Shown here in pieces: positions 1 through 64,000 of a stretch of 64,000 nucleotides of DNA. Source of the DNA: a phage; assembly GCA_024672315.1 (NCBI GenBank), contig GCA_024672315.1_4714.1, one strand, 5' to 3'. How positions within the stretch are numbered: position 1 is the first letter of the stretch; every line of letters begins with the position of its first letter. Under the pieces are notes generated by a model. The model worked only from the letters and a program-made list of their open reading frames with translations, did not search any database and had not been told where the DNA came from. The translations under genes were made by a program, and so were the position numbers.

Positions 1-27
1 AAAAAAAAAAAAATAATGATAGTCACA

Positions 28-49
28 GGCTCTCCAATGAAGGAGAGCC
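28..49 (-). terminator. intrinsic terminator after gene 62-763
   Basis: 8-bp stem GGCTCTCC/GGAGAGCC with 6-nt loop; A13 at 1-13 gives a U-run on the minus transcript 14 nt past the hairpin. Confidence 0.55.
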
Positions 50-61
50 GTGACCGTCAGT

Positions 62-763
62 TTAGGATGCGGATAATCTCGCGTACTTCTGGCGAACATG
101 GTTCTTACGGCGAACTTCGTCGTCCTCGTCACGCCATTCGAGGTAAGCAACGAATCGACGTAACTGCGCTGCCGTCATCGTTGACGAGCGGTCTTCTACG
201 TCCAGAACAACGTAACGAACATCACCAACATCATCGCAATCAACGTAACTGAATACCAAAAGACCATCACCATATTCAACGATGGTAACTTCGAATCGTT
301 TATCGAACAAATAAAACAGTTCCGATTCAATGATCATTGGAATGACGCATAAATCGGCACGATTGAGGATTTCCATCATCACCCGTAACGCGCGAGGAGT
401 ATGACGAGCGAACTGGTCGTTAAAACGTTGTTTCATCGCTTGTTCCACGCCATCTGTTTTTGTTCCAAACCACGGACGTACTACAGATTTCGGTGGTGTA
501 AGACGAAAGCGATATGCTTGTATAAACAACAGAATATCAGCGACGTTGGGAAATTCTTCCTGGTCTTCGTATATCTTGCGGATAATATCCGGAATCGTAA
601 CCATCAAGTATTTCTTATCGCCTCCCACTTTCTCGAGATTAGCAATATGTCCTTCTACCACCGGCTGGTAAACGAAATTATACCAATGACGGTATCTTTC
701 GGTACGTTGGTAGTTTGGGATAAAATTAAGAATAATACTCACTGCGCGTTTTAACGGGTTCAT
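62..763 (-). CDS. hypothetical protein
   Basis: 233-aa ORF; ATG at 763 preceded by AAGGAT RBS; no motif recognised. Confidence 0.55.
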   Translation of the reverse strand: MNPLKRAVSIILNFIPNYQRTERYRHWYNFVYQPVVEGHIANLEKVGGDKKYLMVTIPDIIRKIYEDQEEFPNVADILLFIQAYRFRLTPPKSVVRPWFGTKTDGVEQAMKQRFNDQFARHTPRALRVMMEILNRADLCVIPMIIESELFYLFDKRFEVTIVEYGDGLLVFSYVDCDDVGDVRYVVLDVEDRSSTMTAAQLRRFVAYLEWRDEDDEVRRKNHVRQKYARLSAS

Positions 764-777
764 CGAAAGGATCCTTC

Positions 778-1191
778 TTATGTTTTAATATGCACATCGT
801 CAATCCCCTCGGTAATCCAGCCGATGGGAAGGACAATCGTTGTTATCGTGTTATGGGTGTAATGATTGAGAAAATGGAAATAGTAATTTTTGTTAGACTG
901 TTCAATCCGCAGGTCGAGGTGCGCGTCTTCAGGTAACCGTAACCATGCACCGTACAGTTCATTAAACTTACGCTGAATTTTACCGGGGTTCATTGGAACC
1001 CCACGACCACGACGATGTAGCTGACGTAATGATTCAATCAAACACTCAGAGATACCCGTTGTCGTTCCGTTATCGCTTGTATCAATAACGATGAACTCTC
1101 GTGACCCACGACCGAGATAAAAGCCAGCGACAAAAGCTGCAGCAACAAAAATTATCGTACCGATACCAATATACCAATAGTAAGTATCCAT
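778..1191 (-). CDS. small membrane protein (N-terminal TM helix)
   Basis: Track start at 1212 is TTG; ATG at 1191 has GAGG RBS; hydrophobic stretch YWYIGIGTIIFVAAAFVAGFYL near N-terminus. Confidence 0.45.
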   Translation of the reverse strand: MDTYYWYIGIGTIIFVAAAFVAGFYLGRGSREFIVIDTSDNGTTTGISECLIESLRQLHRRGRGVPMNPGKIQRKFNELYGAWLRLPEDAHLDLRIEQSNKNYYFHFLNHYTHNTITTIVLPIGWITEGIDDVHIKT

Positions 1192-1202
1192 AACGACCTC
1201 AC

Positions 1203-1730
1203 TTATACCCAATAGTCGGCAAGCGGTTTTACCTTATTAATGGGCAACTGTACTTTACCGATGTTCTCTACATCCGCATCAGCGTAGAGAACAATTTTAT
1301 CATCGTCTCTTTCCCAACGAATAGTAAATCGGCCAGGAAGAAGATTACCCTGTTCAAGAGACGCAGTAACCTGTTGTGTTAATACAGACAACCAAGCAGG
1401 CATCAGTGTTGCAATGTCTAAGTCATTTGACCATTCAGCACGTTGCTCCACTGGGCGTAACATACGTTCGACGGTGCGTTGAACCGTTGCGGTGATATAG
1501 CCTTTATCTTCGTCACTGATTGGATCAGGACGAGACACGAAACGTTCAGCAGGTTTACGGGAAATATGCTCATGCAAATCGATGAGTGGTGTTGTCATAG
1601 TACTCGCTCCATCAGAATGTAATTGGGTAACCCGTAGGGTTGTCTGCATGCTATTCAGAAGCGCAAAAGCGCCATAAACAACAACGATACCAAGTATAGC
1701 CAAAACAGAAATCATTAACGTGTATTGCAT
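1203..1730 (-). CDS. small membrane protein (N-terminal TM helix)
   Basis: Track start at 1778 is TTG; ATG at 1730 has GGGGAGA RBS; TM segment LMISVLAILGIVVVYGAFALL. Confidence 0.45.
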   Translation of the reverse strand: MQYTLMISVLAILGIVVVYGAFALLNSMQTTLRVTQLHSDGASTMTTPLIDLHEHISRKPAERFVSRPDPISDEDKGYITATVQRTVERMLRPVEQRAEWSNDLDIATLMPAWLSVLTQQVTASLEQGNLLPGRFTIRWERDDDKIVLYADADVENIGKVQLPINKVKPLADYWV

Positions 1731-1800
1731 TGTCGTCTCCCCTACATACGCATCTTGAAGATCGGTTAAAAACAACAAAAGAAAAAACGATATAAAGCAA

Positions 1801-1822
1801 GGTCCTCTGATATCAGAGGACC
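1801..1822 (-). terminator. intrinsic terminator after gene 1832-2488
   Basis: Perfect palindrome GGTCCTCTGATATCAGAGGACC followed on minus strand by T-rich tract. Confidence 0.6.
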
Positions 1823-1831
1823 TTGGATCAA

Positions 1832-2488
1832 TTAGCTTGCAGCTTCTTCATTTGTATCAGGTTTGCTTCCCCCTAACAAACCGTCAAACAGACCCGTATG
1901 TTTCAGGTAGAAGAGAGCGATAGCGCCCATTGCTGCTGCGCTCGTCGCCGTTAACGCAACCCCAGCACGATACTGCCATTTACGGTCAGGCTTTTGATCA
2001 AGAGCCATACGACGCATGTATTCAGCCTCTGCTTCATTCCGATGAATTTCGGATTCAGCCAAGCGGGCTAAGGTATCGCGGTCAAGGTTATCATAACGTA
2101 CGTTCATGGTGGTTTCCTCTTGTTTGGAAGTTGATTGCTTAATGGATTCTTGGTCAACAGTCGTTTCAGATGGTTCAAACGGCTGGTTGTTCATTTTCTG
2201 ATCTTTATTGGTCATGATAGACTCCTTCGATTTTTGAGATGAAATTGATTTAAACCATCGTGGATGGCAGTGTTCGGTTTTGCATGTACAGTTAAGTTTC
2301 TCGTGCAGGAAAGCGTAAAAACGTTTTGCGCCTACACGTAAGGCTTTCAGCATTACCCATCCACGAGCACTCAAACGGTGTAGCTGTTGCGGTATGTCTA
2401 GTTTCCTAGCCAAGCGAAAGTATCTTTCAATCACTTCGATAGGAAACCATTGTTGTTCCACATCGGTGAGACTGAAAGTCTTATCCAT
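1832..2488 (-). CDS. hypothetical protein with C-terminal TM helix and CxC..HxH cluster
   Basis: 218-aa ORF, ATG at 2488; motif NCTCKTEHCH; C-terminal hydrophobic AGVALTATSAAAMGAIALFYL; conserved 24-bp motif 24 nt upstream. Confidence 0.5.
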   Translation of the reverse strand: MDKTFSLTDVEQQWFPIEVIERYFRLARKLDIPQQLHRLSARGWVMLKALRVGAKRFYAFLHEKLNCTCKTEHCHPRWFKSISSQKSKESIMTNKDQKMNNQPFEPSETTVDQESIKQSTSKQEETTMNVRYDNLDRDTLARLAESEIHRNEAEAEYMRRMALDQKPDRKWQYRAGVALTATSAAAMGAIALFYLKHTGLFDGLLGGSKPDTNEEAAS

Positions 2489-2512
2489 GATTGAAATCTC
2501 GCTGGCTTACTT

Positions 2513-2536
2513 CACTTAAGTAATATAGCCGTGAAA
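2513..2536 (-). promoter_or_regulatory. conserved 24-bp motif, candidate phage promoter for gene 1832-2488
   Basis: Plus-strand CACTTAAGTAATATAGCCGTGAAA; 24 nt upstream of ATG 2488. Confidence 0.45.
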
Positions 2537-2638
2537 AATGTTGGATTAAGTTAAATACGGCAACCGCAACTAATTTTATAGGCTTTTAGCCTAAACCAAT
2601 CATCTTCGGAATCATCATCTTTGAAACAGGAACCTATC

Positions 2639-3460
2639 ATGGAAAAAGTATTTGTTTGTAAGTTGTTTACTAACGGCAATAGCCAACCAATGTATCTGAC
2701 CGATCCCGTTCTAGGTAATCGTAACAGTACCGTATTCAAAGAAGCTTTCGAATACGCTAAAAATAAAGCCGTGAGAACACTGACGTCCGATGACTGTATC
2801 AATGGTATCACGTGGGCAGAGTTAATCGGTGATGCCGTTCGACACTTCGTTCGGGATGCGAGAAAACGGGAAATCTGTCTCACGACTATTGTTGTGCGTG
2901 AAAACGCAGAAATTTTATCAAACGTTTTGGTTGATTTTAATGACGTTTGTATGTTTAATCCAGAGAACACGTTTGAACAATACCTTACTGCCCTGAACAA
3001 CCAACTCGGTAAAGATATTCATCCCGAATTCGCCAAGTTAACATATCAGTTACTTTTTGACGACGTCGATCCAAATACGAAGATCAATACCAGCTCGTCA
3101 CACCTGGTAAAGAAATACGGATCGGTTCTCGCTACGGCAACACCCACCACCGATGGCGGTTATGATATAGAATTGGATGGTCCATTAAAAGAACAAGAGC
3201 CTACTGGGGTTCGGGCGGTACATCACAACCTCGTCGTTAAATCTGATGGATGCGATGAACATTACGCTATGATAAACGATGAAAACAATTACCGTTTAAG
3301 TCAAGCGATTGGTGTTCTACGCTATACCGAACCAACCGTTGTAGACGATTACACATCGACAACAACGCACACCACGTGTTTCATTTTCATCTATCCCAAT
3401 GAAAGTGTATACATTACTGACTGCTACGGCAATACCGTAGATAGCTTACGTCGTTACTAA
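2639..3460 (+). CDS. hypothetical protein
   Basis: Track start 2621 is TTG; ATG 2639 preceded by AGGAA RBS; followed by classic terminator 3468-3493. Confidence 0.55.
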   Translation: MEKVFVCKLFTNGNSQPMYLTDPVLGNRNSTVFKEAFEYAKNKAVRTLTSDDCINGITWAELIGDAVRHFVRDARKREICLTTIVVRENAEILSNVLVDFNDVCMFNPENTFEQYLTALNNQLGKDIHPEFAKLTYQLLFDDVDPNTKINTSSSHLVKKYGSVLATATPTTDGGYDIELDGPLKEQEPTGVRAVHHNLVVKSDGCDEHYAMINDENNYRLSQAIGVLRYTEPTVVDDYTSTTTHTTCFIFIYPNESVYITDCYGNTVDSLRRY

Positions 3461-3467
3461 TCGTCGA

Positions 3468-3493
3468 GCCTGTCCTTCGGGGCAGGCTTTTTA
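3468..3493 (+). terminator. intrinsic terminator after gene 2639-3460
   Basis: GCCTGTCC-TTCG-GGGCAGGC stem-loop followed by TTTTTA. Confidence 0.75.
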
Positions 3494-3571
3494 TGCTGTT
3501 AAATATCAGGAATAAGAATTAACAAAATAGGAAAATGGTGTGAATATAACACAAAGGGGAGGGAGATGATT

Positions 3572-3688
3572 ATGTTACTCATTCTAATGGAGAGAGCATT
3601 GCTGGCGGGTATCTGCGCATTCTCTGTTAAACACGCTGTTGCTATCATGGCTGAAGAAAGGCGTAATACGCATAATGTATTACGCTGA
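3572..3688 (+). CDS. small hydrophobic peptide (38 aa), speculative
   Basis: Below track threshold; strong RBS GGGGAGGGAG 6 nt before ATG 3572 (in-frame ATG also at 3566); product MLLILMERALLAGICAFSVKHAVAIMAEERRNTHNVLR. Confidence 0.3.
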   Translation: MLLILMERALLAGICAFSVKHAVAIMAEERRNTHNVLR

Positions 3689-3797
3689 AAACACTGTGTG
3701 CATTAGTGTATGACGAGAAATCGTCGAGGCCCCCGTCTTCACGAGGGCCAACACCTATGCATGATTATCCATCGTCTGTTAAACAAAGGTTATAAAC

Positions 3798-4106
3798 ATG
3801 AGCAATTTGAACGTTGAATTTACTTCAACAACGCCTGTCATGAATGGTGTTGGCACTGAAACCAAAATCGTATTAGAACCCATTCCAGGGTTACGCGATC
3901 TCGGTGATTTTTATCCACTGATGCCGCGTATACGGAAGGCCTTAAACAGTATCGATCTTGATTCCAATAAAGATTTCCAACACGATACGGAAAATACCGA
4001 TCATGTATTGCTGCCATCAGGGATCGCAAAATTCACCTACACGCAAACATTGAAAGCCTCCGATGGTGAAATCCGTCGTTTTATCGTTGAAGTAGAAAGC
4101 GCATAA
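3798..4106 (+). CDS. hypothetical protein
   Basis: 102-aa ORF, ATG with AAAGG RBS; ends 5 nt before hairpin 4111-4142. Confidence 0.5.
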   Translation: MSNLNVEFTSTTPVMNGVGTETKIVLEPIPGLRDLGDFYPLMPRIRKALNSIDLDSNKDFQHDTENTDHVLLPSGIAKFTYTQTLKASDGEIRRFIVEVESA

Positions 4107-4110
4107 AAAC

Positions 4111-4142
4111 CATCCTCCCAACCCGTAAGGGAAGGGAGGATG
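4111..4142. terminator. CCTCC-family hairpin H1 at convergent junction
   Basis: CATCCTCCC-AA-CCC-GTAA-GGG-AA-GGGAGGATG between stops at 4106 (+) and 4160 (-). Confidence 0.6.
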
Positions 4143-4159
4143 AAATATGCCGTTAAACG

Positions 4160-4789
4160 TTATTCAACAAACCCCGCATTCAACAGATTGTCGTAAACAC
4201 GATTAGCGACATCAACAGGAGAATGTGTGTTACTGGTGTCTATACACAACGTTTTCGCGTCGCCGAGATAGTCCATAAAATCCATGTAACGATAACGTCG
4301 TTTATTGAATGTCGCTTCATCGATGTTATCAAACATCTGATGTTTAGCGTGGCGAACACGGAACCGTCTTAAATACGTAGGATAGTCAATATCCAGATAA
4401 ACGTAGTAAGACGGCATGATAATAGACGGTAAGTTCGGCAACAACGCATCAAACAACTTAACGTTAGCATCATTAACCTGATAAACGTACGTCGAAGCAA
4501 TCGAACGATCGCTAAGCACAGTCTTCCCTTCGTTAAGGGCTGGATGAATCACCTTGTTGAAGAGATGATTGCGTTGCGACATCATCGCCAATAGTTCAGT
4601 TTCTGGATCGAATCTGTTCGTTGGAGTCTGATCTTCCAGGATAAGTTTACGAATGGCTTCTCCGTAGAGCGTACCACCAGGCTCACGTACGACACAGACA
4701 TTGTTTAAACGGCTGTGTAAAGACGAGATAACCGAACTCTTTCCTGAATAATCCAGGCCTTCAATAACGATATATTTATTACGAGACAT
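4160..4789 (-). CDS. tmk: thymidylate (dTMP) kinase
   Basis: P-loop IVIEGLDYSGKSS, REPGGT motif and DR motif (SDRSIAS) in Tmk order; track start 4801 is TTG, ATG at 4789 has GGAG RBS. Confidence 0.85.
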   Translation of the reverse strand: MSRNKYIVIEGLDYSGKSSVISSLHSRLNNVCVVREPGGTLYGEAIRKLILEDQTPTNRFDPETELLAMMSQRNHLFNKVIHPALNEGKTVLSDRSIASTYVYQVNDANVKLFDALLPNLPSIIMPSYYVYLDIDYPTYLRRFRVRHAKHQMFDNIDEATFNKRRYRYMDFMDYLGDAKTLCIDTSNTHSPVDVANRVYDNLLNAGFVE

Positions 4790-4805
4790 TCCCCGCTCCA
4801 ATTAA

Positions 4806-5987
4806 CTATTTCGTTTTCGCCGTCAACGGCTGCGATACCGTAATCTCGACACGATTCTCATCGGTACGTTTAACGATGATAAGGCTGCGTTCATCACCGA
4901 ATGGTGCTGCTACCTTGGAAGCCTCTTTAAGATTTTCAAGAATCTCACCGAAAGCTTCAAATACCGCAAAACCAGAGCTAACATCAATTCTTACTAAATG
5001 TACACGCACGTTGTTTACGGTAATGGTGTCATCCGTCTTGAACCCGCAACAGGAGGGTAGACAGAACTGACCGTCAGCGCAATTAGCTAGGCATGCCTCG
5101 CCACCGAACATTTCTATTAACGTCACCGGTTTAAATGTTTTCTCTGGAAAAGCACTATTAAGGGTATCGTTTCCATTCACGAACCAGATCGTTACTTTAT
5201 CTTCGGAATACACCAGCCGGTACGGTTGGGTTGCGGACGCTTGCGCTTTATGCTGGTTAAATAACTTTGATTTTGTCGCAATCACAGCACGACCTTCGGC
5301 GTCGAAGTACAGAACTTCATACCCAACACATCCGATAAACACACGACGGTTATTAAGTTCCGGAATTCTGACTAATAATGCTTCACCGTTGTATCCGGTA
5401 GGAACAATACCACGTAGGATGATAGATTCATTGTTCAATACTGAGTTGTCCACGACGATGCTTCGCATTACCGCTGGCGTTACTGTTTTATCTGCGGTAG
5501 GTTCAGGTTGCTCGACAATACGGTCAAAAGGTTCGATGGATACCATGGGAACGAAGTATTCAACTATATACTTGTTTTCAGCACCAACGTCCATGACGAT
5601 GATCTGCAAACGCGTAGCATCCGAATTCAATGCCTGTTTCACACGTTCCGCATTAGGAGTATCACGGTCAATATGAATCAAGGCTTTTATCACACCGTCA
5701 TCTTCCAACCATCCCGTTAAAACGCGACCGACGATATCGTTCACGTCACGAATCGGGAAGAGCACTTCAGCGCCATCGAGCACCGCTTCGATTTTACTGC
5801 TAATGACGGGCACCTTACCGTCGTTAAGATGCGCCAACAGACCGGTTATTGCACCTTCACTAACCGGACGTTTTGTCGTCGTACTGACCAACGGTACGAT
5901 AAAACGATCTTCACTGTATTTCTCTGCACCACAGATAACCGGGACTTGAGGACAATAATCAACCAGGCCCCATTCAACCGTATTCAT
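4806..5987 (-). CDS. hypothetical protein with C-terminal Cys cluster
   Basis: 393-aa ORF, ATG 5987 with AAGGAAA RBS; motif CLANCADGQFCLPSCCGF; co-directional and tightly spaced with tmk and resolvase. Confidence 0.55.
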   Translation of the reverse strand: MNTVEWGLVDYCPQVPVICGAEKYSEDRFIVPLVSTTTKRPVSEGAITGLLAHLNDGKVPVISSKIEAVLDGAEVLFPIRDVNDIVGRVLTGWLEDDGVIKALIHIDRDTPNAERVKQALNSDATRLQIIVMDVGAENKYIVEYFVPMVSIEPFDRIVEQPEPTADKTVTPAVMRSIVVDNSVLNNESIILRGIVPTGYNGEALLVRIPELNNRRVFIGCVGYEVLYFDAEGRAVIATKSKLFNQHKAQASATQPYRLVYSEDKVTIWFVNGNDTLNSAFPEKTFKPVTLIEMFGGEACLANCADGQFCLPSCCGFKTDDTITVNNVRVHLVRIDVSSGFAVFEAFGEILENLKEASKVAAPFGDERSLIIVKRTDENRVEITVSQPLTAKTK

Positions 5988-6019
5988 AACGTTTTCCTTC
6001 TTGGGTTTTGTACATGTTG

Positions 6020-6661
6020 CTAACGGCGTTTTGTACCGACCTTCCCGTTTCGATGGTCGTCAAGAATACGCCATTCTTCGAACAGGAGTTCAGCTGCGAA
6101 ATAACCTACGGCGATGCTGTCTATCGCATGCTCATCAAGATTCGCTAACACAACACCGTTTCTGGGTGTGATGTTCATGAGGTTCAACACTTTCTGGCGA
6201 ACATCGTCCTTACCAACACGGGACGTCATGATCCCAACAGCGCGTTTTGCGCTTCGGTTATCAACCCCTAAGAAAGACACCGTAGGATCAAAATCGATAA
6301 CCGTTGTCTGAATCGCTGAAAACAGCTCGCTGAGCGCCATCCCGCTTTGCTTGAAACGACCGATGAACGGTGTCTCACAAGCAACCGCTTGCGGCTGGTA
6401 CTCTTGCAATAACGTTGTCAGCGAACGACGGTGTTCTTGGATACGCGCGGCACGATTACCGTATCCAAGCGCAATATCGCCATCGGGATCGTATCGACGT
6501 GAAGCGTGCCATGTCCCCGCATACAGCAGTTCAATATCTTCGACACGCACGTCCAAACGTAGTAACGACGCACCGAGCGTATCGGTGCCAGGGTCGATTG
6601 CCAGAATATCGTAAGCGTATTCTGGTGGGATCATGGTGTTACAACAGCCTCTACTGACCAT
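6020..6661 (-). CDS. RuvC-like Holliday junction resolvase
   Basis: Motifs ILAIDPGTD (catalytic Asp), AVACETPF (Glu), DEHAIDSIAVGY (His/Asp) in RuvC order; alternative start ATG 6634 gives an ATGA overlap with the upstream gene. Confidence 0.7.
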   Translation of the reverse strand: MVSRGCCNTMIPPEYAYDILAIDPGTDTLGASLLRLDVRVEDIELLYAGTWHASRRYDPDGDIALGYGNRAARIQEHRRSLTTLLQEYQPQAVACETPFIGRFKQSGMALSELFSAIQTTVIDFDPTVSFLGVDNRSAKRAVGIMTSRVGKDDVRQKVLNLMNITPRNGVVLANLDEHAIDSIAVGYFAAELLFEEWRILDDHRNGKVGTKRR

Positions 6662-7443
6662 GGGAAGGTTTTCGCAACAACACCTTCCAGGAAGCGTTCA
6701 ACTTCCGATTGCTCATACACCGAAAGCTTTTCAAACGGTGTTTGGTCTTCGGTTAAACCTACCGCATGAATAGGACCCAGGTCTTTAACCAGGGTAACTT
6801 CGCCTTTAACGCCTTCGCGTTTAACGATGATCGCATGATCGTTAACCTTAGGATCGTACAGCACGCGCATCATGGTTACTGCATCATCCGGTTCATAACC
6901 GAAATCGATGGCAACACGAGCATTCGTCCCTTCATCGTCCAGAAGCTTGCTTAGCGCTTTACAACGGTCTTCAATCCAATCCAACGCAACCACGGTTTCT
7001 TGGCGTAGCTGAACCTCAACTTCTTTTCCTTGTTCGTCGATACGTTTCACGGTAACAAAATCGTGTAATAAACGGTCAGGAAGGAGGGAAGCAATAAGCT
7101 CAACGTTGGGTTCAGGTTTTTCGTTTTCCAGAATGATGGTCGCTTGTGCGTCCAGATGTTCTTTAAAACGGATGTAACGCGTTAATCGCAGAACCTCGTC
7201 TTGGGATTTTGCGTCTTCGGGAATAATCTCCGTCATGACGTTATAGATCTTTTCAGCGAACGTCGGAATTACGGTGATTGTAATTCGTGCTGGCGTACCA
7301 CGCTCCTGGTACTCATCGGCTAACTTCTTCGCCATCCCGTTAAAATAAGTCTGGAGAAACGGTTGCTGCGTTAAAAACATTTTCTCCAGATCGGAATAGC
7401 GATGCTTGCGTGCATGGCCTAGCTTCTTCATGGGCTTTTTCAT
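6631..7443 (-). CDS. hypothetical protein between SbcC-like and RuvC-like genes
   Basis: Track start 7446 is TTG; ATG 7443 with AAGGAT RBS; no Mre11/SbcD phosphoesterase motifs. Confidence 0.55.
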   Translation of the reverse strand: MKKPMKKLGHARKHRYSDLEKMFLTQQPFLQTYFNGMAKKLADEYQERGTPARITITVIPTFAEKIYNVMTEIIPEDAKSQDEVLRLTRYIRFKEHLDAQATIILENEKPEPNVELIASLLPDRLLHDFVTVKRIDEQGKEVEVQLRQETVVALDWIEDRCKALSKLLDDEGTNARVAIDFGYEPDDAVTMMRVLYDPKVNDHAIIVKREGVKGEVTLVKDLGPIHAVGLTEDQTPFEKLSVYEQSEVERFLEGVVAKTFPWSVEAVVTP

Positions 7444-7464
7444 CAACAGAAATCCTTATTTGTC

Positions 7465-9921
7465 TTAAATAATCGTGACGTGTTCGTTATATGTTTCAGG
7501 GAGAATGATGTTCGTTTTATCAAGAACCATACACTCGGCTTTACGGAATGATGCATGGTTGATCACATAGTGGCTGATGAACCACACCTGGCTTACGCGG
7601 TGACCATCAACCAGACGACGAACAAAATCCATGGCATTAGATTGGTGCTGAGGATCAAATGTTGATGCGAATTCATCTAACATCAACGGATAATCCGTGA
7701 ACCCTTTGTAATGCATCATCGCGATGATGAACGCAATGTTGATAATTTCCTTTTGTCCCTTACTCCCATAAACAATATCTTTTCGCGGTGTCGGATACTT
7801 CTCAGTTAAAAGCGGAAAACGATAGTTCAATCCTTGCGCGTCGATAGCACACGGGAGTATCTGAAGTTGGTATTCCCAAATACTCGCAATGATACCGTTC
7901 ATGTACTCAACGAACGCGTTGATGGGACCCGCAATTGTTTCGGCAATCAGTCCGTTGGATGGACTTAACTCATCCAGAACAAGTTGTGCGTAACCGAGCT
8001 GTTCTTCCACCTCTTTTTGTGTCGTTTCCAACTGAGCCAGAAGCTGCTGGTCGGTTTTAGCTTCCTGTAACTGCTGTTCGACATGACTTATTCGGCGAAC
8101 CGTATCAGACATCGCAGCACGTAACGATTTCGTGTAGAGGTGTTGCAGATACTCTAACCACAGTTGGGTTAACGCTTTATCGCTGTTATCAGAACGCACC
8201 TGATCTTCCATAATCGCCGTAATGGTTTCCAGTCTACCTTCCGTAGCTGTGATGGCTTGTGTTAACCGCTCAACGGTTGTTAACAACTCTGTCCTGTTCT
8301 TATAAAGCGATTCTCGGCGTTGCTGTAACGGTTCAACATCAACCGCTTGTACACGTTCGAGCATACCTTGAAGATGCTTCCGTTCTTGTTCGGCTTGTGT
8401 GTAACGCGCAAGTTTCTCAAACGCAAGCAACCAATCGTTAATGATTCCAATGCTGCGGAATCCTAAACCGTTTTTACGTCCTTCTTCCAGCAGATTATCC
8501 CACATGGGTTTAATGGCGTAATAATCCTTCGTCCAACGCGTTAACTGACGATGCTGTTCCATCCAGAGCGTATAGCGCTGAACCTTCTCGCTAAGCTCAG
8601 CTAACGATTTCTCTTGTTCTTCAACCCAAGCACGACCCTTCTGAATACGCTGTTCAATACCCGCTTTGCTGGTCTTCTCTGTTTCACCAACATGAAAGCG
8701 ATAGTTGCATTTTGGACAGCTGGTCTGGGGTTGATGGTTAAGGTGGTCAAGATGCGCTTCTAAATCGGCTAACGCATGTTTCGCGTTACGCAAACGCATT
8801 CTTGCCGCCTCTTCCTCCTTGATGTAAGCTTCAGCATCGTAAACATGATAGGTGTTGTCGGTATCAATCCATTCTTGGAGTAATTCTGTTAACGGAGCCT
8901 GAACTTGCGTGAGCTGTTGTAAACAAACCGCAGCGTCCAGATTCATCGTTAAAAGCTCACCTGGATGATCTTGCTGAAGTTGTTCGTCCAAACAGGCAAG
9001 GCGGGCTTTAATCTGATCGATATCACCTTCACCAGACTGTTTCAACTGGTCAAGGATATTATCGATGCCCAACAGCTCGTCAACCTGACTTTCGAGTTTT
9101 GCATTCGCATTCGCGAGTTGTTCTCTTAGTTCAGCCAGATTCTGCTGTTCTTGTTGCGATGTTCCTCCTTGGTAACGAACAACCGCACGTAGAAGCTCGC
9201 GATTAAAATGATGGGCACGTTGTGCGGATTCCAGAAGCTGTCGTTGATCAACATCGCTATCGAATAACGGCAATCCCATCATCGCTTCGAGTGCTGAGCG
9301 TTGCTGCTTTAACTCTGCTTCTAATCCCTGGTGGTCGGTGCCGGTGTATTTCGCTTCAATACGCTGTGATGTTTCAACCAACTTATTCAGTGTGTGTTCA
9401 TTCACCGCTTTCAGTGAACGTACCTGTTGCTTAACCACCTGAAACAATTCAAGTGCGTAATCGACGTTAACCGGACATATCTGCGTTAATCGTTCGCGAC
9501 GTTTCATCGGCCCCATTTCGGTGAACTGGTAAGCCGTTTCGTAACCTAACAACAAACGAATGGTGTCGTCATTAAGTTCAAAATGTTCCTCGATTAGTTT
9601 CCACTGAGCGGGTTGTGTGCCACCACCGTTCAGGTTCTCGCTGTCGTTAACGTAGAACTCATGCTTAAACCCTTTTTCTAAACGACTGATAAGACGGTAT
9701 TGCTTATTACGGTGTTCACAGCGGTATTCGTAATACCCGTCTTTATCAAAATCGGCACGCTCAGGAACGGTCGGATACAGCAAAGGCAATAGACTACTCT
9801 TACCCGAACCGTTGCTGCCTAAAATGAGTTGTACGGGATTATCTGGCCGGATGACCAGCTCCCGAATCATCCCGGTATCAAAACGATTGAATCCACGTAA
9901 GTGGAGATAGGTGCATCGCAT
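7465..9921 (-). CDS. SbcC/Rad50-like ATPase with zinc hook
   Basis: Walker A GSNGSGKSS, long central coiled-coil with CPKC hook, signature-like YGSKGQKEI, Walker B LMLDEF, H-loop ISH; start placed at ATG 9921 (AAGGAT RBS, gives Rad50-like N-terminus); in-frame ATG also at 9984. Confidence 0.8.
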   Translation of the reverse strand: MRCTYLHLRGFNRFDTGMIRELVIRPDNPVQLILGSNGSGKSSLLPLLYPTVPERADFDKDGYYEYRCEHRNKQYRLISRLEKGFKHEFYVNDSENLNGGGTQPAQWKLIEEHFELNDDTIRLLLGYETAYQFTEMGPMKRRERLTQICPVNVDYALELFQVVKQQVRSLKAVNEHTLNKLVETSQRIEAKYTGTDHQGLEAELKQQRSALEAMMGLPLFDSDVDQRQLLESAQRAHHFNRELLRAVVRYQGGTSQQEQQNLAELREQLANANAKLESQVDELLGIDNILDQLKQSGEGDIDQIKARLACLDEQLQQDHPGELLTMNLDAAVCLQQLTQVQAPLTELLQEWIDTDNTYHVYDAEAYIKEEEAARMRLRNAKHALADLEAHLDHLNHQPQTSCPKCNYRFHVGETEKTSKAGIEQRIQKGRAWVEEQEKSLAELSEKVQRYTLWMEQHRQLTRWTKDYYAIKPMWDNLLEEGRKNGLGFRSIGIINDWLLAFEKLARYTQAEQERKHLQGMLERVQAVDVEPLQQRRESLYKNRTELLTTVERLTQAITATEGRLETITAIMEDQVRSDNSDKALTQLWLEYLQHLYTKSLRAAMSDTVRRISHVEQQLQEAKTDQQLLAQLETTQKEVEEQLGYAQLVLDELSPSNGLIAETIAGPINAFVEYMNGIIASIWEYQLQILPCAIDAQGLNYRFPLLTEKYPTPRKDIVYGSKGQKEIINIAFIIAMMHYKGFTDYPLMLDEFASTFDPQHQSNAMDFVRRLVDGHRVSQVWFISHYVINHASFRKAECMVLDKTNIILPETYNEHVTII

Positions 9922-10035
9922 GCTATGATAATCCTTCTTCGATACCTTCTGAACCACGGGTTCAGAATGCGAAGCTGAAGCCATACTTCAGCGTTATTTT
10001 CTATATCGTTATTTAAATCAGTAGGAGATTACAGC

Positions 10036-11124
10036 ATGAGCGACCTGGCAACAGACAATCGCACAAAAGGGAGTCAGCTAGCTCCAGACAACAACGTAAG
10101 CGTTTTCCGTATCTATGCCTTGGGTACTGTTGCTGCCGACTTTTCCAATAAAAGTCTGGAAGAAGATCCTAACCAAACGCTGGAGGTCTTTCTTGATGAG
10201 ATGATGTCAGGTGCTGACGGGAAAGTTGAAGCGGCGGGAAGCGTGAAAGAAGTCAGTGCAACAGACGCTCAAGGGAACAGCTATACAGCGAAAGCGGCAA
10301 CAACAACCAGCGTACAGTGTTATTGGTTACCTTTCGGTAGTAACCGGATGACGGCACCTAACTTGAGGAAAGGTCAGCGTGTGGTGGTCTGGCGTACCGC
10401 CGATGAAGAACAACTCTACTGGCAGCCCAAAGGAGGGGATAGCGAGCTGATGACCATGGAATCAGTTATCCTCACCGTCAGCGCACGTCCTAGCGCTAAG
10501 AAGGACCGTAAATCGATTTCAACGGAAGACTGCTATTACCTAATGGTTGATACCTTCCTCAAGAAAGCGGTTATCGGCACCAGCGCGCAGCTTGGTGAAG
10601 TTACCCAAGTCTACATGGAACTTAATCTAGACGAGGGTTACTTACAGGTTGCGGACAGCGTTCATCAAAATCTGCTGTTACTCCATTTCGTTGAACATAT
10701 GCTGCGTTATCAAAACCAGGACGACAGCATCATCGACGTGACAAAAAAGAACATCACATTCCAGTGCGAGGATACGCTCAAAGCAATTGCTAAGAACGAT
10801 ATCCGAATGAAAGCAAAAAACATTTATACCGAATGTGAGAACTTCGAGCGTACCAGCAAAACAGAAAGCGTTACGAGTCAGAATGTTTCTTTGAAGTGTG
10901 ACCGTTACACCGCGCAAGTATCAGGACAGACCACGTTCAAATGTCCTAATACGGTATTCACTGGAGCTGTAAGCTTCACAGGTGAAGACGGGAACACGAT
11001 GACGTTGAATGGGAACTTCATACACATCGCAGGCTCTTGGCGTTCACCAACCGGAACAAACGTATACACCCACGATCACGGTGGTGTAGATCGTGGTAGC
11101 GGTCGTACAGACCCGTTCCAATAA
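10036..11124 (+). CDS. hypothetical protein, possibly baseplate spike-like
   Basis: ATG with AGGAGA RBS; N-terminal YWLPF..GQRVVVW resembles gpV/gp5 OB-fold signature (weak, from memory); Gly/Thr-rich C-terminus. Confidence 0.3.
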   Translation: MSDLATDNRTKGSQLAPDNNVSVFRIYALGTVAADFSNKSLEEDPNQTLEVFLDEMMSGADGKVEAAGSVKEVSATDAQGNSYTAKAATTTSVQCYWLPFGSNRMTAPNLRKGQRVVVWRTADEEQLYWQPKGGDSELMTMESVILTVSARPSAKKDRKSISTEDCYYLMVDTFLKKAVIGTSAQLGEVTQVYMELNLDEGYLQVADSVHQNLLLLHFVEHMLRYQNQDDSIIDVTKKNITFQCEDTLKAIAKNDIRMKAKNIYTECENFERTSKTESVTSQNVSLKCDRYTAQVSGQTTFKCPNTVFTGAVSFTGEDGNTMTLNGNFIHIAGSWRSPTGTNVYTHDHGGVDRGSGRTDPFQ

Positions 11125-11144
11125 AAAAAAGAAATGCAATACAA

Positions 11145-11179
11145 CCTCCTTCCCTAGCCATCAAGGCCGGGGAAGGAGG
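11145..11179. terminator. CCTCC-family hairpin H2 (variant loop) at convergent junction
   Basis: CCTCCTTCCC ... GGGAAGGAGG stem; A8 run 14 nt upstream on plus strand. Confidence 0.55.
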
Positions 11180-11194
11180 ATTATAGTTTATTTA

Positions 11195-11584
11195 TTAACG
11201 CGTTGCATTCTGGATGATTTCTTTTCCAATCTTAACCAAAGCGGGTATCTGTACAGCGGTTGCGCCTCGATGACGAAACGCGGTCGTTAACGCAGTATCG
11301 ATACTCACCGCACGTCCATGAAGACGATCGAAATAGACTTGAGTGATTGCGGTAGCGTAATCCTTTCGCTGTTTCTTGGTTTGGCTCAACAGCGCCGCAC
11401 TATGACTAACGATGAAGTAAGCGATTAAGAAGAACGCCGCTGAACGCGAACCGGGTAGAAAACCTTGTCGCTTAGGGAGCATCTCACAATCGCGAACAGA
11501 ATTATCGTTCGCCAGCTCTTCCATGTCAACGCAGCATAATTTTGCATAGGTGTGGAGATAGTGGGTAAAAGTTGAATTTAACAT
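11195..11584 (-). CDS. hypothetical small membrane protein
   Basis: 129 aa, GAGGAA RBS; hydrophobic AAFFLIAYFIVSHSAALL. Confidence 0.5.
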   Translation of the reverse strand: MLNSTFTHYLHTYAKLCCVDMEELANDNSVRDCEMLPKRQGFLPGSRSAAFFLIAYFIVSHSAALLSQTKKQRKDYATAITQVYFDRLHGRAVSIDTALTTAFRHRGATAVQIPALVKIGKEIIQNATR

Positions 11585-11689
11585 TTTCTTTCCTCGATTG
11601 CCATGAGTTCAATGTATAGCTTAAACGTCACAGAACGACGTATAACGGTTTGTTTTAATTTCTAAGGGGTTTCCCTATCTAAGATTGAA

Positions 11690-12052
11690 TTAAAGCGTTC
11701 TGAAGAGTTCTGTCGCGTTCTCGTCACGTAAACAGGCTTCGTTCAACAACTCCGCCAACAACTTCGATCTAACTTCAACGAATGTCCTGGTACGATGCTC
11801 CCAGTCTAAACGGATGGTGTAGGTATCATCCATGTTTCTGTGGTCCACAACAGATGTTGAACAGCGCGTTTCTTGTTTATTCACAGCACTCCAGACATCA
11901 CGGATAATCGTCATGCCTTTCTTGGTACACGTAAACGTTAAGATACAACGATTATTCGCTGCTTCTTCACAAACGTGAATAAATTCACTTCGTAGCGATG
12001 AGGTCTTGGTCAATCGATCGATAGCGAGCGATAAACCGATACGTTGTTGCAT
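11690..12052 (-). CDS. hypothetical protein
   Basis: 120 aa, AAGGAA RBS. Confidence 0.5.
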   Translation of the reverse strand: MQQRIGLSLAIDRLTKTSSLRSEFIHVCEEAANNRCILTFTCTKKGMTIIRDVWSAVNKQETRCSTSVVDHRNMDDTYTIRLDWEHRTRTFVEVRSKLLAELLNEACLRDENATELFRTL

Positions 12053-12053
12053 A

Positions 12054-12479
12054 TCAAATTCCTTCTTTCAAAATCTCATTAAGACCGTCAGTAATCCAGT
12101 CGAACTTCGTCTTAATCATGGCTGGGTTCAATCCATATACTTCCCACACAAGCTGGGGTTTATGTGTTCCATCGTCCAAACAAAGCACATCGATTGAGAG
12201 TACCATACCACCCGTCAATTTCATGTTCTCGCAACTACGAAGATATGCGGATTCTAGCAATACTTTCCCTAACGCAGTGCAAGCAAATGTTAACCGGGAA
12301 GAGTACAGGTACGATGACGTTTTACAGTAGGTTGCTGATATCGGTTGAATATGTTTGCGGAGTTTGGCGTCTTCACGTAAAAGCAATAACGTGTGATGTA
12401 ACCGCGTATGCTCGGTAACCGATGAGCTATACTCACCGATACACTCTTCGGCGACTGATTTAGGCCATTTAATTTTCAT
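12054..12479 (-). CDS. hypothetical protein (possible paralog of 12495-12938)
   Basis: 141 aa, GAGGAA RBS; N-terminus MKIKWPKSVA resembles MEIKFCKSIA of neighbour. Confidence 0.5.
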   Translation of the reverse strand: MKIKWPKSVAEECIGEYSSSVTEHTRLHHTLLLLREDAKLRKHIQPISATYCKTSSYLYSSRLTFACTALGKVLLESAYLRSCENMKLTGGMVLSIDVLCLDDGTHKPQLVWEVYGLNPAMIKTKFDWITDGLNEILKEGI

Positions 12480-12494
12480 GTTCGATTCCTCGTA

Positions 12495-12938
12495 TTAACG
12501 CTGTGTTCCATTCGATAAGCGGGTGGTATCAAAACGATCCAGTTGGTGTACAATGCTATCAGCAACACGATGCAAATAGTGTATTTTGTCCATTCGTGAA
12601 ATCGCAGAAATCGTCCAGCAAGCCTCTGACGTCCAATAGGTGCCGTCTTCACTAAGGCTAACGTTATAAACTAACTTCGTCATCACATTTCTCGCCTTAT
12701 GCTCAGCAGACCAGAATATGTTTTCTAACACATCCTTCCCCGTTTGTGAAAACACGAACCCAAGCTTCACGTCGAAGTCGGATGCTTCAAGATTAACGCA
12801 GTGAAGATGATTCTCTAACGGCGCAAAAGAGGCTAAACGTTCCAGCGCATGTTGCAGTGTGGGATGATCGAGCTTTTCGAGATCATCCGCAGGTTGTTCA
12901 GGTACAATCGCGATCGATTTACAGAATTTAATTTCCAT
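12495..12938 (-). CDS. hypothetical protein
   Basis: 147 aa, AGAGGA RBS. Confidence 0.5.
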   Translation of the reverse strand: MEIKFCKSIAIVPEQPADDLEKLDHPTLQHALERLASFAPLENHLHCVNLEASDFDVKLGFVFSQTGKDVLENIFWSAEHKARNVMTKLVYNVSLSEDGTYWTSEACWTISAISRMDKIHYLHRVADSIVHQLDRFDTTRLSNGTQR

Positions 12939-13050
12939 GGTAGGTTCCTCTTGATAGTGGTTGATGATAGTAACGGGGACGGCGATGTCCCCTTGGTTTC
13001 TTATTGCCCCGCCCGAACCCGATGAGGTACAGGCGGGTGATGTTGATGCG

Positions 13051-13458
13051 TTATAGCGGCATCAGACGTTCTTTAAGTTGGGTTAACTTATTTGCAACGA
13101 TGTTCTCAACGTCGATCATCTTGTTCATGTTGTCGAGGGTATCCTGCCAGATGAAAATATCCACGGAACCGGTTCCGACTAACGCGTTCTCAGGACGATG
13201 GTCGCGGGTCACGTAGCGTGGTCTCTGCGGGCAGGTTTGTAACTCGATCCAAAGCGCATCTAACGGACCACGGTCCGTGACACCTAAGGCGAAGAATTCA
13301 CCTCGTACGACCAGAACATCATCAGCCGTCCTGACACGGGTTGATCCTTCGTACACCAATTCCATCTTTGCTCGACAGGCTGGGTTCTCGTTCCACGCCT
13401 GGACGGCATCGGCAAGGGCTATTGACGTTGCGGTGGTGTTCGTTTGATCATGTTGCAT
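13051..13458 (-). CDS. hypothetical protein
   Basis: 135 aa, AGGAG RBS. Confidence 0.5.
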   Translation of the reverse strand: MQHDQTNTTATSIALADAVQAWNENPACRAKMELVYEGSTRVRTADDVLVVRGEFFALGVTDRGPLDALWIELQTCPQRPRYVTRDHRPENALVGTGSVDIFIWQDTLDNMNKMIDVENIVANKLTQLKERLMPL

Positions 13459-13535
13459 TCTAAGCTCCTGTAACGCTCTCTAAGCGTCGTTTTAAGTTAA
13501 GGTATAGTTTCCCTTCTTTGGATTCGTTTATTGCG

Positions 13536-13811
13536 TTATACGGCTTTTCTGTGCGCGTAGAACGCCTTCGTTCCGTTGTTGATTGCTTCAACCACATCCC
13601 GGGTTAACACAACGGCGTTATCGCTTCGAGACGACGGTGCGTAATACCCTTCACCGTTCTCGGTAATCAGGCGATAACGGACTAAGCCTATACTCGGTTC
13701 AACACGTAGCACCTTCTCAAGTTTGTATTTGATGATCTTCGTCAGGCTGACTGTGTCTGACGCGTAGATTGCTTTATAAACCTTGTTCTTTGCTGTCGGT
13801 TTCATCAACAT
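13536..13811 (-). CDS. hypothetical protein
   Basis: 91 aa ORF, weak RBS. Confidence 0.4.
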   Translation of the reverse strand: MLMKPTAKNKVYKAIYASDTVSLTKIIKYKLEKVLRVEPSIGLVRYRLITENGEGYYAPSSRSDNAVVLTRDVVEAINNGTKAFYAHRKAV

Positions 13812-13851
13812 GATTTCTGTTGTACTTTCCTTTTCGCTTGTTGGTGTTGGA

Positions 13852-14151
13852 TTAAGGTTTAGGTTCCGTTTTGTGTTGTGCGAGTAGTGTGTTGATCTGC
13901 TCCCGCTGTTCTTTTAAGCATGCGGGAAGTTGGTCTTCCCGTACCGTTCCGATTTCCAACGTGATGTACCAGCGTTGTTCGGAAGCCTGCCATTGAAAAC
14001 TGCTCTGTAACCTCAGGATGTTAGGATCACGTACCTTGCTTGCGCTGTAGCGATCGAACCAATCCAGGTATTCTGCTTTCCCTTCCTCGTCGGCAACGTA
14101 ACGCTGCACGCTGTTCTTCCCTTTGTTTTCGTATCCCGTTGCACGTATCAT
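13852..14151 (-). CDS. hypothetical protein
   Basis: Start moved to ATG 14151 with AAGGAG RBS (track start 14208 lacks RBS and overlaps upstream gene). Confidence 0.45.
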   Translation of the reverse strand: MIRATGYENKGKNSVQRYVADEEGKAEYLDWFDRYSASKVRDPNILRLQSSFQWQASEQRWYITLEIGTVREDQLPACLKEQREQINTLLAQHKTEPKP

Positions 14152-14174
14152 GCGAATGTTTCTCCTTGGTTGTA

Positions 14175-14924
14175 TTAGGGATGGCGCAACATAGTCACAT
14201 CCCAGCATACCAGCTTGCTTTTCTCAAGCATCTTCTGCGCGATATCAACGCTAACTCTAGGATGCATGACAGGTAGCCAACGTTCGTTAAGTACCTTCGC
14301 TTCCAGGCGTTGTTTGCGGGGATTGTAGCGCGCTTCGCTAACCCATGTGTAACCGAAAGGATGGATAACCCGTGGGTAGTAACGTTTAAGCATCACCAGT
14401 CTTTGCTGATAAAGCTTATCGGAACCCTCGCCAACGAATAAGGCAACCCGTTCCAACCGCTTGGTGTAATACGTTCCGGTGGTATGATTGATCCAACCAG
14501 GAAGCGTTCGTACGTCATTTTCAAGTGTTCCTGATACGTTGTGCACTTCACCGCTATACACCGTCCCAACAACCTGATTCGCTGCGTCCACCATCGACCG
14601 TGGCAAAGCATCGGCGGTAGGATACAACCATGCGTCCCCAAGCTGCTCTCCCGACGCAAGTACTCGTAGTCCGCTTGCGCTCATCCGTTGCGGATGCTGA
14701 CTCTTATGCGCACGCAACTGCACCACAGATAAGTCCGCTGGATAGGCGACACAACAACCCCGCTGACGGAACCGTCCAACCTCACCATCCATCCCTTCGA
14801 TCATGCTTCCTTCCGAACCGTTCCACCAACGTTTAACCTTCACGCATTCTGCTTGCACCGCTTCAGGCAACGTTAGATAATCGTGCTCGATAAACACCAC
14901 ATCAAAAATTAATTCATTGTTCAT
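14175..14924 (-). CDS. hypothetical protein
   Basis: 249 aa, AGAGGA RBS; first gene downstream of the promoter-motif pair at 15006-15072. Confidence 0.55.
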   Translation of the reverse strand: MNNELIFDVVFIEHDYLTLPEAVQAECVKVKRWWNGSEGSMIEGMDGEVGRFRQRGCCVAYPADLSVVQLRAHKSQHPQRMSASGLRVLASGEQLGDAWLYPTADALPRSMVDAANQVVGTVYSGEVHNVSGTLENDVRTLPGWINHTTGTYYTKRLERVALFVGEGSDKLYQQRLVMLKRYYPRVIHPFGYTWVSEARYNPRKQRLEAKVLNERWLPVMHPRVSVDIAQKMLEKSKLVCWDVTMLRHP

Positions 14925-15005
14925 GTAAAAAGATCCTCTGTTTCACGTTAACTAAACAACGTGTTGATTTCTATTTGACAGAATACGAACATTGTACGTA
15001 TCTAT

Positions 15006-15028
15006 CACTTAGGTAACGCTTACGCGTC
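15006..15028 (-). promoter_or_regulatory. partial copy of conserved motif
   Basis: CACTTAGGTAACGCTTACGCGTC shares first 11 nt with the motif. Confidence 0.3.
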
Positions 15029-15031
15029 GCG

Positions 15032-15054
15032 TTCATGATGCATGGCATCATGAA
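15032..15054. promoter_or_regulatory. perfect palindrome, operator-like
   Basis: TTCATGATGC-ATG-GCATCATGAA between two promoter-motif copies. Confidence 0.4.
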
Positions 15055-15072
15055 GGTAATATAGTCGTGAAA
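15052..15072 (-). promoter_or_regulatory. conserved motif, candidate promoter for gene 14175-14924
   Basis: GAAGGTAATATAGTCGTGAAA, ~128 nt upstream of ATG 14924; abuts palindrome 15032-15054. Confidence 0.45.
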
Positions 15073-15758
15073 GGATTTGTGTTACAGCAAGGGTTTTGTT
15101 GTTTTTAAGAAGGGATGGATTTAGAAGAGGTGTTGCAAGCAAGGAAGGTAAACGAGGATAGGTATTTTGATTTAAGTAAGTAAGATGTTATCTGTATTCG
15201 TTAAAAGTGTATTGTCTATCTTAAGTTATGTCTTATTGTTTAATCGTTTAATATTTTTATCTAAATAGGTTTAACTCTATCTTGTTTGTATATTTAAATT
15301 AAATCAATAAGCTTATCTTCAAAACAATGGATAACATGTGTTTACTACCTTAACGGTAACACATGTCATCTGTGCATTACACTTCGTTACATGCTAATTA
15401 AATCGGATAACTCAAAAAACATTTGTGATACTCTTCTTCACGTTGTTCATCAGAGTATCCCGTCTATACTCATTGCATTCGTATACGACATAACCGTTAT
15501 ACGCTAACGCTACGCTTATAGCTTGATAACTCTAAGGATAAAAACATAAACTCGCTTCGCTCGTTTAGTTTTTCTTTTTCTTAGAGTTATCCTGTTGCTC
15601 GTCTCTAAAGGACTTCGCTCCTCCCCCGTCCCCCGAAGGGGCCGAGGTCGTGGAAATTTTACTTTCCAAATACATTTACAACATCTGTAAACTTTTACTC
15701 CAGGTACTTAATCTTATCATTAGAAATTATAAAAGAGAAGAATAAACACAAACATAAA

Positions 15759-15791
15759 CCTTCCTCCAACCCAACAGGGAAGGAGGAAGGG
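15759..15791 (-). terminator. CCTCC-family hairpin H3 after gene 15807-16700
   Basis: CCTTCCTCC-AA-CCC-AACA-GGG-AA-GGAGGAAGG; identical to H9. Confidence 0.65.
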
Positions 15792-15806
15792 AGAGATTAA
15801 TTAAAA

Positions 15807-16700
15807 TTAATCAGCGACGTTATAACCGAATACGACTTTACCGTAGGTGTGAGTACCGTCAGCTAATGACAGCACCAGCACGTGGTTGTACGTAGCGTTA
15901 ACGCCCTTGTCGGTAGACTGGGCGGTAGCACCGTTATAGACAAAGGTAGCCGTTTGCAGATTGGTTTTCAGCTCATTGATGATATCATCACTTACACCGG
16001 TCTGCTCTTTGATCAGCGTAGTCAGGTTACCTGCTAAGCCTGCATCGATATTTACTTCGTTGCCGGTAATAGCTTGTAAACCTGCGGTGTAAGTACTGAA
16101 GTCTAACGGATAGGTTAACAGACGTGCTGAGGTCTTGGTACCATCGCCTTCATCAACGTAGGTTAAGTTACCTAGATTGGTAACCTTGATGATGTTAGCC
16201 AGATCCAGCGTGGTGTTATAAACTTTAACTTGAACAGAGCCGTACCACGCCAACGAATCTTCTTTGGCTTCCAGGGTGATCGTCTGGATACCATGCTGGT
16301 CGAAGGTAACCGGCGTAGCTAACGTTTCGGCTTTGATGTCTTTCGTTTTATCCAGGAACTTGTCACCGGAAGGCGTGATCATACCGTAGCGTTGAGCTAC
16401 GAGGTCGACCACATCACCGATGGTGGTGTTAGCAGTAACGTTAACACGTACGGCGATCTTCTGGAACCACTTAGCCAGATCCAGACGATGGTAGGTAACA
16501 TCGCGGTCATTGAAGTAAGGGGTACCATCACCAGGGCTAAGCGTTAAAGTTGCTTCTGGAGCAGAATCACTTTTGGATTTAAGAACGTATTTAAGATCAG
16601 AGTATTGGAATTCGGCACCAGTGTCGGCGTTGAGTTTGTTAATCTCATCAACGATAAGTTGCCAAGGTGTTTTTAAAGTAAGCGAAACTTGAGTTGCCAT
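15807..16700 (-). CDS. abundant virion-type protein, member of ~300-aa paralog family
   Basis: 297 aa; strongly biased enterobacterial codon usage; shares YxR[IL], R[YF]G[ILM] and LAW[YT]GSV blocks with 16842, 27766, 29588 and 30450; hairpin H3 follows 16 nt after stop. Confidence 0.65.
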   Translation of the reverse strand: MATQVSLTLKTPWQLIVDEINKLNADTGAEFQYSDLKYVLKSKSDSAPEATLTLSPGDGTPYFNDRDVTYHRLDLAKWFQKIAVRVNVTANTTIGDVVDLVAQRYGMITPSGDKFLDKTKDIKAETLATPVTFDQHGIQTITLEAKEDSLAWYGSVQVKVYNTTLDLANIIKVTNLGNLTYVDEGDGTKTSARLLTYPLDFSTYTAGLQAITGNEVNIDAGLAGNLTTLIKEQTGVSDDIINELKTNLQTATFVYNGATAQSTDKGVNATYNHVLVLSLADGTHTYGKVVFGYNVAD

Positions 16701-16841
16701 TTTCTACCTCTATGGTTGTTACATCACTCTCAAAAGATGTAAGTGTTTACAGAAATTAATATATTTTATATTAGTGTGAATAATATGGAGAACGACTCCG
16801 AATCTCCTTTTCGACCATCAAAAATCAGAGGACACATTATC

Positions 16842-17384
16842 ATGGCCTTAGACTTTAACAAAGCAGCGAAATCCCTTCTGCTTGATCTTATCAACACCAA
16901 AGCGACCCGCACGCTGACCGAAGAAGAACTGCAGTTCGGTACTCCGCAGGCATCTTCCGAACATCCTAAGAACACCGTTATTCAGCTGGACGCTGCGCCT
17001 GAAGCAGCTAACCTGCAGGGTAGTAAGCAGTTCTACTACGATCGTCTGGCTCTGTCCGACGTTTTCGCTGATGTAACTAGCGATGTTACTTTCGAACTGC
17101 CGCACGGTACCGACAGCATCCAGGCTTCTGAACTGGTAAGCAAGCTGGTCACCAAATTCGGCCTGGCTTCCCTGACCGGTGAAATCAAAGAAGAAACCTT
17201 CCAGCTGTCTGCAGGTACTGTTGCTCAGGTAACTCTGAACGCGATCGAGAATGGCATGGTATATACCGGCACCCTGCAGGTTGCACTGACCTACGCAGCT
17301 GCACCGAAAGATGACCTGGCAACCGTTCTGGCGAATAACGTAGCTGAAGGCTTCGAGAAACCGACCGTTAGCGTTGTTGGCTAA
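16842..17384 (+). CDS. short member of ~300-aa paralog family
   Basis: Start moved to ATG 16842 (AGAGGA RBS, onset of strong codon bias); motifs FYYDRLALSDVF, KFGLASLTGEI, MVYTGTLQV. Confidence 0.6.
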   Translation: MALDFNKAAKSLLLDLINTKATRTLTEEELQFGTPQASSEHPKNTVIQLDAAPEAANLQGSKQFYYDRLALSDVFADVTSDVTFELPHGTDSIQASELVSKLVTKFGLASLTGEIKEETFQLSAGTVAQVTLNAIENGMVYTGTLQVALTYAAAPKDDLATVLANNVAEGFEKPTVSVVG

Positions 17385-17583
17385 TAAGCACATAGAGCAA
17401 TAGTATGGGTTTTGTACAGCTCGGCTATTGCTCTTCTACAATTTGGTTGTAATAATCTGCGTGGTTGCACGCTTATCTTTCTCATTGAGCGCTTCGTATG
17501 AAGCGTGGTGTTGAAAGGGTTGTGGATCTCCTCAAGCGGCCAGGGACCCAGACCAACCTGAATAAACACGAACACCTGTTAAG

Positions 17584-17615
17584 CCCCTCCTCATCCGTTA
17601 TTGGGTGAGGAGGGG
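17584..17615. terminator. CCTCC-like hairpin between convergent genes 16842-17384 and endolysin
   Basis: CCCCTCCTCA / TGAGGAGGGG 10-bp stem followed by T-rich tract on plus strand. Confidence 0.5.
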
Positions 17616-17678
17616 TCTTATACGTCTTTATGCGTTCCGTTCGTTCTGGAGCGTTTTAGGACGGTTTACGGCAGGGTT

Positions 17679-18314
17679 TTATTCAACACTGAAACCGTTC
17701 AAACGAATAGCTTCATAACGCTTACGTTCACGACGTTTACGTGCCTGCCAGCCGTAAATGAACTTCTCGTCTTTCTCACGACGTTCAGCTAATTCGATGT
17801 AGTAGGTGCTCTGCATATCCAACATCGCGTCGATGAGATAATCTTTACCGGTTTCTCCGCGTTTAGCGATGTAAGCGTCGAGTACGCCTAACGTCGCAGG
17901 TCCCATCAAACCGTCGGCGTTGATATCTTTCCAGTAAGTTTGACGATTGTTCATGACGTTAAGGTAACGCTGGAGGTTCTTAACCGCAACCGTTTTACCT
18001 GCATTGATACCCAGGTCAAAGAGACGGTCAGCTAAGAACACAGAACGTTTCATGACTTCGTCAAGCTTCATCTTATCCCAGAAATGAGTCTTGTAGATAA
18101 AGAACGCCATTTCCGTGGTAAGGTTACGCATGTTACCGTTCCAGCCGAATTTCGTTTTCAGCGTGGTTTTGTATTGTTCCGCCAAAGCTTGCGTCACGCC
18201 GTGGTTTGTGATTCCGCCCGAATCATCGGGATCGTCGACGTAACCTGCTTCGATGCTTGTTTTGTCACGAATGATGAATTCGCAGGTAAAATCTTTTTCT
18301 GTAATCTTAGCCAT
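17679..18314 (-). CDS. endolysin, GH108-type lysozyme with peptidoglycan-binding domain
   Basis: N-terminal EAGYVDDPDDSGGITNHGVTQ matches GH108 catalytic signature; AGGAG RBS. Confidence 0.75.
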   Translation of the reverse strand: MAKITEKDFTCEFIIRDKTSIEAGYVDDPDDSGGITNHGVTQALAEQYKTTLKTKFGWNGNMRNLTTEMAFFIYKTHFWDKMKLDEVMKRSVFLADRLFDLGINAGKTVAVKNLQRYLNVMNNRQTYWKDINADGLMGPATLGVLDAYIAKRGETGKDYLIDAMLDMQSTYYIELAERREKDEKFIYGWQARKRRERKRYEAIRLNGFSVE

Positions 18315-18357
18315 TAGAACTCCTCGTTGGAATAACGATTTAGAGGAACAGGAAGGG

Positions 18358-18431
18358 TCTAGAACGCGATAAACGATTTAATCCAGGCAAACCCCAGGTT
18401 AAACTTTTCGGAGCGTTACAACGCGTTCTAG
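18358..18431. promoter_or_regulatory. inverted repeats upstream of endolysin gene
   Basis: TCTAGAACGCG at 18358 and 14-bp perfect palindrome GCGTTCTAGAACGC at 18418-18431. Confidence 0.35.
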
Positions 18432-18440
18432 AACGCTGAA

Positions 18441-20489
18441 TTAAATACCCTTGGTTCCTTTCACGTGATGTGCAATTTCTTCAACCATTGCACGCAGAGC
18501 ACGAAGCTGTTGGTCATGTTCGTACCAACCGCCTAACAGAACCCCGCTATACACCATGGTGTCAAGACTTAACAGCCCTTTATCTGATACGTTGATCATT
18601 TCAGGGAACTGTTCTTGAACACGCTGTGCGATAACACCGATCTTCTCGACATCAGGATCGTAGTTGTGACGGAAACGGGCAAGCCCACTGCGTGCCATTT
18701 CACGTAAACGTTCACTAAGAGATTCTGGATGGTCTTTCAGATAACGGATGTCGTGTTTACTGCGCTCATCTGAACGGATGTAAGCGTTAGGAACATCGAT
18801 GTTGCTGTTGAAGTACAGCGCACTACCACCACCTGCAGAGTTCCCCCAATAGAAGCGCGTGATCTCACCGCCACCATTTTCCGTGATGATAACATGTTTA
18901 CCTAAACGTGTACCACCATTACCATCAACGAAGACCAGTTTGTTTCCGCTGTAAGAACCCCAGAACAAGCGTGTATCGATGATGTGCGTTGCGGCGAGAC
19001 GGGCGTTACGCGGTGTAGAATACACGGTGTTAACATCTTGCTGCGCATGCGCATCGGAAGCGATACCGTAGTTCTGAACGTTCCCCAACCCTACCTGCGC
19101 TTTCGTAACAGCGTGAGGGTTGTCTCGACGGTTAGCGTGAGCGTTAACCAGATCACCCGCTAATTTCTGAATTGCCCAGTTAGTAGACTGTGGTGTCATG
19201 TAACGGTTAGTCGAGGAACCACCTTGCGCTTCAGCTTGGTTAGCGGTTGGGTAGTTCTCAACACTTCCTAACCCTACTTGTGCTTTAGACACTTGGTGTG
19301 GGTTATTCTTGTCAGCGATGTGTGCATTAAGCGGAACTAACGCAAAGGTCTCAATGGACGCTTTGGTTGTGTTCGGTGCCATTAATCGGTTAGCTGCAAC
19401 ACCGGCGCGCGCTTCTTCTTCAGAAGCCATCGGATAGTTTTGCACATTACCTAATCCCACCTGGGCTTTAGTTACCTTGTGTGGGTTGTTGTAATCGGTT
19501 TTGTGTGCATTAAGCGGAATCAGTGCGAACTGTTCAATCGCTGCAACAGTGCGTAGCGGCGTCATGAAACGGTTGTTCGCTGTTCCGGCTTTCGCCTCAC
19601 CATCCGAAGCGGTCGGGAAGTTATCAACGTTCCCAAGGTTAACCTGTGCTTTGGTGACGCTATGCGGGTTATCCCGACGGTTAGCGTGTGCGTCGACGAG
19701 ATCGCCCGCCAGTTTAGCAATTGCCCATCCAACCGTTTGTGCGGTCATGTATCGGTCAGGTGCAGTACCGGCTTCTGCCTCCGCCTTGTTTGCGGTAGGA
19801 TAGTTCTGTACGTTACCGAGTCCGACTTGGGCTTTTGTTACTTCGTGCGGGTTATCGGTACGGTTAGCATGCGCGTAATGCAGATCGGTTAGATCTTTAT
19901 CCGCTGCTTGCATGTCTTTGCGTAGCTGATCGATTGCCGCCCAGAGACGGTTATCGGATGCAGCATCACCGATAAGTATTGCGGCTTTCAGTGAATAGAT
20001 CGCTAAGCAAAGATGTTCGGTACCGTAAATAGCACTAACGTGGTGGATGTGTGGTTCAGGCGGATAAAGTTCCGGTTTGTTCTTGATGTCGTCCCAGTTG
20101 ATCGGACGATCGTCAAGTTTGAGTTCTTCGATAGCCTGATATAACGCGTCAATAAGACTTACGTAAACACCACCGATGATACGATAGTCGTTAACTAACG
20201 TCCCCTCGATATCATCGTTGATGATGGCGATCGCCGCACAGATTTCTTTACCTGCGTAAAGCGTTGCGTCCTGATACAAGAAGATGGGTTTATAATCCAC
20301 GCCTCGCACCAGTGTCTTACCGGTAAGCTTTTCAGTGATGACCAGACTTTCGGTGAAGAACGGTCCGCCATCAAGGGCGTAACATTTATTCTCGGTTCGT
20401 GGAACGGTATGCTCTTCACCAACGATGTGGTTGCTGGCGAGTGTACCGGTCCAGTCCTCGGGGTACTTCAGGGTAATTGGTGTCGACAT
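18441..20489 (-). CDS. tail fibre with NPH repeats and C-terminal S74 intramolecular chaperone domain
   Basis: Five ~55-aa repeats (NPHxVTKAQVGLGNVxNY...YMTP); C-terminal RSDERSK Ser/Lys motif and GWYEHDQQLRAL typical of self-cleaving chaperone domains. Confidence 0.75.
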   Translation of the reverse strand: MSTPITLKYPEDWTGTLASNHIVGEEHTVPRTENKCYALDGGPFFTESLVITEKLTGKTLVRGVDYKPIFLYQDATLYAGKEICAAIAIINDDIEGTLVNDYRIIGGVYVSLIDALYQAIEELKLDDRPINWDDIKNKPELYPPEPHIHHVSAIYGTEHLCLAIYSLKAAILIGDAASDNRLWAAIDQLRKDMQAADKDLTDLHYAHANRTDNPHEVTKAQVGLGNVQNYPTANKAEAEAGTAPDRYMTAQTVGWAIAKLAGDLVDAHANRRDNPHSVTKAQVNLGNVDNFPTASDGEAKAGTANNRFMTPLRTVAAIEQFALIPLNAHKTDYNNPHKVTKAQVGLGNVQNYPMASEEEARAGVAANRLMAPNTTKASIETFALVPLNAHIADKNNPHQVSKAQVGLGSVENYPTANQAEAQGGSSTNRYMTPQSTNWAIQKLAGDLVNAHANRRDNPHAVTKAQVGLGNVQNYGIASDAHAQQDVNTVYSTPRNARLAATHIIDTRLFWGSYSGNKLVFVDGNGGTRLGKHVIITENGGGEITRFYWGNSAGGGSALYFNSNIDVPNAYIRSDERSKHDIRYLKDHPESLSERLREMARSGLARFRHNYDPDVEKIGVIAQRVQEQFPEMINVSDKGLLSLDTMVYSGVLLGGWYEHDQQLRALRAMVEEIAHHVKGTKGI
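19020..19920 (-). repeat. tandem coding repeats (five NPH units) in tail fibre gene
   Basis: Repeated DNA cores encoding NPHxVTKAQVGLGNV. Confidence 0.7.
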
Positions 20490-20502
20490 AACCTGGAGGT
20501 CC

Positions 20503-23106
20503 TTATAACGTGACTGTACCTAATTTGGTTGTCTTATTGAGATTAATGACAGAGATCTGGGTATCGCTGGTCGTAATCGTTCCGATATTAACGCGCTGTC
20601 CTTTATCATCTTCTTGCTTGTAGATGGTTAACTCCAGTTCTAACTGGTCGCCATTAGGAACAACGGAAACGTACCATGTTTTATTACCCGGTGAGCTATT
20701 ATAGTCTTTTAGGTTATAATGGCCTTTAGGTAAGGTCATGACCTTACCGGCAAACAAGCAAGTGATGTCTTCGTTGATGTAGATATCGTAACCGGAAGCA
20801 GCAACGACCGTAGAAACCATGTAACGGTTTTTAACAGCGAGAGCTTTATATTCCGCAACGGAATTACCGACAGCGCTAAAGACTTGACCGCCATTACCCA
20901 TCACCGTAGAGACTGCGGTATCAACATAACCGATTCCCCACACCGGATGCACGTTCCAGCGCCAGCCGCTTGTCTGTAGGTAAGCATACATACCTTCAAA
21001 TGCGATGGTTGTCCAGTTCCCATCGTTTTGTCGTCCAGCTCGGAACTGATAGGTGTTCTGGTTCCCTGCAGACTGACGGGAGTACGGAACATGTCCCGCA
21101 ACAAGCCATCCATCACTCGCCTTCTTGTAAGCTAATACACCCCAGGCAGCATCCTGACTACCGATATTTGTTGAATCGGGTTCTTCGACATAACCCAGCA
21201 ATTTGGTTACGCCCGTCACCGTAATAGCGCCTTTACGCGCGGATACGGTAACCTCTGCAGCGATTCGTCCATGTACGCGTGTGCTGGTATTACAGCCAGC
21301 AACAAACAGGATACAGGGTGCGTTTGTACCATCTGGAGGCACTGCTAACGCATGTCGCCACTGACTTACCCCTGATAACTTAGATCCTGTATATGCGTTC
21401 CACACAAGCTGACCGCCTGCCTGCAGATTCGCTGCGGTTATGCTGATGGCTTCACCGGATGGTGCAAGTTTGGTTGCATCGTAACCGATTTTGCTTGTTA
21501 GGACCGCATCGGTTAAATAAGACCCGCTAACCACCGTATTATCGTCGCTTAAATGCACGGTTAGGAAAGGTAGTGACATTTGACCCGTTCTAACCACCAC
21601 GTTGTTGGAAGGCGGAAAACCGTAAACATTAATACCCTCGCCCTGATAATGGTAATTGAGGTTCCAGTCATAGGTCACTAGACGAGCCTCAAAATTACCC
21701 TGTCCGCCAGCCGTACGCGAGTTAACAAAAACCTTGTTCTTAGAAAAGAAACCCAGGTAACCATGGGACGCGAGTGCACCAACGACGCGATCCCCGACGC
21801 TTTTCCAGTTTGAATCGTACTGTCTTCCACCGGTCGGGCCGAGTTTGGCGAGTTCGTCGAACACGTTTCCAGAGAAACCATTGATGGTGTACGATCTCGC
21901 TTGGGGGGCGGATAAGTTGTCGTTTTGGATAAGGGCTACCTGACCACGTTCGTTGATTTCGATATTCCCGGTACCGTTACCCGAACCCCATTGCCAGAAA
22001 CCATCGTTATATGCACTTGTCCCCTCCGTTGTGTTGGAAGGTCCTATCCAGTCAATACCGCTGCTGGTTGACGTGTAAGTCGATTGTCCAGCGCCTGGGT
22101 TCATGCTGTAACTGTTGTTGGCGGTTTCAAAATCCAGATAAAACTGATGCAGCCCGTTTTTAGATCGGTTGTTACGGTTGTTCGTCCACCACGCCGAAGC
22201 AATCAGAATGCGTGCTTTAGTGCCTTTGGTTGCTGCAAGCAGACGAATCTGGGCACGCCAGACGATTTGACCGATCCCGTCAGAAGGGAAATCGTTCGCA
22301 GTTATGCGGTTGCAGACAATCATCTCGGCGCTGTTGCTTATTGCCATCCCTTCTATCGTTCTACCGCTAATATTCGTAAGCTGTGTAGCCGCTACGCTGC
22401 CACCGCTGGGACCGATGGAAGATTTAGTTACGGTATAAACATTTAAGTAGAGTTTATAACTGTTAGTGCCAGCAATAGCGATGTAGATTTTACCGTTAAT
22501 TTCCCAACAGCAGACATTCGGTGACGTATCAACAAAGTTGGCAAGACTACCATCGAGATACATGGCGACGTGTTTGGATGCATCAAACGTTCCGTCTGTC
22601 AATGCGATAAACATTTTAGGGCTGCTACCGTCTTCAAAAGCAGCTTGACCTAACATGATACCGTTCTGGTGACAGTATATCGCCGTAGGAATACGGTCGA
22701 GCGTCGCGGGTTCATAACGACGACTGGTTGGGATAACTTCGGTGATTTGCCCGTTTTGATCTGTTTTACAGATAACGTAGTAAACCCCTTTCTTTACGCT
22801 GTTCGTTGCTGAACGCAATAACACGATAGTACCGTCGGATTCACGACATACGCCGTAACGACGGTATCTGTCGTTTAGGGAGATAGCACCATCAGCGGAG
22901 CCTTCAATTGCCAGAGGAAAATAACTTTGGTCCCCAACCTGTTCGATATCGGTTACGCCAATATCGATGTATTTTTCCATCTCAGTGTCGAACTCAGCGG
23001 TACTGTAGGCACCGAGATCGCTCGCCTTTAGTCCCGTTGGGTTGTCACGACTGGCGATACGCGTAGTAACGCTACTCACCAGTTCGCTGAACTTTTTCAT
23101 TGCCAT
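20503..23106 (-). CDS. tail fibre / receptor-binding protein
   Basis: 867 aa; N-terminus FSELVSSVTTRIASRDNP shares module with neighbouring fibre genes; Gly/Ser/Thr/Asn-rich body; GAGGTG RBS. Confidence 0.6.
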   Translation of the reverse strand: MAMKKFSELVSSVTTRIASRDNPTGLKASDLGAYSTAEFDTEMEKYIDIGVTDIEQVGDQSYFPLAIEGSADGAISLNDRYRRYGVCRESDGTIVLLRSATNSVKKGVYYVICKTDQNGQITEVIPTSRRYEPATLDRIPTAIYCHQNGIMLGQAAFEDGSSPKMFIALTDGTFDASKHVAMYLDGSLANFVDTSPNVCCWEINGKIYIAIAGTNSYKLYLNVYTVTKSSIGPSGGSVAATQLTNISGRTIEGMAISNSAEMIVCNRITANDFPSDGIGQIVWRAQIRLLAATKGTKARILIASAWWTNNRNNRSKNGLHQFYLDFETANNSYSMNPGAGQSTYTSTSSGIDWIGPSNTTEGTSAYNDGFWQWGSGNGTGNIEINERGQVALIQNDNLSAPQARSYTINGFSGNVFDELAKLGPTGGRQYDSNWKSVGDRVVGALASHGYLGFFSKNKVFVNSRTAGGQGNFEARLVTYDWNLNYHYQGEGINVYGFPPSNNVVVRTGQMSLPFLTVHLSDDNTVVSGSYLTDAVLTSKIGYDATKLAPSGEAISITAANLQAGGQLVWNAYTGSKLSGVSQWRHALAVPPDGTNAPCILFVAGCNTSTRVHGRIAAEVTVSARKGAITVTGVTKLLGYVEEPDSTNIGSQDAAWGVLAYKKASDGWLVAGHVPYSRQSAGNQNTYQFRAGRQNDGNWTTIAFEGMYAYLQTSGWRWNVHPVWGIGYVDTAVSTVMGNGGQVFSAVGNSVAEYKALAVKNRYMVSTVVAASGYDIYINEDITCLFAGKVMTLPKGHYNLKDYNSSPGNKTWYVSVVPNGDQLELELTIYKQEDDKGQRVNIGTITTSDTQISVINLNKTTKLGTVTL

Positions 23107-23118
23107 TATTCACCTCGA

Positions 23119-23604
23119 TTAAATAGGCGAGTCGGGTAGCTGACCATCATCGATCTCGATGGTGGCCACCTTACGTGTTGCAGCAAGATGTGATGTACCC
23201 TGGATTTTGTTCCAGGTGCCGATACGCATGGCGTTTTTGTAGCTGCTATCGCTATCGTTCAGTGTGTAAACAAAACCGCTATCGGTTACGGCAAGATAGA
23301 TCCAGCCTACAGACTCACTGATACCTGACACGTCCAAAGTTGCTGCTGGCACCGTCCCTACCACCGTGTTGTATTCCGCTGTACCTTGACCAATGCTGAT
23401 CCGTCCGTTGCTGTAACTGGCTGCCGGAAGCGTTTTATTTCGACTGAAGAAAAGAAACGGAAGGTAACGCTGGGTAACAAGCGGTGCAAGTTTAGAAGCC
23501 ACTTCGGTCTTAACGTAGACATCTGTTTGTGTTGGCGTTACCTCGTGAGGGTTCTTTTGGGTAAGATACGTCCCCCATTCAGAAAGCAGTGTTGATAGCT
23601 TCAT
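23119..23604 (-). CDS. small tail-fibre-family protein
   Basis: 161 aa; N-terminus LSEWGTYLTQKNPHEVTPTQ shares fibre module. Confidence 0.5.
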   Translation of the reverse strand: MKLSTLLSEWGTYLTQKNPHEVTPTQTDVYVKTEVASKLAPLVTQRYLPFLFFSRNKTLPAASYSNGRISIGQGTAEYNTVVGTVPAATLDVSGISESVGWIYLAVTDSGFVYTLNDSDSSYKNAMRIGTWNKIQGTSHLAATRKVATIEIDDGQLPDSPI

Positions 23605-23608
23605 GCGG

Positions 23609-24118
23609 TTACCCCATGTAACGTTTTTGGCCGAGGATGAAGACTTTGTTAAAGACCACCGAAGTGATTCCTGTTGCGTTACAGCTCACCTGCCCGACGC
23701 GAATTGCTGTTGACGTATCGACCCCAGCACTACTCTGCCAGATCCAATCGATCGATCCGTCTTTCTGACGAATGAAAAGATAACCGGTTTTGTTCGCCCA
23801 GTCGGAAGTAAGTTTTTTGATGTCTAGCGTTCCCTTCGCCAGAATATAGTCGGTACCGGCGATCATGACGGGTATTTCAGGATACGAGATTACCGTACCG
23901 CTGGCGGTAACGTTGCTGATGCGATCACTACGAATATCAGTACAATCACCGAAATACGCTACGGGGAGTATCCCCTTAGGGAGCTTTTTGCCGATTCTCG
24001 TATCGATCGTGTTTTTATCGGGTGCACCGATTTGTGCTGCAGTGACTTGGTTAGGGTTATCCTTCCTTGCGTACCATGTCGTCATGCGAGCACCCAATTC
24101 ACTCATTTTTGTGCCCAT
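23609..24118 (-). CDS. small tail-fibre-family protein
   Basis: Track start 24124 is GTG; ATG at 24118; N-terminus MSELGARMTTWYARKDNPNQVTAAQIG shares fibre module. Confidence 0.5.
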   Translation of the reverse strand: MGTKMSELGARMTTWYARKDNPNQVTAAQIGAPDKNTIDTRIGKKLPKGILPVAYFGDCTDIRSDRISNVTASGTVISYPEIPVMIAGTDYILAKGTLDIKKLTSDWANKTGYLFIRQKDGSIDWIWQSSAGVDTSTAIRVGQVSCNATGITSVVFNKVFILGQKRYMG

Positions 24119-24152
24119 TTTCACATCCTATCGAAAAATAAAAAGAAGGAAA

Positions 24153-24169
24153 GGTGGGTAGAACCCACC
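24153..24169 (-). terminator. intrinsic terminator after tail fibre gene 24176-26329
   Basis: GGTGGGT / ACCCACC stem; plus-strand A-rich run 24128-24150 gives U-run on minus transcript. Confidence 0.65.
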
Positions 24170-24175
24170 CATCCG

Positions 24176-26329
24176 TTATAACGTTTCGAAGTCGGTTGCT
24201 TTGATAACCGCGTTGAAGTTAGCAAGGAATTCCTTAAGCAGTGCTTGGAAGACATCACGAAACGCTGTGTTCGTCTGCAAGCTGGTTAAATAATCGTTCT
24301 TAAGGTAATCGCTCAGCTTACCGATCTTCTGCATCTTCTCGCCGTCTTGGTTCTCTCCAGGTTCTTGGCTGTTGATGTTAACCCATTTGATCCCTTCGAG
24401 ATCGCCATCGGCAAGGAAGTTGGCGGGTGTCTCATCGTCGTTCAGGATTTTAATCGTATCACTGGATTCAATACCACCGTAAGCTTCCAGAAGCTGGTTG
24501 ACTGTTAGCTTATTGGTGTTGATTGAACCATTGACACCATCGATACCGATGCCTGCACCTGTGATGGATGTCGCCGAAAGATCGATCGGTCCGGTTAACT
24601 TACCACCGTTGATCGGTAACGCACCAACTTGCTCAGCGGTGTGTGTATGGTCAGCTAACGCCGCAAACGCCACGATAGACTTATATGTCGAATACGGCGT
24701 CATATACGCTGATTGGTTGGTGTTGTCAGCCGCTTCAGTATCGGTAGCAACATTAAAGTTCTGCACGTTGCTGAGACCGACCTGTGCCTTCGTTACTTCG
24801 TGCGGGTTGTTCTTATTGACAACGTGTGCGGCAAAACCGTCACCAGCTAAAGCAGTGATTGCAGCTTTTGTCGCAGCCGGTGTCATATAGCGGTTGGTTG
24901 CTTCACCCGTTTGCGCCTCTTCGTCGGAAGCAACAGGATAGTTCTCAACGCTCCCCAAACCGACCTGAGATTTTGTTACTTGGTGTGGGTTTTCGGTATT
25001 CGCGATGTGACTACTGAACCCTTGACCAGCCAGCTGCTCGATTGCGTAACGAACAAGTATTGGTGTCATGTACTTGTTGTTAACTTGACCATCGATCGCT
25101 TCTTGGGTGGTGGCAACCCCGAAGTTTTGCACGCTCCCCAACCCAACTTGCGCTTTCGTAACAGCGTGAGGGTTATTGGTGTTACCGATGTGATCGGTAA
25201 CCGTTGGGGTGATTAATGCTGCGATAGCGGCTGCCGTGGTCGCAGGGGTCATGTATTTATCGTTAGCAACACCTGCACCAGCTTCTACGTTAGATGCTAC
25301 ACCGTAGTTCAATACATTCCCTAACCCAACTTGAGCTTTGGTTACCCCATGGGGGTTGGTCTTGTCTCCGGTATGGGTTGTCAACGTAGCGTTGACATGA
25401 TCGATACGCGTGCTTAAGCCGTCGGTGATTGCTTTGATTGCGGCTCGTACACCCGCTGGTGTTGTGTACAGATTTGTGGCCGTACCGGTAATAGTTGTAT
25501 TACTATCGGCTGTACCGTAGTTCTCAACGTTTCCGAGCCCCACCTGGGCTTTCGTTACCTTGTGTGGGTTGTTGTAGTTGCTGATGTGTGCAGCAGCACT
25601 ATCACCACTCAGGTTAGCGATCATCTTACGCGTCATCGCCAACGTCATGTACAGATTTTCACCGATGGTTTCCAGATCGCTCTCGGTCGCCGTTGTGAAG
25701 TTCTGAACATTCCCCAAACCAACTTGTGCCTTGGTTACACCATGGGGGTTATCGCGACGATTCTCGTGCTGTAGCAATGCGGTCATTGCTTTATTGAACC
25801 CTTCTTCAAGCGGTTCTTTCAATGATTCGATTGCAGCCACCACATCGTCCCACGTCATTGTGTCGGTTTCGACATTATGCTGATGGTTGATTGGCGGGAA
25901 TACGGAAGGAACGTCGGCAACCTTTTCCCAGAACGTAACGCGGGGGTCGTAGAGGTTGTTGGCTAAAACGTTAAGAATTTGTTGTTGATCAAGTGTAAAC
26001 TCACCCCCCAGTGAATAGTAGTTCAGTTGCAACTGTCCACTGAATGCGGTGTCCAACAGCATGATGGAACCGTATAATTCCAGGCCGGTCAGCGCAGCCA
26101 TGGCACGGAAGGGGTGAGTGCATAAAAAGTCAACGCCTTCTTCCAGATACGCGTTTGTTTCAGGGTTGTAGATCTTTAACCCATTACGAAAATAGGGTGC
26201 GTATTTAGGAACGAGAAAGTTAAATCCGGTCCCCGTGGAAGGACGGACAGTGACGAGTTCTTCTGGAACCCATGCGCCATCCAAATTCCCCTGCGGGTTA
26301 TACGGAAGGCGTTTAATTTCATCTGTCAT
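24176..26329 (-). CDS. tail fibre with six NPH repeats
   Basis: 717 aa; six repeats of NPHxVTKAQVGLGNVxNx...YMTP; followed by terminator 24153-24169. Confidence 0.75.
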   Translation of the reverse strand: MTDEIKRLPYNPQGNLDGAWVPEELVTVRPSTGTGFNFLVPKYAPYFRNGLKIYNPETNAYLEEGVDFLCTHPFRAMAALTGLELYGSIMLLDTAFSGQLQLNYYSLGGEFTLDQQQILNVLANNLYDPRVTFWEKVADVPSVFPPINHQHNVETDTMTWDDVVAAIESLKEPLEEGFNKAMTALLQHENRRDNPHGVTKAQVGLGNVQNFTTATESDLETIGENLYMTLAMTRKMIANLSGDSAAAHISNYNNPHKVTKAQVGLGNVENYGTADSNTTITGTATNLYTTPAGVRAAIKAITDGLSTRIDHVNATLTTHTGDKTNPHGVTKAQVGLGNVLNYGVASNVEAGAGVANDKYMTPATTAAAIAALITPTVTDHIGNTNNPHAVTKAQVGLGSVQNFGVATTQEAIDGQVNNKYMTPILVRYAIEQLAGQGFSSHIANTENPHQVTKSQVGLGSVENYPVASDEEAQTGEATNRYMTPAATKAAITALAGDGFAAHVVNKNNPHEVTKAQVGLSNVQNFNVATDTEAADNTNQSAYMTPYSTYKSIVAFAALADHTHTAEQVGALPINGGKLTGPIDLSATSITGAGIGIDGVNGSINTNKLTVNQLLEAYGGIESSDTIKILNDDETPANFLADGDLEGIKWVNINSQEPGENQDGEKMQKIGKLSDYLKNDYLTSLQTNTAFRDVFQALLKEFLANFNAVIKATDFETL
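24700..25770 (-). repeat. tandem coding repeats (six NPH units) in tail fibre gene
   Basis: Same unit as 19020-19920; segments 25121-25171 and 25531-25580 nearly identical to 19071-19121 and 19451-19500. Confidence 0.7.
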
Positions 26330-26433
26330 GATGCGCCCTTTACAAGTTGTTAGTAAGTATGGGATACCCTGGGGTATCCTGTGTTAACAGCGGTAAAATA
26401 TTACTGTAACTATAAAATAAGGGGGCCTCTCCC

Positions 26434-27714
26434 ATGTATACATTGGTAAAAACTTACGGATTACCCGTAGGTTCTGGCACGGCCTGGACAGCGCTTGAGG
26501 CGGGTGAAAGTGTCCTGAGTACGTTGTTCTCAACGTATCAAAAACTCAAGATCCAGGTCCATGAAAGCTATGCTGACCAGCAACAAGTTATTGATCTGTA
26601 CACATTTCAATCCGAGCTTCAAAACAGCAGTGATACGCTCAATGCGTGGTTGAAAGCGAAATCGGATGCGCATACCAACCTTCGCGGACAGCCTGGTGAG
26701 CTGTCGATTAAAACCCACAAGCTTTATTGTCATGACGCTATTACGGTAGGCTTTCTCCCTAAAGTCGGTAATAGCGGTTATCATCCGAGCAACGCGATCC
26801 CTGAGTCGGAACGCACCGATATCCTGTTGACGAAAGCGAATACGAATTACGAAAATATCGGCAAACATTGTTTGTTCACCGTAGGTGGTTATGTCCATCC
26901 TCACGTTTACGGTAAAGACGTTGGTGTCTATATCCAAGGTGGGTTCAAGACAGCACAGCGTGGCCAAGAAAACGATATCGGCATGATTGATTTTAGCCGT
27001 ATTGGGAGTTTGGAAATCCATGCTATCACAGAAGAGATGATTGCTGATTCCACGAAGCTCTTGCCGTATAAGGACGAGATGTACTTGCGGTTACCGCGCA
27101 AGGTCGCCGAAGATGAAACCGTCGCGCTGGTGTTCGGGGGATATTTACATCTTCTTGACGATTGTTACACGATCGTTAGCGACACGACAGCGAAAATAAA
27201 CTGCATTAACATGTTTCTCTATGAACGATACTTCCGCTCCCGCAAATACCTCGATCTAACATCTCTTGGTATTCTGTTGAACGAAGAAGACCCACAGTCC
27301 GACATTGTTGCCAATCGTTTATTGTCAGATAAAGCATTAAAAGCGTGGGTGACACATCCTTGCAGTTTCTGGGTGTATATCAAAGCAACATCAATTCAGG
27401 TTACGCAAGAACCTTTACCACGAAGTGGTGTACCAGGACAATATTTCTTAGGTAAGAAACCGGAAGGATTGATTCGAGCCGATCTTGGTGAGTTACCGGC
27501 TTACGTACAGACCTATGAAAAACCGTTATGGGTACTTCACTCGCGCTGGGGACTTCGTAAGAACATGTTGTTTGAAAACACATTGTACAAACATACCCGC
27601 GTTAAGCGGCTTAACGATACGCCTTATCTTCACCAGGTCTGGTTGGAAACGCATGCGACGTTGCAGACAGTACACAAGCTCGAATTGATCGATTCCAGTC
27701 AGAAAAACAAATAA
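26434..27714 (+). CDS. hypothetical protein
   Basis: 426 aa; plus-strand gene between tail-fibre cluster and paralog cluster; ends at hairpin H4. Confidence 0.55.
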   Translation: MYTLVKTYGLPVGSGTAWTALEAGESVLSTLFSTYQKLKIQVHESYADQQQVIDLYTFQSELQNSSDTLNAWLKAKSDAHTNLRGQPGELSIKTHKLYCHDAITVGFLPKVGNSGYHPSNAIPESERTDILLTKANTNYENIGKHCLFTVGGYVHPHVYGKDVGVYIQGGFKTAQRGQENDIGMIDFSRIGSLEIHAITEEMIADSTKLLPYKDEMYLRLPRKVAEDETVALVFGGYLHLLDDCYTIVSDTTAKINCINMFLYERYFRSRKYLDLTSLGILLNEEDPQSDIVANRLLSDKALKAWVTHPCSFWVYIKATSIQVTQEPLPRSGVPGQYFLGKKPEGLIRADLGELPAYVQTYEKPLWVLHSRWGLRKNMLFENTLYKHTRVKRLNDTPYLHQVWLETHATLQTVHKLELIDSSQKNK

Positions 27715-27724
27715 CCAAACATAA

Positions 27725-27756
27725 CCCTCCTCCAACCCGTCAGGGAAGGAGGAGGG
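27725..27756. terminator. CCTCC-family hairpin H4 at convergent junction
   Basis: CCCTCCTCC-AA-CCC-GTCA-GGG-AA-GGAGGAGGG between stops at 27714 (+) and 27766 (-). Confidence 0.6.
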
Positions 27757-27765
27757 AATATGCTG

Positions 27766-28671
27766 TTATGCCACGTATAGCGTTAGATAACCATCGATGA
27801 GCGTATTCATCACACTGAGTTGAAGTACGACAGCTTTACTAACATCCGTACGTACACCGAACGGTAGTGTTTTGAATTGCTCTGGATCGGCTATTACTTG
27901 CGCATTCTGCAAGTTGAGCGGCCCAGGCATTGCTGACAATACCCAGCGATCGTTGACCATAAGGCCGTCGATCTCTTCAGAGAGACCCAATTGCAGCATG
28001 TTCATTTCTGCGATTAGTGCCTCCGATTGCGTATCACCTGAGGTTAACGTATAACCATCGGTAAGTGACGCCAGAACACCAGCAGATACGAACCAGTTGT
28101 ACGAAACAATAGCGCCTGGGAGTTTACTGCTATCTCGATCGATGATATAATTCAACCCAGCCAACATATTGTTGCGAACGAGGTTGTTGAGGTCATTATG
28201 TCCTGAAGTTAACTCGACAAGTAACTGACCAACCCATACTTGGTTACCGGGTTTAGGTGTTATCACAACCTGTATCGGTGACTTGGACTTATCCAGATCC
28301 GTGTCGACAATCTCGGTTTTGTTGAGAAGGATACCGTACGTCGATGCTAAGACAGGTAGGATCTCAGAGACCTTGGTTAGCGCATCTAAGGTTTCGATCT
28401 CGACGGGCCAGTGGTGCTGTCCGCCAGGCCAAGTACCCAGTTTACCAAGATCGATGCGGTTATAATAGATGTCGACAGAGTTCACCAGCCCTGAACCCGG
28501 CTGGGGATGCACGGTTAACTTGCTGTTACGCTTGTACCCTGTGCTTTCAGAAGCCTCACCGATAACCAGTTTATCCAGCGTTACGCCTCGAGCATCGAAA
28601 TCGCTATGCTTTCGAATCAGCCGAAAGAGGATTTCTTTCGATTCTAACCCCAGGATTTCACTGTACTCCAT
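27766..28671 (-). CDS. member of ~300-aa paralog family
   Basis: 301 aa; YYNRIDLGKL, STYGILLN, VWVGQLLV blocks; AAGGGG RBS. Confidence 0.6.
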   Translation of the reverse strand: MEYSEILGLESKEILFRLIRKHSDFDARGVTLDKLVIGEASESTGYKRNSKLTVHPQPGSGLVNSVDIYYNRIDLGKLGTWPGGQHHWPVEIETLDALTKVSEILPVLASTYGILLNKTEIVDTDLDKSKSPIQVVITPKPGNQVWVGQLLVELTSGHNDLNNLVRNNMLAGLNYIIDRDSSKLPGAIVSYNWFVSAGVLASLTDGYTLTSGDTQSEALIAEMNMLQLGLSEEIDGLMVNDRWVLSAMPGPLNLQNAQVIADPEQFKTLPFGVRTDVSKAVVLQLSVMNTLIDGYLTLYVA

Positions 28672-28686
28672 TTAACACCCCTTAGG

Positions 28687-29571
28687 TTACGGTAGGATTT
28701 CTGCGCCCGTCGGGCCTGCCTTACGAGCTTCCAACGCACCAAGGTCGTATTTCAGTGTCAGCGTATCGTTGGTGGTAAATAGGTTGTGGTAAGTCGAAAT
28801 CAGATCGGTAACCTGCGCACCAACGATTTCGTTCATGTCGAAGGCCGAACCTTGACCATCATCAGCACGAACGATTTTATCGCCAGCAGAGACCATCCCA
28901 ATTTCAGAAATAACCGCGTACTCTTCACCACCTTCGGTGAGTTTAGCCACATTGAGATATTCGTTAATATCCCATGGCGTCCAAACCAAAGAGACTTTAC
29001 AGCTATAATCGTAGTACTCCCCGGTCGCTACCAGAATTCCGGTTGTTGGAATATCCGGTCGGGTGGGGTTGAGGTTCGCGTCGGTTGGATGCCATTCGAT
29101 GGTCTGAGCGACGCCGTCGACGTATTTGGTATAACGCATGGAGCGGACAACGTTATCGAAATCGATGCGACGACCGTAATAACAGATATACTTTTTACCG
29201 CTTTCCAGTGTCTCAATACGACGTAACCCAAATTTAGCGCGTTCGTCCGTGGTCAAGTCGTTACCAACCTCACGCATCACGAAAGGCTTGATTTTCCACG
29301 GTGAAAGATCGCTTGCTTCGTGAGCGATCGGCATCGAGGAAGGGATACCGTTAGCGTTGCGGATGAATTCATGACCCTGGTTGCCGATACAGAAGTAACG
29401 TACAGCAGGATTACCCTCGGGGTAAACCTTTGATTGAATCTGAAGCTTTTCATTCAAGGTGCTGTGTTCTTCCCATGCATGAGGAAGACCGAGCGTAAGG
29501 TTAGTTTGTACTTGACCGCCGATAATCGTACGGACGATACGATCGGTAGCACGGATTTGTGTAGAAGCCAT
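28687..29571 (-). CDS. hypothetical virion-type protein
   Basis: 294 aa, AGGAAA RBS; embedded in paralog cluster but lacks family motifs. Confidence 0.55.
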   Translation of the reverse strand: MASTQIRATDRIVRTIIGGQVQTNLTLGLPHAWEEHSTLNEKLQIQSKVYPEGNPAVRYFCIGNQGHEFIRNANGIPSSMPIAHEASDLSPWKIKPFVMREVGNDLTTDERAKFGLRRIETLESGKKYICYYGRRIDFDNVVRSMRYTKYVDGVAQTIEWHPTDANLNPTRPDIPTTGILVATGEYYDYSCKVSLVWTPWDINEYLNVAKLTEGGEEYAVISEIGMVSAGDKIVRADDGQGSAFDMNEIVGAQVTDLISTYHNLFTTNDTLTLKYDLGALEARKAGPTGAEILP

Positions 29572-29587
29572 GTCTTTTCCTATTTAA

Positions 29588-30439
29588 TCAGTTATATTGC
29601 ATCAACAGGATACCGCCGTAGTTCGTGCAGTAATCTTGGCTAAGCGTAACGATAACAGCGTTAGCGAACGCAGGGTTAACCGGATAACCCTGTGCGATAA
29701 GTTCTGTTGTTTTACCGGTTGCAAGCACAGTGGCTCCGTAAAGGTTGTTTTCGTCTTCACGGCCGTTATAAACCCACGGGATTGGCGCAACGTTGTTGAA
29801 TAAGCTAACCAGTGCGCTTAAGTTACCGCCAACTTTTAACCCAGCAAGATCGGAACGGATAGCCGTACAGTCTATAGCGTAACTGTAGACCAATGCCTGG
29901 ATACGATTTGCGGTGTAGTACGGGAAATTGAGACCGGTCATCACCGAAGTCTTCATCATCCCCGCAATATCGTGGGCACTATCGAGGAGATAGAACGTAA
30001 CACTTCCCGTCCAAGCCAATCCGGTTGTTTTCAATTCTACGGTGTGAGGGAACGGATATTCATCCCCTCGTACAATCGGAGAATCGACGCAGCTATCCTG
30101 ATCGATAACGATTCCGTACGTTGATTGAATCAGAGGGATAAGATCGTGCGTCGTTTTAACCCCAGCATCGATAGCAAGCTTCGGTTCCATTCCCAAGAAG
30201 AAGTCTTGGATAGGGATACGATCGTACCACACGTAGCTGCTTTCACGGTATTGTGCTGGCGTTACTGTTGCCGAAGGCGATACCTTAGCGCGTGTGTTCC
30301 GTTTATACGCATGGTTTCCGTTTTCAGCAGCATCCGTGATATCAATTGCATCGAAGTTAAAGTCGAAGTCAGGATTGGCCGCCTGAATAAGTTCAGCGAC
30401 CAGTACTTTAGGACTTTTGTTTAACAATTTCTGACTCAT
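29588..30439 (-). CDS. member of ~300-aa paralog family
   Basis: 283 aa; VWYDRIPIQDFF, STYGIVID, LAWTGSV blocks; AAGGAA RBS. Confidence 0.6.
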   Translation of the reverse strand: MSQKLLNKSPKVLVAELIQAANPDFDFNFDAIDITDAAENGNHAYKRNTRAKVSPSATVTPAQYRESSYVWYDRIPIQDFFLGMEPKLAIDAGVKTTHDLIPLIQSTYGIVIDQDSCVDSPIVRGDEYPFPHTVELKTTGLAWTGSVTFYLLDSAHDIAGMMKTSVMTGLNFPYYTANRIQALVYSYAIDCTAIRSDLAGLKVGGNLSALVSLFNNVAPIPWVYNGREDENNLYGATVLATGKTTELIAQGYPVNPAFANAVIVTLSQDYCTNYGGILLMQYN

Positions 30440-30449
30440 TGTTTATTCC

Positions 30450-31385
30450 TTAGCCTTGTTCTTCTGGAGAACGACCCTGGAGGCTTGCGGTATGTCCGTC
30501 GACATTGTAATAGAAAATCAATGGACCGCCAACGGCAGTACAGTAGTTTTCATCCAGACTGATCTCGATACCGTATTGGTAACCTGCTCTTGCTGGAATA
30601 CGTCCGCCTAACTCACCGTTGAAAGCCACTTTAGCATTATACAGGTTATACGGTGCGGCGTTGTCGTCTAATACCCAACGATCGGTAGTCATTTCAGCCA
30701 GAAGATCGGCAACCACCACATCGCTAATAACGGTACCTGTTACCAGCGAAGCCAGTAGTTCACCGTAATCAGAAGTATCACGACTGTAACTGTAAATCTC
30801 GCCGCTAGCGCGTACGCCTTGACCGAAGAACTTAAGGCCGTCCAGCTCCTTGATCGCGATAATATCATCAAGATTCGGTACACGCGACTTCATCAAGATA
30901 CGAACGCTCCCCGTCCAAGCCAGGCAGTTAGATGCGACACGAAGCAATTGTCCGTTAACGGTATCCCAGTTAAGTTCGTCGTTGACGATTTCTTCCGCGG
31001 TAAGGCCAAGACCGAAACGTTCTTTGATGATAGGCCAGATTTCACGCATCTTGGTGGCGTCTGGCGCATCGATAAGAATAGGCGCTACGTTACGCAGATA
31101 CGCACCGATGTTAATACGATCGTAATACAGCGTCGTCGAACCTTCATAATCGTCTAACTCGGTAAGCTTAGCGGTTGCTGTCGCCGTAATCTGGGTGTCG
31201 CGCTCGTAGGCGCTTTGGTTAGTGGTTGGTGTTCCTAAAACCAATAATTCAGGGGTTAGAACATGCTCTCCGTTCTGAGGTGGGTTATCGTGGTTGATAA
31301 GACCATACACGAGATCGGATGAGGGTAAAGAGACGTCGACCGGGTAAAGTTCGGTGTCGTCAATAGTTGTTACCGTATCACTCAC
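30450..31385 (-). CDS. member of ~300-aa paralog family
   Basis: 311 aa; GTG start with strong GAGGAGG RBS; LYYDRINIGAYL, ERFGLGLT, LAWTGSV blocks. Confidence 0.6.
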   Translation of the reverse strand: MSDTVTTIDDTELYPVDVSLPSSDLVYGLINHDNPPQNGEHVLTPELLVLGTPTTNQSAYERDTQITATATAKLTELDDYEGSTTLYYDRINIGAYLRNVAPILIDAPDATKMREIWPIIKERFGLGLTAEEIVNDELNWDTVNGQLLRVASNCLAWTGSVRILMKSRVPNLDDIIAIKELDGLKFFGQGVRASGEIYSYSRDTSDYGELLASLVTGTVISDVVVADLLAEMTTDRWVLDDNAAPYNLYNAKVAFNGELGGRIPARAGYQYGIEISLDENYCTAVGGPLIFYYNVDGHTASLQGRSPEEQG

Positions 31386-31444
31386 GGTGACCTCCTCGCC
31401 GGGAATTAGATAAAAAAGACTTTACGATTTGCTGCGCTATCACG

Positions 31445-33856
31445 TTAAACGTCCTCGATAGGCAAAGGTTTAACAATCAAACGATTGAGCGGATTCGATA
31501 GACGCATACTGATAGGCTTATACGCAACACGATTCGTCTCACTTAGAGCCACTGATCTGAAACGACCGTTCAACTGTTTGTAAATCGGTTCTATCCAGAG
31601 ACCTCGAAGATCACGTTTACGGAAACGTTGTTCGAACGGTTTGATTGGGGTTACGGTTAACCCATGCAACGACTCTGATGGTAGACGTTCACGAAGGTCG
31701 CGTGGTGCCCGACCTGGGAACGGTGCAAGCCACAAACCATCGAGCGGATTTTTACGGAAACGCAACGAGACAGGATCGCTAATGACTTGTGCCCAATATT
31801 GCGTACTGAATCGAACGGTTTGGGTGTTCTCGTAACCACTACAATCACACCAGGTTGGTTTCGGAGGCGCTTCCAAACTTTCAACCGCCGATTCACGCCA
31901 GTTCGTCATCGGGTTGTTATCGTGTACAAATTTGATAACTTCCGTAGCCTGGTTATCCGTATCATGAACGTTTGCTTGCGCCCAGTCTTCCCACAGTTCT
32001 TCACTACCGCTTACTAAACTCGAGCCGAGACGGATGGCAATTTTGTTTAGCGGTTTGATTGGATCGCTGTTGATTGTCTGGATAAAATGGATGGTGTAAC
32101 TGCTCAATGTCTTAAGCAGCTGCAGCATTCCGTATTGAATATCCTTAAGACTGGTGACATCTTCCAAATCTTGACCGGTGGCCTTTGTGAAGATATCGAG
32201 AGCCAGAATTCCCGCCTCTTCTTGACTGATTGCGTCAAGCTCCCAATCCATCGATAAGAACCATTCCTTGTAAAGCTGCCCAATACCGAAGTCGACACCA
32301 ACATCCACGTAGAAGTTTTCAACGATTGCTTCAGCCATGCCTCGAGCTTGATAATGTTCCTGGAGCTGATACATGAACTGATGGCGACGCCAACCCTGGT
32401 AAATCTCGGTAACGGCGCTCAGAAACTCTTCAGTACTGACGACCGCACGCAGCGTCACTTGCTTATCCAAACACCACCAGATCAGTTTATCGGGAATGAT
32501 AGCAGGATCGGTAATGCTACGGAGATGGTCGAATGTCGGTAGCGTTAATACCCTGACGTGGTTAGCATGGATCTTAGGTACTTCAATCAGCGTCATGCCC
32601 ATCGAATAGTTCAGCAAATACAAGAACAGCTTGTATGCATCTTTCATCGACATCGTCATGGTATCACCCGTCACCGGGTTGGTTGTTGTCAACCGTGACT
32701 GATACATGCCTATCGCGCTAAGATGAATCCATTCGTTCAGTAGGAAATCATACTTAGGATACAGTTCACTGTCTGTAAGGTCTTCGGCTTCACTTTCCAA
32801 CACCTTGGTCGTTAAGGTATTGTTGTCGTGCATCGACATCTTCTCTATCGTGCGGTTAAGCTCGGTATAATACTCCGCTTCGTTATCCCGCGCTAGAGGG
32901 AACTGTTGTTGCATCACGGTAGTGACCTTACGTCTTACCGTGCCATTACCGACGATCTCTTGAAGGTTAAGCGGTTTACGCTCCATGTAAACTGTGGGTT
33001 TTAACGTCTGAGGTATCTCGGAAGCGTCTTGTTTGATCGAGAACGCACCGATTGGAATCCCACGATCGGTTAATACCTTTTGAATGAGCTTATCGTAGTT
33101 TTCCGTTCTGCCCATGTTTCTTTCAATGTAAGCGATGTTACGATAGAACCAGAGCATTTGGGATTCGGTCATGTATCGCTTGAATCGATCAAGACCTTGA
33201 TGGCTTGCCAGATAACTCCAGATATGGAAGCTATGGGCATAATGGGTATGACAGTTTTCCCAACGAATACCTTTTATCATCTCAGGTATTTGTGTGAATA
33301 GGATGGCGTATAGCGCAGGCCAATGAAGCATATCGACGCTCTCATATGCCGGATGTTCCCAGCGTCTGAAGTAATCGTCGATTTCTTGCTGTAAACGTGG
33401 AATAAGATTGGCCTCGCGCGACTCAACCTCTTGTGTATCGTACCAGAGAATCTCATGATTGCGTGCCGCAATTGCTTTCTCGATATCGATGGGGTTAAGG
33501 ATACCCAAGATCAGCATACGCTGTTCCGGATACCGCGCAATTAAACGATTGAAATAATCTCCACCATACGCGTATTCCCTTGCTGTCATGCGATGCCGTA
33601 ACATGTTTTCCTTGGTGAACTCGATCTCTTCGAGCGTATCCAGGGAATTTACGGTCATCATTGTCTGACAAGGATGATACTCGCCAGCGAGATTCATGTA
33701 GTATAACCACGTGCGTGGGTCGTCCCCGACGGTCATCTGGTAGACTTCGGAAACCTTGAGGTTTAACCGTTCTGCCGTGATGTCGCTTTTAATAATCAGG
33801 GTGTCCGTTAGACGCTGCACGCTTTCCGAATAAAGCTGATAGTCAGTGTTGGACAC
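31445..33856 (-). CDS. large hypothetical protein with C-terminal short repeats
   Basis: Start placed at GTG 33856 with GGAGGA RBS (track start 33925 is TTG and overlaps divergent gene); C-terminal repeats RKNPLDGLWLAPF / RKRDLRGLWIEPI. Confidence 0.5.
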   Translation of the reverse strand: MSNTDYQLYSESVQRLTDTLIIKSDITAERLNLKVSEVYQMTVGDDPRTWLYYMNLAGEYHPCQTMMTVNSLDTLEEIEFTKENMLRHRMTAREYAYGGDYFNRLIARYPEQRMLILGILNPIDIEKAIAARNHEILWYDTQEVESREANLIPRLQQEIDDYFRRWEHPAYESVDMLHWPALYAILFTQIPEMIKGIRWENCHTHYAHSFHIWSYLASHQGLDRFKRYMTESQMLWFYRNIAYIERNMGRTENYDKLIQKVLTDRGIPIGAFSIKQDASEIPQTLKPTVYMERKPLNLQEIVGNGTVRRKVTTVMQQQFPLARDNEAEYYTELNRTIEKMSMHDNNTLTTKVLESEAEDLTDSELYPKYDFLLNEWIHLSAIGMYQSRLTTTNPVTGDTMTMSMKDAYKLFLYLLNYSMGMTLIEVPKIHANHVRVLTLPTFDHLRSITDPAIIPDKLIWWCLDKQVTLRAVVSTEEFLSAVTEIYQGWRRHQFMYQLQEHYQARGMAEAIVENFYVDVGVDFGIGQLYKEWFLSMDWELDAISQEEAGILALDIFTKATGQDLEDVTSLKDIQYGMLQLLKTLSSYTIHFIQTINSDPIKPLNKIAIRLGSSLVSGSEELWEDWAQANVHDTDNQATEVIKFVHDNNPMTNWRESAVESLEAPPKPTWCDCSGYENTQTVRFSTQYWAQVISDPVSLRFRKNPLDGLWLAPFPGRAPRDLRERLPSESLHGLTVTPIKPFEQRFRKRDLRGLWIEPIYKQLNGRFRSVALSETNRVAYKPISMRLSNPLNRLIVKPLPIEDV

Positions 33857-33883
33857 GATCGGTCCTCCAAGGAGCCAGTGTAA

Positions 33884-36793
33884 ATGAACGATATAAATAA
33901 AGGGCGCGTCGCCCTCGAACGTCAAATGAGTAATAATGACGTTGCGAAGGCACTCATGAACAAATTTGTCGCTCCTGCTCCGCAGTCACGTCTTTATAAT
34001 ACACGTGATGCGGAAGGAGCGAACGGTCGTTTCGGGTTAGTTGTTCCCGACCAAATGACGATGAACACGGTTACGCGTGCGACCGCGACAAACATCGAGG
34101 ATAATAAAAACATCCTCGAGTTGTTCCCTGAACTTAAACGCGTGATGCAGATCTATGTTGCCGCGTTGACGAACCCTAACGATCTTAAGACGGTCGAGAT
34201 GTTTATCGACAGCGAAGATTTCCCCGGCAGAGTCGCAGAAATCGTTCAGCCGATGATCGATACCATCGACACGCATTTTAAGAATATCTATAAAATAAAG
34301 ACGCTTATCCCTCGTATCATCGAAGACGTCTTCTTTATCAAGGGCAGTTATAACTTCGTTGTTCTGCCAGAAAGCACGCTCGACCGCGCCATTAATGGTA
34401 ACGGTCAACTGAAACTTGAAGAATACGGATTTAAAGACAACCATTTTGCAAGTTGGGGGCTTCTAGGTAACGACAGTCGCAAACGCCACGAAAATCAATT
34501 ACCTGCGACGGTTTCGATGGAAGATTATTTCTCAGGCGTTAATGAAACCATACCGTACGATCCTGTTGTTCGCATAGACAGCATTAAGTTTACCAATACC
34601 CTGCTTCGTGATAAGGACGGTAAATTCATTGAAGCGAAGATCGATATTCCGGATATGGTTACGGTTGTCGATAACCCAGACATCCTCCGCATGCCTATTC
34701 TACATCAACGTCGAGCAGCGACCGCGGTACAACGTGCGTTACGTGCGAACACGTTAGGTGGTAGTGGTTTGGTAACACTGTCAGGTGATCCGACCCTAAC
34801 CGCTAACCGACGTGAGCTGTCGCAAGAACAGGTTAACGAGATTTGGAATAAACTCAACATCCAGCGTCACACCAAGGTATCTCCCGTTTACGCGTTGGCA
34901 ACCCCAGATACACTCGATCGTCAAAGCGTTGGTCATCCTGGCGTGATGCACGTACCACCTGAGGCATTAGAACCCGTACATGCACCAGGTGATCCGGAGA
35001 ACCATATCGGGTATTTAGTTCAGTTGGATGAGTTTGGTTATCCGGTGCGTTTGGTTGAAGACGCAGCGTATTACAAGCAGTTGGAAGGTCGATTGTCGAA
35101 GATCACCGCGGATATCGCAGGTACGTCAAGCAACGGCATGGCGAGCGAGATGATCGGCGCAGCCAAGAACATGATCCAAGGTACGTCATGTAATCAGGTA
35201 GACATGTCGGCCTTCGTATCGTCGTACGAATCGCTGATGCAACGTTACATTGTTGAACGTATCGTTAACGGCTATCTTGGCAGTGCGGTGGAAATCGGCG
35301 CGACATCATCGTTCTATTTGTCTATGCTTGCTCGTAGTCTCGCTCACAAGCAGACCCGTGTTTTGTTTATTCCTCGAGAGATGGTGACTTACATCGCCTA
35401 TGAATACAACAAATACGGTATCGGTCGTTCGCTGCTTGAAAGTACGAAAATGATCTCGTCGCAACGAGCCATGCTCATGGTTCAAGAACTGATGGCGAAA
35501 ATCAAAAGTTCGTTGAACTATACGACGTTAAGCGTAATGCTTGAAGACACCGACAGAAACCCGGTCGATACCGTCGAACAAGCACTACATAGTTTCGCTC
35601 GTGTCTACCAGTCTGGTTTCCCGTTGGGTGAAACTAACCCGATGGATATCATCAATGCGTACGAACGAAGCTCGATTCGATTGAAGGTTGAGGGGAATAA
35701 CCCACGCTTCCCGAAATTGAATACAGACGTCAGCGTTGAGCAGCGCAACTATCAGTCTCCTGATAATGAGCTGATGGATCGTTACCGTCGTGACCATTTC
35801 ATGGGCTTGGGCGTTTCTCCGGAGATTATCGATACTTCCTACCAATCTGAATTCGCAGCTTCTGTGATTACAGCTAACGCGATGCAGGAGAAACAGTTCA
35901 CGGTTTGTCGTGAGGTGATCACGAATGGGTTATCGGACCACATCAAGAAATACACGGCATACAGTCCCGTGTTGTTGACGTCGTTACGAAACACGGTTCG
36001 TGCGAACATGTCTAAGCTCTCCCAGGCACAATTGAAGCAGCTTTTTGGTAGCGATTTCGAAAACGGTGTTATCCGTAACGTTAACGCCTATCAGGAGATT
36101 GACGACCAATCAGCAACAATGGATCTGGATTACACTAAACCAGAAGTCCAGGAAGTTATTGCCGATGCTTATGTGTCCATGTTCTTAAACAGCCTGCGTG
36201 TGCGTTTACCGGATAGCAATGCTCGTCGCCTTGAAGATCAGGTACGTGAATATAATCAGTACAAGGAAGCGATTACTGCGCAACTTGATGATTATTTAAC
36301 GCCTGATTACGTCATGGGTCTGGGTGGGGTTGATGAAACAACGCTGCAGATGATTCGTGCATGCATTATTGGTACCGCGATGCGTACGTGGGCAAAAGAG
36401 AACAACTTCAATCAGGAGCTAGCTGATCTCTTCAGTCTTGACGATAAGAAGAATGCCGTGCAAGATTGGAAACGTATGTCCATGGAACATATTGAAGTCA
36501 TGGGTAAATGCATGGGTGATTTTGCATTGTATATTCAGAATCTGACGAAGAAGATTGAAGAGAAGATGGGCGCTCAAGCACAGGATGGTAGCGTTTCATC
36601 TGACGGTTCTTGGTCATCCGATTCAAGTAGCGATACCGGTTCTTCTGATGACTTCGGTGGCGGTGACGATTTCGGGGATACCGATTTCGATACCGAAACG
36701 ATGGAGGAAACCTCAACAGAAGAAACAACCACATCTGAGGATACGACGACCGACACAACGTCAGAAGACGATACTTCAGGTGATATTGTCTAA
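33884..36793 (+). CDS. large virion-type protein with acidic Ser/Thr/Asp/Glu-rich C-terminal tail (portal only a guess)
   Basis: 969 aa; ATG with AAGGAG RBS; last ~65 aa low complexity; followed by A-run and hairpin H5. Confidence 0.55.
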   Translation: MNDINKGRVALERQMSNNDVAKALMNKFVAPAPQSRLYNTRDAEGANGRFGLVVPDQMTMNTVTRATATNIEDNKNILELFPELKRVMQIYVAALTNPNDLKTVEMFIDSEDFPGRVAEIVQPMIDTIDTHFKNIYKIKTLIPRIIEDVFFIKGSYNFVVLPESTLDRAINGNGQLKLEEYGFKDNHFASWGLLGNDSRKRHENQLPATVSMEDYFSGVNETIPYDPVVRIDSIKFTNTLLRDKDGKFIEAKIDIPDMVTVVDNPDILRMPILHQRRAATAVQRALRANTLGGSGLVTLSGDPTLTANRRELSQEQVNEIWNKLNIQRHTKVSPVYALATPDTLDRQSVGHPGVMHVPPEALEPVHAPGDPENHIGYLVQLDEFGYPVRLVEDAAYYKQLEGRLSKITADIAGTSSNGMASEMIGAAKNMIQGTSCNQVDMSAFVSSYESLMQRYIVERIVNGYLGSAVEIGATSSFYLSMLARSLAHKQTRVLFIPREMVTYIAYEYNKYGIGRSLLESTKMISSQRAMLMVQELMAKIKSSLNYTTLSVMLEDTDRNPVDTVEQALHSFARVYQSGFPLGETNPMDIINAYERSSIRLKVEGNNPRFPKLNTDVSVEQRNYQSPDNELMDRYRRDHFMGLGVSPEIIDTSYQSEFAASVITANAMQEKQFTVCREVITNGLSDHIKKYTAYSPVLLTSLRNTVRANMSKLSQAQLKQLFGSDFENGVIRNVNAYQEIDDQSATMDLDYTKPEVQEVIADAYVSMFLNSLRVRLPDSNARRLEDQVREYNQYKEAITAQLDDYLTPDYVMGLGGVDETTLQMIRACIIGTAMRTWAKENNFNQELADLFSLDDKKNAVQDWKRMSMEHIEVMGKCMGDFALYIQNLTKKIEEKMGAQAQDGSVSSDGSWSSDSSSDTGSSDDFGGGDDFGDTDFDTETMEETSTEETTTSEDTTTDTTSEDDTSGDIV

Positions 36794-36827
36794 ACGGACG
36801 TAAAAAAAAAAAATAACACATAGTTAA

Positions 36828-36863
36828 CCTTCTCCCCAACCCGATGAGGGAAGGGGAGAAGGG
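36828..36863. terminator. CCTCC-family hairpin H5 at convergent junction
   Basis: CCTTCTCCCC-AA-CCC-GATGA-GGG-AA-GGGGAGAAGG; A12 run 14 nt upstream on plus strand. Confidence 0.6.
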
Positions 36864-36879
36864 CTATGCGCTATTTAAT

Positions 36880-37155
36880 TTATTTCGAGGTTAACCACGA
36901 TTCAATTGTGGTGAGTTTGCTTCTCAGTACGCGCCAACTAGGGTGTGGTGGGATCACAGCGCCATTGTCGATTACGGTTAGCTGAACCTGGTACTTCTGT
37001 TGCATACGTGCTACCGTGTCGCTTATCGAGAGGAAAAGCTGGTAACGTTCATATGCCGTCAGTTCACTGTCCTGTTGAACTGCGTTGGCTGCTAACGTAA
37101 TTTCGCGTAAGTCCTTTGCATCCACAGAGACGGTAATGAGTTTATATTGACTCAT
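36880..37155 (-). CDS. hypothetical protein
   Basis: 91 aa; AAGGAAA RBS; perfect 8-bp hairpin 37177-37198 upstream. Confidence 0.45.
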   Translation of the reverse strand: MSQYKLITVSVDAKDLREITLAANAVQQDSELTAYERYQLFLSISDTVARMQQKYQVQLTVIDNGAVIPPHPSWRVLRSKLTTIESWLTSK

Positions 37156-37216
37156 ACGGTTTCCTTATCAACTAGGGTATTGCAAATACAATACCCGTCG
37201 TCGGACGATAAGTTAA

Positions 37217-39775
37217 TTACTGCTCATCACGTTCCAACAGATACTCGGAAGCGGTAATACCGTTTACCGTACGCACTGCTTTCAGACGAGTATCATCACT
37301 CAGAATCACGGTAACAGATTGCAGACCTTTTACTTTGGTTTCGAAGGTCTTGAACACCTGATCCAGCATACGAGCAATGCTTGGGTTGGTTGCAGCCGAT
37401 GCGTGAGTGTAACCGCTCTGGTTCAGCTTCAGAATCTTGGCGTTGGTCGGTACGCGAACAACAACATGCGGACGCATCGCGAATACGCTGTGATTGAACC
37501 AGTAAGCATCGTTGCTATCTTCGTCGGTAACGATGTCTGGATTAACACGCATATCCTCGATAGCCGCATCCGCCAAACGACGTTCGATTTCATCGGCGTC
37601 CAGAGAGCCATCTTTCTCCAGTTCTGCACGATACTCACTCATGGCGACCAGATGACGCTCACGATTCGCTGCAGATTTTTCGTGAGCGGCTTTCAGGTAG
37701 TCATGCATGTTGTACAGTTCAGCCATGGAAAGACGAATGTTCCATTGACCTTCGCCATCACGATTGCAGTAGAGACACTTCAGCATGTTGACCCAGGTGT
37801 AGTAGCAATTGGAGAATTCATCTTCAATGAACTTCTGGTCCATTTTAAGATCGTGAATCAGCCAACCGGACAGTTCTCCGATATCATCAACGAAGCTAGA
37901 GATGGTGGTTTCAGAGAAGTTCTTCGGTACGATACGTTTGATCAGCTTATTGACGTCTTTGGTCATGCTATCGTTCAGGAAATGCCAGATACGCAGAGGA
38001 ATGACATCTCGATACTGTTGCATGATCTGACGATAAGCTTTGATATCGTCGCTACGACCTTTATCAATAGACAACGCATCCAGGAATTCATGGATTGCAT
38101 CCAGCTCCTTGTCGGTATAGGTTCCCAGATAGGAATTGACCGTAGCCAGGAATGCTAATGCGTCGTTTTGGTTGACGTCGGTGTTGGTCTGCTGAATGAT
38201 TGCCACTGAAGCTTTGGTTTCAGCATCCTCAACGCTTGACGCTGCGATTGCGTCGGTGACGGTAAACAGTTTCATTTCGCGCTGCTCGCCGACAACGATT
38301 GGTTCGCGTTGAACCGGTTTGTTAAGGCTAACACGAACAACTTCTGCTTGCGCGATGCGATCCAGTTTTGCCATTTCCTGCTCTGCCATACGACGAGCGG
38401 TTGGATCTGATTCAAGTTCGATGTATTCCACTTCTTCCTCCGTGAGGGATGTAATGTCAACAATGGTTTCATGAAGAATTCCGTTTTCGTCGATACGTGC
38501 CCGACGAGCGAAGTGTCTGAAGTCATACAACGTCGGCCAACGACTATTAGGTGCAAAGTCTTTGGCTTTCAGACGCATCTGCATAAATTCTTCATGTTGA
38601 ACAACACGACCGTAACGCTTAGCATCTTCGGTCGCATCAATTGGATTAACGGTCTTTGTTACCGTAGCAGAACGAGCCGTACGAACGGGTTCCGGTTTCA
38701 CCTGCGCAGGTTCAGGTTGAACGGGTTTCTGCTGCCCAGCCTTAACATGCCATTCTGGCTCTTCGTACTGTTCAGCAAACTGTTCAGCCGCTGCAAAGAT
38801 ATCGTTGATACCACCAATATCTCCTTCAGGATTTGTCGAGTAAATCCGTGGTTGTGGTGCCTCGTAACGCGGCGCTGTAGCAGCAGGTGCATCATCAACG
38901 ATAGGATCGTCATCACCAACATCATACAAACGGTTGAACGCACAATCCTTCGAATCGATGTACGATGGCGCTTGTGGTTGAACAACCGTCGGCCGAGGTT
39001 GTGCGCCGTATCCTGGCGTTGTTGGAGCCATACCACGCATAACTGCCGGATTAGGCTGGTATTGCGGTTGCGGATAGGTTCCACCATACATGGCGTACGC
39101 TGGCTGTTGTGGTTGACCGTACCCGCCACTAACCATCGCGCTTGCTTGCGGGCCACGATAAGTCATCCCCATCTGCATCACCTGCTGCTTCAAACCACGT
39201 GACTTCTGCGCGATTTGTGCCAGGCTCCCGCTTTTATTCAGCTGCGTGTACTTATTCGCGGCTTCCGGGTTAATGCGTGATAATTCAATCGCGCGATAAT
39301 ATTCCGGGTACTGATTCGGTTCAAAGAGCCACGTTACAAGATGATACAGCGCAACTGTGCTCACGGCAGCAGAGACGATCTGGTCGTCGGACGCGTTCTG
39401 CGGCATCGGGTTGATGTAAGAGAACACGTTCCAACAACAGTCTTCAACAAGCGATTCCATCATCATATCGTTATTGGTATAACGTGCGACGAATTCGGTT
39501 TGTATTTTGTCTTGCTGAGCGAAGTCTTTCAGGACATTAAAGATAGCTTGACGGATTTTGACGATCGTTGCTTCTTGGGTGATGAAGTTATAGTTCTGCT
39601 GATATGAGGGTTGTTGGTATTGTGGTGGTTGATAGGCGTTATTCGGATATGCGCCGTACGGCGATTGCTGATACTGTTGCTGACGAACCTGTTCAGCCGC
39701 ATAATTAACCGTGCTCGTATAAGGGTTTTCGCTATAGCCCATTTGTTGATACATGTTGTTACTGCCATTATACAT
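37217..39775 (-). CDS. hypothetical protein with Gln/Tyr/Pro-rich low-complexity regions
   Basis: 852 aa; AAGGAT RBS; N-terminal ~70 aa and residues ~205-285 are Q/Y/P/N-rich. Confidence 0.55.
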   Translation of the reverse strand: MYNGSNNMYQQMGYSENPYTSTVNYAAEQVRQQQYQQSPYGAYPNNAYQPPQYQQPSYQQNYNFITQEATIVKIRQAIFNVLKDFAQQDKIQTEFVARYTNNDMMMESLVEDCCWNVFSYINPMPQNASDDQIVSAAVSTVALYHLVTWLFEPNQYPEYYRAIELSRINPEAANKYTQLNKSGSLAQIAQKSRGLKQQVMQMGMTYRGPQASAMVSGGYGQPQQPAYAMYGGTYPQPQYQPNPAVMRGMAPTTPGYGAQPRPTVVQPQAPSYIDSKDCAFNRLYDVGDDDPIVDDAPAATAPRYEAPQPRIYSTNPEGDIGGINDIFAAAEQFAEQYEEPEWHVKAGQQKPVQPEPAQVKPEPVRTARSATVTKTVNPIDATEDAKRYGRVVQHEEFMQMRLKAKDFAPNSRWPTLYDFRHFARRARIDENGILHETIVDITSLTEEEVEYIELESDPTARRMAEQEMAKLDRIAQAEVVRVSLNKPVQREPIVVGEQREMKLFTVTDAIAASSVEDAETKASVAIIQQTNTDVNQNDALAFLATVNSYLGTYTDKELDAIHEFLDALSIDKGRSDDIKAYRQIMQQYRDVIPLRIWHFLNDSMTKDVNKLIKRIVPKNFSETTISSFVDDIGELSGWLIHDLKMDQKFIEDEFSNCYYTWVNMLKCLYCNRDGEGQWNIRLSMAELYNMHDYLKAAHEKSAANRERHLVAMSEYRAELEKDGSLDADEIERRLADAAIEDMRVNPDIVTDEDSNDAYWFNHSVFAMRPHVVVRVPTNAKILKLNQSGYTHASAATNPSIARMLDQVFKTFETKVKGLQSVTVILSDDTRLKAVRTVNGITASEYLLERDEQ

Positions 39776-39809
39776 TTCTTACGATCCTTTTTATTTATTC
39801 GGTTATGTG

Positions 39810-41606
39810 TCAATCGATTATGTCGTGATCGTTAATTTCTACAATTTCTTCATCGAATCGACCGACGTCTTTCTTCAAGCCTGCATTGGTTGCTGCAACG
39901 TCATTTGCAATTTGTGGAGTAATGATTAACCGACCACGCTCGTCGATAGGTGCGTACATACTGAACTTCTGACGTCCGGTTGGTTCGGAGTGCGGAAGAT
40001 TCAGATAGCTTGCACAGAACGGGATGGAACCACTAACCAAACGACTCTCGTCAGCCAATGCAGCACCGCCTGCATTTTGGCTCTGGAGAACAACATGTGT
40101 GCTCACTTTGAACAGCATGCAATCACCAGGTGACTGAATCGATGTTGCCACTTTCTCACGTTTATCACGATTGCTCTGGATATTGAGAATCGCTTCCGTT
40201 GCAACTTGATTTCGCAACGCCTTCTGTACATCGCGATTGGTCATCTCTTTACGGTTGTTCTGTCGTTTACCACGTTCTGTGGTTTTAAGATGGAACCCCA
40301 GTTTAAAGATGCTCTTACGCACATCCTCCATGACATATTCCAACACCATCAGTTCCTTACCGAACATCGTCGTGGTATCAACACGACTCATTTCGATAGT
40401 AACATTATCAATCAGATACGCCATAAATTCGTAGAAGTCGTCGCAAGGAATATTTTCCTGTTTGAACTTCTTCTGTTGAATCTCGTCAACGTAAAGATCG
40501 AGACTGTCGATGTGGTGGTTTACATCACGCAACAAACGCGCATCCGCATTGTTGTTATTAAAGATAATCAAACCGAGTAATGTACGCCAATGGTCTGGCG
40601 CATTCGCGAACTCTTCAACCGGATAGTCTTCCGGAAAACGATCGTAATAACGGTCGATGAGATATAAGAACGCACCGACAAGGCCAAGAACAATACGTTC
40701 CGTGCCTCCACGTCTTACAGCGATTTGAATATCAGGATGTTTATAACGTACAGCGCTAGCGCTACGGCTTTTACCGCTTTTGCTGATACTAAAGCCTTTA
40801 GGAATAACCCCCATGGTGCGATAGATTACCCATTGGTCGCGCGGAAAATCACGTTCAGCAAGGTTCCGTCCGGTTACGGCTTCGACACCTGCAAAACGTC
40901 GGAAACACTCACCCACCCCGTACTTCGCAAAGAGATAGTGACCCAGTGTGGTTACGCTGGTGTGGTTGATGTTGTCACCGTTCACTTTACTTTGTTTGGT
41001 AAGATGATAGATTTGCGACCAGGGTAATGACAGGTAATGACGATAATCGATACCGGTCGGTGTATCATTGCTCAGGAACTGATACGGTGTACGTTTAACC
41101 GTGATTTTGTCACGCGGAAGCATGATGAACGCCATGTCTTTCGTGTAACTGATTACCGGGTCAGCGAGCACCGCACTGAGAATGAAGTTCGCACCACGTA
41201 GACGCATTTTACCACCCTGACCTACCGCGGGTAATAGGAGAGGGTGTCGGATAATGCAGTAGTCCTTTCCGGGTTCACGACGGTCACCTGATTCCATCGC
41301 GCCGTACCAGCGGAATTCTAGCATCACCATAAACACATCGGAAGGCGCAAGGTCGAAGGTCAGCTTACCGCTATCCTTCCCTTTGGTTTTCTTTCCTCCG
41401 CTTAAGTAGTGGAACTGTTCGCGGGCCATACAGCGACGCAGGCCATGATACACCAGATCCTTAGGTAAACTATCTTTGCTGTTCCGCCAAAGACGATCAA
41501 CATAGGACTCAACATCTTGCATCTTATCGACGACGATGTTGCGTGCTATCTTCTCGTTCATCTTCGGTGCAAGCTCAGCGACAGCTTTGCAGAATCTAGG
41601 ATCCAT
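39810..41606 (-). CDS. hypothetical protein
   Basis: Track start 41609 is GTG; ATG 41606 with AAAGGAG RBS; 598 aa; no polymerase or ligase motifs. Confidence 0.55.
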   Translation of the reverse strand: MDPRFCKAVAELAPKMNEKIARNIVVDKMQDVESYVDRLWRNSKDSLPKDLVYHGLRRCMAREQFHYLSGGKKTKGKDSGKLTFDLAPSDVFMVMLEFRWYGAMESGDRREPGKDYCIIRHPLLLPAVGQGGKMRLRGANFILSAVLADPVISYTKDMAFIMLPRDKITVKRTPYQFLSNDTPTGIDYRHYLSLPWSQIYHLTKQSKVNGDNINHTSVTTLGHYLFAKYGVGECFRRFAGVEAVTGRNLAERDFPRDQWVIYRTMGVIPKGFSISKSGKSRSASAVRYKHPDIQIAVRRGGTERIVLGLVGAFLYLIDRYYDRFPEDYPVEEFANAPDHWRTLLGLIIFNNNNADARLLRDVNHHIDSLDLYVDEIQQKKFKQENIPCDDFYEFMAYLIDNVTIEMSRVDTTTMFGKELMVLEYVMEDVRKSIFKLGFHLKTTERGKRQNNRKEMTNRDVQKALRNQVATEAILNIQSNRDKREKVATSIQSPGDCMLFKVSTHVVLQSQNAGGAALADESRLVSGSIPFCASYLNLPHSEPTGRQKFSMYAPIDERGRLIITPQIANDVAATNAGLKKDVGRFDEEIVEINDHDIID

Positions 41607-41645
41607 CACACACTCCTTTCAGAAAGTTGCTTAAGCAGATTAAAG

Positions 41646-43082
41646 TTACTTTTTCGATGACGCCTTCTCAAGAATCTTGAAAAAGGTCATACCTATACCG
41701 ACAACGGCCGCAGTTATACTCGCAGCGGCTTTCCAAACATCGACGTTACGTTGACGTCGCGCTTCTTCCGCTTCACGTTGTCTTTTTGCCTCTTCATCAC
41801 GTCGGCGTATCTCGGCAGCAAACTCGTCGTGCTTACGTTTGGATTCTTCGTCTCGACGACGAAGTTCAGCGACGAATTCTTCATGTTTGCGTTTAGCCTC
41901 GTCATCACGACGTTTTAAATCAGCTTGATAATCTTCGTGTATTTGTTTACGTAGATCATCTTGACGTTTCATTTCGGCTTGGTGTTGTTCCATCCTACGT
42001 TTTTGTTCGTCTTTAAGCTGATCGAGTTCGGCTTTATGTTGTTCATCGCGCAGCTTTGCGTCGGCGCGATGCGCCTCATGCATCTGCGCGATAACTGCCT
42101 TGTGTTCATCCGCCATACGTCGCATTTCAGCCATCACCCCTTTAAGGGTTTCTTCTGATGCCTTACGTTCGTAGCTACGCTGGTCGAAATCATTTTTGTA
42201 GGCTTCTTTTTGGATGGGGTCGCGCCAATGCAATGCCGATTCACGTGTCGGAAAAACATTGTACTTCCACATCTCTTTTTCCAAATCTTCGACCGGTACG
42301 AAGATGGAGTCATTATTCCCGAAGGTAACCAACATACCTGGCGCGCCTGCTCCATTCGTTGGTTTTATTTCGAACGCTTTCCCCAGCACGTTAACCCATA
42401 AGCTATACGGATTATGAAAGTCGGGTGGCGTCCAATGGATAGTGAGTTGCGTTCCGAGAATTCGGAAACCCTCTGTTTTTCCCGTCAAGCTCCGCGCGCA
42501 CGTTGCGATGTAGGGGTGATCAATCCCTTTCGTAACGTGGTCTGCGCTTTTGTATTCTCCTTTAACTTTTACGATTGCCACGTTGATTTGCGCGACATAA
42601 GCGGGTTGATTAAAGTTCAACGTGTTGAGGTCAATTTGACATATTTCATCCAGCGTATCGTACCAGTCTTGCTGGTCTAATAGGCGCGGCATTTTCTCGG
42701 TGTTAACAATACGACGGATATGCGGTTTCCTTATCGCGTAACCTGTGCCGTTTTTAACACGGAGTATATCCCGACGTCTACCCGCGTAGACGAAGTTTCT
42801 GAATGCACCATTCGCATTAGATACGTCATGGCTGTCAACTATTACAGGACTACGAAATTTTGAACGTCGTACGATCCTGAATGTATTGCCGTCCTCAACC
42901 CTACCAGGAATGTACTGGAACATATTGTCGGAGGTGATAACCAACACGGTATGGCCAGATTCATTAATACATGCCCATCCTAATTCCAGGTCATATAACG
43001 GTTCAGCATAACCGTCAATGCGATAAGCGTGCGTACCATCCCACGGTTCGAACGCCGTATCACATATTGGCATGGAGGGCAT
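41646..43082 (-). CDS. tail-anchored protein with charged Glu/Arg/Lys-rich helical repeats
   Basis: Track start 43088 is TTG; ATG 43082 with GGAGG RBS; tandem ~18-aa repeats; C-terminal TM AAASITAAVVGIGMTFF; conserved promoter motif ~150 nt upstream. Confidence 0.55.
   Translation of the reverse strand: MPSMPICDTAFEPWDGTHAYRIDGYAEPLYDLELGWACINESGHTVLVITSDNMFQYIPGRVEDGNTFRIVRRSKFRSPVIVDSHDVSNANGAFRNFVYAGRRRDILRVKNGTGYAIRKPHIRRIVNTEKMPRLLDQQDWYDTLDEICQIDLNTLNFNQPAYVAQINVAIVKVKGEYKSADHVTKGIDHPYIATCARSLTGKTEGFRILGTQLTIHWTPPDFHNPYSLWVNVLGKAFEIKPTNGAGAPGMLVTFGNNDSIFVPVEDLEKEMWKYNVFPTRESALHWRDPIQKEAYKNDFDQRSYERKASEETLKGVMAEMRRMADEHKAVIAQMHEAHRADAKLRDEQHKAELDQLKDEQKRRMEQHQAEMKRQDDLRKQIHEDYQADLKRRDDEAKRKHEEFVAELRRRDEESKRKHDEFAAEIRRRDEEAKRQREAEEARRQRNVDVWKAAASITAAVVGIGMTFFKILEKASSKK
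41736..41906 (-). repeat. tandem ~54-nt coding repeats
   Basis: Encode DLKRRDDEAKRKHEEFVAE / LRRRDEESKRKHDEFAAE / IRRRDEEAKRQ. Confidence 0.6.
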
Positions 43083-43232
43083 CGTCAACCTCCATCTGAT
43101 TGAAAACTATCACGCATAACGCATTTCCCTTTTCTTGTTCTTATCGAGCCGACAGCCGACGGTTTCAGTATCGTTCCTAGCGCGAGAACGACCTTACGTG
43201 TTGTCTATGCCTTATTCATCGCAGGCGTCTGT

Positions 43233-43256
43233 CACCTAGGTAATGTAAGCGTCAAA
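43233..43256 (-). promoter_or_regulatory. conserved motif, candidate promoter for gene 41646-43082
   Basis: CACCTAGGTAATGTAAGCGTCAAA, ~150 nt upstream of ATG. Confidence 0.45.
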
Positions 43257-43290
43257 TTTTTTCTATTCGCAACGATAAACGGCATAGAAA

Positions 43291-43320
43291 CCTCCCCCAA
43301 CCCTTACGGGCTGAGGGAGG
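43291..43320 (-). terminator. CCTCC-family hairpin H6 downstream of major virion protein gene
   Basis: CCTCCC ... CCC-TTAC-GGG ... GGGAGG, about 100 nt past stop; promoter motif 35 nt further on minus strand. Confidence 0.55.
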
Positions 43321-43419
43321 CTGACTTATGTATCACGGTGCCGGATGAATGTCCGGTGCAATGAAACCATCCGCAACGTTGTCGTCAAGAATATCATCCA
43401 ACGAAGCAGCTACGGTAGT

Positions 43420-45642
43420 TCAGTTAGTCTGAACAGGCAGCTTGATGTTTTCAGTGTAGACCTTACGCAGGTTCACAACGTTAATCAGACCCAGCAGCGG
43501 GCAGTTGTTAACGAAGCGGCAGCGCGGCTGAACCATGGTTTCTTTAGAAACCTGACCGTTACGGGTAACCTGAGCAACAGATACCAGTTCCGGTACATAC
43601 AGGAACATACCGAAGGTCAGCGGATCCGGAGAACCCTGGATACCACGAGACAGGGTCACGAAGATCTTATCACGCAGCATGACGTTCGGGTTATCTACAA
43701 CCACGAAGTTGAAGCTTACACCAACGGTACGGAAATCACCATCGGTCTGCAGGAACTGCGGGATGTAGTTGTCAGTTGCTACTACGCAACGCGGTTTCTC
43801 ATCAGCGTTGGAAGACAGCAGCTGCAGAGCTGGCTGATAACCAGACTCGGAGTACATGCGGTATGCCATTTCACGAATCACGTTCATGATCGCAGCAGAC
43901 ACTTCAGCACGACGTTCTGCAGTGGTGGTACCCTGAACAGATTTCTCCAGGTCCAGATTGATTTCTTCGAACCACGGACGGATCAGGTAACGACCGAAAC
44001 CTTCGATCTGGATGTCGCCGAACTGACGGAAGCGAGAGGTCGCAACCGCTTTCAGTGCGTCTTTGTAGCTGAACAGTTTCTCAACCATCAGGTTGTCGAA
44101 ACGTGCGTTAGCAGCCTGGATCAGAACGTCCAGGTCAGCAGCGTTTTCTTCCCAATCCAGCGGACGAGGAATGGAGAACGGAGCCAGCAGGCCGATTGCG
44201 TAACGTTCTTGCTTCATGTTGAAGTCAAGGTGCTTACCGCGTTCACGACGGTTGCTGTTGTTACGACGGATACGCAGTTCGTAACCAACCAGTTTGAAGC
44301 TCAGGTCTTCAGCCAGCTGTTTGAACTCTTCGCTCTTACGCGGTTGTTCGATGTTGTCCTGATCAACCAGGCGATACAGTTCAGCGTTAGCGCCGTTAAC
44401 ACGCAGACCGGCTTTCTCTACGTTGGAAGAACCGTAAACTTCGATTGCCAGCTGAGCAGCGGATTTCGAATCGATGATGTCCTGCAGCGCTTCAGCTCGT
44501 GCACCTTTAACGTCAACGGTGTGCTCATCAACGAAGATGGAGTGGGTGTCGAACGCCAGGGTCATTTTGCGGAAGTCGCCTTCCAGGGATTTCTGGAAAC
44601 CGTTGGTGATCAGACCAGATACGTCGAACGGTACGTAAGAGGTTTTGCTGTGCTTGGTAGATTTGATTTCCACCAGGATTTTGGTCAGCGTGATCTGAGC
44701 ATCCAGCGCATCGGTGTTGTCGCTGTAACCGTTAGCCAGAATGCTATCGTCTTCAGCGATACCGATCATGTCGATCAGTTTATCAACAGCCAGGTAAGAC
44801 GTTTTATAAGTTACGCCTTTAATTTCGATGTCGCGCGGAGCAACGATAGTTTTGTCAACGAAGTACTGCGCGTTAGCATCGTCAGCACGATAGATCGGAT
44901 GCAGATCGGTCACGTCGTTGGACAGAACGTCGTTGTACATGAACGCATCCAGCAGCGGACGACGTACCCAATCAGCCGGAGTACCGTCAGCGTTACGGCG
45001 CAGGTGGTTGAACACCAGCGGACGACGGAAAGATACATCGTAACCGATCTGGTTCGGAGCCAGAACGATGGTGTTGTACAGTTCGTTACCCATGCGGCTC
45101 AGACGAGAAGCCTTCACGTTGAACACAACGGAGTACGGCATCATGTCACGCAGTTCTTTCTGGTCGTAGGACAGCTGAACCAGTTCTTCAGATTCGCAAC
45201 CGCAGGAATCAGCAGCCATCATGACGAAGTTAGAGCTGTCAACTTCACGGCCAGACGGAGTGGTGCTGATGTTCATGGAACGTGCTTGTTTAGCATATTC
45301 CACCGGGTTGCCATGAGCCAGCATGATCAGTGCTGCTGCACGAGCCTGCTGTGCGTTCATGGTGAACAGCTGTTCTTCAATACGCTGCTTCTCTTCCGGA
45401 GTGGTGGTTTCGAAGCCCAGCATGGACAGAACCGGTTCTTCTGCTTTACGGATGTCGCTGCTGAAGCTCTTAACATCCATTTCGTTAACCAGTTTGTCCA
45501 TGGATTTGAAATCAACCTTAGAAGCAGATTCCATAGACAGGAAGGTGTTCTCCAGACCTTTGTCTGCTGGTTTGCTACCATTAGCGGTCAGGAACTGGCG
45601 AGTGGCCGCGACCTGTTGGCTAAGAAGGGTTTTATCATTCAT
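43420..45642 (-). CDS. major virion structural protein, tentatively major capsid (tail sheath not excluded)
   Basis: 740 aa; extreme enterobacterial codon bias; AAGGAT RBS; size fits large-phage capsid proteins; N-terminal ~160 aa contain several S/A/G-x-E sites. Confidence 0.45.
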   Translation of the reverse strand: MNDKTLLSQQVAATRQFLTANGSKPADKGLENTFLSMESASKVDFKSMDKLVNEMDVKSFSSDIRKAEEPVLSMLGFETTTPEEKQRIEEQLFTMNAQQARAAALIMLAHGNPVEYAKQARSMNISTTPSGREVDSSNFVMMAADSCGCESEELVQLSYDQKELRDMMPYSVVFNVKASRLSRMGNELYNTIVLAPNQIGYDVSFRRPLVFNHLRRNADGTPADWVRRPLLDAFMYNDVLSNDVTDLHPIYRADDANAQYFVDKTIVAPRDIEIKGVTYKTSYLAVDKLIDMIGIAEDDSILANGYSDNTDALDAQITLTKILVEIKSTKHSKTSYVPFDVSGLITNGFQKSLEGDFRKMTLAFDTHSIFVDEHTVDVKGARAEALQDIIDSKSAAQLAIEVYGSSNVEKAGLRVNGANAELYRLVDQDNIEQPRKSEEFKQLAEDLSFKLVGYELRIRRNNSNRRERGKHLDFNMKQERYAIGLLAPFSIPRPLDWEENAADLDVLIQAANARFDNLMVEKLFSYKDALKAVATSRFRQFGDIQIEGFGRYLIRPWFEEINLDLEKSVQGTTTAERRAEVSAAIMNVIREMAYRMYSESGYQPALQLLSSNADEKPRCVVATDNYIPQFLQTDGDFRTVGVSFNFVVVDNPNVMLRDKIFVTLSRGIQGSPDPLTFGMFLYVPELVSVAQVTRNGQVSKETMVQPRCRFVNNCPLLGLINVVNLRKVYTENIKLPVQTN

Positions 45643-45791
45643 TGAAAGTATCCTTTACAGAATTAACTTATATAAGTCGGTCGATAGACCATAGCGTACA
45701 CGCGTGCATGCGCCACTATAGTATCAGTAAACACTTACCGTTATTGAGGTCGTGATACAACACTAAAAATGCCGCATAACTTTTCCCTACG

Positions 45792-46412
45792 TCACAAACG
45801 ACGCAGGCGATAATGGATGGAACGATTGGTGCAATATGAACGGAACAGCGGCAATTGCGCAACTTCCGCAAGACTCATATTAATTCGCAGGTGTTCAATA
45901 ACGGCGCTGTAGTTATCAGCAATACGATCGCTCAATAACTCTTCTGCCAATAAAGGAAGACAATCGACAACAATCGCGATCACATCCTCATTAACATAAC
46001 GCACCCGAACACTCAACGGACGTTTGTCTGGGCTGTAAGTTGGATCCGCCAAACGACGTTCAATATCACGCGGATAGCTCGTCAGTAAATGGTAATAACC
46101 ATTGTCATAACGATTGATGTACTCACACAGCACATCAACATTCTTCTCTGGCGGCAAACCTGTTTCGTCATAGTGATACGCAAACATACCACCAAGCAAG
46201 TTGTTAAGATGAACCGCAGGGTTCGCTTGTTCGTGTTCTTTCGTGATGAAGAAAGGCACGTTCTGGGCTGCGAAATAAAAACCTACATCATTGGGCGATA
46301 GTATGCCGAAAAGACTTTTAGGGTCTAATAACACCTGTAAGTCATCACGCGCATTTCGAATAATCGCGTGTTCTACCCAATTCGGAACGACGAGATATCG
46401 GAGTTCCTTCAT
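45792..46412 (-). CDS. hypothetical protein
   Basis: 206 aa; ATG with AGAGG RBS; divergent from helicase gene. Confidence 0.5.
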   Translation of the reverse strand: MKELRYLVVPNWVEHAIIRNARDDLQVLLDPKSLFGILSPNDVGFYFAAQNVPFFITKEHEQANPAVHLNNLLGGMFAYHYDETGLPPEKNVDVLCEYINRYDNGYYHLLTSYPRDIERRLADPTYSPDKRPLSVRVRYVNEDVIAIVVDCLPLLAEELLSDRIADNYSAVIEHLRINMSLAEVAQLPLFRSYCTNRSIHYRLRRL

Positions 46413-46451
46413 TATGATTACCTCTTTGCAAGTATCGAAAGGATTGAGTCG

Positions 46452-48062
46452 ATGGACCCAAAACAGATAGCCATTAAGATTATTACGTTACTGTTTCGTA
46501 ATGCACAATTGAACCATCCCGATCCCAGTACGATCGAACATGTTAAATCCGTCTTAGATAAAGTCGAACCCCCGAAAAACCATCTCGCTACAGACGTAGA
46601 TAGAGAGGTTTTCAGCAACCTGATGAACACCATTCATTGGATGCTGGAACAACCGTTATCGGAACCTTTCGATAAACAACAGTTGTTACAAAGGATACGT
46701 TTAGATTGCCTTGAACAAAGCAACCTTTACGAGATTCTTGCCGACGGACTGTACGATATCGAAGACGACGCTCATATCAGTAAGGTCTGTTCGCTCTATT
46801 ACAATGAATTACGTAATCTGATTACCCGTCGTCGTGTTTTCGAAACCTTTAAAAACACGTACATGGATATCAGTAACGGGCGACTTGGGGATAAAGAATT
46901 TTTCGATGCGATGGCGAATTTGAAATTATCGCTAGACAGTATCGAAATGGATACCGAAAATCCCGAAGAGATGTCGTGTATGATTGACGGCTTTATCGCT
47001 GACAGTGAAGACGATATCGAGAAAGTTGAACGTATGTTCGTCAAAGCGATGGAACGTAACAGTCCTGAAGGTGGGTTTGTAACCGGCTGGCAAGGCTTTA
47101 ATAAAATGTTGGGGTCGGTCGGCGTTTTACGTCGCGGTACCTTAGGACTGATTGGTGCAATGCAGCACCGGAACAAGTCAGGTGTGTTGTTAAAACTGTT
47201 CACGCATCTGGCACTGTACAATAAACCCCATTTCTTTTTTCCGGAGCGAGCAAAGAAAGCACTACTGATTCATTTGTCAACCGAAAACGAAGTGGAAGAA
47301 AACACGCTTCAAATATACAAGAACATGCGAGAACAGGAAACAGGCGAATATGTCGATATTCGTAAGATTGACCCTCGCGAGGCATCACGTTATGTGTTGA
47401 AGGTGTTCAATGATGCGGGTTTCTCTGTTTGTATGCGTCGTGTTGATGGGATGAGCTATAAACAACTCGCTAATCTCATCGACCATTTCGAACGCATGGG
47501 TTATGAAGTCATGGCGTTGTTCATTGACTATCTGAAAATGTTCTCATCGGAAGGGTTGGATAGAAATGGGCCGACCGGCGCATGGCTCCAAGAACTCTTT
47601 AACAAAGTACGTAACCTCTGCAGCGTTAAACGTATTTTAGGTATGACCGTACACCAGCTGTCATCCGATGCGAAGATGCGTGCGCGTGATGGCAACGATG
47701 AAGAGTTCGTTGACCAGGTCGCGGGTTTAAGTTACTGGGATGGTTGTAAAGGGATTGACCGTGAGATTGACCTTGAAGTGATTGTTGATATCGTTAAGGA
47801 ACCGGGCAAACGTCAAAGCTGGCAGGTCTTTGCGTTAGGGAAAGACCGTCAACCGGATAACGGTTCAACGAAACCTGAAGACAAACATTTCGCGATGCCA
47901 TTCCAAACCATCGGGATGCTTCCTGATGATTACGGTAAGAAAGCAGTATACTGCCGCAAGGTTGGCGGACAACCTGTCTCCGAGGGAGGTAAAGGTCCGT
48001 GGAACAAGTTCGATGAAAACGCAGCACCGAGTAATGAATTACAATTTGATTTAGAATTTTAA
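46452..48062 (+). CDS. DnaB-like replicative helicase (RecA-fold ATPase)
   Basis: Track start 46368 is GTG; ATG 46452 with AAAGGA RBS; motifs in DnaB order: Walker A-like GAMQHRNKSG, H1a LIHLSTE, Walker B LFIDYL, H4-like TVHQLSSDAKMRAR. Confidence 0.6.
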   Translation: MDPKQIAIKIITLLFRNAQLNHPDPSTIEHVKSVLDKVEPPKNHLATDVDREVFSNLMNTIHWMLEQPLSEPFDKQQLLQRIRLDCLEQSNLYEILADGLYDIEDDAHISKVCSLYYNELRNLITRRRVFETFKNTYMDISNGRLGDKEFFDAMANLKLSLDSIEMDTENPEEMSCMIDGFIADSEDDIEKVERMFVKAMERNSPEGGFVTGWQGFNKMLGSVGVLRRGTLGLIGAMQHRNKSGVLLKLFTHLALYNKPHFFFPERAKKALLIHLSTENEVEENTLQIYKNMREQETGEYVDIRKIDPREASRYVLKVFNDAGFSVCMRRVDGMSYKQLANLIDHFERMGYEVMALFIDYLKMFSSEGLDRNGPTGAWLQELFNKVRNLCSVKRILGMTVHQLSSDAKMRARDGNDEEFVDQVAGLSYWDGCKGIDREIDLEVIVDIVKEPGKRQSWQVFALGKDRQPDNGSTKPEDKHFAMPFQTIGMLPDDYGKKAVYCRKVGGQPVSEGGKGPWNKFDENAAPSNELQFDLEF

Positions 48063-48090
48063 ACGCAAAAAAAAAAAAGATTGTGCGGTT

Positions 48091-48122
48091 CCCTCCTCCA
48101 ACCCGTAAGGGAAGGAGGAGGG
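48091..48122. terminator. CCTCC-family hairpin H7 at convergent junction
   Basis: CCCTCCTCC-AA-CCC-GTAA-GGG-AA-GGAGGAGGG; A12 run 12 nt upstream on plus strand. Confidence 0.6.
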
Positions 48123-48138
48123 GTTATGACCGCTTTGA

Positions 48139-48465
48139 TTAACTTATTGTCATGAATTCATTAGGTGAAAATTTCCAGCCGTTCTCAGTGAGAAGCGTGT
48201 TGAGTTTCGCTGCAACGATAAGCCATGCGTGCATGGCTGTTACGTCGTATTGGCGATTCACTCGACGTTGGTTTTCGATATTGATTTGCTCCTGTTCAGT
48301 GATGTTTGGATAAAGTGCGATAGCGCTGGGTTTACCCAATGCGCTAGTCATCACCGCCGTACATTCACTGATAATGTTGTTTAAGTGGTAGTTATACACC
48401 GTTCCACGCATGACGCGATGACGGCATTCGATAATAGCGTCGTAAATGATTTCTCGAGTAATCAT
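48139..48465 (-). CDS. hypothetical protein
   Basis: 108 aa ORF. Confidence 0.45.
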   Translation of the reverse strand: MITREIIYDAIIECRHRVMRGTVYNYHLNNIISECTAVMTSALGKPSAIALYPNITEQEQINIENQRRVNRQYDVTAMHAWLIVAAKLNTLLTENGWKFSPNEFMTIS

Positions 48466-48471
48466 GATAAT

Positions 48472-48873
48472 TTAAAACATACGGTCGTTTTTAGCACGGG
48501 CATCCATTACCAGATCGTAGATGCCTGCGGTTCGTAAGCACTCTTCGTAGTAACGATGTGTGCCTTCCTCAGCCATCCACGATAGCCCACGACTATCCGC
48601 AACAATAACCAGTTTGTTATTGTTGAACGCACACACCACACGGTAGGTCGCGTTGTTATTCGGATCGCGAGTGATAAGTTCGTAGACGCCGTTAACAGGT
48701 TTACTGAATTCACCATTTAACGGAACGAGTTCGGTAGTACCTTCAGCAAACGTTACGTTGATCGGTGATGGATCTTTAGCGATAACAGTATATTCCACAT
48801 TGTGTTCTTTACTGGTCATAATACCGAAGTAAGAACTGACAGGGGAACGCGGTACACTAAGAATATTAAACAT
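48472..48873 (-). CDS. hypothetical protein
   Basis: 133 aa ORF, 4-nt gap to downstream gene. Confidence 0.45.
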   Translation of the reverse strand: MFNILSVPRSPVSSYFGIMTSKEHNVEYTVIAKDPSPINVTFAEGTTELVPLNGEFSKPVNGVYELITRDPNNNATYRVVCAFNNNKLVIVADSRGLSWMAEEGTHRYYEECLRTAGIYDLVMDARAKNDRMF

Positions 48874-48942
48874 AAATGTTGTCCTCTTAATTGGATTTAG
48901 ATTGTTGAGTATGTGATTGGAAATGAAAACGTTGTTTCGGTT

Positions 48943-49512
48943 TTAGACGATGAGTGACCAGGTGGTAAGCACCCCGCTTGCGAATTCGAGCTTAAGACGT
49001 TTACCGATAAGTTGTTGCTGAATCATCTTCTCGGTGATACGTCGATCATGCTGAACCGCTTTATCAAACGCTTCTTTCGCTTCAGCTTGGTAGAAGTTCG
49101 TTTCTTCGTTTTCGTCGATCTCTTCGAGAGCATCGTCGTCGATGTCAGCAAGTTTCACTCGACCGTTTTCATCAGGTTGTTCTGCAGGTTCATTGTCATA
49201 CGGCGTGTCTTTTGTTGGTGCGACACGATGTTGCAACTCGACCTGTGTTAACATGATCTCCATCTCACCATCGATAGGAATGATTTCATCGGCGCTGCCG
49301 TTTTCGGTCAGCTCCCGACTTTCCAGTAATGTCGTCGTAACAGAGAACACCTCTTCAACAGGAACCTCATCATCGTCGATGGTGTTAACCGTGTTGCTGG
49401 TAACTTCAGCAACGACCATCAAATCAAATGCGTGAGGATCGCCTGGCATTTTGATTCCTGGAAGTTTGTTGAGGTACCAAGGATCAAGAATCATGATTTC
49501 TGGATTAAACAT
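48943..49512 (-). CDS. hypothetical acidic protein
   Basis: 189 aa; ~205 nt leader downstream of promoter motif 49717-49740. Confidence 0.5.
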   Translation of the reverse strand: MFNPEIMILDPWYLNKLPGIKMPGDPHAFDLMVVAEVTSNTVNTIDDDEVPVEEVFSVTTTLLESRELTENGSADEIIPIDGEMEIMLTQVELQHRVAPTKDTPYDNEPAEQPDENGRVKLADIDDDALEEIDENEETNFYQAEAKEAFDKAVQHDRRITEKMIQQQLIGKRLKLEFASGVLTTWSLIV

Positions 49513-49716
49513 CGTATTTTTACCTTTCTATGTTAGGTGGATTGCGGATAGAAGAATCAATGCATAGATTGATCGTTCTATGTTAGAAATTATTGCTGAA
49601 CTGGTTATGGTTATAACGCGTGTTTTCGTATGCTGACGGGTCGCGTATTAATAAGGCCATGACTGTATCCTCGATTATTAAGAGAAATTTACAACGGTAA
49701 CAGTAACCGCTCTTAT

Positions 49717-49740
49717 CACCTAGGTAATGTAGTCGTGAAA
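49717..49740 (-). promoter_or_regulatory. conserved motif, candidate promoter for gene 48943-49512
   Basis: CACCTAGGTAATGTAGTCGTGAAA, ~205 nt upstream of ATG. Confidence 0.45.
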
Positions 49741-49775
49741 TAAACTGGAGTAACGAGAAATAAGACAGCATAGAA

Positions 49776-49808
49776 CCCTCTCCCTTCCCTGATGGGTTGG
49801 GAGAGGGA
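49776..49808 (-). terminator. CCTCC-family hairpin H8 (inverted orientation) after gene 49814-50446
   Basis: CCCTCTCCC-TT-CCC-TGAT-GGG-TT-GGGAGAGGG; promoter motif 36 nt downstream on minus strand. Confidence 0.6.
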
Positions 49809-49813
49809 ATATA

Positions 49814-50446
49814 TCACCAATGATCGAAGGAACCGGGAGCGTTACGAACGATCTCAACTTGGAAGGTTATTGGTACTGATGGCAATGAAACATATTCGCG
49901 TTGCGATAGCAGGACGTTGTCTTCTCGCTCATCGATGCGAGCAGAACCCGTCAGAAATTGGAACATAGCGACTTGAAGCTCATCGGTGAAACGGAGGTAC
50001 TCACCGATGTGTGGTGTTGCATCATATCGAATAAGTACGTTACCAAACCGTCGTGCGATATTTGGAGTATCTGTGAACGAAACAGGGAAATCCAAAGTCA
50101 TTCCCATCGTTTCACCTGGCTTCATTTTCCGAATCGACGCAATTGGCACGTCGAAGATATTCCATTCTTCTTTCATCGTGTCTGGAAACACACCGCGATA
50201 CAAGATGGTTTTTTGATGACGATGAACGGGTTGTAAACGGTCAACCAATATTTTCAAAGGTTTAAGTTCTTCAGCCAATTCATAATCTGCTTGGATGTTC
50301 CACTTTGCCGCAAGTTCCATTAGGTTGGGATACGCGCTATATTTATTGACGATAGCCCAGTTAACATTACGCAAATCGATAGGAAGGAATTTGATAATTT
50401 CCTTGTTGAATATCCATTGGTTTAATTTCTTAATCTCCGAAAGCAT
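49814..50446 (-). CDS. hypothetical protein, weak ADP-ribosyltransferase-like motif arrangement
   Basis: Start moved to ATG 50446 to remove 113-nt overlap; LYRG, VSFTDT and DEREDN spaced roughly like R-S-E ART motifs (speculative). Confidence 0.4.
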   Translation of the reverse strand: MLSEIKKLNQWIFNKEIIKFLPIDLRNVNWAIVNKYSAYPNLMELAAKWNIQADYELAEELKPLKILVDRLQPVHRHQKTILYRGVFPDTMKEEWNIFDVPIASIRKMKPGETMGMTLDFPVSFTDTPNIARRFGNVLIRYDATPHIGEYLRFTDELQVAMFQFLTGSARIDEREDNVLLSQREYVSLPSVPITFQVEIVRNAPGSFDHW

Positions 50447-50462
50447 GATGTACTCACTACAG

Positions 50463-51830
50463 CTAAACGGTTGGGCGAATGGTGTTGTCTTTTTCTGGTG
50501 CAAGCCATAACGTGACCGTACCATGGCATGTCCACTGTGGTTCACGTACAGAAGAACCTGCCATCGTAACAGCACAATCGGTACGCATGATAACCCCGTA
50601 TGCTTCGCAGAGATTGTTATCCTGCATCCACACGACTTTAGCAGGCATGCCGGGATACAACAAATCCATGTTTGCGTATTCCCACACCAACTGCATTGTT
50701 CTACCGCGTAATCCAGCAGTATTACTTAATTCACGCCATCGGTTATCGGTTACGCGTCCCATCCCTTTCGCCACCTTCACGTTATCGCTACGTTCTTCAG
50801 TTACGTACTCGCTAACGTTTACAGTACGGCTGATTATCGTATCGCCCCCTTTTGATAATGTCATTCCCTGACTCATCTGACTTGCCGAAACAAAACGCCC
50901 ACCCGCATTACCTAACAACGAAGCCGCGTTATTGATGTCGCTTACCGACGCCCCTCTCGTACATGCAATTTCCACGTATTTGTCACGGTTGATCCAAGTC
51001 TTGTCCATGCCCGGAAACATATCGGCAGGATAGTTGTAAAAGATAGCCGTGCGCCGACCGTCAGAGAAACGGGTTTCGTCGTAGAGAGGATAAATATACA
51101 GATACGGAGATTGATAATAACAACCGACGTCCGCCGAATAAATACCGACCTGGTTCTGGATTTTGTCTACGAGATCCATTGCGTTGGTGCCGTGCGGAAG
51201 AATAAGCAACTTGAACAGGTTGTCGTTATTCGGTGCAACAATGTCTACACCCTGCATTTTGAATCCGGTGTCGGCTTCAACCGCAGAAAGTATCTTGCTG
51301 AATTCGAGTCGTAACACATCCAGCACTTTCGACCCGGTATAGTTTTCACCGGTTTCTGATTGCATGAAGCTTTCAAGAACAGGATCGAACAGTTGAAATT
51401 GAAGATCGACCATTTGTTCGTAGTCTTTCTTCGAAGAATCGGTTGCGGTACGTTCGTCGTTAGCAGACATACGACTGTCCACGGTTGTTAAACAAACCGC
51501 CCGATAGACGTAAGCTTGCGCAGCATCGTCTACGGTTTGGCGTTGTCCGCGCATCAGGCTGTACGCCTGCACGATGATGCGCATTTTAAGTTGTTGTTGG
51601 TACGGTAAGATGTATTTTCCGTAACTGCCTGGCGGGAACTTTACAGAGATATAAAGTTCATCTCCTGCATTACGTTCATAGTCTCGATACGTGTGGACTT
51701 GAGTCACTAAAGGAACAGACACCGTCATTGACGGCGTGATTAATTCCGCGGTGACTTTATACGCAACAGCAACTGCTTCCTGCGCAAATGTACCGATGTA
51801 CCGTCCTAACGGCGTCTGTTTGTAATCCAT
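50463..51830 (-). CDS. hypothetical virion-type protein
   Basis: 455 aa; tightly packed operon. Confidence 0.55.
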   Translation of the reverse strand: MDYKQTPLGRYIGTFAQEAVAVAYKVTAELITPSMTVSVPLVTQVHTYRDYERNAGDELYISVKFPPGSYGKYILPYQQQLKMRIIVQAYSLMRGQRQTVDDAAQAYVYRAVCLTTVDSRMSANDERTATDSSKKDYEQMVDLQFQLFDPVLESFMQSETGENYTGSKVLDVLRLEFSKILSAVEADTGFKMQGVDIVAPNNDNLFKLLILPHGTNAMDLVDKIQNQVGIYSADVGCYYQSPYLYIYPLYDETRFSDGRRTAIFYNYPADMFPGMDKTWINRDKYVEIACTRGASVSDINNAASLLGNAGGRFVSASQMSQGMTLSKGGDTIISRTVNVSEYVTEERSDNVKVAKGMGRVTDNRWRELSNTAGLRGRTMQLVWEYANMDLLYPGMPAKVVWMQDNNLCEAYGVIMRTDCAVTMAGSSVREPQWTCHGTVTLWLAPEKDNTIRPTV

Positions 51831-51832
51831 GT

Positions 51833-52438
51833 TTAACGACCCCGTTGCTGTTGTTGAATGATGAATTCTTCGATCTTCGTACCACGGAATTCGCTGTGAC
51901 GAACCGCTTGCAGTTGCTCTTCAACGGTCGGGCCTGCATTGAGACCACCACGACGTGCGCGGTTGATGCCGATTTTACGACGCTGACCGATTTCACGTAA
52001 ACGTGAAGATAATCCGCTCATTTCGGTTGGGTCTTTAATGCGACCGCGTGCAACGTTCCACAGACCACCCATGAACTCTTCGAGGATACGGCTGGCTTCG
52101 AGAGACGGTACGCGCGCGTTAGGATCGTTTTCGAGATTGTATTTAACGTATTCCGTGTGTTCCAGAAGAAGCATGAACATCTTCATGGCGTTCACGTCAG
52201 GATTTGCAATACGCATAGGGACACCACGAGAATGTTTTTCAGCAGCCTGCGGTACCGTGAGCTGTGCGGGCACCTCTTCGTTCATGGCCATATCGTCGAT
52301 TTCTGCAACCCCTGAAGAGTAGACACCGCTGACCTCATTGGTGTAGTTATCCACCATGAATTTACGGGGAATCCAGAATTCGAATTTACGTTCAAATAGA
52401 CGTTTGGTTGGGGTATCTTTAACGTGTTGTAGACTCAT
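51833..52438 (-). CDS. hypothetical protein
   Basis: 201 aa; ATGA start/stop overlap with upstream gene. Confidence 0.5.
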   Translation of the reverse strand: MSLQHVKDTPTKRLFERKFEFWIPRKFMVDNYTNEVSGVYSSGVAEIDDMAMNEEVPAQLTVPQAAEKHSRGVPMRIANPDVNAMKMFMLLLEHTEYVKYNLENDPNARVPSLEASRILEEFMGGLWNVARGRIKDPTEMSGLSSRLREIGQRRKIGINRARRGGLNAGPTVEEQLQAVRHSEFRGTKIEEFIIQQQQRGR

Positions 52439-53751
52439 GGTTCAATAGCTCCTGCTCGTAACAGCATGATAACGAACGGTGTGAAATAATAACGATCTAG
52501 CGGAGAAAGCAACGGTATTGCGTCAACCATCTGTTTCAGTGCTGGATGGCTGATCGCTTTCTCATCGACCATATCACGTACCATACTCTCAATAATCGTC
52601 ATTGGGGCTTGATTGCGGTAGAAAGCCTCTGTGAAAACATAGTACGGATCGTCCGCTACTGATGGAAACAGCGGAACGCCGTCATACTCCATCGATGTAA
52701 GGTTGGTCACCAACGGGTTTGTCGGTGGTGTGTTTTCAGGCACAGCCAACTCTTTACCGACGTCTTCACCGAGCGACATGGTCGCAGGCCACATACAGAA
52801 CCGCGCCCCGCTAAAACGAATCCCGCCTGCAGCCGGGTATTGATAGAAACGCTTCGTTGATAACAGTGTGAATTTTACTGTCAACCGTGCTTCGTCTTCC
52901 CGACGTCCGTCCATGACCCATTCAAAGACAGAAATCGCATTCGCTTCCTGGTTGTCGTCTACGTTAAGGCGTCCGAAGTTCCATGATGGCTTTCCTTCAA
53001 GCGATGACCATAATTTCGTAAACGCGTTAACACACCAGGGATCGTAGGTTGCCGCATCCTGACCAGGAACAAGTAGTGTGTTTAATTCACGGCTGTAAAA
53101 TTCGTGGTAATACGCGTGACAAAGTCCCAGTGCACGACGGAGATAATCATACTTACGATTGTATTTCTCCGTTGCCATCACGGGATGTTTTCCGTGCTTT
53201 AACTGGTCTTGGTCGTATAGCGTATCTTCAACGATTTTCGCTTCCAGTTCGATAAGCTGTTTTTCGTCAAGAATACGTTGGAAGGAAATATCGCATTCGT
53301 AAGCCGGTGCTAAGCTGATGTTCTTCGGCGTGATTCGGGTGATTGTGTACACCGCGATACGATGATCGAGACCGGAGATTAACAGCATGTTACCTAAAAG
53401 AGGAACCGATACCGCCGGAAGTATACATGTACCCTCGGATTGAAAACGTGCGGTACCGTTGTCGTACGACGGTGTCAATGACGACATTAACTTGATAGGG
53501 TAATGTCTGATGCGACGGTACTGCTGTTCAGCGATGTCGCGGTTAGCCTGAAAACTGCTTTGTTCATCGTCGCGACCGAGAATCTGTTCGTAATAATCGC
53601 ATTCTACGGAATAACCGGATGCGTAATTCACTAACCCGATTTGACTATTGTATTGCTCATCCACCACCGCAGAACGATAAACATCGTCGCGAGCCTTCGC
53701 GGGTTGTTGGGGGTTGATGATGGGTTTCGCGGGCTTCTTAGCGAGCGCCAT
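52435..53751 (-). CDS. hypothetical virion-type protein
   Basis: 438 aa; overlaps neighbours by 4 and 14 nt. Confidence 0.55.
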   Translation of the reverse strand: MALAKKPAKPIINPQQPAKARDDVYRSAVVDEQYNSQIGLVNYASGYSVECDYYEQILGRDDEQSSFQANRDIAEQQYRRIRHYPIKLMSSLTPSYDNGTARFQSEGTCILPAVSVPLLGNMLLISGLDHRIAVYTITRITPKNISLAPAYECDISFQRILDEKQLIELEAKIVEDTLYDQDQLKHGKHPVMATEKYNRKYDYLRRALGLCHAYYHEFYSRELNTLLVPGQDAATYDPWCVNAFTKLWSSLEGKPSWNFGRLNVDDNQEANAISVFEWVMDGRREDEARLTVKFTLLSTKRFYQYPAAGGIRFSGARFCMWPATMSLGEDVGKELAVPENTPPTNPLVTNLTSMEYDGVPLFPSVADDPYYVFTEAFYRNQAPMTIIESMVRDMVDEKAISHPALKQMVDAIPLLSPLDRYYFTPFVIMLLRAGAIEP

Positions 53752-55303
53752 AGCGTTTCACTCCTACGATGGTACCGACAAGAATTCTCGGTACGAATAA
53801 ACTACGATGTTTGAACCATGATGCGGTTGTTGGGATACGTTTGATGGCTTCGATAAGCCCGATTAGCGTATAGCACCCCCGACTGTTCTTCTTAGGCCAG
53901 TACTTTTTATCTAAACCTAATACCGCAAACAGTTCATCCACCAGATTGGGATAACAACACAACGCTTCAAGTGTTTCAACCTGTAACTGACTTAAATCTA
54001 ACAGTATCGCTAGACGAACATGGTAATCACTCCGTAAGTCTAACGGATCTTTCGCTTCAAGATCGCCAACGTCGGTTAATGCCCACGCGTCTCTTGCGTA
54101 GCGGTATTTGCCCTTCCAAACCTCAAGGAAAAAAGGAGACTGGTAATGGCATTTTGACCATTCCGGGTACTCACGGAACCACCGAACAAGATCGGGATGG
54201 AATTCACCTTCTTCGGCTAACGAGTCCAACGTCACCAACAGGTTAGGTTGTTCGGGATCGATAGCAAGCAGCGCGGTGAAAAGCGTGCTTGATGGAAGCT
54301 CGGTTTCCACGCTCGATGGAGGCAGCCATTCATCCAAATCGGGATACCGATACGCTTGAAGCGATGCACCTTGTTCCGGCAAGAACGAATCACGAAGAAT
54401 GTCCTGATACTGCACCACCATACCACCACGACGCGCACGGGATTTATCGCGCACCGAGAGGCTTGGTTTGTAAAGGTACTCTTCGGGGAGTATCTGTTGA
54501 TGTACTTGAACAGGATACCGTGCTACGATGTGTGTTGGTGTGTCGTACGTGTAACGGTAAGAGAAGGTTGCGTTGTACGAAGAACTGTTCTCGTTCTTCT
54601 CTGGCTTCGGAGCGTCGGTGAAATCAAATTGACCAGAGATCTCTTCTTGCATTTCCCTGATAACCAATTTAACGCTCTTACCGTCACCAGCAACTGTCGT
54701 CATGGTGGTTGCACGGTTGTCGAACCCGTCTCTAAGGTATTCGCTGAACTTATCCCCGTAACCTGCTATTGCTTCTCGGTGTGTGTGAATAACTTTTAAC
54801 AACATGAGAAACTGTGTTGGGATCGCATAGCTGTATTCAGCGCTAAGAAAGGCAGCGACATGCTGACTTGTCAGCAAACGTTTCATGTCATACCACCAAC
54901 GTTCGGCAGTGACCTGATCTTCGAACCGTTTGGTGATCTGCATGGTCGCAACCATCGTACTGTAAACAGGTACTAACGATACGCCAAGGTTACGGTCTTC
55001 GAATACTGGAAGACTGTTTCGTTTGTAAACGGTATCGTACATAGAGGCCTGTTCTTCAGGGACAATGTTAAGCTCAATTTGGATAAACCCGTCAGCAGGC
55101 CCTTTTACATCCTGATCAACAACTTGCGGTGGTTGCTCGTTCACAGCGCTCATTTTAGCGTGAAGCGCTTCCCCTCGAAAAAGAATGTTCTCCCGATTAT
55201 AATCCCACCCGCAAAGCTCGCTGATCTGCCGTAACACCGCGATTGCAACCGGACGTGTTACCGTCGCGTATACGTCATTGATTTTTCGATCAAGTTTAGG
55301 CAT
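53738..55303 (-). CDS. hypothetical virion-type protein
   Basis: Start placed at ATG 55303 with GAGGAC RBS; ATG 55336 also possible. Confidence 0.5.
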   Translation of the reverse strand: MPKLDRKINDVYATVTRPVAIAVLRQISELCGWDYNRENILFRGEALHAKMSAVNEQPPQVVDQDVKGPADGFIQIELNIVPEEQASMYDTVYKRNSLPVFEDRNLGVSLVPVYSTMVATMQITKRFEDQVTAERWWYDMKRLLTSQHVAAFLSAEYSYAIPTQFLMLLKVIHTHREAIAGYGDKFSEYLRDGFDNRATTMTTVAGDGKSVKLVIREMQEEISGQFDFTDAPKPEKNENSSSYNATFSYRYTYDTPTHIVARYPVQVHQQILPEEYLYKPSLSVRDKSRARRGGMVVQYQDILRDSFLPEQGASLQAYRYPDLDEWLPPSSVETELPSSTLFTALLAIDPEQPNLLVTLDSLAEEGEFHPDLVRWFREYPEWSKCHYQSPFFLEVWKGKYRYARDAWALTDVGDLEAKDPLDLRSDYHVRLAILLDLSQLQVETLEALCCYPNLVDELFAVLGLDKKYWPKKNSRGCYTLIGLIEAIKRIPTTASWFKHRSLFVPRILVGTIVGVKRYGAR

Positions 55304-55679
55304 CGATGTCGTCCTCGTTAATTTCCTCACCTCCATGTTGTCGATATCCGGTATAATGAATCAGACTGCTCTGTAGAAGCTCTTTAACGAGCCCTAGACG
55401 CGTTTTATCTGTTTCATTGGACGTTTCCATTAATGTTTCTATTTCGTTGTTTAAAACAGCGTATAGCGCTTCTAACGGCAATCCTTGGATGATTGGTTTG
55501 ATGGTACCTTCCGGTAGTGCCGCAACAGGAATCTGCACGACGGTTTCATGTGCGGTATGTGGGTTAATACGGCAAATATACATACCGGGTACTGAATGTC
55601 GCGGGCACGCCGCTACCAAGCATGTCTGTTGCTGCGCACCGTTAAGTGCGAGTGAAAGAAATTTTGCTTCACGTGTCAT
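55296..55679 (-). CDS. hypothetical protein
   Basis: 127 aa; preceded by hairpin 55731-55753. Confidence 0.45.
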   Translation of the reverse strand: MTREAKFLSLALNGAQQQTCLVAACPRHSVPGMYICRINPHTAHETVVQIPVAALPEGTIKPIIQGLPLEALYAVLNNEIETLMETSNETDKTRLGLVKELLQSSLIHYTGYRQHGGEEINEDDIDA

Positions 55680-55730
55680 CGCAGATTCCTGTTTGAAAGA
55701 TAAGATATCACATGATGGTCGACAGCATAA

Positions 55731-55753
55731 AGCCCACCCCGAAGGGCGGGCTG
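55731..55753 (-). terminator. hairpin after 1128-aa gene
   Basis: AGCCCACCC-CGAA-GGGCGGGCT imperfect stem. Confidence 0.4.
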
Positions 55754-55767
55754 TTTATGCGTACGGA

Positions 55768-58700
55768 TTACTTGTAGGCACCGCAATGGGCTTTGATGAG
55801 GAAAAGCACCGCTTGCATCGGTTTATTGAACTGTTGCCATAACGTCAATGCCGGATGGAACAACCAATCTTCCAGGCCGAGAACAATACCGTAGTTAACG
55901 ACATTATTAACGTCGTTCTCAACGTTGAGTTCGCTGTCCAGGAATTTATCGATTGAACGCAGGGTCTGCATGGCATTGTCAGCAATAAGCCAAGCTTCAT
56001 GCGCTTCACGAGCCGCACGCAGCACTGCTTCCAGTTCGCTGATAGTGGCTACCGGTAATTCCTCACTGGTAAGGTCGTCAGATACCGTAAACTGGCGATT
56101 GATACCGGTGTAGATCCACTGCATCAGTTTCGCTGCTTCCTCGTTCGGGTTGTTACGCGTTGTCGCATAAGTCGCGCTCACCTTCACGATGTGTGTTTCA
56201 CCAAGATACGCCTTGGAACCAACACCTTTACGATCGCTGTCTTTCCACGGTTGTACGGTAGCGACCATGAGCTTATCCCATTTCTGAATAGGAATACGCT
56301 TCAGACCAACAACCGATCCGGCGGATGTTTCGGACTGGTTGCTCTTCCGCACGTCGCTGAGTTCACGATCGATAGCAACGATTAATTCACGCGTCATGTT
56401 ACCAAGCATTTTGATTTCACCCAACGCAGCGATGAGCTTCTTCACATCGGTAACAGGTTCACCACCGATGGTAAGATGACGGATGAAACGTTTCAGAATA
56501 ATCCGTTCTGCTGCTGGGTTACCGCGACGCGCTTTAGCCAATGCTTGCTGTGTTTCGGCGAACAGCTTATCCCATGGAGCCGTAGCGGCGGTATAGTAAC
56601 GGTGGTTGGTTTCAATCCAGTTACCGATACGGTTGACCGCGTTCTTAACGGTATCCATGAATCCTTCCATCGCAATTTCGGTAGCTTCGACGTTACCCTG
56701 GAAGTTATCAGGACCGATCTCACGTGCCGCGACCAGAATACCTTCCACCGCGCTCACCGCGTGGCGACCGATAGCTAGATTTCGCTGCGCTTCCTCAGCA
56801 CGCTCAACGAATTCCACCACAGCTGGATCGTCAACGATTTCCGCCTCGGCAATAGCACGTGTACCTGCATCGCCTTCCAGTGTTTCGATGGTGACAACAG
56901 GATCGTTTTCACCAGCAACATCCTGGTATTCTTCCTGTTTGAGATCGCCGTTATCAGCCGATGCGACAGCGGTGAGTATACGAACGGTAACATCGCCGAG
57001 TTCTTTTGAGGCAAACCCGTAAACAACGCATGCTGTTTTTGCGAAGTTCATCAGCGTGCGTGTGCGTTTAACGATGTAGCCGACATCGTAATCATTACCG
57101 CTCTTATCGATGTCACGGATTAACTGTTCAGCCGTTTCTTGAAGGATAGATACTGACTTCAAGAGATCGTCTTCAAACAGTTTCTTCGACACCTCAACCA
57201 ACATATCAGCATTGATGTTGGGTGGGGTTTTGTCGCCCTGCTGTTTCATCTCGCTTAATTCATCGCGGAACTTATTGATTCCATCTAAAGCGGCACTGGC
57301 GGTATGTCCGAACGCAGCCACGCCTGGCATTGTTGTTGCTGTCAGCATGTCCGCATCAGCGTTTGGACTTTCGCCTTCTTTAAGATCCTTCAGCTGGTCG
57401 AAGAACTTACGAGATGCTTCAGCGATACGTTTGCTGTCTTTAACTGCATTTACGATCTTATCGACGGATTTAGCGTCGTTTGCAAGCAGCGTATCGAGTT
57501 TGTTCCATTCGACATCGACTTTCGCTGCATCCTTAGTATCGCTTGGTGGAGGAAGCAGTTTTGTCACCGGGGTCGTGCGTTGTTCTTTGGTCAGCTTGTT
57601 GGCCTTCTCTTCGATTTTTTTCTTATTAACACCAAAGAGATTTTTCAAACGCGCCACGAGGGCTTTTAAGAACTTCGCGACCGCTTCGTAAACCGATTTC
57701 AGAATCTGTTTAAAGCGACCTGGCTGCTTTTCCCCGTCTTCCAGATTGAGATCGCTGTTCAGTGCGACATCAAGCTGTTTGTACGATTCCATGATGTATT
57801 CGTCTTTGATTTCAGGACGAATCTCGAAGCTTTCCATCGGACCTTCAGCCGGACGGAATTCCATTTTCAGTTCGCCTTGCAGGGTAGGGTCGACAATGGC
57901 GATAGCTTCACCCTGACCATCAGCGTTAAAGCGTTCAGCGTAACGAGTACGACGAACAATAACACTCTTATCCCCATCAAGACGACGTACCACCATGGTG
58001 CCAGGAATGTACGGTTGTTCTGTTTCAATGACGGTTACATCTGCCTCACCTTCACCGAGAATAACCGATGCGCGCTGTTCAACAACCGGAACATCTAATA
58101 CGCCACGGGCTTCCAGCTCTTGATGAATTTCGAACGACTCTTGTTTCAGATCTTCATCTTCTTCGTTTTCGTCGTCTTCATCATCGTCACCTTCGGTGTT
58201 TTCATCACCCTTGGTGGTTGTGTCGTCGGTGGCACCAGCGTCAGCGTCGGTGTTAGCAGGTTCTTCGGACGCAGGTTCGGTGGTGCTGTCCTCGGTGGGT
58301 GTTTCGTCAGTGTTATCGACATCAACATCACCTTGCAGTTCTGTTTCCTGAGCAACTGCTTCGGCTTTCTGCTCACCGGTATTACCGTCATTAGCGTCGA
58401 CAACAGGTTGTTCGTCAGCGACGGTATCTTCAACCTTTTCTACTTTCTCCACGACACGTTTAATCACGGTGACTTTGATGGGTTCTTCCGTTGTTTTGGT
58501 TTCTGGCGTCACCTCGGCTGCCGCAGCCGCTGTTTCAGCAACAGGTTCTGCTTTTTCCGGTTCGACGACATTACCTTTAACGCCTTCGGTGGTTTCTGCA
58601 GGTTGCGCTGCCTGTTCGATTTGCGCTGGATTGGTTGGATCGATGGCGTTAGCCGCATCCTGAATCTTGTTCTTCAGGTTGTCGCGGTCAGCGTTAACGG

Positions 58701-59154
58701 TCGGGTCGTTGGTCACTTTCGGTGCCGGTGTTTCGGTCGGTGCGTTTGCCGGATACGGGTTCTTCGGCTCTTCACCAGGTGCGGTCGGCACCGCGATCAG
58801 AACGAACGGTTGAACATCGTTACCATCTTCCATGGTCACGCCACCATTGCTCGGTGTGAAACGAATTCGCAAACTACCATCAATAGGACGGGTCACAATA
58901 ACAGCACGTACGACATCTTCACCGTTCTCATCCGTGCTACGAATCACACGAACGGCGTCATCAACAGTAGCCCCTTCCTCGAGCGTATCTGATTCGATCG
59001 TCGCTTCGATGCTGTCTGGCCGTGCCGCTGTAGGTAATGCGATCACTTGCTCTTCTTTATCAGTAGAAAGCGTTGCTTTGACTTCGATAGGTGTATCGCC
59101 GCTTTCCAGGTTAAGATGCGACTTACGCATCAGATCAGCTAACGATTTTTTCAT
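55768..59154 (-). CDS. very large virion-type protein with central acidic low-complexity segment
   Basis: 1128 aa; AGAGGA RBS; central D/E/T-rich stretch; no enzymatic motif recognised. Confidence 0.6.
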   Translation of the reverse strand: MKKSLADLMRKSHLNLESGDTPIEVKATLSTDKEEQVIALPTAARPDSIEATIESDTLEEGATVDDAVRVIRSTDENGEDVVRAVIVTRPIDGSLRIRFTPSNGGVTMEDGNDVQPFVLIAVPTAPGEEPKNPYPANAPTETPAPKVTNDPTVNADRDNLKNKIQDAANAIDPTNPAQIEQAAQPAETTEGVKGNVVEPEKAEPVAETAAAAAEVTPETKTTEEPIKVTVIKRVVEKVEKVEDTVADEQPVVDANDGNTGEQKAEAVAQETELQGDVDVDNTDETPTEDSTTEPASEEPANTDADAGATDDTTTKGDENTEGDDDEDDENEEDEDLKQESFEIHQELEARGVLDVPVVEQRASVILGEGEADVTVIETEQPYIPGTMVVRRLDGDKSVIVRRTRYAERFNADGQGEAIAIVDPTLQGELKMEFRPAEGPMESFEIRPEIKDEYIMESYKQLDVALNSDLNLEDGEKQPGRFKQILKSVYEAVAKFLKALVARLKNLFGVNKKKIEEKANKLTKEQRTTPVTKLLPPPSDTKDAAKVDVEWNKLDTLLANDAKSVDKIVNAVKDSKRIAEASRKFFDQLKDLKEGESPNADADMLTATTMPGVAAFGHTASAALDGINKFRDELSEMKQQGDKTPPNINADMLVEVSKKLFEDDLLKSVSILQETAEQLIRDIDKSGNDYDVGYIVKRTRTLMNFAKTACVVYGFASKELGDVTVRILTAVASADNGDLKQEEYQDVAGENDPVVTIETLEGDAGTRAIAEAEIVDDPAVVEFVERAEEAQRNLAIGRHAVSAVEGILVAAREIGPDNFQGNVEATEIAMEGFMDTVKNAVNRIGNWIETNHRYYTAATAPWDKLFAETQQALAKARRGNPAAERIILKRFIRHLTIGGEPVTDVKKLIAALGEIKMLGNMTRELIVAIDRELSDVRKSNQSETSAGSVVGLKRIPIQKWDKLMVATVQPWKDSDRKGVGSKAYLGETHIVKVSATYATTRNNPNEEAAKLMQWIYTGINRQFTVSDDLTSEELPVATISELEAVLRAAREAHEAWLIADNAMQTLRSIDKFLDSELNVENDVNNVVNYGIVLGLEDWLFHPALTLWQQFNKPMQAVLFLIKAHCGAYK

Positions 59155-59169
59155 AAAGCGTTATTCCTC

Positions 59170-60276
59170 TTAAAAGTAATATTTCAGCGCCTCGCGAGAG
59201 ACATCAAGCATAGCCGCTGTTGAATTCGTAAAGAACTCGGCATAGCCCACAAGCGGCACCTTGATCCACGCGGTATACGCTGTAAGGTATCGAGAAAGGG
59301 CTACCATAGCATCATCAGAAGCAGTAGTAACTGACAACTGACCTTGTTGACGATAAACGTCGTTAAGTTTTGCTTGTAGATTCCCTGCGATTTCGAGTAA
59401 CTCGTTGGCGTACTTTTTACGATGGTAACTAACCAGTAAATCAACACCCTTATTCACAGACTCGAGTAGCACACCAACTTGTTCTAATGATGGCATTGTA
59501 ACCACCATATCCCGTTCAACGGACGGTACATCCTGGACTTCAAACCGTGCGGATTGAATAGCAAGGGATTGTTGAATTGGACCAGAACCTGAGGTGGTAA
59601 CCTGATCGAGTCGTAGCGTACGGTTGCCCAGTAACGTTACGTTGACAAGTCTCGATTCGTTCAGCGTACCGTAGACTTTATGCAGTAACGTATACGCGTC
59701 ACGGTTAATCACATCGATTAATGCGGTATCCGTCTGTTTTAAGATAATGTCGAGCGCTCTATCTAACGTATTAGCGAACTGCTTGAAATCATCACGGAAC
59801 GACGAAGACAAGAGATATTCAGCGATTGCCAAATTCTGTTTGTATAACGTATTCCCAGTTGTGAAGTCGAATCCAAAACTGTTCCCATACCGTAGGTGCG
59901 GTGCCAGCGTTGACGAAGCTTCGAAGCTTTGCGCGATGGGTTTACGACCAACGGCTTTTGTGTAGTGACGGCGGATGTTGCTGAGTTCGAGCTGTAGTGC
60001 GCGACTACGATCGATAAACCGTGCGATAAACGCAGTAATGTTCCGCAACGTTGTCCAGATTGCATCGATGATAGCTTTGATGATTTTCATCGCAAGCTGA
60101 TCGTACGATTCCATCGTGAGGAGATCAGCACTTTCTGTGGTATAACTGGTTGCTGGAATACCGCCTGCTTGCTGATAAATAAGCTGGTGAATTTTTCGTT
60201 GCGTTGCTGTCTCTGGCACAGGTAATGTTTTTAACAAGCTTAACGCTTGAATCTGTCCATCATAGGTCTGCAGCAT
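59170..60276 (-). CDS. hypothetical virion-type protein
   Basis: Start placed at ATG 60276 with GAGGAA RBS (track start 60327 lies inside upstream gene). Confidence 0.5.
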   Translation of the reverse strand: MLQTYDGQIQALSLLKTLPVPETATQRKIHQLIYQQAGGIPATSYTTESADLLTMESYDQLAMKIIKAIIDAIWTTLRNITAFIARFIDRSRALQLELSNIRRHYTKAVGRKPIAQSFEASSTLAPHLRYGNSFGFDFTTGNTLYKQNLAIAEYLLSSSFRDDFKQFANTLDRALDIILKQTDTALIDVINRDAYTLLHKVYGTLNESRLVNVTLLGNRTLRLDQVTTSGSGPIQQSLAIQSARFEVQDVPSVERDMVVTMPSLEQVGVLLESVNKGVDLLVSYHRKKYANELLEIAGNLQAKLNDVYRQQGQLSVTTASDDAMVALSRYLTAYTAWIKVPLVGYAEFFTNSTAAMLDVSREALKYYF

Positions 60277-61561
60277 TGCTGGTTTCCTCAAGTTCGAGAT
60301 GCGCGTCAAGATAATCATTAAGACCATCGATGACGTCGCAGACAGTTAACAGGAATCGGGCAAAAGCAACCGCCTGGAAGCCGACGACGTTACGCGCGAT
60401 ACCCACGCGTTGAACGATAGCGGATGCTGCGGTATCGCTGTTATCCATCTGTTGTAGCAAACGCTCGTAAGGTTGAATCCATTCGTCCTGGTCGGCAAGG
60501 CTTGCTTCAAGACAACGTTTAAATTCCAACTGTCGTAGCGTAGACCATAACGTACTTAATGCGTTGATGATCGCGTTGGTTCCGTCGATAACATCGTTTA
60601 ACGGCAAGAAACGGAATCCGTCTTTTGCTGATTGGAAAGATACGGCTTCCCACACAACGCTGAACTGCGTTCCTGTTGCGTCTTCGATGTTGTGTAATTT
60701 AAGATAGGAAGCACCAACAGGTACGTCAACGACCAGATCGTCTGTTCCGGTAGGCGTTAACGGCTTCTCGCATAACGCATCGTTGATGACCTCGAGAATA
60801 TTCTCCCAACAGGCTTCGTTTTCTGCAGCGATACCTTCTTTGTTATCCACTGATGGTGCTTTTAGTAGCTGCATTAATAACGGATCGAGTTGACGATGCC
60901 ATGCTGCGAGGATTCCTGTGTTCGTTACGATGTTTTCTGCGGTTTGTCGTAAATCAGCAATACTGCTTACCGCGCCGCCTTTCGGATGAAGATATCGCCA
61001 GTTGTAGGGAAAGTTCTCCCAGAATGCATTATCTTCATCGACGTCGTATTCGGAAATAGTTTTCAGCGCAGCCGCTTTCTTTAATAACGGCTTCACCTGA
61101 CGAACGAATCGACGATAACAACGATTGCAGATATCGATCGCGTAACGGTATAACTCGTTCATGTAAAGCCATAACGCACGGGTTGCTTCTTTTGCGGTCT
61201 TGTCAAAACTTTCCATGTTCAAGCTCATCCCGCTGGAAGTTTCCTCTTCCAGACCCTCGATGATTTGGTTTGGGTCCATTCCCATTCCGGCTGCTGCGGT
61301 TGTTGCGATATGTTTGATCGTGCTGATATCGCGTTCTTCAACTTCAGCCATGTTTGGGACAATATCCAGCCGGAGTTTATTTAATGTTTGAAGGTGTTGT
61401 TCACCTTCTTTCATCGCCACGTTTGTTTCGTCGATTGAGTGAAACTGATTCTCAATATTACTGGCATCGAGAATATTGCCAGCGATACCGAACGATTCTA
61501 CAGGTTCATCATCAATCCCTTGAAACAACGATGTCATGGGTTGTTGTAACACGTTTTCCAT
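60260..61561 (-). CDS. head-internal-protein-like paralog with acidic N-terminal region
   Basis: 433 aa; AGGAG RBS; N-terminus and block IKHIATTAAAGMGMD parallel IRQIASTSAANLGMSD of 61710-62999. Confidence 0.55.
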   Translation of the reverse strand: MENVLQQPMTSLFQGIDDEPVESFGIAGNILDASNIENQFHSIDETNVAMKEGEQHLQTLNKLRLDIVPNMAEVEERDISTIKHIATTAAAGMGMDPNQIIEGLEEETSSGMSLNMESFDKTAKEATRALWLYMNELYRYAIDICNRCYRRFVRQVKPLLKKAAALKTISEYDVDEDNAFWENFPYNWRYLHPKGGAVSSIADLRQTAENIVTNTGILAAWHRQLDPLLMQLLKAPSVDNKEGIAAENEACWENILEVINDALCEKPLTPTGTDDLVVDVPVGASYLKLHNIEDATGTQFSVVWEAVSFQSAKDGFRFLPLNDVIDGTNAIINALSTLWSTLRQLEFKRCLEASLADQDEWIQPYERLLQQMDNSDTAASAIVQRVGIARNVVGFQAVAFARFLLTVCDVIDGLNDYLDAHLELEETSNAADL

Positions 61562-61667
61562 TTGGGACTCCTACGTAGGAAAATCTTGGCGGGTGATCAT
61601 GTCCGCCATTTACCTTCTGAACCGTTGATTCAGAAGTCAAAAGATAACCGGATACCAACGCCATAAA

Positions 61668-61700
61668 CCTTCCTCCAACCCAACAGGGAAGGAGGAAGGG
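61668..61700 (-). terminator. CCTCC-family hairpin H9 after gene 61710-62999
   Basis: Identical core to H3; shared upstream CATAAACC. Confidence 0.65.
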
Positions 61701-61709
61701 ATATAGTGG

Positions 61710-62999
61710 TTATGCTTTTTCGGTTACAGCATCGAAGTATTTCGCTGCAGCAAATACAGCATCTGCATATTGACGGTTAGCAACACGGAGGATCTTAGCT
61801 GCTAATACTGCACTCAAGCGTGCCATTTCAGAAATGGCGCTTATATAAGGGCGAACGGTTTCACGATCTGCTTCCGGTAGATTGTCGAGCATACCGTCCC
61901 ATTTAGTTTTAATTTTCATACCGTTTAGTTTAGCAGTACGTTCGACAGTACTTGTTAAACTTTCTGTCTGGCGAAAATACGCGGGGTCAACGACACGAAA
62001 CGCGTTAAGATACGAAGTCAGTGCGGCTTTCAATTCGTCGTCGTTATTGAAAATGTTCGCGTTTTCGATACTACCGGTCGCGGTTTCTTCAACTTCGATC
62101 TGAATATTCTTCACGAGCGCGCAGGCCTTAATGGTATCTTTCTCAGCCATAAGGGCGTCAAGACCTTTAACAACATATCGTTTCCCACCGCTTTCTGGTA
62201 GTTTGAGTCCTTTTAACGCAGGCTTGATGGCGTAAATATAATCGTCCAGAATATCGGCAAGTGTCGTCAAATCGGTTAGTTTATTAACTTTCTTGTTAAT
62301 GTCGTCAGTTTGGAGTAGTAAAAAAGCGGATGCTTGTGTGGATGCCGCTAACTGCTCGATATGTTTACGAACCTCCAACGCGTTAACCATTTTTGCGTTA
62401 GGGAACATGCTAATCATATTCCCGGTCGGTTTATTTATTTGTTTGAGGTGACGCTCGCCTTTATTTACAGCGGTTGCAACATCAGTAATTTTTTTATACG
62501 CTACCGCAAGGTTTTTGAAAAGCAGCTGAATCAGCTTACATAACTGTTCAGCCATGTTCGCAATGATTACCCAAACTGCGTATAACGCTTGTGCTGCGCG
62601 TTCTTTAAAGCCTTCCAGCACAATAGCTTGCCCTTCCACCAAACGATCGTCAGCTTGGAACATGTCTTCATCAGACATCCCCAGGTTTGCTGCTGACGTC
62701 GAAGCAATCTGACGGATAAGGGCGACGTCGCTCGCACGTGCTTCCGGGATCGTAGGCGCGATCATGTATGCGGTATCTTCCAGCGTTGCTGAGGTACGCA
62801 CTGCAATTTCAGCCAGTTCGCTAGATTCATCGATCGTCTCGTCGGTGCGTCGAATCACCAACTCAACTTCGTCCTCTTCGATTTCTGCGTTGGGATCATT
62901 TTGCTCCGCTGGAATTGTCGCAAGAAGATCTTCGGCGCTCAGCAAAGCGAGTTCGAATGCGTTTTTATTGACGTTATCAAAAAGAGAGATGCGGGCCAT
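61710..62999 (-). CDS. head-internal-protein-like paralog with acidic N-terminal region
   Basis: 429 aa; AAGGAA RBS; paralogous to 60260-61561; hairpin H9 10 nt after stop. Confidence 0.55.
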   Translation of the reverse strand: MARISLFDNVNKNAFELALLSAEDLLATIPAEQNDPNAEIEEDEVELVIRRTDETIDESSELAEIAVRTSATLEDTAYMIAPTIPEARASDVALIRQIASTSAANLGMSDEDMFQADDRLVEGQAIVLEGFKERAAQALYAVWVIIANMAEQLCKLIQLLFKNLAVAYKKITDVATAVNKGERHLKQINKPTGNMISMFPNAKMVNALEVRKHIEQLAASTQASAFLLLQTDDINKKVNKLTDLTTLADILDDYIYAIKPALKGLKLPESGGKRYVVKGLDALMAEKDTIKACALVKNIQIEVEETATGSIENANIFNNDDELKAALTSYLNAFRVVDPAYFRQTESLTSTVERTAKLNGMKIKTKWDGMLDNLPEADRETVRPYISAISEMARLSAVLAAKILRVANRQYADAVFAAAKYFDAVTEKA

Positions 63000-63008
63000 G
63001 TTAGTTCC

Positions 63009-64000
63009 TTAACCTTTGGTATAAGCTTTAACGAGAGTGTTGATAAATGAAGTCAGTGCGCGAAGATACTGGTAAGCGAATTGGTTTTCAATACGGTTCT
63101 CTTTACCGCAAAGCAGAATCGCGCGCTTAACGAGCTTAGGATAGATCTCGATGTACGGTTGGTAGCTCGCATCAAAATTCTGCTCGTTGAAGCGTTTCAT
63201 GGTGATTTCCTGGATGCGCTCCATGGTGCGAATTTTATTGCGAGAGAACATCTCAGAGAAAGCACGTCCGCGTTTTGTTACCATCAACAGATCTTTCGCG
63301 AACGTCAGTTGTCGAACGCTACGCAAATCGTCAGGTGTCGGCAGGACGTACGTTTCTGGATCGCTATCCCATTCAACATCTTCAACGACAATATCCAAGT
63401 CGAGGTAACGTTTAACCACATCGATGATATTGTCTTTTGACGCATCGAATTCTTTCAAGAAGACCGCACCGTTGATGTAGCGGATACGTTTTCCGGAAAC
63501 CGTTGGGGTGATAACGTCAGTACCTTCCACGGAACCGCGATTTTCCAGTGTCGATTTGACGGCGTGCAAGAAAGACAGATAATCAACGGGAAGTTTTTCG
63601 ACCTTATCTAAATGGAAGTCGATGATGTTTAATCCTAACCCATCAATAACCGAATGACCATCCGATTTAAGGAACATCTGATTGAAGGTATCGATGTTGC
63701 TTTTCAGTGCGTCTACACCACCAACGTTGTTACGGTTAGGGAAAAGCGTCCGCCATTCTGGTTTAAACACAACCTCTTTATTTTCCTCGTATTTGCCTTT
63801 AGGCATTTGTTCGAGGTCTGCAACGGCTTTCTGAAAATTGCGTGTCTCGTCGTAAACAAGACGGGTAAGCTTCTCGAAGGCTGCTGCCAAGGTCAGGGCA
63901 ATATCAACAATGATATCCCAGATCTTTTTCATGGCTTTTACAACGGTGTCCTTAAACCCTTCAACAACCAAAGCTTCTCCAACCTCAACACGATCGGTTG
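63009..64000 (-). CDS. hypothetical protein, 5' end beyond window
   Basis: Frame stays open to position 64000; track start at 63971 is only a TTG codon. Confidence 0.5.
   Translation of the reverse strand, partial: TDRVEVGEALVVEGFKDTVVKAMKKIWDIIVDIALTLAAAFEKLTRLVYDETRNFQKAVADLEQMPKGKYEENKEVVFKPEWRTLFPNRNNVGGVDALKSNIDTFNQMFLKSDGHSVIDGLGLNIIDFHLDKVEKLPVDYLSFLHAVKSTLENRGSVEGTDVITPTVSGKRIRYINGAVFLKEFDASKDNIIDVVKRYLDLDIVVEDVEWDSDPETYVLPTPDDLRSVRQLTFAKDLLMVTKRGRAFSEMFSRNKIRTMERIQEITMKRFNEQNFDASYQPYIEIYPKLVKRAILLCGKENRIENQFAYQYLRALTSFINTLVKAYTKG

Follow-up and report, generated by a model that had tools for sequence, protein, structure and literature searches.

JADA (phiKZ gp124 / Pa36 gp316, PDB 9RP3), named in 2026, is a chimallivirus-specific protein that is essential and expressed early, and its gene always sits immediately downstream of one for an nvRNAP subunit (PMC12931631). 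For phiKZ_124 early, abundant expression and essentiality were reported, and JADA ranks among the most abundant early proteins (PMC12931631). Pa36 JADA comprises an N-domain (residues 1-170), a linker (171-269) described as an extended stretch that is flexible or disordered, without cryo-EM density, and a C-domain (270-721) that forms a rigid homodimer according to cryo-EM (9RP3, 2.1 A) and mass photometry (PMC12931631). Bacterial Avs5 immunity senses JADA; the C-domain alone suffices to activate Avs5 and is toxic if expressed alone (PMC12931631). In infected cells JADA forms foci at the early-infection (EPI) vesicle, to which plasmid-expressed JADA is recruited from the cytosol, and DNA binding has been predicted (PMC12931631). 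A second chimallivirus protein, ChmC (Goslar gp176), carries an N/G-rich disordered tail that is needed for RNA condensates in vitro (PMC11077065). The function of JADA was still called unknown in a 2026 review.

Few early proteins are both essential and specific to chimalliviruses; JADA is among them and triggers a dedicated anti-jumbo-phage immune system. Placing a protein of the jumbo phage Goslar (Chimalliviridae), the nucleus-forming E. coli model chimallivirus, in this family provides a tractable JADA. Goslar is well amenable to genetics and cryo-ET, and its virion structure has been solved. Two further systems serve as comparison for the low-complexity tracts described below: prion-like domains of the FUS family, in which Tyr “stickers” are set among Q/G/S/N “spacers”, and the C-terminal domain (CTD) of RNA polymerase II, a Tyr-periodic disordered tail of YSPTSPS heptads.

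Homology of Goslar gp38 to JADA

The window, i.e. the whole stretch of phage DNA analyzed here (64,000 nucleotides), carries gp38 as an open reading frame at the coordinates named by the first-pass annotation, which gave no strand; it lies on the minus strand and starts with ATG (Table 1). The product matches Goslar_00038 / HOV27_gp038 (YP_009820723.1) with 98.8% identity to the annotated protein (tblastn; Goslar only). The region upstream of gp38, including an AAGGA motif, is kept in two diverged relatives (L013 and L014); this motif supports the annotated start and hence the N-terminal tract. A tandem-repeat search of the gp38 coding DNA found none, which points to compositional bias and not to a recent slippage array. 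Scans for sigma-70 promoters and terminators gave fewer matches than expected by chance; sigma-70 is irrelevant to phage RNAP promoters.

Table 1. Features of the gp38 locus; positions refer to the window, residues to gp38.
Feature	Positions	Strand	Basis
Goslar gp38 CDS, probable JADA ortholog, 852 aa	37217..39775	minus	ORF, translation, homology
N-terminal low-complexity tail, residues 1-65, Q/Y/N/P-rich	39581..39775	minus	composition, AF2 pLDDT, spacing, dN/dS
N-terminal all-alpha domain, residues ~66-200, 8 predicted helices	39176..39580	minus	AF2 helices 56-201, pLDDT 55-72
Q/P/G/Y-rich linker core, residues 201-272	38960..39175	minus	composition, AF2 pLDDT 23-31, dN/dS
Remaining linker, residues 273-380, acidic, Pro/Ala-rich, predicted disordered	38636..38959	minus	AF2 pLDDT 24-47, composition
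Acidic-aromatic motif in linker, residues 323-342, ...AAAEQFAEQYEEPEW	38750..38809	minus	AF2 isolated helix 323-336
C-terminal alpha/beta domain, residues 381-852	37220..38635	minus	hhalign, profile, Foldseek, dN/dS
Shine-Dalgarno-like AAGGA	39785..39789	minus	~10 nt 5' of gp38 ATG, sequence read
gp39, beta-like subunit of a non-virion RNA polymerase, homologous to phiKZ gp123	39810..41609	minus	directly upstream of gp38, co-oriented

Our analysis places gp38 as a divergent ortholog of JADA with a probability of roughly 0.8. By homology it would be an early protein specific to chimalliviruses, in which a long, intrinsically disordered linker joins an all-alpha N-domain to a C-domain of alpha/beta type. 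The bridge between Goslar and phiKZ is made by synteny together with pairwise and profile-profile comparison. In BLASTP a chain of matches leads from gp38 to Xoo_124 (4e-8) and from Xoo_124 to phiKZ gp124 (2e-13), and P0005, a representative of the closest outgroup, also matches Xoo_124 (1.6e-11). In hhalign, comparison of the Goslar with the phiKZ clade aligns gp38 residues 405-643 to phiKZ residues 369-611 (probability 98%, E 2.7e-13, 220 columns). A profile built without phiKZ gp124 (A6) retrieves 9rp3_A as its sole PDB match (E 4.8e-6), and phiKZ gp124 itself matches the 9RP3 chain across its full length. A published PSI-BLAST table likewise lists Goslar gp038 and PHIKZ124 in one column, that of RAY gp004 (PMC10299810 supplement).

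The identity of gp38 to phiKZ JADA is only 12-20%. A phmmer search of the PDB with gp38 alone returned no match, and an exhaustive HMMER profile search of 1.84 billion representatives stopped short of the phiKZ clade; its three matches were all Goslar-like and contributed a single diverged relative. Word-indexed homolog searches found close Goslar-like proteins only, little improved by a C-domain-only alignment; low-complexity words probably saturated their candidate list. Nothing significant was found in Pfam and PHROGs scans of gp38; the best Pfam match, Cas9_C_2 over 60 residues, scored 18.4 bits where the cutoff is 27 bits (E 0.0019) and was dismissed as chance. All tblastn matches are chimallivirus genomes, and the contigs of relatives carry the Pfam families PhiKZ_MCP and DUF7941, which are typical of chimalliviruses. 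The “gp38” discussed in bioRxiv 2024.03.24.586471 is phiKZ gp38, an unrelated ribosome-associated protein, and must not be confused with Goslar gp38.

The genomic context is that of a JADA gene. The gene gp39 ends 34 nt before the gp38 start on the same strand; it matches phrog_2943 “polymerase” (E 7e-120), retrieves phiKZ gp123 and 235 chimallivirus records in tblastn and is marked “nvRNAP” in Goslar Table S4. In the common gene order, MCP is followed by small gene(s), the beta-like subunit of nvRNAP, gp38/JADA, a small gene and a reverse-strand portal block; this order holds in Goslar, phiKZ, Xoo-sp14, LucasX, SPLA10, RSF1, Ea35-70, Kodama, Aphrodite1, ZPAH34 and Noxifer as well as in two metagenomic contigs. 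Among genomic neighbours, it is the upstream nvRNAP subunit gene that defines JADA genes.

The domain layout agrees with this placement. The first-pass annotation had taken everything outside the low-complexity regions for one large ordered domain of unknown function. Instead, two folded domains are predicted, and “unknown” is outdated for a protein of a named family whose C-domain structure (2.1 A) and interaction with an immune system are known. The N-domains of Xoo-sp14, phiKZ and RSF1 align mutually, and that of gp38 probably corresponds to the JADA N-domain (Pa36 residues 1-170). For the C-domain, of which AF2 models residues 420-852 as alpha/beta, Foldseek searches with both AF2 models returned 9rp3_A/B as the only significant PDB matches (E 7e-9 to 2e-7, probability 1.00, ~460 columns), with TM 0.32-0.36 and rmsd 12-21 A; these poor superposition values are attributed to the low confidence of the models (pLDDT 48 and 57.5). 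These values make a common fold with 9RP3 possible and fall short of a clean demonstration.

In sum of its likenesses, gp38 occupies the same slot, co-oriented and directly downstream of the nvRNAP beta-like subunit, shares with JADA a helical N-domain, a long predicted-disordered linker and a large C-domain, and is likewise restricted to chimalliviruses. It differs in being 131 aa longer, owing to an extra Q/Y-rich N-tail of 65 aa, a linker of ~180 aa compared to ~100 aa and a C-domain enlarged by ~70 residues. Linker composition is Q/P/G/Y-rich in gp38 and G/Q/P/M-rich in phiKZ, and gp38 was found in virion preparations at ~25 copies.

Composition, disorder and selection in the low-complexity tracts

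The first-pass annotation had noted two regions dominated by Q, Y, P, N and G, and this bias is real and charge-poor. The Q/Y/P/N/G fraction in 40-aa windows reaches 0.72 (residues 31-70) and 0.68 (221-260) with 3-7% charged residues. The best 60-aa window of gp38 scores 0.70, followed at 0.45 by the runner-up among the window's 51 ORFs that span 150 aa or more, and none of 5000 shuffles of gp38 reached 0.70 (maximum 0.57). Residues 1-70 contain 21% Q, 17% Y, 13% N and 9% P, and residues 205-285 contain 16% P, 12% Q and 11% each of Y, G and A. In the N-tail a Tyr recurs about every five residues in degenerate xxxxY pentads (e.g. PYGAY-PNNAY-QPPQY-QQPSY), and its aromatic residues are spaced more evenly than those of shuffled sequences (CV 0.37 vs 0.79, P=0.0016).

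Disorder is predicted for both tracts, as had been proposed. AF2 pLDDT stays below 50 at residues 1-54 (25-35) and 206-417 (23-31 in 206-300), and mean hydropathy and charge put residues 1-65 and 201-272 beyond the Uversky boundary, among disordered sequences. The extent originally given needs correction: both tracts were found, but predicted disorder runs on through residues 206-417 and includes the acidic, Pro/Ala-rich part of the linker. The N-terminal tract is a disordered tail, and the second tract is the first part of the conserved interdomain linker of the family. The acidic-aromatic motif in the remaining linker is possibly a short linear motif. A similar E-rich motif followed by P-x-W/F occurs in P0005, P0010, Ea35-70, P0008 and Aphrodite1 and is absent from the phiKZ and Xoo clades in our ortholog comparison.

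The gp38 tracts are under purifying selection as strong as that on the folded N-domain. dN/dS is 0.13-0.18 in the N-tail and 0.10-0.11 in the linker core (measured at dS ~0.7-1.1) and 0.04-0.10 in the C-domain; between L013 and L014 none of 77 N-tail residues has changed at dS 0.24. A mosaic dS pattern places a recombination breakpoint between Goslar-clade variants in linker residues 273-380. N-tail and linker are real, selected segments that are predicted to be disordered.

Across the family, a low-complexity tract precedes the C-domain in all 18 orthologs examined, and its chemistry differs by lineage (Q/Y/P, Q/M/P, G/R/Y/S, RD/RG or poly-GV). Xoo-sp14, RSF1, SPLA10 and Kodama have linkers of RD/RG type, Noxifer has a poly-GV and LucasX a G/R/Y/S linker. 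The N-tail occurs in enterobacterial, Vibrio and Aeromonas lineages; the closest outgroup (P0005, P0010) and phiKZ lack it. The unconserved linker chemistry argues against one specific prion-like mechanism as the ancestral function. New in our analysis are the constant retention of a tract with lineage-specific chemistry, the purifying selection and the even Tyr spacing; the JADA paper contains no discussion of this comparative picture of a chemistry reinvented per lineage, including selection, Tyr spacing and breakpoint.

Compared with the FUS family, the gp38 tracts share a low charge (~5%), a Q+N content of 35%, ~20% aromatic residues that are nearly all Tyr (these three values for residues 1-65), even spacing and predicted disorder. 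They differ in being proline-rich (9-16%) and short (65 + 72 aa), in an N-tail that is poor in Ser and Gly, and in that gp38 has no RRM or other recognizable RNA-binding domain. Such a proline content is unlike that of classical amyloid-forming prion domains, which would argue against amyloid and not against liquid-like association. The RNA polymerase II CTD resembles gp38 by its periodic Tyr in a Pro/Ser/Gln-rich disordered tail, by the genetic coupling of gp38 to a multisubunit RNA polymerase and by the separation of transcription from translation in this virus. In gp38, by contrast, the repeats are ~5 degenerate pentads and do not sit on a polymerase subunit. Since most JADA lineages have no Tyr periodicity, we retain the CTD as an analogy only.

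Possible roles of the tracts and the presence of gp38 in virions

A tentative mechanism, which we regard as possible but rather doubtful, treats N-tail and linker as multivalent segments with Tyr stickers and Q/P/G/N spacers. Through them dimeric gp38 might self-associate or weakly bind partners and so become concentrated at the EPI vesicle. There its C-domain dimer would take part in the early expression of phage genes alongside the nvRNAP, whose subunit gene JADA genes always follow. The disordered tail of ChmC counts as a precedent; the missing N-tail in P0005, P0010 and phiKZ and the varying linker chemistry count against the idea. ChmC is also a chimallivirus protein that combines an oligomeric folded domain with a low-complexity disordered tail and forms puncta in infected cells (PMC11077065), and it too was carried over in the Goslar virion mass spectrometry (MS). 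The two proteins differ in fold (ChmC is an unrelated Whirly tetramer), in tail chemistry (N/G-rich followed by an S/D/E cluster in ChmC, Q/Y/P in gp38) and in place and time of action, ChmC acting at the nuclear shell in mid-infection and JADA at the EPI vesicle. RNA binding has been demonstrated for ChmC, whereas for JADA there is a DNA-binding prediction only.

To another explanation we assign somewhat less than an even chance: the tracts may be no more than a flexible entropic linker and tail that hold the N-domain close to the dimeric C-domain. Their composition could then drift largely freely, and their prion-like look would be an accident of the lineage that serves neither condensation nor binding. 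Linker position is conserved while its chemistry differs radically between clades, tract length varies (13-14 gap columns within the Goslar clade) and the recombination breakpoint falls inside the linker. The JADA paper, moreover, treats the linker simply as disordered or flexible, and the only known interaction, Avs5 activation, needs no more than the C-domain. A passive tether is harder to reconcile with the purifying selection (dN/dS 0.10-0.18; 0/77 changes at dS 0.24), with the non-random evenness of Tyr spacing (P=0.0016) and with an N-terminal tract that is a free tail without a domain on both sides. Most of the compositions seen are also of types (Q/Y/G, RGG/GSY, RD/RG) that are generally associated with multivalent interaction.

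Docking sites for host proteins would be another use of the tracts. They would then carry short linear motifs and not self-association modules, which we consider very unlikely. In an earlier screen, as cited in PMC11849849, phiKZ gp124 bound host DnaX/FtsZ. The acidic-aromatic linker motif is conserved in several clades, and lineage-specific chemistry could track host-specific partners. SPLA10 (Salmonella) and Goslar (E. coli), however, infect the same host group with an RD-rich and a Q/Y-rich linker, respectively, and the toxicity of JADA, which might also suggest a host target, maps to the C-domain expressed alone and not to the linker (PMC12931631).

The virion data concern both the status of gp38 and a further possible role. 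In CsCl-purified Goslar virions gp38 was detected with 26 peptides and 80 spectra, corresponding to ~25 copies (estimated 17-39). This is unexpected for a strictly “early non-virion” protein. In the same preparation its copy number is ~180x that of the nvRNAP subunit gp39 (0.14) and ~200x that of DNA polymerase (0.12), and it lies in the range of the vRNAP subunits (7-21 copies) and the portal (estimated 16). Such a vRNAP-like copy number raises the possibility that some JADA is injected. If gp38 were packaged in the capsid and delivered with the DNA, its tracts might, as is the case for other ejected phage proteins, aid tail passage or association with the inner body or DNA; the gene is surrounded by genes for head, portal and baseplate, and presence at the EPI vesicle would suit an injected protein. 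We nevertheless judge this scenario unlikely. Clearly non-virion proteins occur at similar or higher levels in that preparation (chimallin 126, PhuZ 171, ChmC 78, thymidylate synthase 20), and JADA is so abundant early that carry-over is plausible. gp38 is not among the 28 proteins of the Goslar virion cryo-EM model, its “Substructure” field in Table S4 is empty and the main text does not mention it. Furthermore, annotated virion proteins of phiKZ include the neighbours of gp124 but not gp124 itself, the Churi ortholog is among the non-structural proteins at 15 mpi, and plasmid-expressed JADA reaches the foci from the cytosol (PMC12931631).

The first-pass annotation had called the composition of the tracts rare in phage structural proteins and would have been contradicted by ordered low-complexity regions in an ordinary virion component. 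The cryo-EM model and the early, essential, non-structural character of JADA in the phiKZ group set gp38 apart from ordinary structural proteins; detection in virions at ~25 copies speaks for the contrary view, and the non-virion proteins in the same preparation weaken it.

Quite unlikely, in our estimate, is a further reading in which the tracts form the functional core of an early-infection hub. In every chimallivirus lineage a sticky tract of its own kind (Tyr/Gln for Goslar, RGG/GSY for LucasX, RD/RG for the phages of Salmonella, Ralstonia and Xanthomonas) would condense the dimer on or around the EPI vesicle. Nascent phage transcripts, ribosomes or nvRNAP subunits would be gathered there ahead of the protein nucleus; in Goslar a few dozen copies would be pre-packaged and injected with vRNAP as a seed. 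If true, JADA would be a phage analogue of eukaryotic transcription-condensate scaffolds.

In the part of the MS peptide table covered, only peptides 328-345 and 717-733 of gp38 are confirmed. On a possible loss of the N-terminal part of gp38 to the prohead protease this mapping gave no indication either way, short peptides from the N- and C-domains both being missing from that part. A semi-tryptic N-terminus at A328 was not read as a processing site; other semi-tryptic peptides exist, and A328 does not fit S/A/G-x-E, the motif of the phiKZ protease.

Identity of gp38 and relation to JADA

The gene for gp38 is a single ORF of 852 codons. Its start is credible because an AAGGA motif lies ~10 nt 5' of the ATG and because the upstream region is kept in two diverged relatives (Goslar-clade loci L013 and L014); the stop of the preceding gene is 34 nt away. 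The sole tblastn match to gp38 among phage genomes was Escherichia phage vB_EcoM_Goslar (98.8% identity), a nucleus-forming jumbo phage of the Chimalliviridae, where the gene (Goslar_00038 / HOV27_gp038) is annotated as 'hypothetical protein'. Searches of Pfam and PHROGs gave no match. The gene order, i.e. major capsid protein (MCP), one or two small genes, subunit of the non-virion RNA polymerase (nvRNAP), ORF of 650-880 aa, small ORF and reverse-strand portal block, was found in all sampled chimallivirus clades and also in two metagenomic Goslar-like contigs; by position, gp38 thus corresponds to phiKZ gp124.

Features of the gp38 region
Feature	Window position	Strand	gp38 residues	Remarks
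gp38	37217-39775	minus	1-852	ATG at 39775; stop 37217-37219
Linker motif AAAEQFAEQYEEPEW	38750-38809	minus	323-342	acidic-aromatic; predicted lone helix
Putative recombination breakpoint	38636-38959		~273-380	inside the disordered linker
Extra C-domain segment	37496-37769	minus	~669-760	also in relatives P0005/P0010
Terminator-like hairpin	37193-37208	minus		weak; T-rich tail; 9 nt past gp38 stop, before gp37
gp39	39810-41609	minus		adjacent to gp38; 'polymerase' PHROG, phiKZ gp123-type nvRNAP subunit
gp41				MCP; neighbour of gp38
gp36		plus		portal
gp33, gp34	29588-31385 and neighbours			paralogues of ~290-310 aa, both phrog_1037, DUF7941 family

The name JADA, an acronym of Jumbo phage Avs5 Defense Activator, was given to the chimallivirus-specific Pa36 gp316 by Muralidharan et al. 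(Mol Cell 2026, PMC12931631). Its C-domain is a rigid homodimer and has a novel fold; it was solved at 2.1 A, with no density for N-domain and linker, and is sufficient for activation of the Sir2-NADase immune sensor Avs5; a role in DNA-binding or early transcription has been proposed (PMC12931631). phiKZ gp124 aligns over its full length with the 721-residue chain of PDB 9RP3, 'Gp316/JADA', and a profile built without phiKZ gp124 itself retrieved 9rp3_A as the sole PDB sequence match (E 4.8e-6). Xoo-sp14 gp124 was matched by gp38 in pairwise BLASTP (E 4e-8), by the metagenomic relative P0005 (E 1.6e-11) and by phiKZ gp124 (E 2e-13), and profile-profile comparison of the Goslar and phiKZ clades gave 98% probability (E 2.7e-13, 220 columns). 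A published PSI-BLAST table, as independent evidence, groups Goslar gp038, PHIKZ124 and Noxifer gp126 in its RAY gp004 entry (PMC10299810 supplement). In Foldseek searches with both AlphaFold2 models 9rp3_A/B were the sole significant matches (E 7e-9 to 2e-7, probability 1.00), with TM scores of just 0.32-0.36 because the models are poor. On these sequence grounds gp38 is the Goslar member of the JADA family and hence not novel as a kind. Fold aside, gp38 also has the remaining JADA characters that can be assessed here. The Goslar protein is not named in the text of the JADA paper or in its accessible supplements (PMC12931631). For the Pseudomonas ortholog an early essential function, foci at the early-infection (EPI) vesicle, a C-domain dimer and Avs5 sensing have been reported (PMC12931631), and by homology the same would be expected of gp38.

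The RefSeq annotation of the PhiPA3 ortholog (L004:2534-4640; NC_028999.1 125935-128041) seems to be faulty: after gp140 (262 aa, 'similar to gp124 phiKZ') it has gp141 on the opposite strand, overlying the region where tblastn places the JADA C-domain on the + strand.

Composition and domain architecture

The Gln/Tyr/Pro-rich tracts reported in the first-pass annotation are real. Residues 1-70 consist of Q21/Y17/N13/P9 % and residues 205-285 of P16/Q12/Y11/G11/A11 %, with Q/Y/P/N/G maxima of 0.72 and 0.68 in 40-residue windows that have only 3-7% charged residues. The best 60-residue window reaches 0.70, compared to 0.45 for the next-best among 51 long ORFs of the window, and none of 5000 shuffles of gp38 attained this value; the bias is thus far above chance and statistically solid. 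A search of the coding DNA for tandem repeats found none.

The AlphaFold2 model, based on a 12-sequence MSA, is poor overall (pLDDT 48, pTM 0.30). Residues 1-54 (pLDDT 25-35) and 206-417 have no confident structure in it; an eight-helix N-domain (56-201) and a mixed alpha/beta C-terminal region are predicted, both at low confidence. The annotation had located the tracts correctly and needs three corrections: the ORF is on the minus strand, the predicted disordered region is longer (to ~residue 380), and what had been taken for one large ordered domain is modeled as two. The functional interpretation is right in part. The tracts are disordered, the protein is probably non-structural, foci would be expected by homology, and gp38 may bind nucleic acids; phase separation and RNA binding are hypotheses.

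The Goslar-clade C-domain is ~70 residues longer than its counterparts (473 aa vs ~403-413 aa in phiKZ / Xoo-sp14). The additional material comprises helices 690-721 and 727-744 with low-pLDDT flanks (669-701 and 745-769) and in the model seems to form a helical hairpin that is long and charged. The acidic-aromatic linker motif has counterparts in P0005/P0010 (EEEDPxWDPL), Ea35-70 (EEEENEEPMF), P0008 (NEEEEALFNPP) and Aphrodite1 (DDEDDAPLVF); it was not found in the phiKZ, Xoo and RSF1 clades. It is a candidate short linear binding motif.

Evolution and possible role of the disordered tracts

A low-complexity tract precedes the conserved C-domain in all 18 of the 18 orthologs examined, and its chemistry is lineage-specific: Q/Y/P/G in Goslar and P0007, Q/G/N in P0005 and P0010, Q/M/P in the Erwinia clade (Ea35-70, P0008, P0009), Q/G/M in Aeromonas and Vibrio phages, G/Q/P/M in phiKZ, poly-GV in Noxifer, RGG-like G/R/Y/S in LucasX, and RD/RG repeats in Xoo-sp14, RSF1, SPLA10 and Kodama. 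The Goslar, Erwinia, Vibrio and Aeromonas lineages have a distinct Q/Y/P/M tail at the N-terminus, which phiKZ and P0005/P0010 lack. What this analysis adds is the family-wide view of a disordered module, conserved yet chemically reinvented and under selection, together with a possible association of gp38 with the virion.

The main rival explanation, that the tracts are a mere flexible tether, is quite possible if short of an even chance. It would account for a chemistry that is not conserved among lineages, but it sits poorly with purifying selection and with the tyrosine patterning of the tail. Within the Goslar clade dN/dS is 0.13-0.18 for the tail (residues 1-65) and 0.10-0.11 for the linker core (201-272) at dS ~0.7-1.1; the values for N- and C-domain are 0.16-0.17 and 0.04-0.10, respectively, and the tails of L013 and L014 show 0/77 amino-acid changes at dS 0.24. 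The tracts are not drifting; disordered tail and linker are under selection. The 13 tail aromatics recur about every five residues, a spacing evener than in 99.8% of shuffles. Even aromatic spacing in prion-like domains favours liquid-like over aggregating behaviour.

In the active role that we propose tentatively, with a probability of about 0.3, the Tyr-rich tail and linker would supply the putative gp38 dimer with multivalent weak interactions. These contacts would aid its concentration at the EPI vesicle, where the C-domain would take part in early gene expression together with the nvRNAP encoded alongside it. A low-complexity tail with a function has a precedent in the same virus group, ChmC (Goslar gp176), whose in vitro RNA condensates require its N/G-rich tail (PMC11077065).

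Judging from sequence divergence, Goslar-clade JADA genes are mosaic. L014 and L013 (both 6001-8592) are nearly identical, at dS 0.10-0.24, from the tail through the N-domain to the linker core, and the L014 C-domain is nearly identical to that of Goslar (dS 0.067, 3 aa differences/472), which points to a breakpoint inside the linker and to N- and C-modules exchanged as units.

Virion association and minor observations

Packaging of gp38 in the virion as well is an improbable third reading. LFQ-MS of Goslar virions detected 26 gp38 peptides and ~25 copies, ~180-fold over the neighbour gp39 (0.14 copies; gp37, 0.8) and within the vRNAP-subunit range; no virion substructure was assigned to gp38 (bioRxiv 10.64898/2026.04.21.720040, Table S4), and chimallin, PhuZ, ChmC and thymidylate synthase were at similar or greater levels in the same sample. 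The signal reflects either carry-over of an abundant cytoplasmic protein or packaging at a vRNAP-like level.

The number of terminator-like sites in the gp38 region does not exceed shuffle expectation. DUF7941 proteins, such as gp33 and gp34, have been described as baseplate-anchored filaments (bioRxiv 10.64898/2026.04.21.720040). The metagenomic P0006 (47 aa) matches gp38 over its first 33 residues save for three substitutions and then diverges; a frameshift or truncation of the read in the low-complexity-coding part of a Goslar-like JADA gene is the probable explanation.

Follow-up and report, generated by a model that had tools for sequence, protein, structure and literature searches.

Head–stalk–tail architecture of gp40, a cg35-type core protein from a Goslar-like phage, and its possible role between membrane and nuclear shell

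Results

Genomic context and transcription of gp40

The gp40 gene lies on the minus strand of the window, as we call the whole 64,000-nt stretch of phage DNA that was analysed, flanked by the MCP gene and by gp39, which encodes an nvRNAP subunit (Table 1). Its frame is open across 41646..43088 in the list of open reading frames, and a GGAGG Shine-Dalgarno motif sits 7–11 nt upstream of the ATG at 43082, so this ATG is the start and the bounds 41646–43082 are correct. Both observations agree with the gene as placed by the initial annotation, and the ORF is a genuine gene. It is 98.5% identical in nucleotides and 99.2% in amino acids to gp40 of Escherichia phage Goslar (Goslar_00040), and the source phage of the window is a Goslar-like chimallivirus. 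The identifiers of the Goslar protein are YP_009820725 / HOV27_gp040.

Table 1 Features of the gp40 locus, in window coordinates
Feature	Position	Strand	Basis and remarks
gp39, nvRNAP subunit gene (phiKZ gp123 homolog)	39810..41609	−	phrog_2943, tblastn, RNA-seq
gp40 CDS	41646..43082	−	478 aa + stop; ORF list, Goslar comparison, Prichard 2023 Table S3
Basic amphipathic end KILEKASSKK	41649..41678	−	Tail comparison
C-terminal hydrophobic helix A452–F468 (AAASITAAVVGIGMTFF), candidate anchor	41679..41729	−	Hydropathy, conservation
Continuous alpha-helical stalk, aa 289–448, predicted	41739..42218	−	AlphaFold, charge pairs; ~23 nm if straight
Seven 18-aa units in register, aa 311–436	41775..42152	−	Period-18 signal, register layout
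N-terminal beta-rich head domain, aa 1–288	42219..43082	−	hhalign, AlphaFold, Foldseek
Shine-Dalgarno GGAGG	43089..43093	−	7–11 nt 5' of the ATG at 43082; read from sequence
CTTACATTACCTAGGTGA, a conserved motif and candidate early promoter (virion RNA polymerase) for the gp40–gp37 block	43232..43249	−	Conservation, rarity
Promoter-motif core sites CTACATTACCTAGG	43232–43249 and 49721–49732		Motif scan of the window
Intrinsic terminator of the MCP gene	43289..43322	−	15-bp stem then UUUCU; fold energy

The terminator of the MCP gene has a fold energy of −29.7 kcal/mol (z = −6.8), and its hairpin and the following TTTTATGCCG are kept in relatives whose gp40 is only ~30% identical. It separates the late MCP transcript from gp40, which is its own transcription unit. 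Between the terminator and gp40 lies the candidate early promoter. Here the window, Goslar, L002 and L005 agree fully in (C/T)TACATTACCTA and in a TGA that follows three bases later, and the three intervening bases differ in L005. The core of the motif occurs twice in the window, compared with 0.10 occurrences expected, and both sites lie upstream of gene blocks that are ChmA-independent in Goslar RNA-seq. A sigma-70 promoter scan found nothing near gp40, which is unsurprising in a phage with polymerases of its own.

In the accessible part of the published Goslar RNA-seq data, recorded at 30 mpi under ChmA knock-down, gp037–gp040 changed by a log2FC of +0.7 to +1.1 and the MCP gene by about −4; the MCP gene (gp041) and the gp022–gp036 block fell 8- to 100-fold, while gp39 and gp40 behaved alike. 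As its transcription is independent of ChmA in Goslar, gp40 belongs to the early class. The downstream gene gp39, which starts 37 nt past the gp40 stop, matches phrog_2943 ('polymerase') and, by tblastn, phiKZ gp123 and 235 phage records. The two genes are probably co-transcribed.

Orthology with the chimallivirus core gene cg35

gp40 is the Goslar-clade ortholog of the chimallivirus core gene cg35, whose members include phiKZ gp122, PhiPA3 gp138, 201phi2-1 gp202 and RAY gp1 (gp001). Table S3 of Prichard 2023 equates cg35 with Goslar gp040, phiKZ gp122 and RAY gp001, lists it as hypothetical and uncharacterised, and asterisks it as unique to chimallin-encoding phages. A profile of the gp40 clade (5 sequences) aligned with a cg35 profile (8 sequences) over 226 columns with a probability of 97% and an E value of 8.5e-11 (hhalign). 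Foldseek on BFVD gave 33 matches to gp40, all of them chimallivirus proteins (best E 8.5e-12), and the cg35 proteins of Noxifer, Phabio, RP12, 201phi2-1, Eowyn and Miami were matched. All sequence and structure matches came from jumbo phages of the chimallivirus group, the presence of chimallin being taken from Prichard 2023. The order MCP, cg35, nvRNAP subunit gene, all on the same strand, was found in 25 of the 25 lineages inspected (the window, two uncultured relatives and 22 further phages, as far as the starts of the records permit), and PhiPA3 gp138 was likewise shown to be an ortholog.

Pfam, PHROGs and PDB sequence searches with gp40 yielded no informative family, and tblastn of gp40, P0015 and P0016 against 50,697 phage records matched Goslar alone. 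A library-wide HMMER search with the head domain returned just two distant relatives, and two further profile searches for homologs, the first of which covered 8000 candidates, added almost nothing. These 8000 candidates were probably mostly charged-helix matches. phiKZ gp121 was considered as a counterpart of the first 130 aa of gp40 and was rejected because gp122 alone covers aa 24–285.

Two uncultured relatives keep the layout of head, charged helix and C-terminal hydrophobic helix at ~30% identity, and a shorter head–stalk–tail version is present in every chimallivirus inspected. The topology had initially been described as unusual among phage proteins; the layout is real, but it is a chimallivirus core-gene design rather than the oddity of one phage. 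Other cg35 proteins share with gp40 a homologous N-terminal domain (hhalign 97%), the slot between the MCP and nvRNAP subunit genes, a helical region that leads into a hydrophobic helix at the end, and absence from virion lists. The Goslar clade differs in its stalk, which is 2–3 times longer, as measured by the 186 aa after the head domain compared with 61–124, and has an ER/K-type charge pattern missing from most other members. Its tail is also cleaner and more TM-like than the tails of the Pseudomonas phage proteins, and it lacks the small overlapping upstream ORF seen as phiKZ gp121, 201phi2-1 gp201 and PhiPA3 137.

Head domain and charged stalk

The head (aa 1–288), beta-rich in the AlphaFold model, corresponds to the ~300-aa N-terminal domain first proposed for this gene. 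Its strands reached pLDDT 70–88 in parts when modelled from a 26-sequence alignment; with a 9-sequence alignment the pLDDT of the head was below 50. No Pfam or PDB relative of the head was found, and the domain is specific to the cg35 family.

The following region (aa 287–448) consists of 27% D/E, 27% K/R, 17% hydrophobic residues and 1% G/P, and contains 87 opposite-charge pairs at i/i+3 and i/i+4, compared with 45.7 ± 5.2 in shuffled sequences (z = 7.9). From about aa 347 the stalk is Glu/Arg/Lys-rich and single-helix-like. AlphaFold predicted a single helix over aa 289–439 from the 26-sequence alignment (pLDDT 86–93 over aa 300–390) and over aa 280–474 from the thinner 9-sequence alignment, and these spans place the length of the helix at about 150–160 aa. 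The charge pairing bears out the charged helix of the initial annotation, while the ~120 residues allotted to it fall short of the predicted length.

The stalk resembles ER/K single alpha-helix (SAH) domains, of which the lever extensions of myosin VI/X and caldesmon are examples, in being ~54% charged with a dense i/i+4 Glu–Arg/Lys pattern, in having almost no Gly/Pro and no heptad seam, and in its uninterrupted predicted helix. It is unlike them in two respects. A weak hydrophobic stripe of F/L/M/I at 18-residue spacing is present, with a hydrophobic periodicity of 3.63 residues (power 0.96, compared with 0.11 at 3.5), and roughly the first 45 residues have a stronger coiled-coil character, with a local a/d occupancy of 0.75. 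The modelled stalk may form a straight helical bundle instead of a monomeric single helix. Such an extreme Glu/Arg/Lys single-helix-like stalk appears to be specific to the Goslar clade; in other cg35 lineages the stalk comprises 33–96 residues, about 5–14 nm if fully helical.

Seven 18-aa units can be laid out in register along the stalk, and the last five (aa 347–436, window 41775–42044) are clearly related. At a period of 18 residues, 46 identities were counted over a background of ~13, and 31 at a period of 36; one unit corresponds to 5.0 helical turns. At the DNA level the last five units are 43–65% identical, Tandem Repeats Finder run over 41000–43500 detected no array in gp40, and an exact-seed repeat finder returned one 18-nt pair, spaced 54 nt apart. 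These are old, diverged protein-level repeats and not a 54-nt DNA tandem array. The 18-aa period noticed at the outset holds, with 5–7 diverged copies in place of 2.5 tandem ones; the 54-nt DNA repeats had to be abandoned in view of the low identity and the silence of Tandem Repeats Finder, and the interval given for them, 41736–41906, overlaps the best three units (41775–41936) but is shifted. A comparison of repeat number in related phages had been suggested at the same time; natural stalk variants of −18, +11 and +29 aa were found. Since these indels equal 5.0, 3.06 and 8.06 turns, the helical phase from head to anchor is kept.

C-terminal helix

The run A452–F468 consists of 17 uncharged residues between K451 and K469, and the hydrophobic helix lies within about 30 residues of the C-terminus. 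It gives the single Kyte-Doolittle peak of gp40 (19-residue maximum 1.76, aa 452–471; the classical TM cut-off is 1.6), and no second TM segment or signal peptide was detected by hydropathy. A crude, position-independent Hessa sum for the tail was marginal at +2.8 kcal/mol, with the next best window elsewhere at 9.6. In Goslar the tail is short, with many Ala/Gly/Thr/Ser residues, and the AlphaFold pLDDT for aa 440–478 is below 55. What had been called a C-terminal TM helix is a hydrophobic helix, with a TM grade that is borderline in Goslar.

Among Goslar-like phages the tail is nearly invariant and the stalk variable, and a hydrophobic or amphipathic helix occupies the same C-terminal position in all 24 other family members inspected. 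Tails of TM grade were found in Yong MS32 (20 uncharged residues, KD 2.47), JM-2012 (2.14), P0016 (2.02), Eowyn (2.01), P0015 and BONAISHI (1.97) and Goslar (1.76). The tail is clearly amphipathic or charged in phiKZ, 201phi2-1, PhiPA3, Phabio, PS119XW and FBKp24; those of phiKZ, 201phi2-1, PhiPA3, PDCC-1 and Phabio hold Asp/Glu/Lys, making a bilayer span impossible, and the tail helices of PhiPA3 and PS119XW have hydrophobic moments of 0.40–0.46. Given such tails in several lineages, a canonical tail anchor cannot be a family-wide feature of cg35. An ILEK..KK motif is common to gp40, PhiPA3 gp138 (SILEKLFKKR) and PS119XW (LLEKIFRKR).

gp40 shares with tail-anchored proteins, such as the E. 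coli membrane proteins ElaB, YqjD and YgaM and eukaryotic tethers, one hydrophobic helix within the 30 C-terminal residues, a basic end, the lack of a signal at the N-terminus and a helical rod carrying a large part that faces the cytoplasm. It is unlike them in its marginal hydrophobicity and its orthologs with non-TM tails, and no sequence relationship was found: Pfam searches of the C-terminal 80–114 residues at E ≤ 10 gave sub-threshold matches only, several of them membrane proteins, and no ElaB/DUF883. The basic amphipathic ends of PhiPA3 and PS119XW recall the C-terminal amphipathic membrane-targeting helices of MinD and FtsA, and Goslar gp40 retains ...FFKILEKASSKK after its hydrophobic run, a resemblance that is compositional only and implies no homology.

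Published data on virion, shell and knock-downs

In the Goslar virion mass-spectrometry tables gp039 is listed and gp040 is not among the proteins listed, and the records of phiKZ gp122 and 201phi2-1 gp202 lack the 'structural' note that their neighbours carry. To judge from the proteins listed and from these records, a role of gp40 as a virion structural protein was rejected.

PhiPA3 gp138 was recovered in ChmA and ChmB GFP pull-downs and by ChmA miniTurboID (PMC10643120). Proximity labelling and pull-downs also brought down shell-docked capsid and tail proteins (PMC10643120), so the association of gp138 with the shell could be indirect; as the shell is proteinaceous, its anchor could also be to protein and not to lipid. 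The PhiPA3 shell data, from a phage with an amphipathic tail, fit a direct protein–protein anchor equally well.

In an antisense screen of phiKZ, each of the two gp122 oligomers produced a weak (+) phenotype; the gene scored + in PFU/CFU and + in ChmA level, and its knock-down had a strong effect on phage transcription at 30 min (PMC12571901). Polarity on the nvRNAP subunit gene, which lies 10 nt further downstream, could account for this effect.

Discussion

We propose, with a probability of roughly 40%, that cg35/gp40 is expressed early, is anchored by its C-terminus and works as a stalk protein between a membrane and the nuclear shell. The tripartite layout is real and conserved across chimalliviruses, which makes the membrane-anchored spacer or tether of the initial annotation a reasonable reading, although its TM tail does not extend to the whole family (amphipathic in phiKZ and PhiPA3). 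Synthesis in the cytoplasm would come early in infection and, since the protein has its sole hydrophobic element at the very C-terminal end, attachment through the C-terminal helix would follow translation. In Goslar-like phages, Yong, JM-2012, BONAISHI and Eowyn-like phages this helix would be tail-anchor-like, transmembrane or deeply inserted; in phiKZ/PhiPA3-like phages it would be amphipathic and basic and lie on the membrane surface. Attachment would most likely be to the cytoplasmic face of the inner membrane or of the early-infection (EPI) vesicle around the injected genome. The stiff stalk, in Goslar an ER/K-type helix about 23 nm long and composed of 18-residue units, would keep the head away from the membrane, and the head, at the distance set by the stalk, would engage the nascent or mature ChmA/ChmB shell. 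The cg35 protein would then serve as a spacer-tether at the membrane–shell interface during the vesicle-to-nucleus hand-over, and without it the nucleus-dependent transcription programme would be perturbed.

A lipid-free attachment to the shell is conceivable, if unlikely. The C-terminal helix would dock in ChmB or in the lattice of ChmA, much as the tails of ChmA itself insert into neighbouring protomers, and the stalk would project the head into the cytoplasm toward ribosomes or mRNA, PhuZ filaments or arriving capsids. The recovery of PhiPA3 gp138 in ChmA miniTurboID and in ChmA and ChmB pull-downs is consistent with such docking, as are the tails of the Pseudomonas phages measured, which are amphipathic and not TM-like, the reported confinement of cg35 to chimallin-encoding phages and its early co-expression at the time of shell building. 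However, a protein socket would have no need of the TM-looking tails of Yong MS32 (KD 2.47) and JM-2012 (2.14), the basic end (KK/KKR) is typical of lipid-facing anchors, and gp138 is not among the main shell-associated proteins characterised in PMC10643120.

It is also doubtful that cg35/gp40 forms a lipid–protein link on the cytoplasmic face of the EPI vesicle or inner membrane in which the head recruits or nucleates ChmA/ChmB and the ER/K stalk acts as a ruler that sets the distance between the vesicle and the forming protein nucleus. As a ruler, the stalk would measure about 23 nm in Goslar and about 20 and 27 nm in the natural variants. In that case cg35/gp40 would be the first organelle tether of the tail-anchored type known from a bacterial virus.

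A membrane-bound initiator or holder of procapsid assembly that is left behind afterwards, likened to T4 gp40 and its action together with the gp20 portal, would be an improbable role for the protein. The MCP gene adjoins cg35 in all lineages, and gp040 is missing among the listed virion proteins, as would be expected of an assembly factor. Capsids assemble on the inner membrane, with no anchor named (PMC12908238, PMC10299810), and the ChmB pull-down that holds PhiPA3 gp138 also holds capsid proteins. Expression argues otherwise: a strong, conserved terminator parts gp40 from the MCP gene, gp40 has a promoter-like motif of its own, and in the accessible part of the Goslar RNA-seq data it falls in the ChmA-independent early class, whereas MCP gp041 and gp022–gp036 drop 8- to 100-fold. 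Moreover, knock-down of phiKZ gp122 alters transcription at 30 min and knock-down of MCP hardly does (PMC12571901), and cg35 is listed as unique to nucleus-forming phages (Prichard 2023), though related capsids occur elsewhere.

Still less probable is an accessory or assembly factor of the nvRNAP, with the tail as a protein-interaction helix. cg35 lies directly upstream of the nvRNAP subunit gene in every lineage and is co-regulated with it, but the purified phiKZ enzyme is reported to consist of gp55, gp68, gp71/73, gp74 and gp123, without gp122, and the gene order may reflect a shared early promoter alone. Knock-downs of phiKZ gp122 and gp124 both disturb phage transcription, yet gp122 falls outside the nvRNAP/ChmA/PicA knock-down cluster (PMC12571901). 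It is also not obvious what a nuclear enzyme would do with a 23-nm stalk and a hydrophobic tail.

A lysis-related membrane protein (holin, antiholin or spanin-like) can be dismissed almost entirely: the single Gly/Ala-rich hydrophobic helix and the helical rod superficially recall spanins and holins, but spanins combine an N-terminal TM and a periplasmic coiled coil with a partner lipoprotein and holins are small multi-TM late proteins, whereas gp40 (478 aa) has its helix at the C-terminus, 450 aa in the cytoplasm, neither a TM segment nor a signal at the N-terminus, no adjacent lipoprotein partner (its neighbours are MCP and an RNAP subunit), no match to a PHROG or Pfam lysis family and early expression, and belongs to a chimallivirus-specific core gene co-purified with the nuclear shell.

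Conclusions

In the literature searched no phage membrane protein is named for the transfer of the injected chimallivirus genome from the membrane-bound EPI vesicle to the ChmA shell, for the positioning and nucleation of the shell, or for the holding of procapsids at the inner membrane. Even if the function of cg35 proves ordinary, its architecture, expression class and candidate early promoter are now annotated. The shared head–stalk–anchor design gives this long-'hypothetical' core gene a testable architecture, and Goslar, with a long ER/K stalk whose natural length variants differ by whole helical turns, is the most tractable member of the family.

A conserved chimallivirus protein

The window is closely related to the nucleus-forming jumbo phage vB_EcoM_Goslar of Escherichia (Chimalliviridae), and the gp40 region shares 98.5% DNA and 99.2% protein identity with Goslar_00040, annotated as 'hypothetical protein'. 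The reading frame drawn by the initial annotation was upheld, being open throughout and preceded by GGAGG (see table). Upstream lies a phiKZ-type major capsid gene (Pfam PF25620, E 5e-217) and downstream the gene for a 599-aa protein (PHROG 2943, 'polymerase') homologous to phiKZ gp123, a non-virion RNA polymerase (nvRNAP) subunit. An open frame antisense to the capsid gene, whose translation is low-complexity and rich in Val/Gln/Phe, is almost certainly not a gene but a shadow ORF of the capsid gene, which is highly expressed.

gp40 is cg35, listed as Goslar gp040 = phiKZ gp122 = RAY gp001*, 'hypothetical', with the asterisk denoting a gene unique to chimallin-encoding phages (Prichard et al. 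2023, PMC10299810, Table S3). The family is already catalogued, and gp40 is not a new gene. In 22 of the 22 other chimalliviruses inspected (phiKZ, 201phi2-1, PhiPA3, RAY, Eowyn, PCH45, FLC4-4C, RTH11, PDCC-1, EL, FBKp24, Haymo, Phabio, PS119XW, JM-2012, BONAISHI, CF8, Miami, Yong MS32, RisingSun, OBP and LAh10), the gene lying between those for the capsid and the gp123-like protein encodes a product with a C-terminal helical segment followed by a terminal hydrophobic helix. Its length is 311-483 aa, the exceptions being RTH11, annotated at only 207 aa, and LAh10, whose gene is incomplete in the stretch compared. Aligning a profile of the Goslar clade to one built from eight of these proteins gave 97% probability (E 8.5e-11) over 226 head-domain columns, and a second AlphaFold model of gp40 had 33 matches in BFVD, all uncharacterised chimallivirus proteins. 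gp40 matched no Pfam family and no PDB sequence, nor did any PDB fold match it significantly, and none of the PHROGs matching it has an assigned function. With the head domain as query, HMMER recovered only two distant relatives among 1.84 billion representatives, the uncultured P0015 and P0016 (~30% identity, E 3e-23 and 1e-21). In both, a gp40-like head is followed by an ER/K helix shorter than that of gp40 and by a hydrophobic tail, and their gene order is that of the window (MCP, gp40 relative, ~600-aa nvRNAP subunit, ~770-aa protein).

In Pseudomonas chimalliviruses, the gap between the capsid gene and cg35 holds an extra ORF of 135-177 aa (phiKZ gp121, 201phi2-1 gp201, PhiPA3 137, Phabio 188), which was rejected as part of the cg35 head domain; in phiKZ, 201phi2-1 and PhiPA3 its frame differs from that of cg35, and the two overlap by 32-44 nt where cg35 begins. 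In Goslar-like phages a 337-nt non-coding spacer replaces it. Goslar-like gp40 proteins (P0004, P0007, P0012-P0014) are also present in assemblies filed as isolates of Salmonella enterica and E. coli O157, where the contigs reach 244,573 bp, the size of a whole phage. Goslar-like jumbo phages thus accompany enterobacterial isolates from clinic and food, or are contaminants of them, and may have Salmonella as a host.

Features of the gp40 locus and of related chimallivirus loci
Feature	Position	Strand	Remarks
gp40 CDS	41646-43082 (ATG 43082, stop 41646-41648)	-	478 aa; ORF list
GGAGG	7-11 nt 5' of gp40 ATG	-	sequence inspection
Candidate early promoter motif CTACATTACCTAGG(TGA)	43232-43249 and 49721-49732	-	upstream of gp040-037 and gp046-044 blocks
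Intrinsic terminator of major capsid gene	43289-43322	-	15-bp hairpin, -29.7 kcal/mol, z = -6.8, then UUUCU
Major capsid gene	43420-45642	-	
Antisense open frame (almost certainly a shadow ORF)	43345-45645	+	766 aa
Extra ORF upstream of cg35, phiKZ	L006 4500-4952		
Extra ORF upstream of cg35, 201phi2-1	L009 2970-3488		
Extra ORF upstream of cg35, PhiPA3	L027 699-1232		
Extra ORF upstream of cg35, Phabio	L017 249-656		
cg35 ortholog, Vibrio phage Yong MS32	L023 180-1631		483 aa

The stalk is predicted to be a long ER/K-type helix

gp40 consists of a head, a helical stalk and a C-terminal tail. Each of the four elements named in the initial annotation was found, with corrections to three of them. 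The initial annotation had recognized the charged helix and placed it at ~120 residues, which is too short: AlphaFold predicted a single helix at aa 289-439 (pLDDT 86-93 at aa 300-390), or at aa 280-474 with a thinner alignment. Residues 287-448 comprise 27% Asp/Glu, 27% Lys/Arg and 1% Gly/Pro. Given the 87 opposite-charge i/i+3 and i/i+4 pairs in this region (45.7 +/- 5.2 in shuffles, z = 7.9) and a hydrophobic periodicity peaking at 3.63 rather than 3.5 residues, the stalk carries the signature of an ER/K-type single alpha-helix and not of a heptad coiled coil; its initial ~45 residues are more coiled-coil-like than the remainder.

The 18-residue repeat noted earlier is real (46 identities at period 18 versus ~13 at other periods) but extends well beyond the 2.5 copies proposed, with seven units in register at aa 311-436. 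Relatedness is clear among the last five, whose consensus is E-x-[FHY]-x-A-E-[LMI]-[KR]-R-[RQ]-D-[DE]-x-x-K-R-[KR]-H. The 54-nt DNA tandem repeat of the same annotation has to be abandoned: since these five units share only 43-65% DNA identity and Tandem Repeats Finder reported none at this repeat, they stem from old duplications rather than from recent tandem repetition of the DNA.

Close relatives in public assemblies are 460, 478, 489 and 507 aa long, with the tail and the head domain from residue 135 almost invariant. Their stalk indels of -18, +11 and +29 residues correspond to 5.0, 3.06 and 8.06 alpha-helix turns, so that the stalk changes in length with head and tail staying in the same rotational register. 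Compared with Goslar, where the post-head region spans 186 aa, other lineages have shorter (61-124 aa) and more hydrophobic helices. The dense salt-bridge pattern was found only in the Goslar clade (z 3.5-8.5), BONAISHI giving a weaker, non-significant signal (z 1.7). The length of the Yong MS32 ortholog reflects a larger head (~399 aa), not a longer stalk.

The terminal helix differs between lineages

The sole hydropathy peak of gp40 is A452-F468 (AAASITAAVVGIGMTFF), flanked by Lys on both sides and followed by KILEKASSKK. The C-terminal transmembrane helix proposed initially therefore exists as a hydrophobic segment, but its fitness to span a membrane is marginal (Kyte-Doolittle 1.76; crude Hessa sum +2.8 kcal/mol). 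Across cg35, the position of the terminal helix is conserved and its character is not. Transmembrane-grade tails occur in Yong MS32 (Kyte-Doolittle 2.47), JM-2012 (2.14), P0016 (2.02), Eowyn (2.01), P0015 and BONAISHI (1.97 each) and Goslar (1.76), the most convincing being that of Yong MS32 (ALIGIVIGGIAAVLTALGVG) with 20 uncharged residues. The tails of phiKZ, 201phi2-1, PhiPA3, PDCC-1, Phabio, PS119XW and FBKp24 are amphipathic with internal Asp/Glu/Lys, and several tails share a basic amphipathic end motif (Goslar FFKILEKASSKK, PhiPA3 SILEKLFKKR, PS119XW LLEKIFRKR). Judged from sequence, the family-wide feature is a helical stalk that ends in a predicted attachment helix of hydrophobic or amphipathic character; given this split, a canonical tail anchor would at best be a lineage-specific form of it.

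gp40 is transcribed early from its own unit

The 64-kb window contains the core motif CTACATTACCTAGG(TGA) only twice, where 0.10 occurrences would be expected. The motif is a candidate promoter for early transcription by the virion RNA polymerase, presumably resembling the phiKZ early TATATTAC core. It is nearly identical in relatives with ~30% gp40 identity, one spacer in the distant Goslar-like contig L005 differing. The capsid-gene hairpin and downstream motif CTACATTACCTAGGTGA are likewise kept in Goslar-like phages whose gp40 is only ~30% identical, and the very strong terminator just behind the capsid gene, with the adjoining TTTTATGCCG, is conserved in L005 and a second such contig, L002.

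In Goslar RNA-seq data (30 min, ChmA knock-down), gp037-gp040 were unaffected or slightly up (log2FC +0.7 to +1.1), while the adjacent capsid gene was down ~16-fold (Armbruster et al., Supplementary Table 2, bioRxiv 10.1101/2023.09.20.558163). Both CTACATTACCTAGG sites lie just upstream of blocks still expressed under this knock-down. These values place gp40, together with the nvRNAP subunit gene, in an early, nucleus-independent class, transcribed from its own unit independently of ChmA. Among the proteins listed in Goslar virion mass-spectrometry tables, gp039 appears and gp040 does not.

A putative tether

The PhiPA3 ortholog is gene 138 (tblastn 1e-25 and the record's own note). Its product, recognized in PMC10643120 by a single whole-word match to the name gp138, was recovered by ChmA miniTurboID labelling and in GFP pull-downs of both ChmA and ChmB (gp2); the study credits it with 'no annotated or predicted function' (Enustun et al. 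2023). At least one cg35 ortholog is thus close to the nuclear shell. In a phiKZ antisense-oligomer screen, both gp122 oligomers gave a weak (+) phenotype, the top-hit table scored + for PFU/CFU and + for ChmA level, and depleting gp122, like few other knock-downs, strongly affected transcription of the phage at 30 min (Gerovac et al. 2025, PMC12571901); polarity on gp123 may be an alternative cause.

With its sole hydrophobic element at the extreme C-terminus, gp40 would attach after translation through this helix, with the head towards the cytoplasm. The tail looks membrane-competent in many lineages and would act as a basic amphipathic surface helix in others. These tails, the early expression of a gene specific to nucleus-forming phages, and the EPI vesicle being the sole phage-specific membrane of the chimallivirus life cycle favor gp40 as a spacer-tether that would link the ChmA/ChmB shell to a lipid surface, either the EPI vesicle or the inner membrane, a tentative reading to which we assign a probability of about 40%. 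The membrane-anchored spacer of the initial annotation survives in its head-stalk-tail layout, which the orthologs share, but a canonical anchor would not hold for the whole family, the tail being marginal in Goslar and amphipathic in several relatives.

The main rival, a stalk docked on the shell by protein alone, is unlikely, though ahead of the other alternatives. A membrane holder for procapsid assembly would suit the neighboring capsid gene and the known assembly of chimallivirus capsids on membrane, but fits poorly with the early expression class and the phiKZ gp122 transcription phenotype, and appears improbable. An accessory role for nvRNAP is less likely still, and a role in lysis very improbable.

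In the literature searched, we found no description of the shared head-stalk-anchor design of cg35, of the expanded ER/K stalk of Goslar-like phages and its length variants in whole turns, of the split between transmembrane-like and amphipathic tails, or of a link between this design and early expression. As a spacer-tether, the 23-nm ER/K helix of Goslar would be an exaggerated, phase-preserving ruler, and gp40 is best described as a phage-specific form of anchored tether, a putative function.

Follow-up and report, generated by a model that had tools for sequence, protein, structure and literature searches.

A tandem array of probable PF12699 internal head proteins in a Goslar-like jumbo phage, with predicted maturation junctions

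What do the tandem genes at the end of this phage contig encode, and does the resemblance between their products reflect common descent, shared composition or a shared route into the capsid? The window analyzed here, a stretch of 64,000 nucleotides (contig GCA_024672315.1_4714.1), is 96% identical at the nucleotide level to the E. coli jumbo phage Goslar (Escherichia phage vB_EcoM_Goslar) and represents a variant phage. A sequence-only reading had proposed that the open reading frames at 60260-61561 and 61710-62999 encode paralogues with acidic N-terminal segments, flanked by genes similar in size and context and reminiscent of the inner-body or ejection proteins of phiKZ-like phages. These frames are the orthologues of Goslar gp55 and gp56 (97.5% and 97.7% protein identity, respectively), with matching gene order and strand. 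They lie within a six-gene tandem array, gp53-gp58, whose frames are all on the minus strand; gp53-gp56 are whole in the window, gp57 is interrupted by the window end and gp58 lies outside:

55768..59154, minus strand: gp53 orthologue, 1128 aa, the last gene in the array, in which an 830-aa acidic extension precedes a PF12699-like domain of ~300 aa at the C terminus
59170..60276, minus strand: gp54 orthologue, 368 aa, PF12699 member whose N-terminal part is only 56 aa long and weakly acidic
60260..61561, minus strand: gp55 orthologue, 433 aa, paralogue of gp56 and gp57
61562..61709, minus strand: spacer between gp56 and gp55; its coding strand contains three hairpins, including one annotated as a terminator in Goslar
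61710..62999, minus strand: gp56 orthologue, 429 aa, with an acidic N-terminal part (residues 1-129) and a basic C-terminal part
63009..64000, minus strand: gp57 orthologue, a stop-less open frame to the window end with its start beyond it, covering the C-terminal 329 of 438 aa

The gp54 start at 60276 is backed by an RBS (GAGGAA upstream), while a longer ATG start at 60327 has none. A scan for sigma-70 promoters and terminators gave no signal above background. Across orthologues, dN/dS ranges between 0.03 and 0.23 wherever dS is unsaturated, a range that excludes the C-terminal parts of gp56 and gp57, in which dS is saturated. The array genes are thus real genes, and purifying selection acts on them where an estimate of dS was possible.

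The proposed paralogy of gp55 and gp56 was confirmed by two types of comparison. BLASTP with composition-based statistics aligned the two proteins with an E-value of 3e-8 (94 aa, 26% identity), and deeper profiles of the gp55 family and the gp56/57 family matched in hhalign with a probability of 99.4% (E 3.8e-21) across 348 columns, which makes the homology full-length. gp57 is a clear paralogue as well (BLASTP E 4e-18 against gp56 and 1.6e-9 against gp55; hhalign against gp56, 98.3% over 378 columns). The block I[KR][HQ]IA[ST]T[AS]AA..GM, which the earlier reading had noted in both proteins, is present by translation at the following positions:

61277..61318, minus strand: shared motif IKHIATTAAAGMGM, gp55 residues 82-95
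62676..62717, minus strand: shared motif IRQIASTSAANLGM, gp56 residues 95-108

Both match the pattern, the motif is kept in the orthologues of a distant relative (L010), and in hhalign the gp56 copy aligns with ISRQAAAFMHVGM of phiKZ gp93. An identity of just 26% over 94 aa could be taken to mean that gp55 and gp56 are unrelated and merely alike in composition, as acidic, alanine-rich, low-complexity sequences. The BLASTP score obtained despite composition-based statistics, the full-length profile-profile match and the conservation of the motif in L010 refute this explanation, to which we attach practically no probability. Relationships to the remaining members are more remote: BLAST did not connect gp54 to gp55 or gp56, and shallow hhalign comparisons gave no link from gp54, gp58 or gp53 to gp55-57. 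In deeper comparisons these three were joined to gp55-57 only via a profile of the phiKZ and SPN3US proteins.

In this Goslar-like chimallivirus, the gp54, gp55, gp56, partial gp57 and gp53 orthologues very probably belong to a six-gene array of PF12699 proteins (phiKZ_IP, the internal head proteins of paralog family A). Against the Pfam gathering threshold of 27 bits, gp58 is the only array member to score above it (82.4 bits), followed by gp54 (23.4 bits, E 4e-5, profile positions 89-384 of 387) and gp57 (21.3 bits); gp54 belongs to the same Pfam family though it lacks BLAST similarity. For gp55 and gp56, neither Pfam nor PHROG gave a family match to PF12699, and their membership follows instead from orthologues, paralogues and profile-profile links. 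X_387, the L010 orthologue of gp54, reaches 63.8 bits on PF12699, X_453, an orthologue of gp55, 23.7 bits, and the relative P0121, which the gp56 profile finds at 1.5e-16, 28.6 bits. The gp56/57 profile matched a profile of phiKZ gp92-97 and SPN3US gp53/54 (hhalign 89%, E 2.3e-6), and the C-terminal part of gp53 matched the phiKZ/SPN3US set (E 1.6e-4, 270 columns), with gp53 residues 825-933 also matching the PHROG 'internal head protein'.

Searching 50,697 phage records by tblastn with gp55, gp56 and gp58 returned Goslar alone, plus one weak Pseudomonas match for gp58, and the matches from word-indexed protein searches were all Goslar-like, except for three remoter relatives of gp58 (45-48% identity). 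Used in an exhaustive HMM search, the gp56 profile had just 9 matches. HMMs built from 6-7 close orthologues, including that of gp58, did not reach the phiKZ or SPN3US members; because the gp58 HMM missed them too, this says nothing on gp55 and gp56.

Structural comparison points to the same family. In the AF2 model of gp56, residues 1-157 have low confidence and residues 158-429 have pLDDT values of about 70-93. Foldseek found 42 BFVD matches to this model at E<=1e-3, and those that carry a name come from phiKZ-like jumbo phages (e.g., 201phi2-1, Psa21, PhiEaH1 and Noxifer), in which they are virion or internal head proteins. Against the PDB, Foldseek with the gp56 model gave nothing below E 0.1, and a sequence search with gp58 gave no match. 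The AF2 model of gp55 (pLDDT 41) was too poor for use. Published AF3 models of Goslar gp54-57 have a common fold, and the PF12699 fold is reported for gp53-58 (bioRxiv 10.64898/2026.04.21.720040).

Gene order provides further evidence. The array adjoins gp59, gp60 and gp61, whose HMMs match phiKZ gp91/90/89 and SPN3US gp52/51/50 (gp59 scores 159 bits against PF25618, PhiKZ_gp91), and the order of the array and the gp59-61 neighbourhood is identical in six related contigs. Its syntenic counterparts are phiKZ gp92-97 and SPN3US gp53-54. Like the Goslar array, phiKZ gp92-gp97 comprises six tandem paralogues, located downstream of the gp89-gp91 homologues, with gp97, like gp53, the largest, extension-bearing member, placed last. 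The phiKZ proteins also share the acidic N-terminal part, an RQ-AA motif and an x-x-E junction ahead of a long helix, though they show no direct HMM or BLAST similarity to the array, and profile-profile comparison was needed to connect them. They differ from gp54-57 in carrying S at P3 of the junction in all six members, and from Goslar in their stoichiometry, several phiKZ members being present at 100-200 copies where one member dominates in Goslar. SPN3US gp53 and gp54, the paralog family A ejection proteins, occupy the same position after the gp50-52 homologues; they are only two, at >600 copies each and with a strict A-x-E motif, compared with the six genes found here.

The Goslar orthologues of these proteins are reported components of the virion. 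Absence from virions, the outcome that would speak against an internal head role, is contradicted by the published proteome, in which LC-MS/MS detected gp53-gp58 at about 330 (gp53), 70 (gp54), 50 (gp55), 60 (gp56), 50 (gp57) and 2150 (gp58) copies per virion (bioRxiv 10.64898/2026.04.21.720040). Synteny, Pfam, profile-profile, fold and literature evidence therefore all support the guess of a phiKZ-like inner-body or ejection family. The family identity and virion presence of gp53-58 were already known from the same 2026 preprint, which covers the same genes and gives their fold, virion association and copy numbers, so the finding is correct yet not new; since the sequence-only call matches published work, it adds little alone. 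The preprint is silent on propeptides, cleavage sites, the shared motif and allele swapping (bioRxiv 10.64898/2026.04.21.720040).

The acidic N-terminal segments are confirmed by calculation, with a net charge of -17 and a pI of 4.14 for gp55 residues 1-117, and of -21 and 4.05 for gp56 residues 1-129; the remainder of gp56 is basic (pI 9.05), and the 830-aa extension of gp53 carries a net charge of -83. The acidic-to-basic switch coincides with a conserved E↓(G/S)(F/Y) junction (↓, predicted or known cleavage). As reference for cleavage we used the experimental SPN3US sites (PMC10052503) and the quoted SLE-13 site of phiKZ gp93. In SPN3US, maturation cleaves off long acidic propeptides, of 125 aa from gp53 at E↓GW and of 137 aa from gp54 at E↓SL (PMC10052503). 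The counterparts of these two sites in the present alignment are E↓GF and E↓SF. An unsupervised MAFFT alignment assigns SPN3US gp53 E125↓G and gp54 E137↓S to the same column as E↓(G/S)(F/Y), which gives the following predicted homologues of the maturation site:

61208..61219, minus strand: gp55 NME117↓S118, in the MAFFT column of the SPN3US gp53/gp54 sites
62610..62621, minus strand: gp56 VLE129↓G130, where the charge switches and the long helix begins, aligned with phiKZ gp93 ISLE↓DLKEK
63957-63968, minus strand: gp57 VVE122↓G123
gp53 AME830↓G and gp54 TME56↓S, by the MAFFT alignment column
gp58 S-F-E149↓S (outside the window), in a nearby upstream column, with F at P3 of the junction column
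Tryptic peptides that would span an uncut junction: LVEGQAIVLEGFK and VEVGEALVVEGFK

All six paralogues have E at P1 of the junction column, each followed by G/S-F/Y, and L010 keeps this pattern in its orthologues of gp53, gp55 and gp56/57 (<50% identity). P3 is A in gp53 and departs from S/A/G in gp54 (T), gp55 (N), gp56 and gp57 (both V). Other S/A/G-x-E sites in the N-terminal parts (GLE105 and AKE125 in gp55; AFE16, SAE23 and SDE111 in gp56) are conserved within Goslar-like phages, but none is kept at the same position in the remoter L010. The prohead protease gene is not in the window; Goslar encodes a gp175-type homologue (Goslar_00223, 203033-203839; tblastn 3.8e-21 with phiKZ gp175 and 1.3e-29 with the PhiEaH1 protease). 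In the MCP, GCE150↓S and SEE153↓L closely precede the first modelled residue of the published structure.

We propose that each protein begins with an acidic N-terminal module, which would consist of a leader, the RQIA-T-AA--GM motif and the E↓(G/S)(F/Y) junction. The putative leader is short (M..[IL].LF..) and ends in x-x-E near residue 16. By analogy with the capsid-targeting sequence of T4 and the SPN3US propeptides, this module may direct the protein into the assembling prohead, where the junction would be the cleavage site of the gp175-like protease. The C-terminal domain, which is predominantly helical, includes short strands and in gp56 is basic, would then remain with the packaged DNA and be ejected into the early infection vesicle. 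In T4, IPI-III and Alt are directed into the prohead core by an N-terminal leader ending in x-x-E; after the prohead protease has removed this leader, the mature proteins are injected along with the DNA (PMC5694885). The T4 proteins are alike in working but not homologous, and their leader spans 10-20 aa, compared with modules of 56-149 aa in the array members and 830 aa in gp53. Cleavage of gp54-57 at the junction, predicted by homology with SPN3US gp53/54, is the weakest step of this scheme.

Two other readings bear on this scheme. gp54-57 could be PF12699 head proteins packaged uncleaved at the junction, with only gp58 and other canonical S/A/G-x-E substrates being processed. [quoted passage not shown] The virion peptides, considered here for Goslar peptides starting with A to about E, speak on both sides. 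Peptide 52-62 of gp55, from its N-terminal part, was found in virions at low intensity, and for gp53 both the site-spanning peptide and an abundant peptide of the acidic extension were detected; N-terminal removal is therefore not general. Against the uncleaved state, the N-terminal tryptic peptides checked for gp56 (1/1) and gp57 (3/3) were absent from the same set while their C-terminal ones were present. The conservation of the junction in the six paralogues and in L010, the charge switch exactly at this point and the non-canonical TFE site reported in 201phi2-1 also favor processing, and we regard packaging of gp54-57 in uncleaved form as rather doubtful, though a real possibility.

The role of the packaged proteins is a related matter, as gp54-57 might be chiefly structural, serving in the capsid as a scaffold or an inner-body spool that organizes DNA packaging, more than as effectors that enter the host. 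The family was originally described as constituents of the phiKZ inner body, the basic C-terminal part of gp56 would suit contact with DNA, and a homologue of the T4 scaffold protein has not been confirmed in such phages. However, inner-body density was not seen in Goslar (bioRxiv 10.64898/2026.04.21.720040) and is absent from recent phiKZ reconstructions, and at ~50-70 copies each these proteins are minor beside gp58. gp58 enters the host with the DNA, as gp58-sfGFP is packaged and injected in Goslar, and several phiKZ members are injected as well; within Goslar, host delivery has been demonstrated only for gp58 and gp60/gp61. The swapping of the gp56 and gp57 C-terminal domains between related phages would also be unusual for a fixed architectural part. 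A chiefly structural role thus appears unlikely.

The gp56 and gp57 C-terminal domains are exchanged as alleles among Goslar-like phages, and the N-terminal parts are conserved. Whole C-terminal domains are replaced between phages that are otherwise 95-99% identical, with apparent breakpoints at the junction. As a speculative proposal, held with low confidence, the array may act as a modular locus for delivery, in which a conserved acidic packaging or propeptide module extending to E↓(G/S)(F/Y) is combined with interchangeable C-terminal cargo domains. The minor paralogues would then be diversifying injected effectors, and their non-canonical P3 residues might mean processing unlike that of gp58.

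PF12699 proteins are among the most abundant capsid passengers of chimalliviruses. What the present analysis adds to their description is a set of concrete predictions, namely maturation sites for gp53-gp57, a shared motif that would sit within the expected propeptide part, and predicted mature domains of gp56 and gp57 that would be recombination hot spots.

Along its entire length, the region at 59170-64000 shares 96.0% identity with the nucleus-forming jumbo phage vB_EcoM_Goslar of Escherichia (Chimalliviridae). It forms part of a six-gene array, named here after the Goslar genes:

55768-59154, minus strand: gp53, 1128 aa (Goslar annotation and ORF list, as for gp54-gp56)
59170-60276, minus strand: gp54, 368 aa
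60260-61561, minus strand: gp55, 433 aa
61710-62999, minus strand: gp56, 429 aa
63009 to window end, minus strand: gp57, C-terminal 329 aa in the window (Goslar gp57, 438 aa)
just outside the window, adjoining gp57: gp58, 440 aa

A GAGGAA ribosome-binding site precedes the gp54 start at 60276; the longer ORF start at 60327 lacks one. All array genes show dN/dS of 0.03-0.23 wherever dS is unsaturated. In the only sizeable gap of the array portion inside the window, the gp56-gp55 spacer (61562-61709, minus strand), three hairpins occur in the coding strand: CCTTCCTCC...GGAGGAAGG, then TTTAT; TCTGAA...TTCAGA; and TGGCGG...CCGCCA, then AGATTTT. One of them is a terminator in the Goslar annotation.

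The sequence-only reading had described the ORFs now called gp55 and gp56 as paralogues sharing a motif and acidic N-terminal parts, and both are present as described. The motif translates as IKHIATTAAAGMGM in gp55 (61277-61318) and IRQIASTSAANLGM in gp56 (62676-62717), and the acidic parts have net charges of -17 (gp55 residues 1-117, pI 4.14) and -21 (gp56 residues 1-129, pI 4.05), with -19 for gp57 residues 1-122 and -26 for gp58 residues 1-149. Beyond their N-terminal parts, gp56 (pI 9.05), gp58 (9.31), gp54 (8.87) and gp53 (8.51) are basic, gp57 (6.98) is close to neutral and gp55 (4.65) is acidic. BLASTP relates gp55 to gp56 (E 3e-8), gp56 to gp57 (4e-18) and gp55 to gp57 (1.6e-9). When profiles including more distant orthologues were compared with hhalign, the gp56/57 and gp55 families matched with 99.4% probability (E 3.8e-21) over 348 columns, a full-length match indicating that they are homologous end to end, beyond the N-terminal block. 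The resemblance of gp55 and gp56 is not chance.

Membership in PF12699 (phiKZ_IP, 'phiKZ-like phage internal head proteins'; cut-off 27 bits) is clear for gp58 at 82.4 bits, while gp54 (23.4 bits, matching almost all of the profile) and gp57 (21.3 bits) fall slightly under the threshold, and gp55 and gp56 searched alone against Pfam gave no match. Relatives score higher: P0121, a 452-aa protein matching the gp56 profile (1.5e-16), reaches 28.6 bits, and two ORFs of the distant relative L010, X_387 and X_453, reach 63.8 and 23.7 bits. These scores close the gap for gp55 and gp56. Against a profile of phiKZ gp92-97 and SPN3US gp53/54, the gp56/57 profile gave 89% (E 2.3e-6, 178 columns) and the gp58 profile 95% (E 2.7e-8). 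The AlphaFold2 model of gp56 has pLDDT of about 70-93 at residues 158-429 and low confidence at residues 1-157. It returned 42 Foldseek matches in BFVD at E<=1e-3, all named ones being phiKZ-like jumbo-phage virion/internal head or uncharacterised proteins, and none in the PDB. The gp55 model was of too low quality for use.

Synteny of the flanks is firm: gp59, gp60 and gp61 HMMs match phiKZ gp91, gp90 and gp89 and SPN3US gp52, gp51 and gp50, with gp59 also matching PF25618 (phiKZ gp91 vertex-binding protein). This puts the array at precisely the place of phiKZ gp92-97 and SPN3US gp53-54. Gene order is kept in five metagenomic Goslar-like contigs and in the much more distant L010, whose gp58 is 45% identical:

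10001-19668 of L010, an ENA ERZ926030 contig of 179,666 bp: array with five paralogues, vs six in Goslar

Here X_387 is the orthologue of gp54 (2.2e-37) and X_453 that of gp55 (1.4e-30). A single gene, X_463, is the counterpart of gp56 (1.1e-39) and gp57 (9e-22) alike, so that this pair either arose by a duplication specific to the Goslar-like lineage or lost one copy in L010.

A maturation protease and a candidate junction for it were found as follows (arrows mark cleavage sites, experimental or predicted):

203033-203839 of Goslar MK327938, outside the window: Goslar_00223, annotated only 'hypothetical protein'
junction column in Goslar: gp53 AME↓GF; gp54 TME56↓SY; gp55 NME117↓SF; gp56 VLE129↓GF; gp57 VVE122↓GF
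junction column in phiKZ gp92-97: S-x-E↓ in all

Goslar_00223 is homologous to the head maturation protease of phiKZ (gp175) and PhiEaH1 (tblastn 3.8e-21 and 1.3e-29). The MCP (43420-45642, minus) carries GCE150↓S and SEE153↓L just ahead of residue 158, consistent with an S/A/G-x-E specificity. A 766-aa ORF (43345-45645, plus) lies antisense over this whole 740-aa gene and is probably a codon-usage artefact, though unusually long. When the members from Goslar, L010, phiKZ and SPN3US are all aligned by MAFFT without supervision, the experimental maturation sites of SPN3US gp53 (...AAQE125↓GWKETLK) and gp54 (...VARE137↓SLWDDIK, with an additional site at E124; PMC10052503) share one column, which is also that of the Goslar gp53-57 junction. 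The gp58 sequence S-F-E149↓SF falls in a nearby upstream column, that of the gp54 E124 site. Independently, hhalign places gp56 AIVLE↓GFKERAAQ on phiKZ gp93 VISLE↓DLKEKLKE. The gp56 junction coincides with a charge switch and with the start of the long helix of the confident model part. The motif lies upstream of it, within the would-be propeptide, and aligns to phiKZ gp93 ISRQAAAFMHVGM. The extreme N-termini of gp56 (MARISLFDNVNKNAFE16) and gp57 (MVHIPLFATQGDISLE16) also resemble that of phiKZ gp93 (MSLLKMLDKLSLE13), for which cleavage at SLE-13 was reported (PMC5694885).

Across the Goslar-like phages, conservation is higher in the N-parts than in the C-parts of gp56, gp57 and gp58; against L002, gp56 is 86% identical in its N-part and 57% in its C-part. 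We compared Goslar (L001 12001-18582; gp56 and gp57 in the window, 61710-64000) with L002 and L004-L007 in 150-nt sliding windows, which gave sharp mosaic boundaries. The gp56 and gp57 C-terminal domains, as well as the middle of the gp58 C-part, show 55-80% nucleotide identity beside N-terminal modules at 95-99%. L006 is 95-97% identical to Goslar through the gp57 C-part and gp56 N-part, 57-67% from the gp56 junction on, and 98% again in the spacer between gp56 and gp55. In L005 the pattern is reversed (gp57 C-part 59-73%, gp56 C-part 80-89%). Divergence breaks at the predicted junction and at gene ends, and combinations of divergent domains differ between relatives. Together with synonymous divergence that is saturated in several C-part comparisons, these boundaries point to putative replacement of C-terminal domain alleles, breaking at the junction.

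The inner-body or ejection identity first proposed from sequence is borne out by the PF12699 links, synteny, gp56 fold and published virion data. The Goslar virion is the subject of a bioRxiv preprint from April 2026 (10.64898/2026.04.21.720040), which assigns PF12699 to gp53 and gp58, finds its fold in AlphaFold 3 models of gp54, gp55, gp56 and gp57, and notes synteny of gp53-58 with phiKZ gp92-97. Purified virions contain all six proteins, at about 330 (gp53), 70 (gp54), 50 (gp55), 60 (gp56), 50 (gp57) and 2150 (gp58) copies. The preprint terms their role an unsolved mystery, and their cleavage is not among its topics. One rival is a purely architectural inner-body role; no inner-body density was observed in Goslar (same preprint), and gp58-sfGFP is packaged, injected and marks the early infection vesicle. 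This is a known family, already described for Goslar itself through near-identical proteins.

The other rival is packaging without cleavage, and several findings weigh against a straightforward cleavage prediction. At the junction, P3 (two residues before the E) is T, N, V and V in gp54, gp55, gp56 and gp57, outside S/A/G, so cutting at the homologous site would require a P3 that is non-canonical. The remaining S/A/G-x-E sites of the gp55 and gp56 N-parts are kept within Goslar-like phages only. Among the preprint's table peptides starting with A to about E, gp56 89-96 is missing, as are three N-terminal peptides of gp57, while C-terminal gp56 and gp57 peptides are present. In contrast, low-intensity peptides of gp55 (52-62) and gp58 (55-72 and 115-128) do come from virions. 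The same peptides include an abundant gp53 202-220 (area 79,000) and one spanning the AME↓GF junction, of low intensity and score. The 830-aa acidic gp53 extension (net charge -83; hypervariable in places) ahead of the PF12699-like domain therefore seems to be kept in virions. For gp57 167-176 (window about 63798-63827), this part of the table lists semi-tryptic ADLEQMPK and not fully tryptic AVADLEQMPK, which may reflect non-tryptic cleavage following K-A-V in the mature part or an MS artefact. For gp55 and gp56, N-terminal processing as predicted by homology is moderately probable.

The array encodes PF12699 paralogues that the capsid carries. With processing as the preferred reading, the acidic N-terminal module would steer incorporation into the prohead and the prohead protease would trim it at the junction, while the C-terminal domain, mostly helices plus some short strands, would stay with the DNA and may be ejected into the EPI vesicle alongside gp58.
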